Assembly: GCA_009103225.1 (NCBI GenBank)
Contig: RHPI01002910.1
Coordinates: forward strand, 257,645 to 321,644
Reading direction: 5' to 3'
Origin: Chlorokybus atmophyticus
Lineage: Eukaryota; Plantae; Mesostigma and Chlorokybus algae
Length of the DNA: 64,000 bases
A program made the translations under genes and the position numbers. Below the pieces are notes generated by a model that did no database searches, was not told the origin of the DNA, and saw only the letters and a program-made list of their open reading frames with translations. This document shows, in pieces, positions 1-64,000 of this stretch. How positions within the stretch are numbered: the first letter of the stretch is position 1; the number at the start of each line of letters is the position of its first letter.

Positions 1-853
1 GTTCTCAGCCTTATTTTCTACAATTTTGCCGCCAATTTTTTCTCCCAAAATGCCATGCCCGTTTGAGGAGCGCACGCTGCGGTCAGTTGGACGAGCCCGC
101 AGCCGGGCATCAGCAACCTATTCAGCACGCTCGCCTGCATGCATATCGGGTCCAAGGCTTGATATCTGTAAGACAACGATATCAAAGTGCAGTGCCAGCA
201 ACAATCATTCCCTGCGCTCTGCATGTTGACGTGGCAGGCTGCACAGTCAGTGGGCGGAGGCGGCGGCGGCGGTGGTGGCGCCGGTGCATATAGCCGTCGT
301 TACTCTTGGTAAAAGTTGCCGTGTGTTACAGAATTTGTTGATCAAACGGTGGTTGTGAAGCCAGGCGGAGGGGGAGGCGCGTCTGTCTCGTGGTAAGCTG
401 TAGACTTTGCCAAGCATAAGATTGCTGTTGGCATTGGCACCATGTGTGCTTTTGCAATCACACACACCTAGTTCTGGTCAGTTGAACTCTGTGCAAGAAA
501 TGTAACTCTGTAAGTGCTCTTTGAAAACGAGTACCAAAAAGCAGCAAAGCTGTTGTTGTCTTGATAAACTTGCATGCCACGAGTTTGTTTTCGTCTTTTT
601 GGTGCATTGCAGCTCATGCGCACACACGACAGCACATGCAAGACCTGCGCTGAGCTCACACTGCATGTCCCTGTGCGTCTTTCACAGGCGCCAACATACA
701 CAAAACAGAGCCCTGAGAGAGAGTGACCTCCACCCCTATTCCACACACCACAGACACAGACAACATGAGCTCAACGCGCCACTGAAGCCATGCCCTTCAC
801 CTCATAACCCTACCCACACACAACCCTCACGCACGCACACACACCCAACAACC

Positions 854-3604
854 ATGCATTGCAACCGACACGCTTTCCTCCCCTCCCTCCTCCACTCACT
901 TTCCTCTCCCTCCTTCCCCTACTTCAGACCCTCCCACCTCCCACAACCATTCACCACCCTCCCCGCACTCACCAACTCACTCACCCGCCCAGTCACAACC
1001 GCCACTCTCTCTTCTCAGCGACGGCTACACGCTGATGGCATCCCCAGCTCCCCTCCCGTCTCGCAATCTGAGTTATCTCGTCTTCACGACTTCGTGTCCA
1101 ACTGCGCGCCGGGCCGCCTGGTGGCGCTGACGGGGGCGGGGACGAGTACAGAGAGCGGGATACCGGATTATAGGTCGCCCGGGGGGGCGTACTCGACCGG
1201 CTTCAAACCAATGACGCACCAGGTGATGGGTGGTGTTGTGGTGTATGCGAACGACAGCTTTGACAGCGTCATTGCCGTTGCCTGGTGCATGCAAGCTTGC
1301 GTACCTGGAGCACGGCATTGATAGCCATGGCATCACACGCAACGACAAGATTGGTTTGATTACAAACGACAACGGATGTGCGCCATGGCGGCTCGTTGCT
1401 TCAGTTCACTGTGATGCACTGCTGAACTCTATACCAGTATTGAATTCCCTCCACTCCTTCACGCCACACGTACACTGGCACACGCACTCGCACCCGCCCG
1501 CGCCCGCAGACACCCGCACACACACTCATGTACGCTCACTTGCAGTCCTTCATGAAGTCCCCCTCCTCCCGCTCCCGCTACTGGTCCCGCTCCTTCTTCG
1601 GCTACCTGCCCTCCGTGGCCCCCTCCGCGGCGCACAAAGCGCTCGCGCGGTTAGAGAGTCTCGGGAGGCTACACGCCGTCGTCACGCAGAACGTCGACAG
1701 GTGAGAGGGGGTGTACGGGGTGTACGTGTGTGACTAACGCAAGTGCACGGTGTGTGCATGTGCATGCGTGCGTACGTAGTGAACTTATCCGGGGCTGTGT
1801 GCACGCGCACACGATCGCACCTGTCAGTACGCGTTCTCCTGCGTGCTCAAGCACGTGCACGAGTGCGAGCACACATGTATGCGTGTGTGCATGGACACGC
1901 TTTTGTATACACTTGGTATGCGCGCTGGCACGCACGCACGAGCGTCTGTATACACGTGCGCAAACACGCATGTGCGCGTGTATGTGTGTGTAGAGGTGTC
2001 TTACTGTGTTCCTGCGCGCCCGATGCATGTATGTGTTGTCATGTATGGTCATTGTTATCAACATCATGACCATGAGTTGCTTCTGCTGGTCCCAGGTTGC
2101 ACTCAAGGGCGGGGAGCAGGAGGGTGATCGAGCTTCACGGCACAATACATGAAGTGAGGTACACATACACACGCAACTCAGATGACTTGCAACATGATAT
2201 ACGGACGTATGACAGCAGCATTGCTGTTTTCTTTCTCAGGTGTTTGGAATGCGGCACGCTATATGACAGAGCTGATGTGCAGCGCGACATGGCGAGGCTG
2301 AACCCTCGAGTAAGCACCCTGCATGGTTGTTGGTGTCGATTGCATAACGCTTGTGTTATTTATGTGCGTGTGCGCGTGTGCGTACGTGCGTGCATCTGTC
2401 TGTGTGCGTGAGTCTCTGTCTGTCTGTGCTTACATATGCGCGTGTGTATGTAGTGGGCAGAGGCTCTTCAAAGCGAGGCGGCCGTGGCGGGGATGCGTCG
2501 GCCCGATGGGGACCGCGAAGTGGCACAGGCCTTTGACTTGCCCCCATTCCAAGTGAGCATGCTTCATCCAACTGTGTGTGCGATAGACCTATGCTGAAAT
2601 TGACAATGATGGTTATCACCCATGTGTCAATGTAAGGTCCCTGTCTGCGTGGCGTGCGGCAACGGCGGGGGCCTCCTCAAGCCCGACGTGGTCTTCTTTG
2701 GCGATAATATTCCGAAAGACCGCGCGGCACAGGCCATGCAAGAGGTGAGAATGTGTGTATATGTGGGTGTGCGCATGTATGCGTGTGTGTTTGTGGTGTG
2801 CGTGCCTGCGCGTGATCTGCTGTACTGACATTCGCTGGGTTGCGAGGTCAGGTGCTGAGCGCGGACGCATTGCTGGTGGTTGGGTCCTCGCTGATGGTCC
2901 TGTCGGCCTACCGCCTGGCAAGGTGTGGCATATTGTCGTGTGTATGCACGCGCGCGCGTGTGCGTGGGGGTGGGGGGGGGGGGGGGGGGGGNCAAACCAA
3001 AGTTCAACTCAGAGTCTTGCAGGTACGAATACTATCGATCCCGTAATTGTGATCATAACGTAATACCAACACACCCTGTTCTGTTGCTGTTGTGGGGTGC
3101 GCATTGCGACGTGCTGCGTGTTACAGATAGCCATTGGAGTAAATACCTTGTCAAATACACAACCAAAATGGAGCCAGCTGGCACTATTGGGGGGCGTGCA
3201 TGCGTGCGCGCGCGCATGCGTGTGAGAGAAACAACCACATATCACAACGTGCAGTGTAACTTGACGACAACAGTGTCAACAATATCAATGGACAGTTGTC
3301 CTCCTTTCCAATGTCTGCAACGTCTCTGGCAGGGCTGCGGCTGAAGCGGGCATCCCCATCGCGGCGGTGAACATCGGCCCCACGCGGGCGGACGACTTGC
3401 TCTCCATCAAAGTGGAGGCACGCTGCGGGGAGGTGAGTTTGTCGTAGGTTGCTATGTGAGGACCTGTTGTCACCTGCAGCTGTTTGCCAGTGCGCAGGAA
3501 GATTATTGTATGCTAAGCTCTTCATTTGGGTTGTTGTTATGTGTGTTCAGGTGCTGCCGAGGTTGCTGGCGATGGGTTCGCTGGAGGTGCCGCTTGTGAG
3601 GTGA
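854..3604 (+). CDS. SRT2: Class II sirtuin (SRT2/SIRT4-like NAD+-dependent deacylase), multi-exon, with N-terminal organellar-targeting-like extension
   Basis: Exons encode LVALTGAGTSTESGIPDYRSP (1120-1190), HAVVTQNVD, VIELHGTIHEV, CLECG, CVACG...LKPDVVFFGDN, LLVVGSSLMVLSAYRL, IAAVNIGPTRADD and VLPRLL, joined by GT-AG introns. ATG at 854, TGA at 3602-3604. Confidence 0.93.
2993..3189 (+). repeat. 197-bp exact copy of Helitron Rep sequence (9463-9659) inside a sirtuin intron; possibly an assembly artefact
   Basis: Identical to 9463-9659 by direct comparison. Preceded by ~20 G and one N, followed by GGGGGG. Absent from the paralogous intron at ~26810-26970. Confidence 0.85.
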
Positions 3605-4453
3605 TGCTGGGTGAGAGCAGAGTGAGAGTAGGGATAGACCATGTGACTGATAGAGTGTACAAACTGTACCAGTGAAGTAATTGGTTCATACAGCGGTAGT
3701 GGGCAGCTAGTCTGCAGGTGACAGTTACAGGCTGTTGCTCGGTTACAGCAAGCAAGCAAGCAGTACTCTGGTAGTTAGGATGCAATGTCCGCGTTTGGTC
3801 GTGTCACAATTGTTGTGAGGGCCATGCGGATGGTTGCCTCAAGCTAGAGCGGACTTGTGTGAGAATTTGTTGTTGATTGGCAAGTAGCTGAGCAGCTGTG
3901 AGAGCTTGCACCAGGAAACTTTCACTTACATTACATGACATCTGGATGGGTCGCCGTTATTCTTGACTTGCGATATGCATGCACTGCTGTCATGTCAATC
4001 TGTTCATGCAAGGAGTGTGTATATTGCTAATTCAGCATACTACTAGTACCAAGCCAACACAGACATAAGAGCTGCGCGAAGACTCTGAGAGATGGGTGTG
4101 CCAACAAACAACTCTTATGGTAGGTCAACAAATGGCTTGCACTTCATTGTGGACATGCCAGACACTGTAAACCACAGAAGCACGACCTCAAACCTTACAT
4201 TGCAGCAATTCCTGCTACTTATTGAAATAACCACGCCCTAAGTCTACCTACTGTTGCAGGAATCCCTGCCATTTATTGTAGGAATACCTACGCAATCGGC
4301 GAACACAATCTGTACAATGTATATGCGCAAGAATGTGTAACATAACAGACTATACTATACAGTATGAACAGGCAGCAGCCAATGCAAGCGCAAGTATGTC
4401 GTGCACTTGGCTGCTGCGGAGGCCTCAGATATGCAGAAGGAACTCCGCTCCCA

Positions 4454-5854
4454 CTATACCAAGTCCTCTCCCACTTCTTCCAGGTAGTGAGCAGTAGAGG
4501 CCTGCGCATTATGCAGTATGTCGCGAAGCGCCTCGGTAGCAGCAACTACGAATTCCTTCTCCGTCATGGCAGTGACTGAGGCTTTGCGATAAACCTCCTC
4601 GAAGACTATTCTCTCCATCGTCCTGAGCGAACGGCGAAACGAGCGCAGGTTGCGAGAGCTGAAGAAGTAAAACGTGCCAGCTCCAAAAAGAGACGCCCAC
4701 ATCAAGGCTGCAAAAAACAATGTCGCCTCGGTAGACAAGTACGAGCACGCGAGTGTTGCCAGGCTGAGAAAAACTGCCGTATATGCCTGCATACACAGCA
4801 AGCGAGGCATTAGGCATACAAACAAACAGAACAAGGTCATGTGCACTCATGCAAGCTTTACAAGTGCAAGTATGCACAGTAACGCTGTACAAATTGTATC
4901 ATGAGTAATGCTAGACTTCCTGTCAGCTTCATGTGCGCAACGCATAACTATTGGAATGACACAAAGTATGCAGCCAAATTACACATCTCAAGTGCTAATT
5001 AATATGCAGTGTCGGAGGATTATACAGCAGTGTGACACACCACAAGCAATGCACAGGACAATTTGTGCAGCAGCGCTTACCTGGTACAGGCTTCTCCAGG
5101 CATTCTTCTCGACATTACCCAAAGTTGTGAGCATGTCGGTCACCTGATTCTTGCTGCGCCTACGCTTTGCGACACAATCGCCCAGCTCGAACATGTTATC
5201 ATGAGCAGCGATTGAGCCTGAAGTGTGGCTCGAAACAGTCTTCGTGGAGATCAAGGCGATGATGATGAAGTATAAGTACATCATGGTGAGCTGTTCAACG
5301 TCGACATGTTGAGCGATGTACTGCCGCATACCCCAGGCAAGATACCCCAGGCAGGTCACGAGAATAACGGTGCCCACCATGCTGGTCGTCAAAAAAGTAT
5401 CACTGCCTTGCGTGCTGAACAGCATCGTAATATAGATAGTTGGTATGCAGGAAATGGCTGCTGCAAGCGCCATCCATCTGGTCGCCATGGCCGGCATCAG
5501 CCGTTCCGGAACATGAGACTTGTCATAAGCTATGAGCTTGTTCACTTGGATGCGGGAGACGCGGTCTTTCAACTTCATCGCTGCGGCTGGGCCTGCACTA
5601 AGCAGTAGCCGACCCAGATTCTCGAAGAGCTGCTTCATCTTGGCTTGCAACACTTGGTGCTTCCACTTCAAACCGGGCTCAGAGCTGCCGGGCATGACGC
5701 CAGGTATGTGATGTGGATGTGCCTTCATATTGGCATAGAGGATCATGACGAGCACGAACCACGCGACCAGCAACACCACCGCCATGGCCAACACCGCCCA
5801 GAACAAGAAGCCCTCCCCCTGTACAAGCGCGCCCAACCCTCCCTGTAACGTCAT
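4454..5854 (-). CDS. Orphan multi-pass membrane protein, copy A (at least 2 exons; 5' end uncertain)
   Basis: ORFs 4988..5899 and 4454..4846 have several hydrophobic segments (FLFWAVLAMAVVLLVAWFVLVMILY; WMALAAAISCIPTIYITMLF; AVFLSLATLACSYL) and are linked by a GT-AG intron. A clear paralog lies at 29284-30636. Confidence 0.7.
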
Positions 5855-6865
5855 GGCTGACTCGCTGTCACTTACAGGGCAAGCTAGAGCTGGCTGCAAC
5901 AGACAGAAGGAGAATCAGCAAATCTGATTGCCAATGTATGCAGCAAGCCGTGCCCAATGAAGCGTTCACAATGTGTGCATGCTCGTGTATGCACACAACT
6001 GCTGTAATGCTGCAATTGCGGCAACTTACGAGAGGGGAGCGTGGGGGAGCTTGCTGCGACTAGACTTCCGGCTGAATTGCAGCCCGCCGACCTCAGGCTG
6101 CTCCGCCTTAAGCTTGCTTGCAGCTGCGCACGCAGACAGCGCTTTGAAAAGCTGCGTGCGGAGCGCCGTTGTTAACAGCGGGACATCAGCGAGAGGCAGC
6201 GCATGCAGCAGATAGCCGTCATTGTGCGCAAGCACCAGCACCAGCTGAGCCCACCGCCCCCTCCTGCCTCCGCCCGCCACCCCGGCCGCCCACACAAAGC
6301 TGCTGCTTTAGAGTGAAGCACTGGGGCGTTCAAGTCGCTGTTATACCGCTGCATTTCCAGTATTACTGTGGAATCTTTGGTGAAGATGTCAAGATTCCTG
6401 GTTTCGTCCATATTATTGCTGGGGGGACCTGCATGCCGTGAGGGAGGACGTCAGTCCGCGGCCTGACGTGGAGGCAACGTCGAAGCTGGCTCCTCAATGC
6501 ACCTCACTGACTGGAGGTCGCGCTATGATGGCAGAGATGTTGATTGCGGCGCGATTGCGTGGCATTGTTGTCAATGACAATGTGTCAGGGGAACAGACAC
6601 CCACCTCTGATCCAGTGACATACACTACTGTACTGGGCGCGTCAGGAACCGGGGTTGCACACCGACACCGTGCTAAGTGACGAATCGTCACCAGTAGTCA
6701 CTGACGACCAGGCATCGGCGGTTGCTGTAGCAAGTGTTAATGCGCTCTAATACTGTAGTGACCAGGACTTTACGTGTTAAGTAATTCCCAAAGAGTCATC
6801 AACGTAATCTTTCACCAGAGCAAATAGCTAAAATCCGAACCATAGGGAAGCATTCTAACGGTATC

Positions 6866-6882
6866 CGCGCGCTTCGCGCGCG
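6866..6882. other. Perfect GC hairpin CGCGCGC-TTC-GCGCGCG; candidate Helitron subterminal stem-loop
   Basis: Seen directly; lies ~0.8 kb upstream of RepHel at the transition from host-like to element DNA. Confidence 0.5.
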
Positions 6883-7686
6883 TCTCAGTCGATAGAGCTG
6901 CATTATCATTATCATTCGGCTGTTAACACTGATTGTCTTCCAAGTAACTGTGATGCACAATCCATTGGTGCTAAGTATATGTGCGGAAGTAGTTCAAGTG
7001 ATAGTTAAGGAGCAATTGTAGTATGGGGACCCTTCCAACCTCGTACTGGAAAAACGCGCCCGCAGTACCGATTAACTGGCGACAAGTCGAGGTGAATCAT
7101 AGGGCCAGCGGCTGATGGTTACCCGGTCATTGCCTTTGGGATAATTCCGTAGCTATGATTGGCAATCATGGGCATTTTGCCGCACGTATGGCGACGGTGG
7201 CTTGCACCGTTTACATCCAAGTTGTTAACCGCGGTTTTCCACCAGATGGCGGCCCAACAACACGTTTTTCGTGTAGTTGAAATCTTAATGTTAAGGTAAA
7301 TTAGGTTAGCATTATTCTGTTGTTGCTAACTGTTTCAATGATCACCCAAGCCTAAATAACATAACGTTTGTGAACAACGTTGGTTAAATTCATCATTGCG
7401 TACGCGGTTAAGCAGAGTTGATTGGTGTACAGGTGACTGCGTCAGCAAAACAATCCGTCCACCAATTCACAGACCCTGATATGGCCATGCCACTGGTTGC
7501 TTGACACAATCTGTCAAAGTAGTTTCCCTAGGTCACCCATCACAGTCGTCTGCGAGACTTTGCCGAACGTTGGCGAATGTTGGAGAATGTTCAGTTACAT
7601 TGTATGGTGTATCGGGTTACGCGCCGACGCGTAAATACTAGAGTAGAGTTTGGCGTGGCACAGCCTGTTGTTACCAGTGTGCAGTT

Positions 7687-10600
7687 GTGAGCAGCGCTGC
7701 GTGCGCATTGACAGGGCGCATGGTACCTGGAGCAGAGTTGACGTCAGGTGCACCAACCATGAATGTTGAACAGCATTGTATGTTGTTGGATCATTGTGAA
7801 CAATGGGCGGATTGTGATGATATGTTGTCTGCGTGGCAACAAGCACAACGTAGGTTTGTGACTCAAATGCAATGCTGCGCACTCTGCGGCCACGTGCAAT
7901 TTGACTCTGGTAACAACATGTTACGCCTTTTACCGTTGCAATGTGGGCCATATAATCTTGCTAATGTATTCATGTCCCCATACACACAATCAGACGGCCA
8001 ATTCTATCAGTGCAACCCATGTCGTCTTGGTAGAACGTGCTGTTTATATGGTTTTGCATAATGGTTTGTACATTCGGAGTTTAGTGGAAGCCCATCCAAT
8101 GTCAGTGCAAATGTTGTCCGTTCTGAACACTTCGATCGTACTGAAAGAATTGTACAATCCTTACAGTTTCGCAAATGGTCGAGTTCAGCAGTTAAACATG
8201 ACCAATGGGCCCTTTGTCACGTGGGATGATTTCACATTGAACGATGCACATACTGCACAGCTGCGTGAATTGCTTGGTGAGTTGCTGTTCACGAACCAAT
8301 TGATACAGCAGTACAAAACTTTATCAGAACAAACGCTGGCCACGAAGGCATACCTGTTGTTGGCTCTGCCACAATCTAACACATTGTATCACGTGCACAA
8401 GAGCGCAATCCCTTGAACATTGCTGGTGACGAAGCTTACACTCACATTCTTACAACTCTTTTACCTTTTCCTGCACGCAGCACCACTGATATCCATGTAG
8501 ATATGCTGCGAGTTGGTCACGTACACATGCGAGACTCAGTGCAGCTGTTGTTACAAGTAAACGCGAACAGTGAATACAACATACCTTGTATCACGGTCGA
8601 ATCAGCTCTGTTTCCTATGCTGTTTCCATATATTCGTGGTTTCTTTGATGGCAATGTGTACACACGACTGTCAGATTACATTCAATTGCGCTTGTCCCAA
8701 AGTTTCTCTGTTTTTACTTTGTACAAACCGTATTTGTTGTTGATGTTTCACGTTCGACAAGCTCTGATGACTGTCAAAAGATGCCGTGATTTTGCCGTGG
8801 AAAGTGACATCCAAAAGTATTTGAAACAAAGACCCACTGCCAACATTCAAGATGCCATCAAGTATGCAGTCAAATACCGAGTACCTGGTGACATCGTGGG
8901 ATCTCCCAGTTGGCACCGACAAAAGTTAAGTGATTTGCTGACTTTGGTGGAAGCATGGGGCATGCCACATCTGTTTGTAACCATGACTGCCAATGAAGTT
9001 TCCAGCTCCAAATTCCCTGAGATCTCTGATTTACAAAATGTTCTGAAAGGTATTTCCCCTCAGCTATCCTGGAAGGATGCTCCGGTGGAATGTGCACGTC
9101 TGTTTCATCACCGTTTCTCCCACTTCTTCAGTGAGTACATCATGCAACGAGACATTTTGGGTCGTGTAATGCACTCCTTTATCAGATATGAAACACAGCA
9201 TCGTGGGTCGTTGCATGCGCATGTGATGTTGTGGTTACATGATGACGACGTTGAACATGTATGCAACGAAATCACTGCCTTTATCCCTGGTGACTATGAC
9301 AGTACAAATCAACGGATTATCGTGCCATCAGATCCCAAACTGAAAATTCTGTACAAATACACTGTCCGAAAACAAATGCACAAATGTCTGATGTTGGCAG
9401 TGGTTGCAGAGCGTTTAACAGCAATGCGAAATGGGATTCCCATACCCTGTGCAATCAGATCGCAAACCAAAGTTCAACTCAGAGTCTTGCAGGTACGAAT
9501 ACTATCGATCCCGTAATTGTGATCATAACGTAATACCAACACACCCTGTTCTGTTGCTGTTGTGGGGTGCGCATTGCGACGTGCTGCGTGTTACAGATAG
9601 CCATTGGAGTAAATACCTTGTCAAATACACAACCAAAATGGAGCCAGCTGGCACTATTGATGATCATAAAAGCAATGTTCTCGGATTACAAGGTCTCTCA
9701 CTCAATGAGCTGCGAATTCGGAATACCATGCACTTGTCTAAACCTGTAGCGCCTGCGGAAGCTGCTTTGATTTGTCTCGATATTCCTCTCATACAAATGT
9801 CTGCAAATGTTTCTTATGTTGACACTCGTGTTCCCGAGAAACGAACACGTGTTTTGCAAACAAAAAGTCATGTGCAAACAGTTCTTGTACATGCAGTCCA
9901 TCGGTACTGCGCCAGGGCAGATGAAGTGGAGAACATCACACTTTACAACTACTTTCGCCGCTTTATGCTCCGCGACAACAATGTAAAGCCACGCAACACG
10001 GTACGCGTTCTTTGCGATCGACTGAATGGGCAAGTGTATGAGATGAGTGAATATCGCATCATTCGTTACATCGACTACCACCCTTCGTATAACTTGGAGG
10101 GGTCTGCTTTAATTTGCTGCTGCAACATGTTGTGTTTCGCTCTGAAACGGAGTTGCTTTCACAAACCAATGCCATGCAGACGTATTATTAAGAATGTTGT
10201 TTGCGAAACCTGATCAACACTTCCCACAGTTTGCTGTATCATGTGATGCGTTATGCCGAGCGTCATTTGTACAATGATGTTCGGGTGCAACAAATGCTGA
10301 ACACTTTGCTGCACAACGTTGGGCAAATCAAGTCATTTCCTGCTGACACAACTTCCCCGAACACTGCAAGCGCAAGGGATATTTCGAGTACTGTGGTGCA
10401 AGGTGCGCCCAGTTTAGAGTCTTGTATCGAATGCCATGTTGCCAATCTTCACCAAGGTGCACTAAATGTCATCGAGTTTGAATCTGCAGTGAATCATTTC
10501 TTAACAGACGACCAGCAGACTACAGCCACCAGGATCATCGAGTCTCCACAGGGGTTGCATGTCATTTCGGGTTGTCCTGGGGCGGGCAAGACATTCATCA

Positions 10601-11766
10601 CCAAATACATCACACACATGCTGAGACTAGCGGGCGTCCCTGTTCTTCTCAGTGCAACAACTGGCGCAGCTGCATTGCGTCTCAGTGCTACAGCCTCTAC
10701 AGTACACTCCAATTTTTCTCTGCCAGTGAAAGGTCAGTTCCTACGTTTTCTCACTCCAGTAGACGACACATACAAACTGTTACAACATTGTCGCGTGTTC
10801 GTCATCGACGAGTTTTCTATAATGACTGCCCGGTTGTTTGGTCTGTTGATGTTGAGGTTGCAGCAAGCTCATGGCATGCAATGACTGGCCAACATATGCG
10901 TGATATTAGTAGGAGACCACAAACAGCTTCCAGCAGTTTGCCATCACCGCACCGCAGACACAACTTAGGTGTGCCACAAATGCCATATCTTTGCAGCTAA
11001 CTAGTGGTCACATCGCGTACAACATTACCTGACTGTATCTGTGCGGCATGCCTCAGACCCAGAATTCGCCAGTTTTTTGACACAAGTTAGAACAGGCAAC
11101 CCGCCTCAGGCGCAGATCAACACAATTCTGCAGCGTTGTGTTGTTACACCCGCGTACTTGCAGCAGCTACCAATTGACGCTACCATACTGTGTTCCCATG
11201 TACAGGACACAGATATGTTTAACAGCATGATTTTGCGTTGCAACTTTGCACAATTTGAAATACTGCCAGTTGACATACACTCTAATGCACTCAACGTTCC
11301 TGAACTTCAAGAATGGCTGCAAAAACCAAAGTTCAACCACATGCATATGGTTGCAAAGGGCACAAAACTGCTAGTCCTAGAGAACATCTCGTTGCAGTCA
11401 GGTGTTGCCAATGGGTCAGTTGGCATCGCTACCAACTTCAGATTCTTTAAGGGTAGGCTGACTAGCATCCAAGTCAAGTTCGCACACATGCAGGAGCCCA
11501 GGTGGATCCGTCGAACAGTGCAACAGCACATCACCTGGCAAGGCAAGACATACTACAAAGCAGTGTTCCCCCTGCATCTAGCTTATGCTATAACAGTACA
11601 CAAGAGCCAGGGTGCTACTTTGCAGTCAACAACAATTGTGCACATGCAAGAAGCTTTTACGCAAGGGCTTTGGTATGTGGCGCTCTCTCGCGTCACAAAC
11701 AGAGCGCATCTGCGCCTGACGCGAGTACCTACCGCGCAGGAGATGACTCCGATCCCGTGGGATTAA
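7687..11766 (+). pseudogene. Helitron RepHel (HUH Rep + PIF1-family helicase), disrupted by frameshifts and in-frame stops
   Basis: ESALFPMLFP; GMPHLFVTMTANE; HUH motif RYETQHRGSLHAHVMLW; YLVKYTTKMEP; Walker A GCPGAGKT; Walker B VIDEFS; ILVGDHKQLPAV; PLHLAYAITVHKSQGATL; YVALSRV. Frame changes near 8020, 8415, 9390-9430 and 10200. Stops at 10882, 10966 and 11002. Confidence 0.93.
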
Positions 11767-11894
11767 ACGTTCTCGAGATGCGTAGCCATTACGGAATGTT
11801 GCCACGTATTTCAATGTCCGTTTTCCATACACGGGACAACACGCAATGCCGCGGATATTTATGATGCTTGTAGCAAAGTATTGGCCACACGCAT

Positions 11895-12280
11895 CTTACG
11901 AATGTTGGCAAATGTTTGGCAATGTTTGTAAAACATGGGTCGTACCACAAATCTGTACGACACGATCAATGCTTACAGCAGGCTGTCACTTTGTATAATG
12001 GCCAGACAACGACGCGCAGTATTATAAACGTGGAGCAACGTGCATAGCTCTCGTTCAAAGCACCGTTATGCAATGCGGCAATTAACTAAATATCTCTGTA
12101 ACGACTTATTAGCGATCAGCATATGTGAATGTTTGCAAATGTTTTGCAATGTTCGTCAAATGTGGGTCGCATCAAAACAATTGTACGCCACAATGGATGT
12201 CTACAACAGGCTGTCACGCGCGTATTATGGCCTAGACCAATGAAAGCGCAGTATTGAAAACGTGAGGGCAACGTGTGCAG
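11895..12280 (+). repeat. Two diverged ~150-bp direct repeats (~230-bp period) downstream of RepHel
   Basis: GAATGTTGGCAAATGTTTGGCAATGTTT...ACAGCAGGCTGTCAC...GCGCAGTATT..AAACGTG at ~11900-12045 recurs at ~12127-12275. Confidence 0.75.
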
Positions 12281-12612
12281 ATCCGGATCAATCACGAGTC
12301 ACTACTGTCTAATGCATCTGTAGCAGTGCTACAATAGCACGTTGTCAGTGTGAGTTGTACACAAAACGTTAATCGGCTGCTTGACCTAGACAAAACCACG
12401 TGGGGCGTTCAGTGCATGATAAAGACCGCCATCGCTATTGCTATAGCAGTGCCTACATGCCTGTCACATCACCTGTATCTTCTAACGCCAGCATCGCCCC
12501 TTCGCAAGAGACGGTCACTTCTTGCAGGTACTGCAACATGGTGCCGTTGATATAGACGTTGCATTCCCAGTTTCAACTTGCCATATACTGATTTTCTCAA
12601 TGTCTTCGCAGC

Positions 12613-13703
12613 ATGGATTTCGACGCCAAGGGTCTCTTCGAGCAGTTGAACAACCAGCTCACCAACGAAGAACCAGGGTCCAAGCGGCAGCGAACGAGCA
12701 GCGGCACCAGTGGCGATGCACCTGGACGCCCACTGACGAGCAGGCAAATGGTGGCTTGTGATTCGGCTGGTGTCCCCCCCGACAAATTGACTGGACTGTT
12801 CAGCAAGCCTGAGGCGGACGCTCTCATCCGCCCCGCCAAGGAGAAGGCCAACAAATTTCGTGCCACCCACGGCGACGGTATCGCAACAGGTACCTGTATT
12901 GTGCGGGGCTCAGACACGTACATTGCGTAGTGTGCTGTGTGTATGCTCAACCCGTGCATTACAGGTACTTGCCAATATCACCTCAAGAAGATGGGCATCG
13001 ATGTGAAAGCTGACCTCAAGCGCCAGGTTGCGTACAAGTTGTGGGAGACTCTGCTGCGTCAGCAGAACCCTGACCTGCCCGCAAACGCTGACCCTGTCTA
13101 CGCCATTCCGGTTCTTACAATTGTTCCAGCCACTCTGTAAATTGCTGTCGTGCAGCACGCACAAAACATGTGCATATCATGGTCAACCTTAGAGGATTGT
13201 GCCAATGAGTACATGACGATTTGTAATGATAATTTGACCTCAGGTGTTCGAGCTGGTGCACGTGCGGCAAGTCTGCGATTGGGAGACTGCTAAGTTCATG
13301 TCACAAGGCAAAGCTGGTAAGATCATCGAACACCTGTACGAAGCCGATTCTAAGGAAGCTCATGTTGCCAACGTCGCTGCAAATGAGGTAACGCGCAGTG
13401 CCTGACTAACCCATAATCAAACAGGCTGCACTTTTGCTTGCACGTTCGCATGTGTTTTCTTTAACAACTCTGCTTCCTGTCCTGCGAGAACTTTCTGTGA
13501 CGATCCTGCCGCGCCTGTATGTTACTGCAACTGGCTGTGCGCACATACATACTGTTGTAATATATCAGTATGCTGACGCAACATAACATGCGCAGGTAAA
13601 CGATGAAGTTCAACTCCTGTTGACACAATCTGCTGCACGCAATACGACTACTGCCATCGCCAACATGCGCATTGCTGCCAGGGCGCCCAAGCGCACACTG
13701 TGA
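12613..13703 (+). CDS. Spliced Helitron accessory gene of unknown function (~4 exons; one probable premature TAA at 13138)
   Basis: MDFDAKGLFEQLNN... / GTCQYHLKKMGIDVKADLKRQVAYKLWETLL / VFELVHVRQVCDWETAKFM...NVAANE / VNDEVQLLLTQS...KRTL*, separated by GT-AG-bounded segments. Confidence 0.55.
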
Positions 13704-13714
13704 AAACAAGAGCA

Positions 13715-14137
13715 ATGACAGCGGCTGAGGTAGCAGGCAAACAAACACACGTTAACCTGGTAGCCAAGGTGGCTCCTAAGATAGGTGCAAGATTCATATA
13801 CAAGTTGACACATATAAATAAACAGACAGTTTACATAGGGCAGAGCAGCAACCCTGAGAGGCGGTTTAGGGAGCATCACAGGAGCCCGTCGAAGAGGATG
13901 TTGTGTGACTTAGTTAGCGAAAAGTCTTTTGAGGAACAAGTACCGCTTGAGGTGTTGGATCAAGCAGATACCAAGGCACAAATAGATTGGTTAGAAGCCA
14001 AGTACATTGCGCAGTACGACTCTCGCGGGTGCAAGGGGTACAACTTAGACAAAGGCAACCCGTGCAAGTTCGCTGCTTTTTGGGCACGCATTCGTAGTGG
14101 CAGTGGCTTTGGCAACTTTAAAAAGAAAAATGTTTAA
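13715..14137 (+). CDS. Intronless GIY-YIG endonuclease (~140 aa)
   Basis: FIYKLT(7)VYIGQSSNPERRFREH...LEAKYIAQYDS...GYN: both Tyr motifs, the Arg, the Glu and the GYN motif of the GIY-YIG fold are present. The ORF has no stops. Confidence 0.85.
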   Translation: MTAAEVAGKQTHVNLVAKVAPKIGARFIYKLTHINKQTVYIGQSSNPERRFREHHRSPSKRMLCDLVSEKSFEEQVPLEVLDQADTKAQIDWLEAKYIAQYDSRGCKGYNLDKGNPCKFAAFWARIRSGSGFGNFKKKNV

Positions 14138-14462
14138 TTGACTTGTGCTGACATGACTGCAAATGAAGGATTGTAATGGTAAACGAATTTGTGTTGTTTG
14201 TATGTTGCTGAGGCTAACTGTGTGTGTATATGCGCAACAACAACACCGTGATCAATCAGGCATTGCATTGCAAACAATTGTAGTGTGCACACGCGTGTGT
14301 GTCATTGCCAATTTGCTACAGTACACCCTCAGAGCCTGAACCTGCAACTTGCTGCATCGATCAAGCATCCCTATCACTGATATCTTATGCACACTCCTAC
14401 ACATTCGTATAATTAGGACGACGCTTGCAAACTTGGTTCGCGTTGAAGATCTGGAGACAGTT

Positions 14463-15410
14463 TCAGTGACTATGGCTCTGAAGGTGCGTGGGGTAAGGAG
14501 CAGCTGGCAAACACAAAATCTGTGGCATCCAACGCATGGCGGTGTCACTGATGAGGCTCTGCAGCGCATCCACGGCGACTTGCATCAGGTCTGCTGCGTC
14601 GCGCCTGAGCGTCCAATCTTTGATGCACACCACCAAATGCGCCTTCACCGAGTCAACCAAAGTCATCAGCAAACGCAACTGCCATAAACATTAGTTAGCA
14701 ACTGCAGTTTGGCACATGTGCAATGTGTCATACCTGCGCCTTGTAGTAGGTTTCGTGGATGCTTTGTTCCTCCCTGCGCCGATACAAAATGTATGCACAA
14801 TCTGCCAGACTGGTGTCCAGCTGCATCATCACGTGCTGCACCACTGTCGGTACAGGGTAGACGAATATGGGTATGGCGGTGAAGTTGCGTGCTGCCCACA
14901 AGGCGTCAAGTGTCCCCCAAAGTTGCATCCTGGCTCGAAGCACCTAAACCATGCGTTGGGCACATTATGGTTAAGCATGCCCATATGTAGTTTGAAGTCA
15001 CTCTGAGACTGCATAGTTGGGAATGGTTTGACAGCTGCAATCGGTTTCACAGTAGTCACTGTCAAGATACTCTCACCATGTTAATGTGCATGTGGTAGTG
15101 GTCACGGTTCTCCCAGAACAGCTGACGATCCATTGCCGGCGCAATCTGCCACAACCAGGCAAGCTTCTGGGTCTTTGCACGACGTACCTGTTGACAAACA
15201 ATGCAACGACGACGTTTGAGCGCAACCAACAGCATCCCAAAGTTCTGTATGATCAGTTGCACTCACTACGGTCACATGCAGTCGATGCAAGCGCCGGTCC
15301 GCAGGCTCGTCAATCCGCTTGGTGTTCACACAGACGTGTTGTTGTTGCGCATATACACATACAGTCAGCTTCGAACACAACGTGCATTTAAACACTACAG
15401 CTGTCAGCAT
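14463..15410 (-). CDS. Spliced Helitron accessory gene of unknown function, with two CxxC pairs near the N-terminus; possibly frameshifted
   Basis: Putative exons MLTAVVFKCTLCSKLT / NFGMLLVALKRRRCIVCQQVRR...HINM / SQSDFKL...TYYKAQ / LRLLMTLVDSVKAHLVVCIKDWTLRRDAADLMQV with GT-AG boundaries. A paralogous fragment lies at 18955-19110. Confidence 0.45.
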
Positions 15411-15534
15411 GCCCGCATATCGCAATGTTGCCAATGTTCGCAGAAACCAGTTAAACAATACAATGCTTGACCGATAACGGTGATCGACCGACGTGTCGAT
15501 GTAGTCAAACCATACATTACCTGATAGACATAAC

Positions 15535-16190
15535 AAAACATTCGGCAACGTTTGAAAATGTTTGTATCACGCCACACAGACTCGCAAACTAATGTGACAC
15601 AGACGTGACGCAACATTCTCAAACATTCAGCAATGTTCCCGAAAATATGGTCACAGTCAATGAACCACATGAACCGTCGTTTGGGAGACATTCCACAACG
15701 TTCGGGAATGTTTGCATCACGCCGTCACACAGCACTCCCAAAGTGATGCGACGCAAACGTGACGCAACATTCTAGAACTACAGCGATGATTCGGCAGTAT
15801 GGTCACAGTCAACTAACCACGGGGAATGTCAGCTCAGTTATAGCCTGTTTGGAGGGAAACATTCGGCAACATTCGGAATGTTTTCATTACGCCGTCACAT
15901 AGACTCCCATACCTATGTGACGCAAATGTGACGCAACGTTTTCGCACATTCATCGATGTTCCCGACAGTATGATCACAGTTGATTAACCACGTGAACCGT
16001 CAGGTCAATTGTAACCGTCGTTGGGCAAACATTCGGTAAGGTTCGGGGATGTGTCCATCACTCCGTCACACAGGACTTCCAAACTTATGTGACGCAAACA
16101 TGACGCAACATTTTCGAACATTCAACATTGTTCCCGACAATATGGTCACAGTCAATGAACCAGATGAACCATTAGGTCAATAGAAACCGT
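15535..16190 (+). repeat. Four diverged tandem units of ~150-170 bp between divergently oriented Helitron genes
   Basis: Each unit carries AAACATTCGGCAAC..., CGCCGTCACA..GACTC, GTGACGCAACATT, GGTCACAGTCAA and AACCAC. A further partial unit lies at ~18795-18950. Confidence 0.85.
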
Positions 16191-16340
16191 ACAACTAGAC
16201 CACATCAGCCACGCCAGGAACATTGCTCGTATTGCCGAGCCCGCCGCCAACAAGCAACCTGAGCACGCACCAGCAAACCAAGAAGTAGGCAGCGACCTGG
16301 TGCGAGCGAGTAATAGCGTTGCAAAACCCAACTTGTCGTC

Positions 16341-16842
16341 ATGACCAAGGTCACCCAGCATGACTACTTCATGCGCTGCATCTTCGGCTGCCTGGCCGGC
16401 AAACAGTATGCAGGCTGGATCAAAGGTGTGCCTCAGAGCATGCGTAGCCACCTGCAATCAAAGCACGAGAACGACATGAAGAACTTGACAGGGCAGCAGC
16501 GCAAAGCCCTGGGTGACTACTGGGTAGCCTTGGTAAGTGCATGTGCAATGTCCTTGTGTATCTCTATTGTTGTCACACTATCAGGAGTACTTCAAATTGC
16601 CTGAAGCTAACATCGAATGCATGTTGACTGCAGAAAGAACATGCTATAATTGTACACAACGCCAACCCAATGACGGGCTACTTCATGCCAATGCAAGCCA
16701 CGTATCCATTGGGCGACACATCGGTACCGTTGCCGCCATGCCTGCAGGATGTGCTGAAGCATGTAGAGTACGACGCGGACGTCAATTTGCGCACCGCCTT
16801 GATGACAATGCCACCACATGCACAAGGCAAGCAAACAGAAAC

Positions 16843-16893
<51 letters not shown>

Positions 16894-18723
16894 CCTTTGG
16901 ATACCAACAACGGCATACGTGCATGCAAGCTGGAGAATGTGTGTGTGCAACAACAGACTCTGTACAAACACGCAAGACACCAACCACAGCGGAGACACAA
17001 GCGACGCTGTCAATAACAAAATTGCATCCCCGCAAGAGGTCCAAAAGCTAGAGTGCGCACACAACTGACATGCGTGTGACAGACGTTGACACAGGTATGT
17101 AAATATGACGATATAAAGGCGATTAACTTACAGGAAACACATCAATAGTCAAGCGCTGCGCAACAATGTGCTGAGTGTGTGTGGTTGCAGACGAGCCTTT
17201 GCCACGCATGCACCAGCCTCCAGCGCAGCAGCAAGACACAGAGCGCAACACGGTGGAAACCTTGCTCCGTGTATACACCGAGGAGATGAAAACTGCACTC
17301 GCTAGGATTTTCCAGTTGCAACAAGAAAGTAAGTGCAAATTAAGCATTACATCATCACCACTGCTGCGGCGCTCATGCAATGCTGCTGGTACAAAAAAAC
17401 AGGTGCAAACTGCCAACGACGACCTCACCCGTCGCAACGCGTATCTCGCGGAAAACATGCGCAACCAAGCAGCAAAGATCGGAACGCTACAACTAACGGA
17501 TGAACGCATCTGTGCAGGAAATAGCAACGCTGAAGGGTGACCTCGAAGTGTCAAACACCACCAACGACGAGCTCAACCGGCACATTATCAGCAATCAGCA
17601 GAGCATAGATGCTCTGCAAAAAAAAGTTCAAAACCTGAAGAGTGAAATGCAGGGACACCACCAAGAAGCGTTTGACATGCATCAACTGCGTCACGGCTGC
17701 AAGTAGCCCAAGATCAAGCGCGCCAACAGCAAAGAAACTTCGAGCAGTCCGATGCGCGCATTGCACAACTGCTAGACCAACACAAGCAAGCGCAAGCAGA
17801 GCGCGAGCAACAATAAGCAAAGGTAGCAACTACGTGCAACACTGTGTGCAACTGCAGCTCAAGTACACGTCTCAACTACTGACGCACACAACACAGATCG
17901 AAGAGCTGCGCAGTGCTTGTAAACTGCTCAACACCACTCTACAATACAAAGAGGAAGACATACCCAAAGGCATCACCTGACAGATGCTGCGCGAGCAGCT
18001 AAAAGACCAGGAGGACACCGCCAACACCTGGAAGTTTCAGTTTGCAGAGTGGACTGCACTGAATCCGGATGCCGCACAGGTAAGCTCCCTCTGCACTAGA
18101 CCATGGGAGCAACATATAACATGACTGCTGTGCAGGCGTGCGAACTGGCAAAAGCAATAGCAGCCTGCAAAGAAGTTGTGGAAAACAGTCGCGACTTCTA
18201 CATGGACAAGCTGATGAGGCTGTGCGCCTACATACTCAGGTTGGCACCGGTCCTGCGCCGCGCCGCACGAGAAGAAGAACTGCAAGCCTCCCTGCGCACA
18301 ACGTACAAGGGCAAGGAACCTATGCAGGAGGACGACATCTGCGTGTGCTGTTGGGAAAGCAAGCCACAAGGAGAAGTGCTCAAGTTGCCATGCTATGGAC
18401 GCACGCTGTGCAAGAATTGTTTGAGAGAAATGCAACACATAAGCCACGCAATGCTAGAGTGCCCCAACTGCAGGCGCTTTCAACTCCTGTTTCTGCACAG
18501 ACCCAAGGTCAAGCCCCCCACAGAAGCACTCGTAGTAATCCCAAACTCAGACACAGACACCGAAGACCTGGGGAATGACCCTGGACCACACATGTTCGAA
18601 GGGCGACCTAGGAGCAGGCCCATCGTCACGTTTGTTCTGGGGCCATTGCACCAATTGTACATGATTGTTTATGATGGCAACAAACTGCTGTTGGTGATGT
18701 CAACCGTTTGCAATAGGGCATGA
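16341..18723 (+). CDS. Spliced Helitron cargo/accessory gene: N-terminal C2H2/BED-like Zn finger, coiled coil and C-terminal RING-like domain (putative E3 ligase)
   Basis: CIFGC...MRSHLQSKH; coiled-coil exons (EIATLKGDLEVSNTTNDELNRHIISNQQSIDALQKKVQNLK); RING-like ICVCCWESK...LPCYGRTLCKNCL...LECPNCRR. Confidence 0.62.
16845..16890 (+). repeat. (TG)23 microsatellite in an intron
   Basis: Seen directly. Confidence 0.95.
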
Positions 18724-19111
18724 ATCTGCATATAATTGCCAAGGCACATGAGGATACAACCAATGCGTACAACGACTTCAATACGACGATAAACCGGAAT
18801 ATTGGCAACATTCACGAATGTTTGCGTCATGCGTCTCGTGGGACTCGCAAATTCTCGCCAGCGTGACGCAACATTCCCAAACATTCGGCAATGTTCCTTG
18901 AGTAGTCAGAGTAACCGCGACAACCGTTAGGTCAATTGTGACGTCATTGTGACCACAACGACTTGCATCAGGTCGGCTGCGGCGCATTTGAGCGCTCAGT
19001 CTGTGTTATCACATATGCATCAACATGACATTCGAACGAGGCAAGGCGTTGCATCAATCTACAAGACATAGAAAGCAACTCTGACTGTGATAGCGTCGCA
19101 TTGAGGCCCGC

Positions 19112-19380
19112 GCCCCCCCCCCCCCCCCCCNNNNNNNNNNNNNNNNNNNNNNNNNNNNNNNNNNNNNNNNNNNNNNNNNNNNNNNNNNNNNNNNNNNNNN
19201 NNNNNNNNNNNNNNNNNNNNNNNNNNNNNNNNNNNNNNNNNNNNNNNNNNNNNNNNNNNNNNNNNNNNNNNNNNNNNNNNNNNNNNNNNNNNNNNNNNNN
19301 NNNNNNNNNNNNNNNNNNNNNNNNNNNNNNNNNNNNNNNNNNNNNNNNNNNNNNNNNNCCCCCCCCCCCCCCCCCCCCCC
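19112..19380. other. Assembly gap (N 19131-19358) flanked by poly-C
   Basis: N run with homopolymer flanks. Confidence 0.97.
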
Positions 19381-20249
19381 AAAAAAAAAGCCCAATCAGC
19401 CGCATCCACTAGTTCATGTACTGTCGTGGCTCGTTCTGAGCCGTTGGTTGGCAGTGCTGTTTTACAAATCCGATAGGGTAGGCTGATGCTTTTAATTTGT
19501 ATTTGTTTTGGCTGCTGCTGCTAGGCTGCATATCACCTACGTAGGTGATATGCAACCATGTATGCGTTGTGCATGCATGAATTGAGCATGCGCACACGAA
19601 AGATACAAGAAAAAAAATACATATTAAAAGTGAAACACACAATGCATGCGCGCACATGCATGCAAAGGAACAGAGGAGACAATGTGGAGGAATTGATTGA
19701 AAGATAATGGTAAGACGTTACAGGTACTACCCATAAGGCAATGCTAAGACGCTGCTGCCATGGGTCAGAGGGATAGACTTGACTCCACATGTGCTATTGC
19801 ACTTGGGAGTTAGCCTGCAACAGCACAGAACAGTGAATAACGCAATGGCAAAGCTAACAGTCTGTAACATGCCACAAAGTAACACTTACCATTCCTCATC
19901 ATCCTGGCGGCTTGGCATGTACATAACACCTGCAAGAACAACAAGCAAATTCAAGTTGTTGCTAGGGAAGCAACAAAACAGCGTGCATAAATGCATAGTC
20001 AGCCGGCAGAACTTACCACTTGTGACTTGTACTTCTCACCCCACCATCTTGAAACCAATCACCTGCACATACCAATGTTGCAGCACTGCAAAGCAAGCAT
20101 GCACGCATGCGCAGCCAGTATTGAGCTTTACTCACATGCAACCAGGCCCTCCAGTTCTCATGTTTGAAATCCTGCACAGCATAATGAGACGACATTGTGC
20201 CGTGCATTGCCATTGAGAGTGGAATAAACAGAAGAGCATAACTTAACGG

Positions 20250-23200
20250 ATTGCGATTGAGAATGGAAGCAATAAAGGCTAGAAGTGTGCTTGGGCTAAA
20301 ACCATCAAAATTGAAGTTAATGTAGTGGCCACCAACATGAATGGCGGATGGCGCTAAAGGCGCTGAAGGCACAGGCTTGTCTGTCGGTAGTGGTGTGCGC
20401 AGCGGAGCGATACTGCCAATTGAAGCCACTGCATACAACACGTAGTCTGCAATTAGTGAAATGAGGTGAGTGGAGTGAACAAGCAAAATGCACTACTTAC
20501 CATGACTAAATTCTGTGCGCACGACGAGCGCATCACGATCCGACACAACAATATCATCTGCACAACATCAGAAGCATTAAGATCATTATCAAGATGAAAC
20601 AATGAGCAAATTTTACTACATATGCACTCGCCGTCGGCTGGTGCAGTGTGTAGTTCAGCTGCCTAATGGCAATCATCAGCGGCTACCTCGCAAACTGCAC
20701 CATGTGATGGACCAGCACTCGGTGAGGCATTGTCAGGTAGGTTCCCAACTTTTGCAGCAGCAGGTAACAGTAAGAGTGGAGCAGAGGGCGATGATGGGCG
20801 TGAAAACGATGACAATGGCACCGATGTCGCAAGTGGTGGTGGCAATGAGGTGATAAATGCCGGCAGCGGTATATATGATGCTGGTGAAGCGGGAACATTG
20901 CTAGTAACAGCACCTAGATCACACATTAGACATGTAGAGGCAAAGCAGCAGCAGCTAGCAATATTCATGTGTACCAGCAGAAGTGACAGCGGGGTTTGCA
21001 GGCTATTCGGCACTAGGTCCAGCATCTGCACCATTATTGTAGATAGGGTCAGCTCGGGATCGAGCTGCTGCCAGCCAGCAGGAGGCCTTTCAAGCTGCTG
21101 CTCATTGAGCGGGTGTAGGTTGTCTTGCATCGCGCGATTGCCAGAGATGCAACTTTTTAACACTGCACTATGGCGAATAACCAGAGTTGGGCAGTCCCTA
21201 CACAGCAAAGGAGTCATAAAAGAAAATGACTAGCATACAATATTCAGAGAAGGTGTGCTTGGCACAAGCTGGCAAAGCTACCTTTTATAAGCAATAGTAG
21301 CGCTGACTGAGCGATGCCCAGTCATACGCATGACGGCTGTTACATCCGAGGCCTCGAACAACATTGTTGCTGCAGTTCCTCGTGAGCTATGGTTGGTTGT
21401 GTGCGGGATGCCAGCTTCCCTGCAAATGGTAGGCACCACCAACTTGATCTTGCTCTCTCCAAGTTTCTAATTCTTGAGCCTGTAGCAGCAAATATGAGTA
21501 AGCGAAACAATGACACATGGCAACACAAGTAGAAACATACAGAAAACACACACTCTTATAAAAGAAATCGTCCTTGGTGGCGCTGCTAGCAAGAGCGTTG
21601 CACAGAACTAAGGTATGGTGACGTTGTAGTCGCGACGGATCTCCTTGTGGTGCTTAACCAGATGGACGATACACATGCTAGGATCAGCTGCGTTGGCGAG
21701 AATTGTCTGTGGCTTGCGATCAACAACAAATCTGTTCAGAGAAACAAAGTGGTTCTTGTCCGGAAGGTATGGCCGATGCACTAGGCGAAAGCCGAGACGC
21801 GATGCGCCAAGGCAAGGTTCCCCTGCAAGCACAGAATGAGAACGCTGTCAAGTCACAGGCAAAGGTAAAGGCAACACAAACAAAAACGTACCATTATCGA
21901 TGTCATACAACTTAAGCTCATAGTCTCGATGATCTTTTAGAAACTGCATACCACGGCCAGCAAAGGCCATCATTAGCACATAACCCATGAGTACGTTGAG
22001 GACACTGCGCCACCGCGACAGGTAGATAGCTCCGCCGATGCTCGAATCTTTGCGAGCTCATCCCAAGACAAAGTGCGTCGGGGCTGTCTTTTGCCATAGC
22101 CCTCGGAAGCGTTCTTCTTGAGAGTAGAGTTGGCCATTTCCTTCACGTTTCGGAAAATGAGGTCAGTCATGATGTTGATAGACTTCGGCTCACCCTGCAG
22201 AGTTTCATTCTCGTCAATTTTAAACCACTGCACCACAACAGAGTAGTTAGCCCGTGGTTGCATGAGCAAGCATGGAAGCCAACAAACAGTGCCTGCAGAC
22301 CTTACCGCGATGTGTCGATTAATACTTTGGAGGTTGTTGGTGAGGTTTCAGCACCCTCACTCCCGCTGTTGGAGAGTTTGTTGCCGTCCTTGTGCTTCAC
22401 CCTTGTAAACGAATGACCTGAAAGGTAAAGGGGACAAAAGGTTACGTACAGCAATGCAGTTGGTAGCCCTACTTAATAATCCAGTTCTGCAAGAGAACAG
22501 AAAGTTGCCGCCGAGTTTCGAGGGGTTGTCCGCGCTTGATGTAATCGTAAGACCTTAAGCTTTTTGTTGGCTTTTTTGCAGGGGGCTTCTAGTCAACTGC
22601 AAACACACATTGTACATTGGTTGGTATAGTTACACTTAAAGCAGTAGTTGCAGCAATTGAAACGTGTACCCATTGAACTTTCTAACAGCGGTGACGGTGC
22701 ACCGGATTGTCTGTTTATTCCTGCAGTACTGACGCAGCAGGTTTAGCTCCGCATCTTCCAACAACCCATCATCAGCATTGAGCTCAACATCCTCGTCGTC
22801 GGGGACATCAGCATCAACAACATCGTTAAAGAGCAAGTCGTCATAGTCAGCATGTAGAGCAGAGGTTGGATGAGCCTGAGGTACGGGGGAAGACGCGGAA
22901 GAGTTTGCAGATGCACTGAGAGGGCGTGCAGAAGACATAGCAGGAGGTGCCTGCTGTGCAGCAATCGGTGTTTGCGGCCGAGGATTTGCGACACCATACA
23001 CACATGCGTTGATGGAAGCAGAGCGTGCTGGTGGAAGAGGAGGACGGTGTTAAGGAAGGTAACCACCAAGCTGCATGCGCGCACGAACAGGAGGAGGTCT
23101 AGCAGGTAATTCCAGTGCACGCACGGAGCGGGGACGGCGAGGTATGGAAGCACAAGGGATGACAAGCAGTTGTGGGAGATTAGGAAAGGAATGGGCGCAG

Positions 23201-23600
23201 GAGGAGCACGGGTGGCAGTTGGAGGAGGAGGACTAATGGAGCCTCTTCGAACCGCGTCGGCAAAGAGCACAGCAATCTCCCTTGCCTTTTGTGCAGCCGA
23301 CAAGTCGTTCAGGACAAGTCGGTAATCCATAGCCTCCATAATGCTTTGCAACATTGGCCATGTCTTTCTGTTTGATATAAGTATCATGTCGACGCAAATC
23401 AAGTTGCGCATTGCCGGTAGGCCCATAAATGTCATGATATTGCGACGATAGTCCAACGCGTCGGTAGACCACAGCCTCTATAATATTTTGCAACATTAGC
23501 CACGTCATCTTGTCCGGTATGAGTATCATGTCGACGCAAATCAAGTTGCGCATTATCGATAGGCCCACAAATGTCATAATTTGTACTGCTAAAATCATGT
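20250..23600 (-). mobile_element. Crypton-type tyrosine recombinase transposon gene (intron-containing, degraded; DUF3504/CryptonA-like)
   Basis: Minus-strand exons: RNKQTIRCTVTAVRKFNGY (~22670-22730); RRQLSVLLQNWIIK; FTRVKHKDGNKLSNS; NIMTDLIFRNVKEMANSTLKKNASEGYGKRQPRRTLSWDE (~22060-22180); PDKNH...CIVHLVKHH; and an unlisted frame at ~21280-21480, KN*KLGESKIKLVVPTICREAGIPHTTNHSSRGTAATMLFEASDVTAVMRMTGHRSVSATIAYKR (HxxR, GH, catalytic Y). The tail includes HYINFNF. Confidence 0.88.
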
Positions 23601-25614
23601 GAATGTCGAAGTTTGTTTAATCCATCATCTTAAAATCCTCATTAAGCTGCGCACAAGTTTCGATAAGCGTCGTAGGGCAACAAGTTTGGTCGCGGAGGTA
23701 ACTATGTACAGCTCATATTTCAAGCGCAAGGGAATGAAATGCAAGGCAATAAAGTTTTGATTAATAAGCACAATGCTCCACTAAATAGTAGATATCTTGC
23801 GCGCCACATAGCGTATACTGCTCCTTTTGTGTCAAGCCACCCACACCTCGTCCCTAGTGCCAAGCAACAGTGTGTCCGACATCACACCCTCCCACCTCAA
23901 GTAGTCTTGGACAACAAGATGGTAGCCCTTGCCAAAACGTTTTCGCGAGTCCAACAGCAGAACGATGTCATATGCATCTCGGAATGCCTACAATAATCAA
24001 GCAGCATCTGTTACACTTGTTTTGTTCTAAAGATGCTACAAATGTTATAATGTATGAAAATTGTTGTGGCATGAGGAGGTGGCATATCCGCCAAACATGT
24101 AGCTCAGGACGCGATTGAACACCGCTGGCATGTACTTGCTTGCCAATCAACCTTAATAGTAGGTCAGCAAGTCTATAATATAATATAATATAAACGTTAT
24201 ATATTATCTGGTGTAGTTTAATACATTTAAATGCTATACATACTATGCCTGGCACGACAAATGTGTCTTGTACGGGCTTACCACCCTCCCTGCATCGCTC
24301 GCGACCTGCTAACTTCGCCACCCTCTCGGTACGCATTCTGGGTGAAGGCCATCGTGAATCATCAGGGTTTGCTCGAGTTTGGGAGATTTGCTCGCGTCCT
24401 GCATTTAAGATCCACATTTTGTATCATCGAAAGTTGCTGGGGTTTGGGTGATTTGCTGTCTTGCATTCGAGATCCGCATCTACCCGTCAAGCATCAGTAT
24501 CATGTTTACGCAAGTCAAATTAAACATATCATTCCGACTCTGTCATGGTCGATGGCACAATTACGATCGTGATCGTGCTATCGTAGTTTGAGTGATGACA
24601 TTTCACATGTCACGCCTATATTGACGATATGTGTTTGAGCTGGGCAACGGGCGATCATCGATGTAGGCATGCACCTCCAATTTTGACCAATATGTCGCGG
24701 CTTGTTATGTCTGATATTGCGGTGTCAGAAATTCAACGCGTTTGATCGGGATTACCAACAACTTCAGACCCGTTAAGGCTTGGGTTTGGGAGACTTGATG
24801 TCTTTTTCAACAATTGCATGCATGGACATGAACAGCTTTGTCAACTTTTTGCTAGCTTACGATCATATTGTCGCAACAATAATCCTATGATCACAGCAAA
24901 GCGACTTACTAAGCCCCATACTATGGGGAGTTGCTGAGTGGGCTCCCACGGGGAGCTGTAAATACAAGTCAACTTTTAAATAGGTTAAAAGAAATACAAA
25001 CATCATTGACCATGTGATAATGGAACTTAAATACCAGGTACGATTTGTTTTGTAGAAATCATCAACGATGTCATGACACGGTTACTAGATCAAAGCCAAT
25101 GTGCATGTAGCGAGTATCATAAATCACAACATGAATTTCTCATCATTAAGGTGACGTAGGGAGTGGTTGTTGCTGCGGCCGTCCGCTTCGATGAATCGCC
25201 GCAGGGTCCGTCAGTGCCGTGGGCCACATTGAAGCCTGTGGCTCGTCTTTAGATCGCCACGTCACCTCCAGCCGCAGTGCCTGGTCGGCTGCGGGAACGA
25301 GATACAGTATCTAATGCCCCGAGTATCTGGGATACTCCGGTCAGCCGACATGTGCCGGCTGCATTATGGCTTAAGATCGGTACGTCGGTTAGCCTAGCCA
25401 AAGAAAGACGTTGCCGGTCGGCAAGTCGCCGGTCATTTACTCAGTGACCAGAGCAGCATTGTGGTACGTAATCCGCTGTCGGCAGTCCACCTGTGACGCC
25501 CTTTTGTTGTGCTCGACAGTCTGACAGGGGGCCCAAAGTAGTTGTAGTGGAACCAATACACGTTACACATCACAATCGCAATTATGATCCTCGCTTGTTT
25601 TAACAGCAACATCT

Positions 25615-27245
25615 CAGGCACGTGCACGAGTGCCAGCACACATGTATGCGTGTGTGCATGGACGCGCTTTCATATACACTTGGTATGCGCAGTGCGCATA
25701 CCATGTACACAGACGCTCGTACGTGCGTACGCTGTATACATGCGCGCAAACACGCATGTGCGTGTGCACGTGTGTGTAAAGGTGTCTTACTGTGTTCTTG
25801 CACGCCCGATGCATGTATCTGTTGTCATGTATTTTCATTGTTATCGACATCATCATCATGAGTTGTGTGTTTCTTGTGTTTCTTTTGCTGTCCCAGGTTG
25901 CACTCAAGGGCGGGGAGCAGGCGGATAATTGAGCTTCACAGCGCAATATACGAAGTGAGGTAGACATACACACGCAACCCATATGAATTGCATCAAAACA
26001 TACGGACGTAAGACAGCAGCATTGCTGTTTTCTTTCTTAGGTGTTTGGAATGCGGCACAGTATATATAGACAGAGCTGATGTGCAGCGCGACATGGCAAG
26101 GCTGAATCCACGAGTAAGCACGCTGCATTGTTGACAGTGTTGATCGCATAACGCTTGTGCTATAAATGTGCACGTGTGCGTGCGTTCGCATGTGTGCGTG
26201 CATGTTTGTGTGTATGCACGTGCATGTGTCACGTGCGCGGGCGCAAGTGTCTCCTTTGTGTCTGTGCTTATATATGCGCACGTGTTTGTGTAATGGGTGG
26301 AGGCTCTTCAAAGCGAGGCGGCCGTGGCGGGGATGCGTCGGCCCGATGGTGACCGCGAGGTGGCTCAGGCCTTTGACTTGCCTCCATTTCAAGTGAGCAT
26401 GGTTGTCGTGAGAAGTGTGCGTGATATGACACATGATATGAGACCTATGCGGAGAGTGAGATTGACGTACAACACCCACGTTCCAACGGAAGGTCCCTCT
26501 CTACATGGCGTGCGGCAACGGTGGGGGCCTCCTCAAGCCAGATATGGTCTTCTTCGGCAACACATTTCGAAGGACCGCGCGGCACAGGCCATGCAAGAGG
26601 TGAGAGTGTGTATATGTGGGTGTGCGCACGTGTGCACGTGCATGTGTGTTTGTGGTGTGCGAGCACGTGATCTGCACCTCCGGCCTTGGAAGCACAATAT
26701 CATTGTACTGATGTTCGCCGCGGTTGCAACGTCAGGTGCTGAGTGCGAACGCATTGCTGGTGGTTGGGTCCTCGCTGATGGTCCTGTCAGCCTACCGCCT
26801 GGCAAGGTGTGGCATCATATCATGTGCGTCTGTGCGCACGCATGCGCATGCGTGTGAGGAAACACAAACCACATACCACAATGTGTGACAGTGTAACTCG
26901 ACAACAACAGTGTCAACAATATCAATCAATCGACAACTGTCCTCCTTTCCAATGTCTTCACCTTATCCCGCAGGGCTGCGGGTGAAGCGGGCATCCCCAT
27001 TGCGGCGGTGAACATCGGCCCCGCGCGGGCGGACGACTTGCTCTCCATGAAAGTGGAGGCGCGCTGCGGGGAGGTGAGTTGATTACGCATGTTAGGTGTA
27101 CGGGCATAGTTGTAACCCCACACGTACACGTAGTGACAAACTCTTCACGAAGTGCTCATCGGAGTTGTTGTTGTGCTCTGTGTCGGCAGGTGTTGCCGAG
27201 GTTGCTGGCGATGGGGTCGCTGGAGGTGCCGCTTGTCAGGTGATG
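25615..27245 (+). pseudogene. SRT2: 5'-truncated duplicate of SRT2
   Basis: Collinear with 1850-3604 including introns. Lacks exons 1-2, has ELHG->ELHS, and has a 1-nt deletion after VFFG (~26560). Confidence 0.88.
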
Positions 27246-29283
27246 TTGGGTAGTACAGCGAGCAGATTGCGAGTAGGGATAGACCGTGTGAATCACAGAG
27301 TTGTACAGACAGTAGCATTGTATCAAGTAGTTGTTGAAACACCGATAGCGTGCAGAACAAACCATTGAAACCATATGACAGTCCTGAGACCATCCTGCAG
27401 GCTGATTGAGCCTGCAGGATTGAAGGCATCCCGGCTTTACTTGAGATACAATGTCTGCATTTGGTTGTGTCACAAGCGTATGAACGGCTGTTCGTCTCAA
27501 GTTGGACGGGAATGGAACTTGAGGACTACCAGAGAAGATCCTGAGACCTGTGCAACATCAAGCATGACTTGAAAGATGACGACTATCTTTCCGATGAGCA
27601 GGTAGTGGTTGTGCATGCAAAATGAATCTGCATGCGTGTACCCATGACAATAACATCCAAGCCACATAGGTTAGCCTTAAACTTATGTCTTGTTGGCTTG
27701 TTGTTCTGGGTGAACATTGTTGGTGCACTCACACCGGACAAGGGCATCGCTGCACACCGATGCTATTTTCTGGTGATATATTCAACAACTCTTCCCTCAT
27801 TTCTGTACAAATACCTCTACACTACCCATGTGACTGCCATCCCCTGTCCATTTCCGCTGCGCCCAGCCTGCGCTTCACATTGGAAACATGGCGCTCTTTC
27901 CCACGATTCAACAAACTAGAACACGCTTGATCTTCTTCACACCATTCATACAATGTTGAAGCACAAGTCAATGACAACCCGGCTGTACATCTTCAACACC
28001 ACGTAATGCTCACCTGCAAAACCCGTAGAGGTCATGAAACCGATTGCAAACCTGAGTGCAACAATGAACCAAAAGTGCTTGTGCGTATGCAGGTAACAAC
28101 TGTAGTGTTGTAGTGATTGCGCATCAGCGAGTGGATGTTCCCCAGCTGCTACAGAGACTCCAGGGTTCCATATGAGTGTTGTAGGCCTGTCACTTGGTTG
28201 GCCCGCCATGCCAGCTGCCTCATCGGCTGAAATAGAGACATGCTGCTCGGGATCGCTGCTGAAGGCAGGCCGCAACCCCAGTTGCCTGTGACATGGACAC
28301 ACAACATGACGTTTCATTGTTAAATACACAAGTTGCACACCACATCATGCAAGTGTTGCAAATGGCGAGTTGCTGGCAACGTTGTGTGCACAGGCAATGC
28401 CAGCGCGGCGAGGTTGCCGCAGCACGCACTGCGTGGCATACTGCATGCCCAGAGACATGTTTTAACGGAAGGGAAGAGTGTCAAACGCCACACTCAAAGT
28501 GTCCCTGTGTGGCCAGACTCATTTTGCGAAGAATGACGTTGTCACATGCAGTGTAGTAACTATACGAGACATACAATCATGCACACATGCACACACGCCC
28601 ATCATGCACGCACGCACACAGGAACATGTATCAGCACCTGAGGTAACCAGGCATGCTGAGTGCGAGGTTCTTACTGTGGTGAGGGCTCGCCCATTGCGTA
28701 GTTGGCGTACTCTTAATAAGGGGAGAACCGTTCGGTGCCTTTCTGCAAGGCGCAGAAACGAACCTTCACATCACAACAGGTGAGCCTACATGGAATATGC
28801 CCAGTTCGAATGCAACCATGACACAGTATACCGTGACACAGTACAATCATAAGGTTGTGCATACGCCGCATTGCAATCTACACACCTGTTGGCGGCTTGC
28901 ACATCTCTACGTCGTAAACATGCCAGTTAGCAAAGCCAATGAGAGACAAAGCCCTCAACGACTATCATCACTACCATCGACACATGTCCATACACTAGCT
29001 GCCCATGCCCACTACACAGCCGCCTACACACAAAACCACCACAAAATCACCAAACACAGACAGTTAATCTTGACCGAATGATGATTGCAGCAGCCAACGC
29101 CACTTACTGGTTCAAGCGTCCCCATGCCTAGGCTACTGGACGCTCTAAGCTATTTATGCGCGAGCAAGAACTGCTATGCAATGTATTCACAACGACACAA
29201 CGATTGTATCCAGTACAGTATGTAGTATGTACATACAGCAGCTTGCAAGCGCAACCTGCCAAACAATGCATTCCCACAGTCGT

Positions 29284-30636
29284 TTATTCCACGATCACTG
29301 CAAGGAAGTGCTCGGTCGTGGACTGGCGCAGGTTGTCAAGTAGCGCCTGGTGAGCAACAACCAACAAAACCTTCTTCTGCACGTCATCGATATATGAGTG
29401 CTTCCGACAAACCTCCTCAAAGGCCTTCTGCTGCATCAACCTGAGCAACTTGTGAAATGTGCTCAGGTGGCGAGAACTTATACCATAGCATATGGCAGCT
29501 ACAGTAAGCGCTCCCCAACAGTTGACCACTAACTGTGCAGGCGAGACGTACGCCTCGCTAACAAAGAATGCGCACACCAGTGTTACCAGGCTGAGAAGGA
29601 CAGCCACACGTGCCTGCATACACAGCAAGCCAGGCATTAGACCAAAGAAAGGAGCACTTGAATGCTTGAAGGTCATCTCGTGCTTCACAAGTGTAACGTT
29701 ACACAGCACTGCTGCACACATTGCAACATAAGTGATGCTGGAGTCTCTGTCACCTTCATGTACGTGCAACAAGCATGGATACTGTGCACAATCTGTTAAC
29801 TGCAGCCAAAGGTCAACAAGTGCAATAAAAAAGGCAGTGTTACATCACACAGCAATGTGTGCAGCAGCGCTTGCCTGGGTCCGGCTTAGTGAGGCGTTTT
29901 CCTCGATATATCCCAACGTTTCGAGCATGCGAGTCACGGCATTCTTGCGTTGTGCATCGCAATCGCCCAGCTCATTCATGTCAATGCGAGCAGCCTTCGA
30001 GCCTGAAGTGCAGCTCTCGCTAGTCTTCGTGGAATTGGATCCAGTGAGGGTCAAGTAAGTAATAAGCTGGTCAACATTGCTGTAATGAGTGATGTACTGC
30101 TGCATATCCCAAGCAAAGTACCCCAGGCCAATCACGAGGACGAAGCTGGCCACCATGCTGATCATCAACACCGCGTAATGTCCTTGCGTGCTAAACAGCC
30201 CCGCAACGTAAATTAACGGCACACTGAATAACATTGTCGCAAGCGCCATCCATCTAGTCGCCATGGCTGACATCAGCTGTACTGCAATAGAAGTCATGTC
30301 GTGAGCGATGTTGTTCACTGTAATGCAGGTTGCGCGGTCTCTTTTCTCCGTCGCTGCTGCCTTTACTTCGCCTGCAAACGCCAGTAGCAAACCCAGCATC
30401 CCGAACAGCTCCTCCACCTTGAGTTGCAACACTTCAAGCTTCCCGTCCCATGGACGCTCAGATCTCCAGGGTCCGACGCCGTAGATGTATTGTCGAAACG
30501 CCTTTTTATTGGCATATGCGATCACGACAACCACAACCCACGCAACCAGCAGCACCGCTGCTGACACCAGCAACGTCCAAAACAAGGCGCCATTCCCCTT
30601 AATGAGCACGCCCAAGCCTCCATCTATCGTGGTCAT
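29284..30636 (-). CDS. Orphan multi-pass membrane protein, copy B
   Basis: ORFs 29845..30867 and 29284..29772 align with copy A (GGLGxLxxGxGxLFW; AMATRWMALA; LFSTQG; ELGDC; FEEV.RK). The reading frame is open. Confidence 0.7.
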
Positions 30637-31580
30637 GGCTGACTCGCCGTCACCTACACAGAGAGGTAAAGCTGTTTGCAAGCGGCCCAACCAGAAAGAA
30701 AGAAAGAAAGAACGACAAGGAGCATCTCGACTCTGCATGCCAATTAGCACAGCAAGCTGCCCGTTCTTTACGAATGACAGTGTGTTACATACGCACAAGG
30801 TGCGTCGGATGACATGACAGAGCAAGGCTGAAGGGGCATGTACGCACACACCTGCTGTACGCTGCAACTACTGCAGGACTTGCAGTGCAAATTTGCGGCG
30901 ACTTACTTGTAGGGGCGCGCGGGTGTGGGCCTCCTGCGCCTAGTCTTCCAGCCGGAAGTTGCAGCACGCCGACCTGTCGCGTCGCCTTGCTGGCAGCTGC
31001 GTGCTGAGAGCCGTTGTTAGCAGACACCCGTCATTAACACATTCAAGCACCAGCAGAGCCAGCTGCCGCCCCCTGCTTCCTCCTCGGCCCGCCCCTCCGT
31101 CTGCCCAGCTGTCAGTGTCGCCGCAATGGCCGCGAGGCGAAGAACAAAGCGCCTACAATTTGCAATGTGCAAGCATACCCGTGACGAAGTCTCGAGACCT
31201 GCGCCATCCTGTCAGGGGACGTCGATTTCAGATGTTGACGTCAAATGCTGATAAACCTGCCAAGATTTGCTAAGATAGTTGTGAGAGGACACCGTGACCA
31301 CTCGAACACAGTGCGCCTTTGTTACACAATGCCCCCTTTAAGATGAAGGGGGGCTGTTCTATTCGGGGGGCCTTTCTAATAGCCGGGGGGCATAGAATAG
31401 TGTAGCGAAAGTCCCAATTTGCACCGTAACTCGCGGTGTTCACGCTCATCCCGACGTTTTCGAACCAAAGCCCGTCGGATACATTAGAAGATAAGAAACA
31501 CACGAGATGTGATGTATTTGCTGTATCTGAGCTTATAGATACTGCGGCAACGGGCGATGTTGGCCCCTTTCTCCCCGGCC

Positions 31581-31624
31581 GGGGCACTGTATACGAGGCA
31601 CTGTAAGGTTAAATACAGTGCCCC
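31581..31624. repeat. 12-bp inverted repeat GGGGCACTGTAT / ATACAGTGCCCC; resembles abutting TA-CAGTG (Tc1/pogo-like) termini
   Basis: Seen directly, at the start of an AT-richer non-coding stretch (31.3-33.7 kb). No transposase was recognised. Confidence 0.35.
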
Positions 31625-33868
31625 CCTCGATTTACTAATACTGAGTCAAGGGGGCTATTGCATTCGGGGGGGCGTAGTGTTCGAGTGCATACAATAAGTG
31701 AACATTGCAATTGCATGCAATGTTTGTAGTCAGACTGGTGGTTTGTCGGGTGTTCGGCAGCTGCGCCTTGCTGACGGCCCATCTTTGACAAGCGTTTTGC
31801 CGCTGACGGGTGAATGACCCCCAGATTGGTTGCTTTGGGGCCCCAACCAACCAACTAGCTCTACACCACGTACATATGAGGCGACTTGGTTGGTAAACTT
31901 TGGACAAACGTCACTCGTGCGTACTTCTGCCTCTGCAGCTGGTAGTACACAGCACGTTGTTGCTCAATTATGTGCTATGTGCTGCCATCTGCTTGAGGGT
32001 CTAGCCTAAGAGTCTTAGAGCTGTGCCTTGGCCCCCGTTGCTCTTGTCTTATGTCTTTGAGCTCTGCTTTAGCCCCCGTTGCAATCTATGCTTGCATGTG
32101 TTCTTGCTACACATAGTTGGTGCACTCTCTTACTTTCATAATTGCATCATACGGCTGTAGAGTCGATTGCAGACGCGTGCATACGCGTATATACGCGTAT
32201 TATGCACACTGTAATGCATATTGATTTCATATGCATGCTCGTATTATAAGGCCTTTCAATGTTTGCTGTTCCGCCAGAAATTTGCCCCTGCCCCAGTGCT
32301 ATAGCCAATCAGCGCCGCGCGTCACCAAGTTGTAAATTGCTGGTGGCGTGCGGTGCGCAATTGCCCTAAACACGGGGCAGGGGCATTCCCTGGCGGAAGG
32401 GTAGTGCAAAAAGGGTGGTTTACCACTGGTGTAAAAACGTTATGTGCACGTATTATTGCCGTATGCAAGGATGGCCTGTATGCATACCCGTATATACCCG
32501 TATACATGGACGTACAATGCATACCCGTATGCCGTATGGTGCAATTATGCTTTAGATGGATTAAAATGCTTTCATTAACTCTGCCGTTAGTTATGCAAGC
32601 TGCTGCGGGGGTCAGCACGCTCTTGCCTTTGCTTGCCAACTATTTACCGTTGCCTTATTGTTACTTGATTAATGCTTGATACCTTAACAATAACTGAGTC
32701 ACACCGACCTCTTGCCACCGCTCGCATGTTCATTTAATTGATGCAGGCTGTGCATACGCATGCACAGCCTGCAGTAAGCAATTCAACTGAACGTACGTTC
32801 ATTGCTTTGCTTTGCTTGTCAGTGACAAGCAAACAAGTTGTGATGGTGGTCACCATCAGGTATGCTTGTGCACACGGCATGCACATGATCAGGAACTCAG
32901 CTGGCATACAGTCTCAGCTCATTACAAGAACCACATTTGTCTCTGTAATACTGGCTATAGCGCAGCGTTCTTGTCTTCTTACAGGAACATTGCCAGGGCA
33001 CCAGCTGGCCGGCGATTTTAATATGACATTTAATATACCTTTTCATTACATCAACATAATGATATGACATGCATACAAGCATATATGCCTGGTCATAAAT
33101 GAAGTAATTTAATAGAATGCATGGGCCTTATGCGTTATGAGAACCGTCTTATAGCCATAGCTGATTCACATAATGAATGTGATTGTTCCTATAATAATAT
33201 AATTTCCCTCATGCACGAGCGATCCTTGAAAAATAGTTTGTATGAAGCGATTGTTCCGTTGACATGCGTGACACAAACACGAGTAGACTCTAATACAATT
33301 CACGTGTGCCTCGTGCCTATCATGCGTACCTACCAAGTTGGCCCCATAATGTATGTAAGTAAGAAACTACTGCTGGTTTGCTTGCCTGGCTTAAATGTTT
33401 GCATTCACATGTTTGCGCAATTATGGCACAGCTTTATGATAAACGCGTCATTGTGCGTGAACAATAGTTGAGCAAGCTGCGCCTGCAGACAGTGCTGCAA
33501 GCAAAACTGCGAGAGCAGCCAGTTTCGCCACAACACGCATATCGATTGCAATAGAGACTTTTTGTGCGTTATCGATGTTAGAAGGAGTAGTAAATAGGTG
33601 CAGGGATACTTATAGCTTTGCAACACGCTAGCTGCGTTAGCGCTCATGCAGCATAGTATTGCAAAGCTATAAATATCTTCAGGAACTTGCCCTATACAGC
33701 AAATCATCACATTGCACAACTTGTCACGCTTAAGCATGCCGAGTTACAGCACTAGTCGGTGTGAACACCGACACAGCACGCAATACTACGGTGTCATCGC
33801 CTTGCTCGACAGTCATGCAAAATAAACCCGGTTGGTCAGGATGTACACGCACCGGTGCTGGCTGAGCG

Positions 33869-34544
33869 TTACAATGCGTGATTCGTCAATTGCTCGGTAC
33901 ATTCCATGTCACATGTCGAAGTTGTTTTACATGCTACCAATGCGGTTGTGGACACGTTGTGTTTGATGGTCATGTTGTCATCCACGAGCAGTGATATCCG
34001 GTCGGCCGGCACCTCGAGCTGCAGTGCCAGCTGTACAATCCTAAGAAAAATCTGCCAGCAAATGGCGGCTTCGTGAGGGGTTGAGTGCTCATTGAAGGAT
34101 GCTGTGAGCAATGCAGCTTTTGAGTTGCCGGCGTGGAAGTCAGTGTGGAAAAAAAGAGGAAGGTGTTCTTGTGACTGTGACCATGCAGTCTCCGTAAAGC
34201 AGCTTGCTGTTCTTGCCGCTGCCAGTGTTGTTTGCGTTGGATAACACGGGGTTGAGGTAGACATGCGCACGCGCACAGGTGTGTGCGCGTGTATGTGCGT
34301 GTGCGCGCGTTTGAGTATGCACATGCATGTGTGTGCAAGTCTGTGGTTGCGCAAGCGAGTGCAGTGTGACATCATCACACCAGGAATGTCCCTCCAAGTC
34401 CTGGCCAGTTGCAGGCCGCAATGCAAAAATGGAAGACTCCAGCATACTCTTCACGCGTTGCCACCGCTCAGTATCTTTATATGGCCAGCATACATAGTGC
34501 TGTAGATCACAAACAGCATATGTTGGACAACATGAGTAAGGCAC
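33869..34544 (-). CDS. Probable exons of an unidentified gene (weak resemblance to an exostosin/GT47 C-terminal region)
   Basis: Protein-like segments HYVCWPYKDTERWQRVKSMLESSIFALRPATG and HLPLFFHTDFHAGN...LALQLEVPADRISLLVDD. The gene model is incomplete. Confidence 0.3.
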
Positions 34545-35414
34545 ACTTTAAGACAGTAGACTGGCGCTACAAAGCCTTGCGTCGTGGGACAAGGTGGAGG
34601 CATTGTCTATGCGCTTGCTCCATAAAGTGTTGTCCGCTCAATTGCGTCGAAACCATAAGCTTGTGTGTGCTGATCCTGCTGTTTGTTGTGGTTGTGGCGA
34701 CTGCTGGAACAGCCAGCGTTGCATACAGCCAGTGCCTTCAAAGGATGTGATGAGAGGTCAGTGAGCTCAGACTTGTTGCTGTGAGTACTTGCAGCGCCCA
34801 CCTGGGCAATAATGTGATGAACCAACCAAGTACTGAAGTGAACAAGGCTACATGTATAGGCTGATCAGGTACCACAGATGCAACGGCACGCGCTCAAGCT
34901 GTATGTATGCGACGCAGCTAGCCTGAGATACGACTCTACTGATTGTAAAGGTGCGAACGATCCAAGGCACATACGATCACATGCGCACATGCGCACACAC
35001 ACACGCGCTCATGCGCACGCAAACATACCCGCACATGCACATGACAAGAAGTCTGTGCTGCCTGTGTCAATCATGGTCAAAGCTTCTCTGCTGCTTCAAC
35101 TCAGTCGTTTGCCATGCAAGTGACACGACAAACGACCAGCGTGTGCTGGCTGTCGTCAGTTGTGAAGCAGCAGAGTAGTTGCAACACCTGTGGGAAAAGC
35201 TGATTCACAGCCAGCAAACGGAAGGCCGGTGTGCTTGCACACCAAAACTTATGGTCAAACCACGAAGAGCCACATGCAGTTTGTTATCAAAACTAAACTG
35301 CAACCAAAGCAAGGACAACAGCAACGACGACGACAACCATGACAGTACAGTACAACCTTTCCAGCCATGCGCACCTGCAAAAGCAAAAGCAAAAGCCTAG
35401 AGACGACGTCAAGG

Positions 35415-37393
35415 ATGCCGCCGGTGATGTGGCCAGCGCCGCCGCCCGCGCCAGTAACAACGACAAGCGCATGGATGCCCAGTCCCAGGCCAGGCCACAA
35501 CCTCGGCCCTGCCGCCGGCGGCGACAGGCGGGAGGTTATGGGCCGGGCAACAACAAGGATGTCTTTAAAGTCGACGAAGACTACGACCACCACGACAACG
35601 AGGACTACAACGACAACAGGAAGCAGGAGGAGTAGCCGAACAATAACCAGAAGCAAAGTTGAAGCAGCTGAGATAACGGTTGAGGCAGAAGTAGAGGCAG
35701 AGGCAGCGGTTGAAGTATCCGCAAGCAGCAAGCGCAAAGCAACAAAGCGTCAAAGCAAAGTTGATGCTGTCAATGGTGTCAATGGCAATGTCAGCAAGCA
35801 GCTTATGCTGAACACTAGCAGTAGCAGAAAAGGTTCCAGGAAGAGGAAGGTGGTGAAGGATGATGGTGTTGACGCCAATGGCGTGGCAGCCGAGGTTGCC
35901 AGGAACGCTGAGGTTGAGGAGCAGCACAAGGAGGACGGGGAGGAGGCGGTGAAGAAGAAAAAGAAGCCAAGGCGGAAGGCTGCTGTGCCAGTGGAGCGGC
36001 CGCCAGGAGAGGTGACAGCAGCTGAGACATGCAAAAGGCATGGTGGTCGTGTTCAGCGTAGTCTTGCATGCATGCGTTGGACAAGTCTACTTGCATGCAA
36101 GCATGCATACAATTGGTTGCATTTTCAGTTGGATTGTAGAGCGCAAGTGTTGCAGAGTGCAATGCAGTGCGATTGGCCATTGCCTATGCATGGCCAGCGC
36201 TATCATCAATGTAACTTGAAATTCAGCGGTGTTGATGATGCACGTGCTTATAAATAGTCTCACAAGGAGCTCGCTTCATGTAGCGTGTGAGTTGTGGTGC
36301 AACGCACGCACTCAATTGTACTTTTTCAACCGTTGTGCAATGGCAGCGCCGGTACTATCTACTGAAGAGTGAGCCCGAGTCACGAATCGAGAACGGTGTC
36401 GACTTCAAGTTTGGAATTGATGACCTCATCGCTTCCCCCGACTCAACAGCCTTCTGGGATGGCGTCCGCAATTACCAGGTTGGTTTTCTTTTCAAGTTCA
36501 AGTGTCCGACCCGCATTGTTGCGTTGCAACCGCTGCATACGGTTGTTTGCTGTAAGCCGGTTGCGGGTCGGTGTTACGATTTACAGATTGGTAAAAAGCT
36601 CGTGCAAGCTGTACTTTCACAGAGGTAGCACAATCCGATTGTAGTAATTACTGGTATCTACTGCTCAGGCTGCAAGCGTGTGCAGGCACGCAATCTTCTT
36701 CGGGAAATGCGAGTAGGAGATCAGGTGAATGTTTCTCCAACGTGTAGCCATAAAACATATCAACTTATGCTAGATCATCTCAATCTCTTGACTGTCGCAG
36801 GCATTCTTCTACCACTCCAACTGCAAACGACCAGGGATTGCCGGTGTAGTGGAGGCAAGTTGAGCAGGATACTCAATGAAAGTGTGCATATCCTCACACG
36901 CACTGACACCCAGGCTTACATGCACATGCGCACGCGCATGCAAGCACGCACGCGCATGTGTCTACGTGTGCATGCGCGCTCACCCATGTACGCATGCACA
37001 CGCATACAAGTGCATGGGTAACACGGGTGTTGGTGTTCAGATCGTCAAAGAAGCTTTGCCTGACAAATCTGCTTTTGATCCCAAGAGTGCATATTATGAT
37101 GCGAAGAGCGACGCTGAAGACCCCCGCTGGTTTGGTGTAAGTGCATCTGTTGGGTTTGCCCCAGTAGCACATGCACACTTGTGTCAATACGCGCGATCCG
37201 CCAGGTTGAGGTCAAGTATCAGCGCAAGCTTTCCCGGTTCATCTCTTTGGATGAGCTGAAGGCGTACAAGGAGGAAGGAGGACAGCTAGCGAAGATGTCT
37301 CTCTTGACTGCAGCCAGGTTGTCAGTTCAACGGGTGAGGCCGGAAGAGTGGGAGTTCTTACTGTTGCTAGAGAAGACAGCAGATGAAACATGA
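35415..37393 (+). CDS. THYN1: EVE-domain protein (thymocyte nuclear protein 1-like) with a long low-complexity basic/acidic N-terminus; start uncertain (35415 or 35538)
   Basis: YYLLKSEPESRIENGVDFKFGIDDL; FWDGVRNYQ/ARNLLREMRVGDQ/AFFYHSNCKRPGIAG; DPKSAYYDAKS...PRWF; LSVQRVRPEEWEF; TGA at 37391. Confidence 0.9.
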
Positions 37394-38155
37394 CAGGCTT
37401 TCATAACGCGGGTTACATGTGGTGACAAGGAATCAATACGTGTTGTCACACAGTAGTGGTGAATGGATTATATATACCAGTGGCACGCAGTTGTTCGATA
37501 GCTACTCAGATAAAAGTGTCAGGTATTATAGGCCTTGGTGACTGCCAGAAAGAACCTGTATTACCCATACCATCAATTGGGAACATGCGCAATGTGTGCT
37601 GAGTACAGAAGTCGACCAAAGAGCTGCAGTTGGTACACTGCCGAGTCCAATGACGCGGCCATTTTTTCTGAGATGCGCACAGCAAATGCATCACCTGTAC
37701 TGTGCCAGTTAAGCATCCAATATGCCATGGCGGCACCATCTCCGCAGCACAACACAAAGACATGACAACCCTCGAGTGGATCCAACACCTACCTGGGCAG
37801 ACATAATTCATGTCTCTCAATCTCAAGACTAAGTGCTTAAAGGCCATCATGGCAAACTGGTGTCCACCTGCCCAACCGCAGCCGAACAAAAGTCCTTTCA
37901 CAAGCATGACTCAGCAATGCTACAACACTGCTCTATGCAAGTGGCACATGTGATAGAAGAACATGATGTACAAGGCACTCTAGTTGAAGTGTTGTTTAAG
38001 CCTTCAGTGGCTCTGTACCACCCGGCGCTAAAGCCTACCTCCCATCGCGTAGCAAAGACTCGGCAGCACTGAGTGCAGAACTCCGAAAGCTGTGGGGAGT
38101 GGCTCCGATGGCAGCCCTTTAGTAAATCTAACCTCAATTGCAGACATGCGAGTCC

Positions 38156-40087
38156 TTACAGATCCGTGTGGTAAACCCTGATGAGTGCTGATTGTGTGAT
38201 GGGCGCGCGGCACAAAGGGCACTCCGGCTTTGTATTGCACCACTCAGCTATGCAATACCAGCAGAAGAGGTGGCCGCAAGGAGTCGCTGTCGTGCTTTGC
38301 CTGATGCTAAGGCACAACGTGCACTTGCGGTGCTCGGATGCCTGGCAGGACAGGACGATAGTGGTTTGATGGATACAACACGTTTGACCGCGCACGAATG
38401 AGGTGGAGCATTTGTCAACAAGTAACTCTTACGTCTTTTTCACCCTCTTTGCTGTCAATGCTCTCATCTTCTTCCAGGGGTTGCCCATCGCTGTCTAGCA
38501 CCAGTACACCCTTCCCTGCAGCAAACACATCATACCGCTGTAAGTATGCTGTCATTATCGCTATGCTTGCAGAAATGCAATGAGTTTTCAGGTATGCCTC
38601 CATAATTCCCTGCTCACCTGTTGGTTGGGGTTGACTGAAGCCGAGAGGCTGGGCAACAGCTGGCAGCACATGCTGCCGCGCCCACAGCAAGCCCATAACA
38701 GACATCTGCAGAAACAAGAACACCCCTAGAATCTGGTAGGACGGGCGTGTCTCCAGCAACTTGCCCGTGAAGATGTACCGTATGCCAGTCAACCTTTTTG
38801 AGACGTGATAATATGCACCTGCAAACCGCAGAAAGCTTCGCAAGAGCAAACGACTCACAATACATGCGTTAGTGCAGGCATTGCACTCCGGAAATCTAAT
38901 TGTCACCTTGAAAGTAAAACAGAGCAAGGTGCAGGCGTAAGAACTGTTGCACAATCTCTTGGCTGTAGGGAAGGGCCCGTGTGAGCCACCCAATCGTGAA
39001 GAAGCGCAGCCATCTGTGTAGCCGCCTCAAGCTTGATGTTGTGCTGCTGCCACTTGTGCTTGCGGCGCTGCTGCTTGCAGCACGCAGCGCATCAACATCG
39101 ACACCATTGCTAATGCCATCACTACCAACATCATTGTTGCTGCTGCTATCGTTGCTGCCAACATTGCTGCTGCTGGTTGTCTCCGCATCATGCACATCCC
39201 TCAAGTGGGCGCTTGCAAGCCGCAGCCGTGTGCCCCAGCTGGCTGCCTGCGTGCTGCAGCGCAATGCTTAATGTACACAACTCCTGGGAAGACGTATTCA
39301 CGCGAAATAACAAACACAGCCAGTTGCAGAGATCTGGATCAAACTACCTGAGGCGGTCTACAACTTGAGGCCCCGTGGCGTGCAACAACACAAGCGCTAT
39401 GCGTTGAGACAAGAGGGGCGGTGTTGAAGATGGGCCAGTCACCTGGTTGCATGTTCATCTCAAGATTGTTGGTTGCATCGACATAAGACAAGTGCGCTTA
39501 CATTTATCGAACTCACGGTAAACGTTGAGCCTGTGGACAACTGCTCACCTGCTGGATATCGCAGTACTCCTCTCCGAGTGTTTGCAACCCGAATCCAGTG
39601 GTTAAGCCATAGTACACCAGGTTGGCAATGAGTTTCACCTGTGTGTTATATCATAAGCGTCAGGGCTGCAGGCAGAAAAGGCTCATGAACCTGGACGATG
39701 CATGTGCAAATTTGCGACTACACACCTCACTCTGCCAATGCACAGCCGTCCGCGTGCCTAACATGAACAGTAGCGTTAGCAAAAAGCGGCAGAAATCACA
39801 GCACTTGACAAATATTCAATTCTACTAAGCAACAAGCGCAAGAGTGGCAGCTTTAAACTGACTGTAAGCATACGACCACGCTTACAGCCTGGAATTGGTT
39901 GTTGCAAGCGCTAGCTGTATCGATTTATGGTGTCAACTAGTTGTCATCAATACACCTTACCAAGGACTTCGCGCACAGCTCCATAACAGGCATCGTACAG
40001 AAAGGCCTGATAGAGGTCGTCCTTCTGGCTCGCTCGCAACACGTCCGGCTGCGCCGCAGCAGGAAACGAAGGGAACCGGCTGCTCAT
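38156..40087 (-). CDS. PEX10: Peroxin 10 (peroxisomal RING E3 ligase)
   Basis: FPAAAQPDVLRASQKDD; GTRTAVHWQSE; LTTGFGLQTLGEEYCDI; LRLHLALFYFQG/AYYHVSKRLTGIRY; RPSYQILGVFL; C3HC4 RING CTLCLS...TPCGHLFCWYCIAEWCNTKPECPLCR; TAA stop. Confidence 0.93.
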
Positions 40088-40872
40088 CCTCAGCAGTTAA
40101 CTATGTCTCCGCTCCATCCTCAGCTTTACTATACGAGCTTCACTATACAACTGCTTGCTGCCACGCACGAAGTGCAGCAGCAGCAGAAGCAGCTAAAGAA
40201 ACCCGCCCTCCAAGCTGCAAGAAGGTGTGCAAACGCCCTCAAGCGATGCGTCTTACACAAGTGTTATCCTGTGATACATGATAATGTGCATGCCGCATGC
40301 GCAGCCACCAAACCTCGCCACATCAACGCCACCAGACTGCGTGCCGAGGCAGCAAGTCAGCCCTAACGCACACAAGCTTGTGCAATTAGGGTTTGTCGCA
40401 CTTGCATACAAGTGCGCGAGAGTTTGTTGCGGGTGGTGGCGTTGGTGGTGGCGGCGGCGGCGGCGGTGCGCGAGGCGGTGCGGTGCACAAGGTGGTGTCA
40501 GAGGCAGACGGAGGCGGTTTTGCTCTCCTGTGCTGGGATCTTTTGTTCGTAGGAAACTGTAGCTGTGCAAGGAGCTGCTGGTGAGGTATGGTGCTGCTGT
40601 TTATGGATGTGGACGCTGGCGTTGGTTGCTTGATTGTGGTGTCAGCTTTTGTAGGGTGTTGAGTATGTGGGGATGCTTGGCTTGCATTGCACTTTGTTGT
40701 GTTAATCAGTTTGCCCTGCTTGTCATGGGCAAATTAGGCAGGTGTGCTGCAGTTGTGCATGTTCTGCAACAATTGCTGTGTGAGTCACAGCGTACTTATG
40801 TCGACAGCTTGCTTTCTGAGCCCGTATATTTGTGCAATTTCTTACAGACAAATTCAGGCGGTCTCCAGAGTT

Positions 40873-42623
40873 ATGCCGAATGTGCCAGACAAGATTGTTG
40901 TACACCCGCTGGTGTTGCTGAGCATAGTTGACAACTACAATCGGGTGGCCAGAGACACGCGTAAACGTGTCGTTGGGGTATTGCTGGGGGAGACTTTCAA
41001 GGGACGTGTAGATGTCACCAATAGCTATGCTGGTGAGCTGCAAGTGAAGAACAATTACTTACTGCTTCAAACTCTCACACTCTGCCAGCCAGCTGTGATT
41101 GTTGAGACTGATCTCTTGTAATCCACTGCTGATCATATGTACCGCATTCTGTATTGACCACTGAGTGCTCGTTTCATTGTGTAGTGCCTTTTGAAGAGGA
41201 AGATGCGGACCCCAGCATCTGGTTTTTTGACCACAATTATCATGAGCAGATGTTTGCCATGTTCAAAAAGATCAACGGTACAGCAGCGTGATGGGCTTGC
41301 GCATGTGCATATTGGCGGATGGGATCGGGACATTAAGATCATGTTGCACTTTGACAGCGCGCGAACGAGTGATTGGCTGGTACAGCACAGGCCCGAAGAT
41401 CAGGAATAACGATTTGGAGGTCAACGAGCTGATTAGAAGGTGTCCGTGTTGCACATATTATGGCCCATGCAATGACATTGGTTTCGTGCATGACACAGGG
41501 TTGAACAACCCACTTGTTGCAGTTACTGTTCGGCACCTGTGCTGGTCATCATTGATGTTCAACCAAAGGAGTTGGGCATTCCAACTCAAGCATACTGCGC
41601 TGTGGAGGATGTGAAGGAGAATGGCACGGAGAAGGCACAGAAGACGTTTGTTCATGTACCCTCAGAGATCGACGCATACGAGGCAGAGGAAATTGGCGTT
41701 GAGCACTTGCTGCGAGATGTTAAGGATGCTACCATCAGCACACTTGCAACAGAGGTCAGCTACTGGCTTCATTTCCGTTGTTGTGTGTCTGCTTGCAGTA
41801 GCCAAGCATATGTCGAGTTGTTGCGCATAGGCTACCAGCTTTTGGCTTGAGTGGTGGCATGCATGTGCATTGTCGTTCTCTTGCTTGTGCACGCCGTGCC
41901 ATTGACCTTTTGGTCCAGCAACATTGTTTGGTCTGCTGTATATGTCACCGTGTTTGTTGTCATGGTGATAGGTCAGTGCCAAGCTGGCGTCTCTGAAAGG
42001 CTTGCAGTCGAGGCTAAAAGAGATCCAAAGCTACATGGATGCCGTGATTGCGGGCAAGTTGCCCATCAACCATGAAATCATGTACGAGCTTCAGGTGAGT
42101 GTCGCGCACTCTGTACCAGGAATTCACAGCTAGATAGGATTGCCCGAGTCACTGCTGCTGCCGTCTTTTCAGGACATCTTCAGCTTGCTTCCCAACCTAA
42201 ATCGCGAGGAGCTAATAAAGGCATTTTCAGGTGACATTACACTAATTTTATTCGAATCCCGCATCCCTGGATGTTGATTGCATGATGCTGAAACTGTTAC
42301 ATGACATGTTGCAGTCAAAACGAACGACATGATGGTGGTGATTTACCTGTCAAGCCTGATTCGCTCAGTTATTGCGCTGCACGACCTCATCAGCAACAAG
42401 GTATGTTGTTGCATCTCTATCAACAACACCTTGCATTCTTACAACTTGCCCAAGCCATCAATGTATCTTGCGTAATTAGTTCATGACCATTGTGCAGTTT
42501 ACACCATACCAGAGCATTGACACTGGTTCGTGGTTGACCGATGGTGTTACGCAGGCATTGAACAAGGAAGCCGAAAGACTGGCCGATTCCAGAGAAGACA
42601 ATGCACTGCATGTTGCATCATAG
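40873..42623 (+). CDS. RPN8: 26S proteasome lid subunit RPN8/PSMD7 (MPN domain), 8 exons
   Basis: [31 protein letters not shown]; PFEEED...WFFDHNYHE; IGWYSTGPK; [34 protein letters not shown]; [22 protein letters not shown]; TAG at 42621. Confidence 0.96.
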
Positions 42624-44158
42624 GATGTGCTTGCGGTTGGTGGCGCACATGATGGAACTCGTCGTGCATGCGCATGTTTTGCCAGTGCTGTAGATCGTGA
42701 TGTTCTTGCTGCTTGATTCGAGCAAGTACCAGTTGCGGTTGTTGCAAGGAAGCATGTTATTGCAATGCTCCAAGTGTGGAATTAGCTTTCCTGTTTCAAG
42801 TGCGCATGTTGATTAGTGCGCCTTTGGTGCACTAGGCGTACATTTGCTGCTGCTTGCTGCTAACGCTGATTTGTACTATGTTGAAACTGACAGAGTGTGT
42901 GAGTTGTATTGTGTGTTTCCATTGCCTTGCCTGCCTAGTGTCACTACACAGTCCTTGCCTATGCAATCCGCATTTGATGAACTATACTCATTGTTACCAG
43001 TAGTAACATGGTCAACGCGCTCATAGGCAAAGAACGTTCTAGGATTCTAGCAATAACTTCATTATGCACGGCGCGCAAAAGATGCAAGCTGCATCACGCG
43101 CAGACAAGGCACATACCCCTTCCGCATTTTCCGTACACCGCATTCACATGTCACACACCGGACGAGGCCATGCATGTCTACAACTACCTCGTGCATATCC
43201 TGTACACCAACTCAGCACACTGCATTTTGCATATGCGAGCACGGCACTTCTTATCGATTGGCCTAGCGGAATCAATTAAGCCTAACCGATGTAGACAAAG
43301 CAGTAGGTGCGAGTATAGTTACAATAATGCAAGAGGCAAAGAATAATTGTATTATATTTATTGGTTTGATGTGAACCATGTTCACATAAGTTTTATGTGT
43401 CATGTTACAGAAACCCTTTTTCATACAATGTTTGATGTTATGTACACGAGCATTCAATGAAAATGCGAACATATTCTTGCAATACAAATTGCAGGAGGGT
43501 TGGCAATATATTGTAATATGCATGTAATTTAGCATGCAAGTATCCAATTTAAACGTGTTTCAGCTATAATTGAAGAATCATAAAACCTTCGTGCGTGCAT
43601 TTGGATGCTGTTACAACACAGTATGCAAACATTGCCTTCAAGATATGCACCAATATGTAATAAGCTGAGACTCCACTAGACAACACCACTGTTGCTCATT
43701 CATCTCTTTGCTGGAGTTCTAGTTGCATGCATTGTTATACCGTACGTATGATACAGGATGTCCTCCGGGCGGCATGTCGCATGGAATATCAAAGCGATGT
43801 CAGTAGCTTTGGTAATCTGCACGCGCTTGTCAACGTACCATAACTTGTGCATGTCGTACATGTACAAGCTGTACTGTCCTGTCCAGCGTGTACGGGGCAT
43901 AGTGCTTCATGGCAACAAATCAGACAGAGCAATGATTGTTTCATCAATACTTATCGGTGTTTAGAAATCCTCAGCTCACAGCTATGGCCAGTCATACCAC
44001 CTTTTAGCCATGGATTCTCGATGGAGTATTGTATCATGGTACCTTGTAGGGACACAACACGCCAACCTGCCAAGTTTGGCAGGCTGAGGCCCTACTAGTA
44101 GACCCTACTACTACGCAGCTTTCCACTGCTTGCTGAGCATGTTGCCTGCTGCACGGCA

Positions 44159-44909
44159 ATGGCGCCTCGGTCGTGGCGGAGGCGGAAGACACGGCGGCGG
44201 AGGCGGATGCAGGAAATTAGGGTAAGCTTAGCAGGTAACTTATGCGTGAGCGAGGCTCTCGCGTTCCAGCGACCGCAGCTGTCTTGTCGCGCTGCACGCG
44301 TGTTTTTTGGCGGGTGGTCGCTCATGGCTCCATATGGACAAGACTGCAGGCGGCAAGCTGCGGCGCTTGCTTGGCTCAGGCGGCAGGGCGAAGAAATTGA
44401 GGTACTTGTATGTGCGGTATGCAAATATTGATGTGTGTGCAGGCATCCGTATGCTTGTTCCTTTCTTGCAGCGCGGTGTTGTACATAGGTTCAGGCAGCA
44501 AGGCGGAGGTTTCAAATGCCTGCTGAGCTTATCTGAGCATGCGTTTTGCGAGCACCTTTGTGGTTCAATTTGCCCGCATTAGGTGGCCCTGGCATCAGTA
44601 AAAGCGCGTTTACACAGCATGGAGATTGCGCTTTTGGCCGTAAGTGCTCGAGTACCGGTAGGCAGTGCTTTTCGGCATGTCATGTCACGAGTCAAAGCTA
44701 GCGTGCTATTGACACCGTTGCTGAGCTGGCTTATTGACGGTCTGACTGTCAGCAGCAGGCATGCTCACATGAAGTCAATCGTCCTTCCTGTACGCGACGC
44801 TACGCTGCTTGTGATCGTTGCAACCAGCATGGACGACTTGTACGAGGCAATGCGCGTGAGTACGCGGACGGCAAAAGTAGCTGCCGTCGCATCCAGCGGA
44901 AGCCCCTAG
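44159..44909 (+). CDS. Possible short spliced gene of unknown function
   Basis: GC-rich segments with GT-AG-like borders (AAALAWLRRQGEEIE; VALASVKARLHSMEIALLA). No recognisable domain. Confidence 0.25.
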
Positions 44910-45529
44910 ACGCCCTGGGCTGTCGTGGTTAATGAGGAGAGTTGACATCGCCCCAAGCCTGCACAAGGACGTCAGCGCCGTACGTTCGCAACGCAGCACT
45001 GTACGAAGCGTTGATCAGCAACGCTATGATGGCGAATGAATGGGAGAGCTATTTTGGGGCCGCGCTTGGCAAGCAGTTTGGCATAAGAAGCGGGCACTTT
45101 CCAGCGCAACTTCAAGTTGCAAGTTTGCGCGTATGTTGGCATGCTTCAACGCTACAGGCAAGTTGGCTTGTTGGCCTACTGGCATGCGTTTCGCTGGTTG
45201 GTTCTGATCTTACGCACTCGACTTGTGTGATTGGTCAGGTTGCAAACTTGCAGCTCAAGTCGTCGCTCAACGTTTACCATGCGCTTCAGCAAAAGCCTGC
45301 TGCCGACATGGCTAGCGCCACTTGCAACCGCTTTACTGCTGCTCGCCTATGCAGTTCACGCTCAAGTTGTTGTGAGGTACGTGCAACAACAACTGCGGTT
45401 ACTGAGCAGCTAATTTCAAACGTCAAGCATACAGCATCTGGTGTTGAGTTAAGTGCAAGCAATCTCATGCCTCAGCAGTGTGGTCCAGCTTAGTGGTTGG
45501 CGTTGCTGACATGTTGGCCTGCGGCAGGC

Positions 45530-45647
45530 AACCTGGCTTTCAAGTGATCACTGTGTTTGAGGGGCTCGACTTCCCGACATGCGTCCGTTTTGCACCAGAC
45601 GGGCGTGTGTTTGTCGGCGAGAAGGATGGTATGTGGTGCATAATGTG

Positions 45648-45688
<41 letters not shown>

Positions 45689-48600
45689 GTGAGCAGGACA
45701 TTGAATGCCATAGCAGTGCGGTTGGCAGGCGTTGTTGTCGTTACACTTTGTGCTGGCAGGCCTTATAAAGGTTTTTTCTAGCGTGACAAGCACAGACCCA
45801 CCTGTCGTTGCGGTCGATCTAACAAATGTGAGTTGACGAAGCCAAGCCCCTGCGACCCATGCTGCACGTGCGCTGACCTGAGTAACGAAATTTCATTTCA
45901 ACCAGTTGGCTGGATGTTGCAGGTGGTTGACACACCGGGAGACCGAGGCATTCTTGGAGTAAGCATAAGACCAACAATGACACCCGAGGGCTACTTGCAG
46001 GTAAGGCTGTGGCTGTTAGCACTGGCTGCGGTTAGCCCAGCTTGATACCAACCGCTGCGCCTTTGTACACTCAGATGTACGTGACATACACTGTGCGCGT
46101 TGGTGCCAATGTGTGTGCCGTGGAGCCGTGCGTTGCCAACAGTCGGCTATCACGCTGGACAATTGGTAAGCTGCCACAGCACATTATATTTATCTTGAGT
46201 GTCACCTGGCTTGGTCGGCTGACAAGCTAGAGCAACCCGTGCAGGTCCTGACAGCCAGATTGTACCTGGCTCGACTGAAGAGATCCTCATCGACAATGTG
46301 GGGTGCCAGGTACGCAAGGCCTTTGTGACCTTCTTCGCAGTGCACACGGCCTCCTTGTGTGTGTGTGTGCGGCAAACCAACGCCCTGCACTCCCGCAGGA
46401 GTTCTACTCCCACAGCATTGGCGATTGCTTTTTTGATGAAGCGGGTGTCTTGTACGTGGCAGCGGGCGAAGGTGCATCTTACTCCGCCGTTGACTTTGGT
46501 AAGGATGACACCCTGCGCTGTGTGTGCGTTGTCACTACCGCAAGGCCATCCCATCGAGTGAAAATGTCAGGGCGTATAGAACATGCTTTGCTGTGCCACA
46601 GTCAACGGTTGACTCACTTGCTGACAAGGAACCCTGTGCCGATGGCAGGAAACCTTGGTAACCTGTGTGGTAGTCCACCAGCCACCACACCTGGACAAAA
46701 TTTAATACCACCAAATGCAGAGGGTGGTGCGCTTCGAGCGCAGCATTACAGGTACATTACCAAGCGGCATTGCTGCAGCCTACTCTTAGAGTGTGCATCA
46801 TGGCATGCTTTGTGTGTTAGCTATTGATTTCACGGTGCATGCCAATACAAAAGTTATTGCGGGCCAAGCTTTGCTGTCATGTACGGTACAACTTATGAGG
46901 TGCCTCGGTTATAAGCATACCGTGTGCTCATGCCCTAGGTCTGGTGACCAGACTGCTTGGCCTATTTTTAAGATAGGCCATGTAATATGGTATGGTACAA
47001 GTTGTACTCCCATGCAGTGCATGGCAACCAGACGCAACTCACAGAGCATTGTTGTTTGTTGCAGGAGTGCCATTACACCTTGGCAGCCAGCGTACCACGG
47101 TTCAATGCTGAGGTTGAATGCTCTCGATGGGACAGCGCTCAATTCCACTGCAGGGTTTAAACCTGGCGATACCAGCGGTCGCAACAGAATATTGGTGAGC
47201 TGCTGACGCTGAATAACGGTCTGCGGTTGTATGGCCCTTGGTGATGTGCCATCATGGAGCCATCCAATAAGCAAACGACTAATGTTTGACCAGTTCTTGA
47301 TTTGGCAATGCAGGCTTATGGCATGCGGAACCCTTACAGGTAAGCCTCAATGTTGACGCTGACTGTGGGGTGCATGCCCGCTGGTCATGGTCAACCAAAT
47401 TGCTTGTTTTATCATGTCTGTCAAGCGCAGTGTGTCTGATGCACCTGGTACCTGACATGCAGGGGCTGTGTTCGTCCAGGCACAAGTGAGATCTGGTGGG
47501 GTGTTGTTGGTGACAAGTAAGTAATACATGCCCCAATAAGTAGCACATACTTCTGCTGGTCATCATAGTGTAGCAGGTTGCCTGTTGCTGAGTGACCCTT
47601 TGATCAAACAGTACCTACGAGTCCATCAGCGTCGTGCAGAACCCTACGGGCACAGCAGCATTGAACTTTGGTTGGCCTTGTTATGAGGTAATACAAGGAC
47701 ATTGCTGTTGTACGTGAACCTAAAACATCACTATCGGTTTGCACTTCCACTGACCATGGCTGGCAGGGTCCATCCTTGATGCCTGATTATCAAGATGTGA
47801 GTCCACCACTGTCTATGTGCACATCACTGGATCCAGCAACGTTCACTCCTCCTTTCTATAGGTATTGCTATGCAAAACACAGTGTGGTGCGTTTAACTTA
47901 ACATGTGCTCCCTGTTCATTGATTGCCTCTGTTGACTTCCCTTGCAGCTGGAAGCACAGCGCCCCTCCCAATCCAGATGGCTTGTGCTCGGCTGCCACTG
48001 GCAAAACGGGCTCTGCAATAAGTGCTTTGCAGTTTTACAACGGACCCTACTTCCCAGGTAATAGGCATCTGCTCCACAACCACACTTTACTCAACCATTG
48101 CATCTACTGGCTGACCTTGCTTGTCATGCAGCCCAATACAAAGGAGCCTTATTCTTTGCTGACTACGCCATTGGCTGTGTCTGGGCAATGCTCAAGGGAC
48201 CTACAGGGGCGCCCGATCCCAACAACATCGTCACGGTAATTGATGGGATTGCCAGCGTTGACCTTCAGTCGGCACCACTGTCTCTCGGCGGTGGCTTGTA
48301 TACAGGTATACTTCGGAGATGCCTTCAGCCTACAGTCCTGCCTGCCCAAACCCTTGCCCAGCACATAGAAACCCAGCCCTGACAGTAGTTGTTAGTTGTT
48401 TGGTTGCTTGGTTGTGTGTGAGTGCTTGGCGCGTGTGTTGCTGTTGCTGTTGCTGTTGGTTTGCCTACTCTCATTCTCATTCCCATACCTGCGCAGTAAA
48501 TTTCTATTATGGGGCGATCTACAGGATTGCCTACAACAATGAGCCGCTGCTGTACGCGGCAATTGTTGTGGACACTCTGTACGGCGTGGCGCCGCATGCC

Positions 48601-51600
48601 TGTGATTTTGATTCGTCGCAATCAGCTGGCAGTCCGCCCATCACAAGTTACGCATGGGACTTCAATGGCGATGGTACTACTTTTGTGCCAGCAACAGCGT
48701 CGTAGCTGGATTAGCAGCCCTTGAGAGCACACTGCTTACACATGTGGCTTGCCAATGACACTCGCACTGGATGCAGGAGTGACCGAATCAACAGCAGCCT
48801 CTGCCACTTACACATACACAGTCGCTGGCGTATATCAAGCTCGTTTGACTGTCTTCAGTAGTGCCACGTCCGCCACAGCGACTAAGAAAATCTCCATTCT
48901 GAACTCCAACAGTGATTTGCCCACTGCGGCCATCACTTACCCAGCAGATGGTGGTTCATTTGTGGTCAATCAGGTCTTTGACTGCACAGCCCAAGTCGGG
49001 CCCGCAGGTGCGGTGGCATCCTGGCGCATAATCCAATTCCACTGTGCATCGACACAGGTGAGAGTCCACTTCCTACTAGGACTTGCATTGTGCCCTCAAT
49101 GTGGCTGCTGACCGGAAATATTGGCAAATCTTGAGTGTTTTTATTGCATCAGGTGGACATCAGCTGCCATACACACATCGTTGCCATAGCGGGGAATGTT
49201 CTAACAACGCGGTTGATTGTGCCTGACCACGCATGGTACAACTACATCCAAATCATTCTGTACAGTACCGTTCCTTCTGGTGCAGTAACAAGTACAGCGG
49301 TGAGTACGGCTTTTTTGCTACCTGAGCAGTCTTGACACTTGAGTCGCTGCATTTCGTTGTTTCACAAACGTCATTGCTTCTGTCTTGTCTGCTGTTGCTT
49401 CAGGTGAACCTCTACCCAGTGCAAGGTATCTCGCTGAATCATTGATGTCCGCTGGTAGTGGGGTTCACGACTCTGTTGTCATAGTTGTTGCATGTTCACT
49501 CAGCCTGGTGTCATGAATGTCAGTCCAGCCGGTATGCTGCTCATACTGGGATGTCAGCCAGGCTGACATGCTTTGTGGAAATCCATACCTCCAGCGTTCA
49601 GAGGTTGCATGGTTGTCTCATTTGTCAGCAATACTCAGCCAATACGATTCTTTCACAGTTACCATAACCTACCAGACTGTGCCATCCGGGCTGACTGTGA
49701 GCGGGCAAAATCCAGCTCAGCCTTCTCCATATTCCGTGGTTGGTATCGCTGGATCATCAATCACCATGTCTGCGCAAAGTCCACAGACTCTCAACGGCGT
49801 CAGCTGGAAGTTTGTTCAATGGCAGGCGAGCACTGCTGTGAAACAGTTCTACTTCTCGTGTATGTGCAAAGACACACATGCGCTCGGAAGCACCATGTGA
49901 AAACGCGCGCATGCAACCTGTTAATGCAGTGTGGTGCACATATTTTCTTTTTCTGATTTAGCTGTGCATGTTCAGGATGGAAACAATCAAGCCACACGAG
50001 TGGTAGTGAACCCCACCACAGCATTCACTTGGACGGCACAATTTCAGCCAGCATCTGTGCCATGGCCACCACCTGCAGCACCACGCGTCTCCTCGCCTCC
50101 CCCGACACCTTTCCCTCCGCCACCTCTTGTCGCCAGTCCTCCACCATCGCCACCACCAACACCTTCCTCTCCAACCAGCCCACCCATCGGTACGATTGCA
50201 GAAGTGTCCCTTGCACTGCACTGCTCACCTCCTACACTTACCACACAAAACGCCTGGTTGTTACTCGTAACGCTCACCTCTTAGTAATGTCATGTACAGC
50301 TTCCTGCTTAACCAGTAGTAGTTACTCTACACCCTTCAGAGCTTTGCGCGTGTACTCACAAACAACTATTTTGTTAAACCTCATGGAAAACCAGAAGTAG
50401 TCTGGATGTACTTAAATCATCCACAAGCGCTGTATCAACCGTAAACATTTGCTGCGATGTCACCTGTTCATTGATGGTTGCTTTCTTTTTTGCTACCAAG
50501 CAGGGAATCTGGTGGTGTACTTCACACTGACGGACACTGGCTCCACCAATGTGGTTCTCAACACTGCGCCACTTGCCAGATATGGTAATGGCAAGGTGTT
50601 TGATTCAGGCACGCGCGGTTTGGCTGCAGTGAGAACCGGGAATGGGTATGACTTCCAGGGCTTGGGACCAGGCTACACTCACATCAACTTTGGGGATGCT
50701 GAAACACCACCAGGTGAGCCGCGGTGCTATGTGCCCATGTCGCAGTGTGCACTGCATGGTCGGTGCTGTGATTGGTTTGCAAGCGTGCATATCAAAGTGC
50801 GTCAGGCTCTTTGCAATGCATTCGTATGCTGGCATAGCCACATCACCATGGCCATGCTACGTTTGCTATGACTCCCATGGAGTTTGTTGTCATGTTGACT
50901 TGATCAATGCAGCCTGTTTCTATGTATTTGCAGTGCTGACGTTGTCAAGTCGACAAATTACTTTGGCAGCCTTCATCAAGGTGCGACTTTTCCTGTTCTG
51001 TCCGTCTAGCATGCACATGTGCACGTTGCACACTGCCATCTTGAAGACAACCACCTACACATGTCATTCCAAGCAGGTGCCAACGAAGGTTTTCCCGCCC
51101 AATACCTACCAAAACGACTATGACATCCTCGCATCTTACCACGGCGGCATGGTTCTACGTTTCTCAACAAAGGGAGGCAACAACTTCATGTTTGGTTCAG
51201 CACCGACTGACACCGGTGTCAGCTTGGTTAACCATTCCGCTGTGGCATTCGTGAAAGCTGCGGATAGAAATCGCTTTGTTCATCTCGTCGGCGTATATAA
51301 CGGCGGGAGTTACAGAATTTACAAAGATGGCAAGCTTATTAACGCCAAAGCAGAGAAGATCTCCTTTTCGTCGGTAAGCTGTTCGTGTAAGCAGATGCAT
51401 CTTGGCGCGCAACCTGCTTTCGTAATTGTTCAATGCATGAACATACTGTTTGTGAGTCCGCACGCCAACAGACTTGTTAAGTTCAAGTCATCTTTATTCT
51501 TTTTCTGTTCAATCACCACCTGCACTAACTATGACTTGTCTTACAGTTGACTGGCACGTGGAACGTTGGTAAGTGCTTTTGCTGCTGTTCATTGCAACTG

Positions 51601-52116
51601 CTTAGTGACATGTGCACTTTTAGGTCAATCTGCGTACTGTGAGTTTCAAGCTGTTTGTTCCCCACTTGACTTGGGCCTGCAGGTATGTTTGGTTCGCCAT
51701 ACTTTGAGGCCGTCAGTAACTTGTTTGCTGGAGTTATCAAGCACGTACAGGTTAGTGACGCGGTGATTACCGCCTTCGTAAGGGTAGGAAGCTGTCAGGA
51801 AGGATATGCATACAGCAGTCTCCGCAGTAAACATCCCTTTTGTTGTGGCAGTCTTTACCAGTGTCCAGATCTTGTAGTAGAACAATGTTCCGCCTCTTTG
51901 TGTGTGAGCATCCAGATTTTAGGCTGCACGTGCTCAGTATTCGACATGAGTGTTTCGAGTTGGATCCTTTTCACAGGATGTATCACAAGTACATGCAGCT
52001 GTGTGCTAGGCACCTTGGTGTTAACTTCAACCTTCAATCTTCTGCAGGTGTATAATACAGCGCTTTCCGCGGCGCAAGTGTCCGCTTTGTACAGCAGTTT
52101 CCAGCCAGTTGCATAA
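45530..52116 (+). CDS. Large multi-exon GSDH (PQQ-dependent sugar dehydrogenase beta-propeller)-PKD-Pro-rich linker-LamG/ConA-like protein, probably secreted; true start probably ~45000-45300
   Basis: GLDFPTCVRFAPDGRVFVGEKDG; SHSIGDCFFDEAGVLYVAAGEGAS; PPNAEGGALRAQ; AYGMRNPYR; YKGALFFADY; PKD SYAWDFNGDG...TYTVAGVYQARLTV; SPPP repeats at 50060-50190; LamG FVHLVGVYNGGSYRIYKDG...VYNTALSAAQV; TAA at 52114. Confidence 0.85.
45651..45686 (+). repeat. (TC)18 microsatellite in an intron
   Basis: Seen directly. Confidence 0.95.
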
Positions 52117-52215
52117 CCTGCCAAATGCAGCTGAGGAGTGTCGACTTTTCCGCTACAATAAGCCTTGGCGACGCCCAAGTCACAATCCAATGAGGCGAGC
52201 TGTGGCCAAATATGG

Positions 52216-53756
52216 TCAACAATAAACTATCTGTGATGTTGTTGTGAACAGTAGTGGCAATCTGTACTTTCCGTTCAGTTGTGCAAATACCGGAGCTACT
52301 GCATAAGATGGTAGTATGTGTTTGGTGCCAGTTGCTGTGGACACCATTTCAATGTAATACATGCTGTGGTGTGCTGCTGTGCGCAAGTTTTGTGTGCTGC
52401 CAGTTTGGTCGTATGCATGCAAGAGTGTAGACACCTTGTTACAACTGTAATCAGCTCCAGACGTGCATGGTCTCAGGCGCGTTATCTGCCCAAGCAACTA
52501 CAAAATGTGCCGCAAGGTGGATGACATTGCTTGTGACCTGCGCTGTGATGCGCTGCGTAGCGCAATGATACCAAGGTTGGGACACATGCGGGTAGGCCTA
52601 GCTGAGTGAGTCCCGTGGCTGTGCCCCCGTAAATGCTTGTCTCTGTTTCGTAAAGGTAAGTGTCAGTAAGTGTTTGCCCACTCCTACTTGTGTGTCTGTG
52701 CAAGGCTCTGCGTTTGCTGTCTGTGTGCCATGCTGCCGGTCTTGATCTGAAACAGCAGTCTCGGTGTCTATCAGGTGATGTGGCGCATTCAATAGCGATG
52801 GCCATGCATGCGCAGATACCAATCACACCGTAATTTGCTTATCACACTCTGCGTGCGTGCGTGCGTGCGTTGCGCTGCTGGCTGTGAACATAAGTCCAAA
52901 ATGCTATGCTGTGTTGTGCAACGTTGCAGTGTCCGAGAGGCATCATATTATGCAGCGGGTACAATGGTCTTGCATGCACGAATGCTGGTTTCGTTGAGAT
53001 GTGCAGAGCTTTGCATCATTGTTGCGCCCTGCTTCTTCTTATGTGCTGCTTCCTCCTGTGGTAGCAGCTGCATATTCTGTGGCAACAGCTGAGCTGCAGA
53101 TGGCCCTGCGTGTGCGGCGCCGCTGTTGTGTGCTGATGTTGTATTCCGGGCAACCACGGGCGCCAGTATGTGGTGAGCTAATTGGGTAGGCATTGGTGTG
53201 GGTGCAACCTGTGCTTGTGTCGCCGAAGGGTCTAGTCCCCAAGATGTCCGGTTGATAAACCCCAGGGTGGCTCATGTTCAACATCAGTAGACAGTCTCAC
53301 ACTGGCTGTGTGCGCATTGCAGGTGGTAGCACGCGCGCAAGTCTAGCCACCGGAGCCTTGGTTGGGCCAAGGCTCACAACAAGGCCCCTGGCGTGGTGAT
53401 CAGGATGCAGGCTACATTCAGTGGCAGCGGACATGGTCGCCACCTCAAAATTGCAGAATGTCATCGACGCAAAGGCAGGTCAAGCGCAGCACTTGCTCTG
53501 GGTGGCCCTTCCATGTTTCAACGGGGTGCTTGCGCACGACCATCACACCCGTTGCAGCTGCGACCAAAGCCCGAAGCCCCAAGCTGTCGGCGGCGAGTGC
53601 CACTCGCCTCGCTTGCCCCTCATCCTGCACAGCAAACAGCCGACATGGACAGTGTCCGCTGTGCGCATTACAATGTGGTTTTTGAGACTTTACTTGCTGA
53701 GTGTCCTCTGGGCAGTCGAGTATTGTAGCGTACAGTAAATCTGTGGACTGAGTCAA
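52216..53756 (-). CDS. Possible exons of an unidentified minus-strand gene
   Basis: Protein-like segments YIEMVSTATGTKHILPSYAVAPVFAQLNG, YETETSIYGGTATGLTQLG and GVYQPDILGTRPFGDTSTGCTHTNAYP. No family was recognised. Confidence 0.25.
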
Positions 53757-53881
53757 GGTTTGTTCCTCAAGCTTCCTATGAATGTAGTGTGTGGACTCGC
53801 TGTATGTGTAGTAAACTTCTTACACTATGGTGCGTGTGGGGTGGGGGCGTACAGGATATATGACGTGCTGGGTGGGTGGGT

Positions 53882-54051
53882 NNNNNNNNNNNNNNNNNNN
53901 NNNNNNNNNNNNNNNNNNNNNNNNNNNNNNNNNNNNNNNNNNNNNNNNNNNNNNNNNNNNNNNNNNNNNNNNNNNNNNNNNNNNNNNNNNNNNNNNNNNN
54001 NNNNNNNNNNNNNNNNNNNNNNNNNNNNNNNNNNNNNNNNNNNNNNNNNNN

Positions 54052-54144
<93 letters not shown>
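53882..54144. other. Assembly gap (N 53882-54051) followed by a 93-nt poly-G run
   Basis: Seen directly. Confidence 0.97.
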
Positions 54145-54145
<1 letters not shown>

Positions 54146-54816
54146 GGGGGGCTCACTGTACGAACGTGCCAAGCTCACTGTGCCGTTGGCAATTTGCACG
54201 AGTCATGTGAATGTTTCACACTGATGTATTTGAGCATGCTGCATACATTACTTACCAGAGTACTAGCCAGGAATCCTTAGCACTGCTTTGTGCGTTGTGG
54301 CTTCGTGCGTGTAGTCCTTGCACTACAAGCGTAGCTTTGTCTGTCTGTATGTGCATAGGCCTTCATATTGCATGTGCACTATAGTAGCAATAGTACACAA
54401 ATTCATCATGGATCCATTGTAGCCTTTCAATCCGCCACCATCATGCGTGGTGTGAGCTCGTGCGCAATGGTGCATGTGCTTCCACAACGTCGAGTGGTAA
54501 GTACTCTCATGCGATGAAAGCCAGGCGCCGGGAGTGGCTGTGTTCATGAATGCCGTTGCGAAACGCTGTTGAGAATGCTCCGGAAGCATCCTTACAGATA
54601 GGCTTAGTGGTTGTGCACAAGTGCGCGCAGTATCAATGCGCTCACTCAAACGCAAATGTAATGCTTATGCACGACCTGCGCATAACACGAATATTTACGC
54701 GCAGCACTGTGGTGTGCTTCATTACTTAAGCATACACATGTACACATGTACACATGAACCCGGTGGTCAACCTTACAATGGTGTTGTTGGTATGCGCTAT
54801 GTCTCTCTGCAATGTC

Positions 54817-55873
54817 GGGTCACGTTGTCTCGGGCCGCTGGAAGGACAGACATGCTTGCTGGACATGCTACTGCAGCATGCTGTAGCATGTTTGGTGGTG
54901 TTAGCAAAAGCAAAAAGATAATCGAGCTCTTGTAACAGCAGGTGCTTCCAAGAGCACGTCCCCCGATGTGGAGGGGTGCGGACATGTGGAGCGAATCTCC
55001 TCTTTAGCATACATGCTGTGCTGTAGGACACACAGTCAACAAGCCACTACTATTGGTAGTGCTGTTGACACAGTTCTTTACATGAGCGGAAAATGTGTTA
55101 CACTGTTAAGTGAGTTGAATGAGCAAGCAACACGTGGATGCTATGCCCTAACGGATGCCAACAAGCACACCGCGACCAAGTGCACCAAGCCCACAGCAAC
55201 GACAAGCACGGTGCACACAAGCATGCACAGAGTCTCGAACGGTGAGGGGATTTTTGATTACGAGGATGGCGTGTTCATAGTTCAAGTCGCTCATAAGCTC
55301 CTAGCTTTCTCACTCACAGTGTCACCAGCTGATCCGGTAAACACCGCAACTACTTATACAAGTCAAGTCATGACCGTTCAGAACACAAGCTAATGGTTAT
55401 ATCGGGGCTATTCCCATAAGAAACTCCCTCTCGACATAGAACATAACGTGTAACTGAATGTACAACTGAATCAGCTACGCGCGGTGCCTATGTAGGCTAC
55501 GGTCATGAGCTAGCTACTGGTCAGTGACGTGCGCGGGTTGGTATGCTGATAGTTCGGGCGAGGGTCTTGATGTAAGCATGCCCGATGCCCCAGGCTGGCA
55601 CACGAGGACAATAGGCATAACAGCTGTTGGGTCAAGGAGAGTCGAGGGTCACGTTCTCTCGTGCCGCTGAAAGGACAGACATGCTTGCTGGACATGCTAT
55701 TGCAGCATGCTGTAGCATGTTTGGTGGTGTTAGCAAAGCAAACAGATAACCCAGCTCTGGTAACAGTAGGTGCTTCCTGAAGCACGTTCGCCGATGTGGA
55801 GTGCTACGGAGATGTGGAGCGAATCTCTTTTTTAGTATATATGCCGTGCTGTAAGACACAATCAACAAGCCAC
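54817..55873. repeat. ~230-bp diverged direct repeats at 54817-55047 and 55646-55873
   Basis: GGGTCACGTT...GGACAGACATGCTTGCTGGACATGCTA...GTGGAGCGAATCTC...TCAACAAGCCAC occurs at both positions. Confidence 0.85.
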
Positions 55874-55949
55874 CCCGCTGAGCCTCTGAGGAGGTTCCAG
55901 CTCCAGAGCTCAGTGTTTAGCGCGTTTAGCGAGTGTGGAGGGCCGTCGG

Positions 55950-56110
55950 CGCGGCAGTCATCACACAAGTACTCCTCCATGGGTATTGCATCCAGTGGGG
56001 GCTTCAGACAGTAGCAATGCAAGCCCCTGTTGCAGCCATTGCAGAGCATCATAAGCGAGTCGGCGGCGGCGCTGCCGCAGCGCTCGCAACGCGTGCTGCG
56101 GGCGGGGTGA
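55950..56110 (-). pseudogene. PHD finger at the integrase C-terminus
   Basis: C4HC3 pattern CERCGSAAADSLMMLCNGCNRGLHCYCLKPPLDAIPMEEYLCDDC directly after the integrase. Confidence 0.88.
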
Positions 56111-58959
56111 GGGTGTTTGATGCGCCAGAACCCTGCTATGTAAGGGAGGTGACAAGGCGCGTAGTTCACCATGTTTTCCTTCAGCCTCTCGCCATTCTAG
56201 CCGAGGAGGTCCATTACCCCTGTGGGGTACACTTTGAGCACCTTGTAGACTGTGCGGCCAAGGAGGTGTCAAGCGCGTCCTTGGTGGCCTCCATGCGGTA
56301 GGCAAAGTCTCCTGGTTGACACCGGTGTTGGCGCTCTTGATAGAATCCACTGCGCACGCGCTCATAGCGTAGCGTGTCGCGGTGCTGCGCGATGCGCAAG
56401 TTGTTGAAGGCCATAGGGACTGTGCGCTCAAATAGTGATGCGCGCGTGATAATGTCATGGTGCATCCAGTCGAGGTCGTCGAGGTTGTTCACCACGCGAT
56501 CCACCTCCTGCTGTGCATGAAAAGGAAGCAGCGGCGGTCGCTTAAACGGTACATAGTACGGACCATACTCGCGCAGAGCTGCCTGCTTGACAGTCCGTAT
56601 CCAAGAGCCACTCTTGGGAGGTGGTCATGCCAGGTGTTCTTCTCATACTCCAGCACACACTTGCGGAGTGCCTTCTAGTTGGTCTGCACCGCGCGCTCGG
56701 CAAGACCATCAGCTTTGGGGTGATTACGCGAGGTACAGTGATGGTCGATGTAGCACCTGTCCAAGAGAGTGTCGAACTCCCCTCTGAACTCAATTCCTTG
56801 GTCGGTGATGACCTCTACGCAGCTGCCGAACCGACTGAGGACATGAGAGAGGAAGGCTTGAGCCACCCCCTACTGCTCTTGTCGGGTAGTGGCACAAGCT
56901 CCACCCATTTGGAGAAATGCTCGATCACTATTAAGATGTAACGGTTGCCGCGTGCCGAGGGTGCTAAAGAGGGCAATGATGATGCTTTCGCGTGTGGCCG
57001 GTGTCGGCACCTCCTTGTTCACCATGGAGGCGACGATACAGCTTGTCGTCCGCCCAGCGGTAGTGCTGGGTGCGTAGGTTGACGCGGTCCTTCTCACGCA
57101 CTTATACCGAAGGGAAGCTGACTACTTTGAAGAAAGGTGAGGGATGGCTTGTCCAGCCATATGTTATGCCTGATGTCGTTGGGTGTTAGCTCTGTGTCAT
57201 CGACCTCAATGTCGCCACCATGAGTGGTCTCTGCGGGTGTGGTGGTTGCGGAGTCAGTGGGCTCAAAAGCAGGTACTGCGTTCAGTTGTTGCTGAGGCAC
57301 CGGCGTCAGTGTTGCGCCCTGAGCGCAACGCGGTGACAGCAGACATGGCAACCACGGTTGGAGCTGATGATGCAGCGCCGAGCTCATGCCGAGCATCAGT
57401 TGCATCGTTGATGCTCAGGTTGGGGTTACAAATGAGTCCATCGGCGTCTTGGTTGGTGAGGCCAGCGCGGTGGTCAATCTCGAAGTCATACTCTTGCAAG
57501 GTCCAGTGGGCAAGTTTGCCAGTAAAATGGTTGGTCATCGACCAACTGAATGGCTGATGATTGGTGATTAACTAAAACTGTCGGTCGAAGAGGGAGGGTC
57601 GAAAGAAGGAGATAGCCCACACTGCAGCGAGACACTCTCTCTCGTAGCTGCTGTAGTTGACCTCGGCACTATTGTTCCTCCGGCTGGCGTACGACACCCC
57701 TCTTTCTTATTTGCATCGTGCTGCACCAGCATGGCTCCCATCCCGAGCTTGCTCCAATCGGTGTGAAGGATGAAAGGCTTGGTGTAGTCAGGGCGCTGAA
57801 GGATGGGTGCTGTGGTGAGCCTGCTTTTCAGCTCCTTGAAGGCCCACTGTTGCGGCTCCTTCCACACGAATTTCACTTCTTTCTTCAGTAGCTCGTTGAG
57901 GGGTCGCGCTATCTTTGCGATGTCCTTCACGAACCGGCGATAGTAGTTGACAAGGCCCAAAAAGGCGCGCAGGCGCGTGAGGTCCGTTGGAGCAGGGATA
58001 GCTGCTCGGGCCTCCACCTTTGCCTGCTGTACGTACACACCGTGGGGCACAATCATGTGTCCCAAGTAGCGTACCTTGTGAATGAAGAAGGTGCACTTGT
58101 CGGCGTGCACAGTCATCCCCACTCCCTTGAGCCTCTCCAGCACCTCATTAATGTGCTGTATGTGCTCTTCGTTTCTGCGGCTGAAGATGAGGATGTCGTC
58201 GATGTAGCACCGCGCGTTCAGCCCCTTCAAGGCTTTGTTCATCACCCGCTAAAACTTGGCGGGGGCATTCTTCGGCCCGAACGGCATCACCTTCAACTGG
58301 CGGTTGCCCCAGAAGGAGGTCTTGTGCTTGTCCTCGTCTTTAATGGCGATTTGGTTATACCCTTAGCGCATGTCGAGGATGCTGAAGACTGTGCAGTCTC
58401 CTACATCGTCAAAGATGCCCTCTGCTGTGGGCATTGGGTACCTGTCTTGTTTGGTCTTGTTGTTGAGGGGATGGTAGTTGCCGCACATGCGCCGTCCTGT
58501 CCAGTTGCCGAATCCTTTTTTAGTGGCATGACGGTCGCGGCTGCAAAATCCGATGTGGACTCCTCAATAAGGCTTGCGTCTAGGAGCGCCTTACATCTCT
58601 GTTCCACCAGATCCTCCTCTAGCTTTGAGACCATATATTGCCGTCGAAACACCGGCTTGGTATCAACCACCTCGATGTCTGGTACACTGAACATGTACCC
58701 AGCTCCTTTACGGCAAAGCCAAATTGGCTCCTCCACTTCTTGAGGAGAGCCTCCAGCTTTTCTCATATGTCCTCCGTGGCAAGAGGGCCAATGGCGTGGT
58801 CTCAAGACGTTGCGTTGGCAACCACGAGGATGTCTTCCACTGTCACTGCTGCTTGCTCCTCCATGTGAACCACCTCAAGGGCTGTGTGAGCTGCCTTGGT
58901 GTCTGCAACGCGTTCAGCCCACCCCCTAGCCAGGTGTTCGAGATCGAAGGACACATGGC

Positions 58960-60489
58960 GAACCTGCAATGCGAAGCTCATCTCCAACATCCAGACCATG
59001 CTGTTTTGGTCCATGGCGTGGCCGAGTAGCTGACATTGCTAACTGTTGGTTAGCGGGACCCTGTGATGCTGTTGGAAAAAAATCCTATGGCGTGTTCGCG
59101 CTCACGTGCGTTGGTTTCTTTTAGCTTGCTCGTCGTGGACGACGGGCAAGCTAAAATGTAACGGGAGCAATAATAATAGGGGTATTATTGCTACCAAATT
59201 AACACATTTTGTATGAATAAGTATTTAAACATGCTTATTTATACCTCTTTTCTACGATTCTTCGCTTATTAAAGGCTATGATGCTTGATCATAGCTTAAA
59301 TAAGTCCCAATGGGTGTAGAAGCGCTTATTCAAGCCTATTTAGTGTCACATTTCATATAATGTGATCACTATCTCGTCAGGTACCTTACGATAGGTATCT
59401 TTGGATAGGTACCTTATCGAAATGTACCTTATCTGAGATGTGATTGGCTCACGCTAGATTTCCTAACTACCCTATCTGTAGGGTCGATGTCTAGTTGTGA
59501 GTTAATTATCGAGAGGTATATAGTTGATATACTCTTGATATAAAAGGTCACATCAATGAGATGTGGGGATTTTCAGTTCTCTGCTCAGTGGCGGCCACAC
59601 CGTTGAAAGGCTTGTCATATGCGGTGTGGGTGTTGGGGTAGAGGATTGAAGGGGCATCACCGGCGACGGTGGTGCTGTTACACAAAAGGTGTTAGACACC
59701 ATGCCATCGCCTCGATTGCGGAAGGCATAGGACCCGAGGTAGGACACCAAAGTGGGAAGTGCGCGGCGCGGTTGGCCAGGTTGGTTGCCTTAGTAGAATT
59801 GGCTGTGGTCAAGACATGTGAATGGTTGACTCTGCGGCCGGGTTCGAGAATGTCATCGACGAAGAGGTTGCGTGTACTCTGCTGTCATCAGCTCCTCTGT
59901 GGTGGCCAAGTTTGCCCACTTAGCGCGCACGCGATGCGCACGGGAAGCATGGCGCGCTGCGTTTACCTTTAATAGATGCCAAAGAATGGAGCACACCATC
60001 CGGTAGGTGGAGGCTACATGGGGACGCTGGTTGTCCTCTGAGTGCACGTTCTCAAGGACGTGGCCTGGAGATCTGGTGCTGTTGGAGGAGGTGGATGGCT
60101 CTCATCAACTCTCAAAACAGACCTAAGCGAGGGTTGTTCAGGCCTTGGCCTCTTCCTACCCTCGAGTGTTCTTGGCACTCCCATCCAGCTATTAACAAGT
60201 CGATGTTGCCAAGGGACAGCAAGTGGTCCTCTGTGATTAATCTGATGTCTTGTAGCCATGCCTTGAGGCTGCCTTGCAGTGTCGACGAGGGCAGTTGCTG
60301 TGGATAGCGCTCGTGCAGCTGACGCAGATGGTGCTTAAGGGCTGTTTGAGCGCGCAGGTCAGGGTCGTAATTATAATACTTGGTGACTTTGACACCTGTA
60401 TTGAGGACTGCAGCGAGACCACTGCCGATGCCTCCAAACAGTTCGAACACTGTGATGCCTTGCTGCCGCCGAATGGTATGGAACTTCAC
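58960..60489 (-). pseudogene. C5 cytosine DNA methyltransferase domain within the Gypsy pol, interrupted
   Basis: Motif I ELFGGIGSG; motif IV DLLIAGWECQEHS; GLF*EL; motif VI HVLENV; motif VIII SRAHRVRAKWANL; LPTLVSYLGSYAFR; motif IX-like ETNAREREHAIGF (~59080-59118); motif X-like QLLGHAMD (~59010-59032). Confidence 0.88.
59119..59690. mobile_element. ~570-bp largely AT-rich insertion with an 18-bp terminal hairpin, splitting the DNMT domain
   Basis: DNMT motifs resume on both sides. Hairpin TTTTAGCTTGCTCGTCGT-GG-ACGACGGGCAAGCTAAAA at 59119-59156. Internal GTACCTTATC/GATAGGTAC repeats at ~59380-59435. Confidence 0.6.
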
Positions 60490-63400
60490 GACTCTTGTGG
60501 AAGCGCGAAGTGATCAGCGGCTGGGTCAGCAAGAGGTGCGCGTCCACATGTGCCCGCCAACGGTGTTCGGCCGGGTCTGATAATGCCACCTCATTGTGGT
60601 ATCCTCCTTAGTGCAAGGAGTGGGATCGGCGTTGTCTGCGCGGCAAGGGGCTGCGACGGCAGCGCCTCTTGTGCGAGTGTTGTCATTTGTGGCTGATACC
60701 GCCTCCCGTGTGCGCACGCAATTGCGCATGGTTATTGCAGCCACTTTGCATTGGGCACGCGTGCGTGACACCAACTCAAGAGGCAGGAAGCTCTGTACTT
60801 CTCCGTCATCTCCATCCCAATGTGGTCGGAACCACGCCCGCTCTGTCCAGTAGTCAAGGCCCATACCCACGGGAAAGTCCTGTCCAAGCAGGAAATCGAA
60901 GGAGCCAGCGCTGGTGACCACGCATTGCTGAACGATCTCTATGGTGTGGGTCGGGTCCAGCCCTATCAACCGGATGCTAAAGGCCTCCTCGGTGACCCCC
61001 ATCACCTTGTCACGGCTCCTCGTTAATGTGTCCAGTACGTATGGGCAAGGCATCAAGTCCAAGCTGGTGATGCCAAGGGACCGCACGAGGAAGCGCCCGA
61101 TGATAACCGGCTGTGCTCCAGTGTCCAGCATCACCCGCTTGGGTGCCAGGCCATTGATGGTCATATGCTTGCCTTGGTTGGCTACCATGGCAGCGTTGGC
61201 GTTGATGCGTAGCCTCTTTGTGCGAGCTGTCGGCACCGATGCCTCATGTCTCTCAGCTGATCAGCTGAAGGTGCTAAGCGCATCGCAGCCAGAGCTCCTC
61301 TGCCTGCTGGATATTGCAATTGACTACCCCCTCCTTGTCCTCTCCCTTTGCGAAGTTGACTTGTCGTGGTGGTTGGTAGACTCGGGGAGGCCTTTGCGCT
61401 AGGGGGTTTTGTGCTGGCTGCGGTGGAAGTGATGGTGGATGCCGCCTTTGAGAGGATGGGATCATGCCTGTCGGCGTCCCCAATAGTTGACGAGGAAAGC
61501 CCGGCAAACCCGGTGTTTTCGGGCCTGCCTCGTGTTCTGCTTGCTCTGCGGTGTAGGTCCATCGGACAGCATGAGCTGCCTCCCTGACCAATGTCCCTTC
61601 TTACGAGGCTGTGGGCTCTGTGTCTACATTGGTCCAGTGCTGATATTGTGGCATGGGCTGCAGATATACTACGCGCAGTAACCGCTGCCGCATGTCGTGA
61701 GTAATGGTGGGGACTCGCAAGATCCCTGCCATGTAGGCATCCACATGCCTTGTACCACGCCCACATCGAGCACAGTCATGGCGCGCGCTCGTATGGTGCG
61801 TTGAGGGTCGGTTTACTGCGCGTGTATTTCGTGAGCGATAGCGATGTGCCGGAGTTGCCGTGCTGGTTCTACTCCCAGCAGCCGCAGCATTGCCTCCTGC
61901 ACTCCCTCCAGAATGTCTGGCGCACTGGTGGTAGCTTCATCGTATGCTTGCCGCATCGAGCGGATGAATGCCCCCAACCATGATGCTATGTTGCCAAAGG
62001 CGAACATGGGAACAGCGGGGTAATTGGCGACGAGCCACGTCACGAGTTGTGCTCAAGAGGCGCTGCCTTCTCGCATCCCCATCATCTGTCTCAATACACT
62101 GCCTCCAGGCCGCTGCAGCATGACGGCTTGCCGTATGAGAGCGGTTCGGGGTTGTTGCTCTCCTACCATATCAGCTCCTCCTTGCTGGGTGGTGTCTCCT
62201 TGTGGGGTGAGGTAACCTCGCCCTGCATCCCGGTGATCATCAGGCATACCATCGATCAGAGGGGGCAATAGCGGGGCAATTACCCCCCTCAATTGTTGTG
62301 CCAACGCCCTCGCTTGGTTAGCAACATTTGTTTGCCCTGACTGTGTGACTGTGGTTTGCGCTTATGGCACAACGGCTAGTGCAGTGCAGGTGCCGGCGAC
62401 ATCTAACGGTCCCGTGGGTTGAACCGCAGCGGTGCGTGCTGCTTCATACACCTGTCGGCGTGCGTCAACTTGGGCGGCTTGATCTTGCCGATAGCGATGT
62501 GCCTGTTCAAGCGCAGAGAATTTTCCTGTGACTCCCCTATGTGAGTCCACGGAGTGCCGGGTCAGCGCCCGGCGGCATGTTTGAGGTGGTCACCATGAGG
62601 CGCTGCACTCGGCGATGCTGATGTCCGTGCCGGTCCAGCGGTGAAGGCTTAAAATCAATTTGTTGCGCTGGCATGAGCTGTTATGATTGGTTGGGTGCGT
62701 TTTGCAGCCTTGCGTGCACTGCCAAAAACTGAATTGCCAGCTCCAACACAGCGAGGCGCCGGTATGTGACCCTGAAGAGACGATCTCTCCTCTCCTCTCC
62801 TCTTATCTCAGGAGCAGTGCCAGCTAGAATCTCATCGTCCAATTGTTGCTAGGTGGGCTCCGATAGTGTATGGTATTCGAGCGGTGGTAGCGGCAGGATG
62901 CAATTATCTCGCGCTACATGCATTGTGCGTCGCCCCCCGAGCCTGTATGCAATGGTGGTGGGCTCGATGTTGCATAGGACGGACACCCAAGCGCGCTCCG
63001 CTTGCGGTCCGCGTGGTACTTGTTGAGTGACATCAAGGTGCGGAGGAGGGGCCGCACGAACCCCTGATGGTGCGGCGGCAGTGACAGCAAGGGCTGTTAG
63101 AGGTGCGGCAACATCAACTGCAGCAAAAGTTGTGGCACGTGCAACAGTCGTGGTGACGGAGTGAGCATTGCAACAGTCGTGACAGGGGCAGTGTCCGCAG
63201 CTGTAGCGGGTGTGGTGCCAACACCACCAGTGGGTTCGCCAGCCATGGCTGCAGCATCCTCAGTGCCAGTCATCTCTAGCGCCAACTTGGTGCTAGGTGT
63301 ATCCGCACTGGCTGCACTGGTGGGTGTTCTCGTCGACGGGGTCGTCTCAGTAAAGGTTGTGGCCGGCGAGCCAGCCCCACTTGTAACTTCCAACGATGTT

Positions 63401-64000
63401 GCTGTTGACGATGCGCCTGCCTCTTTACGCGCACATCTTTATGGTTGAACACGCGATGGCGATGGGGTGTCTCTGTTGCGTTTCGGTGCCATCCAGGCCC
63501 ATCGGGCAACGTAGCAGGCTTGGTAGCTTTGCTCCTTGTCTTCTTCAAGCTGAGCCACTTGTGCTATAAGGGCCGCGACTAGGTTGACAGCTGATGAGCT
63601 GGCTGATGCTTTTATAGCAGCACATCCAATGCGCGGGCGTCCCTCGGGTCCCTTGCGCTGTGGAGGGCGGTTCTTCCCTCCGTAACTAGTTCCCTGTTTT
63701 CAAGCGCCGGCGTGGTTGTTGGGGTTGTGGCCGCCAGCGTTGTTGCCGTTGTTGTGACCACCAGCGTTGTTGCTATTGTTGTAGCCACCTGCGTTGCTGT
63801 TGTTGTAGTCCCCGCCGTTATTGTTGTTATTGTTGTTGTTGCTGCGATAGCCACCAACGTTGTTACTGTTGTTGTAGCCAATAGAGGGCCGCAGCTCGGG
63901 GAACTTGAGCCAACATACTGCTTCCAAATGTCCCGTCTTGTGGCAGTAGTCGTACACAAAATTGCCATACTCTTCGGTGCACTCCTTTTAGTAGTGTCCA

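Follow-up and report, generated by a model that had tools for sequence, protein, structure and literature searches.

The stretch of DNA analysed here (the window) comprises 64,000 nt of the Chlorokybus atmophyticus assembly GCA_009103225.1, corresponding to positions 257,645 to 321,644 of the forward strand of contig RHPI01002910.1; feature coordinates are given as window positions. The following features were recognised between approximately 7.5 and 19.0 kb:

7540..7600, no strand: cluster of GAATGTT-type motifs immediately 5' of the RepHel start, read directly and found by motif census
7760..11766, plus strand: RepHel transposase pseudogene (Cys-rich N-terminal region, Rep, PIF1-type helicase)
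11900..12275, no strand: two copies of an intergenic repeat of approximately 145 nt, rich in AATGTT/AACATT
12613..13387, plus strand: three exon candidates for the 5' part of the nuclease gene (from ATG 12613 to 12889; 12965-13136; 13244-13387)
13700..14137, plus strand: GIY-YIG nuclease ORF (145 aa from GTG; 140 aa from ATG 13715)
14210..15372, no strand: segment of 1.16 kb between the arms of a 37-nt inverted repeat (92% complementary)
15536..16190, no strand: tandem array of four units of approximately 170 nt of the element's intergenic repeat family
16317..18720, plus strand: candidate spliced gene for a Cys-rich, coiled-coil and RING-finger protein (RING at 18340-18477)
18796..18942, no strand: further intergenic repeat unit, which shares 94% identity with the 15604 unit across 36 nt

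As we reconstruct it, the element would have comprised three genes, all on the plus strand, namely RepHel (a pseudogene today), a gene for a small GIY-YIG nuclease and one for a RING-finger protein, with one AATGTT-rich repeat family filling the spacers between them. By repeat and motif census and by BLAST, this family was confined to the spaces between the element genes and absent elsewhere in the 64 kb, and it is because of this restriction that RepHel, GIY-YIG and RING are treated as one unit in the window. The two repeat copies at 11900-12042 and 12127-12275 share 78% identity. The cluster that precedes RepHel resembles the downstream intergenic repeats at the motif level only, and BLAST did not return it as a repeat copy. 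The segment at 14210..15372, for which a domain search yielded no match, may be a small nested insertion.

Beyond the repeat unit at 18796..18942, nothing of the element can be recognised before an assembly gap (N run 19131-19358). No inverted match of at least 10 nt was found between candidate element ends, the 3' side of which meets the gap at 19131; further, no hairpin was detected in 18721-19106 before the gap, and neither short asymmetric terminal inverted repeats nor a T-T insertion site in the candidate end regions. Since termini were not found, the placement of GIY-YIG inside the mobile unit of this copy is putative.

The RING region matched zf-C3HC4_3 with an E-value of 8e-4, below the Pfam cut-off. 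Among the loci sampled, the RING gene was not found adjoining any RepHel/GIY-YIG pair outside the C. atmophyticus genome, and it looks like lineage-specific cargo.

The RepHel pseudogene

In line with the preliminary description, which had reported a decayed RepHel, Rep and PIF1 domains were present in a gene interrupted by three in-frame stops (10882, 10966 and 11002) and at least four frame changes (near 8060, 8415, 9400 and 10200). The Cys-rich N-terminal region (7873-8022) is followed by four plus-strand ORF pieces that occupy different frames. The first (8413-9516) matches Pfam Helitron_like_N (E 3e-25); RepHel continues in 9431-10213, which is in a different frame from the neighbouring pieces; 10201-10884 matches PIF1 (E 6.5e-13) and AAA_30 (E 2e-14) in Pfam; and 11041-11766 shows weak matches to the helicase C-terminal part. 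The Rep HUH motif (9211-9234) and the two-tyrosine motif YLVKY (9614-9628) are now in different frames, and Walker A and Walker B of the helicase are located at 10570-10593 and 10801-10818, respectively. With respect to the criteria for a Helitron, the window gene has a Rep with HUH and two tyrosines as well as a C-terminal PIF1-type SF1 helicase. The window copy is dead, and a function for the alga is not likely.

The helicase region could be aligned over its full length to the RepHels of loci L008, L011, L014 and L021. The closest public RepHel is that of the L008-L013 family (42% identity), and the Rep piece shows weak similarity to the HLE1 protein Helraiser (7LCC; E 1.9e-6). The HLE2-type label of the preliminary description is putative, the hints being indirect: this weak similarity to an HLE1 protein, and the HLE2 membership of the published family with GIY-YIG. 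No Pfam match to an APE-type endonuclease domain was obtained in the scanned ORFs of 7.7-19 kb, and this domain was also missing from the precomputed domains of 12 full-length relatives of the linked RepHel (P0167-P0178). The L021 RepHel stops directly after the helicase.

The GIY-YIG nuclease ORF

The GIY-YIG ORF begins 1.93 kb past the RepHel stop. Motif positions and Pfam confirmed what had been described, that is, an ORF less than 2 kb from the decayed RepHel, 140 aa long from its ATG, in which the GIY-YIG motifs are all kept (FIYKL at 13793, VYIGQS at 13829, RRFREH at 13859, LEAKY with the catalytic Glu at 13991, and GYN at 14036). PF01541 was matched with an E-value of 9e-9 and 35.9 bits (curated cut-off 22.6), and the best NCBIfam match was TIGR01453 (group I intron endonuclease; E 1e-5). 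The catalytic positions Y34, Y45, G47, R55, H59, E99 and N115 are all retained; in the family alignment (52 members), R55 was invariant and Y45, G47, H59, E99 and N115 were kept in at least 90%. The spacing of Tyr, Tyr, Arg, His, Glu and Asn resembles that of I-TevI. Structure prediction likewise backed the catalytic fold: the AF2 model reached a pLDDT of 83 (core above 90), and its top Foldseek matches were I-TevI (1mk0, 1ln0), UvrC and Slx1, the I-TevI catalytic domain 1mk0 being the top PDB match (target-normalised TM 0.76, rmsd 2.4 Å). The window ORF is a genuine GIY-YIG nuclease whose predicted structure has the GIY-YIG fold, a three-stranded sheet with flanking helices.

The ORF ends approximately 25 residues beyond the catalytic core and has neither a linker nor a C-terminal DNA-binding domain. 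By sequence, it is assigned to a distinct GIY-YIG subfamily, whose members are mostly 95-140 aa long and carry after the His a signature (P63, M67, D70) that is missing in phage relatives.

Exon structure and open frame of the nuclease gene

The ORF had been described as stand-alone and intronless, which is unproven because candidate upstream exons are present on the same strand at 12613..13387. An in-frame connection from these to the GIY-YIG exon is possible via an acceptor that sets the start of the latter at 13682, and the junction between exons 2 and 3 loses frame when the best splice sites are used. They gave no Pfam match and have no detectable relatives. Volvox gene models of GIY-YIG also have long N-terminal extensions, and the extensions differ between lineages, with no conservation. 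Short contigs run collinear with the genome across the putative intron, with no RNA support for splicing.

The shared strand of RepHel and GIY-YIG, together with candidate exons situated between them, would also suit a GIY-YIG exon spliced onto RepHel so as to encode the C-terminus of that protein, a fusion comparable to that of the Helentron APE domain, with no separate gene. We consider this very improbable, given that in the window a repeat-filled spacer of 850 nt precedes ATG 12613, where the first candidate exon begins, that the L021 RepHel ORF stops approximately 400 nt before a separate ATG-initiated ORF of 248 aa which precedes GIY-YIG, and that in both Volvox L006 and the L008 family GIY-YIG precedes RepHel.

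The preliminary description had also read the open ORF beside a decayed RepHel as a hint of selection or of later arrival. At the disruption density of RepHel (approximately 1.75 per kb), the chance that a 435-nt stretch escapes damage is approximately 0.47, so the open frame says nothing on selection in the window copy; most likely, it is open because mutation has not struck yet. Later arrival is contradicted by RepHel/GIY-YIG synteny, which persists at 30-40% protein identity.

Linkage of RepHel and GIY-YIG in other lineages

Lineages were sampled from Volvox, metagenome contigs and sequencing-run contigs. At least one copy of the subfamily adjoins a Helitron RepHel in nine of the ten, and in the same scan no RepHel was found near any of 108 loci with a GIY-YIG outside the subfamily (phage/bacterial type). 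In relatives picked by GIY-YIG similarity alone, RepHel precedes GIY-YIG in the same orientation: L015 (helicase 3-1331, GIY 2655-3005), L016 (RepHel 3811-7845, GIY 9974-10285), L017 (helicase end 1-762, GIY 4626-5042), L021 (uninterrupted RepHel ORF of at least 1102 aa, GIY 1.15 kb downstream) and L101. L021 and L101 were added through a degenerate-pattern scan, as was L039, where RepHel is on the strand opposite to GIY-YIG. In the L008-L013 family, picked by Rep alone, the same GIY-YIG lies 350 bp upstream of RepHel, and the two are also paired in Volvox L006 and L001. By sequence comparison, GIY-YIG was shown to be an old inherited part of the Helitron lineage, neither a chance neighbour nor a separate insertion, which upholds the earlier suggestion of a Helitron lineage with its own GIY-YIG. 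The check proposed at the outset, whether copies consistently sit downstream of RepHel, bore out the pairing and not the position: GIY-YIG follows RepHel in six lineages, precedes it in two and occupies the other strand in two. Nor did the pairing extend to Volvox L002 and L003, with no RepHel within 10 kb on either side of GIY-YIG, or to L028, with none across 10.7 kb upstream. The related RepHels of Chlamydomonas eustigma (L007) and L014 had no GIY-YIG in their available flanks.

Divergence between lineages was about equal for the two genes (28-40% identity for the helicase, 29-43% for GIY-YIG), as is expected of co-inherited genes of shared age. The GIY-YIG tree did not resolve the branching, and a single origin of the Helitron-linked subfamily is putative.

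The variable position and orientation of GIY-YIG relative to RepHel, and the copies remote from RepHel (L002, L003, L028), would be expected of a selfish homing-type nuclease that parasitises Helitrons by cutting copies devoid of GIY-YIG and being copied in by repair, with no service to its host. Along the same lines, outside Helitrons its nearest relatives are GIY-YIG genes that stand free in phages, as on the phage contig L004 and in Atlas clusters of Uroviricota and SegE-like type. This explanation is nonetheless improbable: the subfamily (95-140 aa) does not have the DNA-binding domain that gives I-TevI-type enzymes their site specificity, no N-terminal extension common to different lineages takes its place, and the two genes have diverged to similar degrees, as co-inheritance predicts. 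We know of no precedent for free-standing homing of an intron-containing nuclear gene.

Alternatively, GIY-YIG might be passenger cargo, captured once by an ancestral Helitron and carried since with no role in transposition. Gene capture by Helitrons is well known (PMC11417382), and the HELIANO paper words the Sphagnum case as 'captured and transposed' (PMC11417382); the RING gene of the same element, with no relatives in other loci, resembles such cargo, and L007 and L014 are related RepHels without GIY-YIG in the flanks available. A useless gene would be expected to decay, however, whereas here the catalytic residues are kept across lineages sharing 30-40% identity and the pairing persists in nine of the ten lineages. 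Further, the dN/dS comparison between copies that had been suggested at the outset gave 0.27 over 129 codons (binomial p 2e-4) for L027 vs. L113, two diverged copies of one lineage. A mere passenger is thus unlikely, and by all appearances the nuclease has long been a functional component of such Helitrons.

Comparison with known systems

The preliminary description had proposed GIY-YIG as a new, third nuclease class for Helitrons. This novelty does not hold, as a GIY-YIG domain is already reported, in one sentence, for HelenSM92, an HLE2 (Helentron/Helitron2-group) family of Sphagnum magellanicum (HELIANO, PMC11417382; preprint 10.1101/2024.02.08.579435). HelenSM92 resembles the window element in being a Helitron-like element with GIY-YIG besides RepHel; the two are compared here by description only, and that sentence, which deals with one family, interprets the domain as a capture. 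The window element differs in its green-algal host, its third (RING) gene and its being a dead copy. The same pairing occurs on AT-rich metagenome contigs (40% GC in L008-L013; 31-39% GC in L101, L113, L027, L028 and L039), which could be moss-derived.

In Chlamydomonas reinhardtii, the Helitron2 elements CRe-1, CRe-2 and CRe-3 carry Fanzor (PMC3627910). Like the window element, they are green-algal Helitrons in which an additional nuclease is encoded by a gene of its own that contains introns (those of the window gene being candidates); however, Fanzor is an RNA-guided RuvC-type nuclease on non-autonomous elements, whereas the window GIY-YIG adjoins RepHel.

I-TevI and other phage GIY-YIG homing endonucleases provide the best structural match to the window ORF, and the group I intron endonuclease family its best NCBIfam match. 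Unlike in I-TevI, the catalytic domain is not tethered to a sequence-specific DNA-binding domain (the candidate N-terminal exons having no domain match), and it belongs to a nuclear Helitron, whereas such enzymes are encoded in introns or stand free in the genomes of phages or organelles. Penelope-like retroelements are likewise eukaryotic mobile elements with a GIY-YIG nuclease, but the partner enzyme in the window is RepHel, and no match to a reverse transcriptase was found in the ORFs around the GIY-YIG domain. Helentrons (HLE2, with an APE domain fused to RepHel) also have a second nuclease besides the HUH nickase, in their case with an APE instead of a GIY-YIG fold and as a fusion instead of a separate gene.

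Proposed role and significance

The region from approximately 7.5 to 19.0 kb is probably a single dead copy of a multi-gene Helitron, in which GIY-YIG was an old inherited component with the role of a second nuclease. This role is proposed because Helentrons also carry a second nuclease, the APE domain, which is commonly proposed to nick or cut the strand untouched by RepHel. By analogy, we infer that an intact nuclease would add a second DNA-cutting activity to the HUH nickase of RepHel and would nick or cut the strand that RepHel leaves uncut, in the target or the donor. As a lone I-TevI-like catalytic domain that itself lacks a DNA-binding domain, it would probably be targeted via RepHel, via its own variable N-terminal part or via DNA structure at the element ends.

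More tentatively, the GIY-YIG subfamily may mark a distinct, ancient Helitron branch, extending over green algae, probably mosses and further eukaryotes, that requires a separate I-TevI-like nuclease in rolling-circle transposition; we regard this as possible rather than probable.

The window element is a new dead member of a kind barely described so far. With regard to annotation, transposons are the probable source of several Volvox genes that are listed as host genes under the name 'GIY-YIG domain-containing proteins'. How the second strand is handled in Helitron rolling-circle transposition, and what purpose the extra endonuclease of Helentrons serves, are still unsettled. A small, separate GIY-YIG that has remained beside RepHel despite deep divergence, with purifying selection acting on it, offers a clean genetic handle on these questions, as the two proteins can be expressed and mutated separately. 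If the broader reading is true, these Helitrons would represent a third independent solution, next to the Helentron APE domain and to Fanzor as carried by some algal Helitron2 elements, and would provide a simple two-protein system in which to ask why they need a second cut.

RepHel pseudogene and GIY-YIG ORF

The preliminary description of a decayed RepHel (the Helitron transposase, Rep plus a PIF1-type helicase) with a GIY-YIG ORF less than 2 kb downstream was correct. The features concerned are as follows:

7760-11766, plus strand: RepHel from its ATG, with a Cys-rich N-terminus and Pfam matches
9211-9234, plus strand: HUH motif, read directly
9614-9628, plus strand: two-tyrosine motif, read directly
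10570-10593 and 10801-10818, plus strand: Walker A and Walker B, read directly
13700-14137, plus strand: GIY-YIG ORF (145 aa, ATG at 13715), 1.93 kb downstream of RepHel on the same strand

The RepHel pieces matched the Pfam families Helitron_like_N (E 3e-25), PIF1 (6.5e-13) and AAA_30 (2e-14) and could be aligned over the full length with RepHel proteins of other loci. The gene is dead: stop codons interrupt the frame at 10882, 10966 and 11002, and the frame shifts near 8060, 8415, 9400 and 10200. No APE domain was detected in the window ORFs scanned or in 12 full-length relatives of the linked RepHel (P0167-P0178), and the element therefore does not qualify as a strict Helentron. HLE2 is a candidate label, to which two pointers lead: the Rep piece is only weakly similar to Helraiser, an HLE1 protein, and a published HLE2 family, HelenSM92 of Sphagnum magellanicum, carries GIY-YIG (HELIANO paper, PMC11417382).

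An exact 197-nt copy of RepHel 9463-9659 at 2992-3189, which might have pointed to recent activity, was dismissed as an assembly artefact. It is flanked by a poly-G run with a single N and by another G run, within an unrelated repeat, and has the appearance of a fragment wrongly placed in an assembly gap rather than of a true duplication.

The GIY-YIG ORF has an I-TevI-like catalytic core

The HMM search proposed previously placed the ORF above the curated threshold of Pfam GIY-YIG (E 9e-9), with a further match to the group I intron endonuclease family (1e-5). With the 145-aa ORF as query, a word-index search of proteins gave no match; an exhaustive profile search retrieved 422 relatives, the best at 38-40% identity. 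In a 52-member alignment R55 was invariant and Y45, G47, H59, P63, M67, D70, E99, G113, Y114 and N115 were at least 90% conserved, and the window ORF retains all of these positions. An AlphaFold2 model built on this alignment reached pLDDT values above 90 for residues 30-120, and its best solved-structure match was the catalytic domain of I-TevI (TM score 0.76 normalised by target, rmsd 2.4 Å), followed by UvrC and Slx1. The catalytic fold is thus supported and, in line with the ESM Atlas, where small phage GIY-YIG clusters lie nearest, the domain can be assigned to an I-TevI-like GIY-YIG core. I-TevI owes its specificity to a DNA-binding domain; in contrast, the window ORF stops about 25 residues past the core and therefore lacks such a domain. 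The phylogeny that had also been proposed, a tree of 159 domains, gave no resolution (9 of 154 inner branches supported, the window sequence in no supported group) and was not used as evidence.

Three exon-like stretches lie upstream of the domain:

12613-12889, plus strand: stretch 1, from its ATG
12965-13136, plus strand: stretch 2
13244-13387, plus strand: stretch 3, ending on a codon boundary

An acceptor starting an exon at 13682 would allow in-frame joining of stretch 3 to the GIY-YIG ORF. No in-frame join of stretches 2 and 3 was found with the best splice sites, which points either to damage at this site too in the present copy or to an error in the candidate exon model. Searched singly, the stretches (12613-13387) yielded no domain matches; compared with ORFs preceding GIY-YIG in other lineages, they gave non-significant z values of 0.2-2.2 against shuffles, and phmmer found no cross-lineage matches among ORFs and exons upstream of GIY-YIG. 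A similarity by eye to the 248-aa ORF of metagenome locus L021 was dropped, being not significant against shuffles. Two low-coverage sequencing runs contain the window DNA, and their contigs, which are short, unspliced and collinear, are uninformative on transcription and splicing. Given candidate exons of this kind and run contigs of this depth, the description of the nuclease gene as stand-alone and intronless is unproven either way.

The nuclease accompanies RepHel across lineages

Linkage was analyzed in other genomes from both sides, selecting loci either by the nuclease or by the transposase. On the nuclease side, three of three metagenome contigs picked only by top GIY-YIG protein matches (P0004, P0043 and P0153) had RepHel upstream on the same strand; gaps between the two genes in L015, L016 and L017 were 1.3, 2.1 and 3.9 kb. 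On the transposase side, the closest public relative of the window Rep (42% identity) resides on the metagenome loci L008-L013, with the same GIY-YIG 350 bp upstream of RepHel.

Profile scanning was applied to 120 further metagenome loci, retrieved with a degenerate DNA pattern that covers the YIGQS...P..R..H stretch. A GIY-YIG match was obtained for 116 loci; L077, whose source record is labelled human gut metagenome, was among those lacking one. RepHel was detected in just three loci (L021, L101 and L039). All three score as members of the Helitron-linked subfamily, and two of them, L101 and L039, also carry its signature pattern following the His. The other 108 GIY-YIG loci encode mostly phage- or bacterial-type enzymes of 230-260 aa; RepHel was absent from every one of them, and these approximately 108 unrelated loci served as a control.

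After merging near-identical contigs, ten lineages were distinguished, nine of which have at least one GIY-YIG copy beside RepHel. Six lineages share the window arrangement, with the nuclease on the RepHel strand and downstream of it; in two it lies upstream and in two on the opposite strand, Volvox having two arrangements. The fraction of these pairings to be expected by chance is negligible. The pairing held across these lineages, and the position relative to RepHel was not fixed. This conserved pairing also contradicts a later arrival of the ORF. The cross-species recurrence of the pairing was derived independently in this analysis; other papers mentioning both Helitron and GIY-YIG concern, in the passages that carry these terms, Penelope-like elements or unrelated genes.

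The best reference is L021, where RepHel is uninterrupted over at least 1102 aa and is followed by the separate 248-aa ORF and then GIY-YIG. That GIY-YIG might be a spliced C-terminal domain of RepHel is contradicted by this layout and by the arrangements with the nuclease upstream, and we regard it as highly improbable. The L021 element (378-5158, minus strand, contig Ga0307489_10011995) is apparently intact, the first GIY-YIG strand seeming to lie in another frame, and is a good start for experiments.

In Volvox carteri, at least four annotated multi-copy genes end in this GIY-YIG domain, two of them 1.4-6 kb from Rep sequences. VOLCADRAFT_85992, VOLCADRAFT_89037, VOLCADRAFT_106710 and VOLCADRAFT_107728 (L001, L002, L003 and L006; GCA_000143455.1) are annotated as host proteins; since their N-terminal parts are near-identical and their GIY-YIG is of the Helitron type, they are probably transposon genes. 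The first GIY strand is encoded in the genomic ORF of L006 but left out of the Volvox gene models.

The AT-rich family L008-L013 comprises young pseudogene copies. In L008, RepHel is broken only by single in-frame stops at 3532, 3841 and 5012 (TAG, TGA and TGA), and the sole break in the GIY-YIG of this family is a single-nucleotide frameshift within a T5 run. These contigs recur in six samples at 98-100% identity, and L011 has no stop at the position of 5012.

Purifying selection on the nuclease

Between lineages, identity was 28-40% for the C-terminal part of the helicase and 29-43% for GIY-YIG, a similar divergence that would be expected of genes long travelling together. The dN/dS analysis called for earlier was performed on L027 and L113, two diverged copies of one lineage outside the window (DNA 86% identical), and gave 0.27 over 129 codons (17.5 synonymous and 27.5 non-synonymous differences; binomial p 2e-4). 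This indicates that the nuclease kept working while the element family diversified, which argues against a useless passenger; we therefore consider it unlikely that the nuclease is merely carried along. In the window copy itself no signal of selection was found: with approximately 1.75 disruptions per kb in RepHel, a 435-nt ORF has a chance of about 47% of staying open, so that the open frame, previously taken as a hint of selection, carries no such weight.

The I-TevI-like catalytic core has thus been inherited with RepHel under purifying selection, and the nuclease is likely an integral, conserved part of this Helitron lineage. A homing-type gene parasitising Helitrons would fit the variable position relative to RepHel and the phage kinship of the nuclease; we judge the probability of this reading to be rather small.

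Organization of the element

A single AATGTT/AACATT-rich repeat family punctuates the genes of the element:

7540-7600: motif cluster, before RepHel
11900-12275: two repeat units, after RepHel
15536-16190: four tandem repeat units, before the RING gene
16317-18720: putative spliced Cys-rich/coiled-coil/RING gene
18796-18942: one repeat unit, after the RING gene

The family was not found elsewhere in the 64 kb, and this restriction links the three genes in a single unit spanning at least 11.4 kb. In the other lineages the RING gene had no counterpart, and it is accordingly local cargo; a (TG)23 microsatellite at 16845-16890 lies within its putative region and is presumably intronic. On its 3' side the element meets an assembly gap (N run 19131-19358). 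Neither Helitron-type termini nor an inverted terminal match or hairpin were found for the window element, and the homology ends between L101, L113 and L027 revealed no Helitron-like end.

A 37-nt inverted repeat (14210-14246/15336-15372, 92% complementary) encloses 1.16 kb of the interval that separates the nuclease gene from the tandem repeats, and the segment 14210-15372 may be a small nested terminal-inverted-repeat element. Inside it, a 53-nt stretch (14570-14622) recurs at 18953-19005 (79%). Tandem repeats of about 300 nt also occur just downstream of the GIY-YIG gene in another lineage (L028 494-1111, L039 14190-14493 and L116 2407-2714), and these elements may have in common an array of repeats behind the nuclease gene.

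Elsewhere in the window, a direct duplicate of about 4 kb (1846-5914/25613-30696, about 24 kb apart, 74-94% identity) contains a 303-aa ORF on the minus strand (4988-5899) that encodes several hydrophobic segments. The two stretches reflect a segmental duplication or else are copies of another element, and the Helitron and a Crypton noted in the window are located between them. A 194-nt inverted repeat (19107-19300/53882-54075) was discarded as an artefact of N runs (19131-19358 and 53882-54051) flanked by long C or G homopolymers.

Possible role of the nuclease

In Helentrons, the role usually proposed for the APE domain is a second cut in the other strand. By analogy, the nuclease of intact elements might supply a second cut beyond the reach of the HUH nickase, in the other strand of either the target or the donor, and its targeting could be provided by RepHel, by the rapidly evolving N-terminal part of the nuclease or by the structure of the DNA. 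We put this particular mechanism forward tentatively; the combined statement as worded here, an integral part of the lineage that would provide the second cut, seems reasonably probable.

The copy in the window is dead. It belongs to a type of element that has scarcely been described, a deep branch of Helitrons in which the GIY-YIG partner is conserved, and this type merits a proper survey and a bench test.
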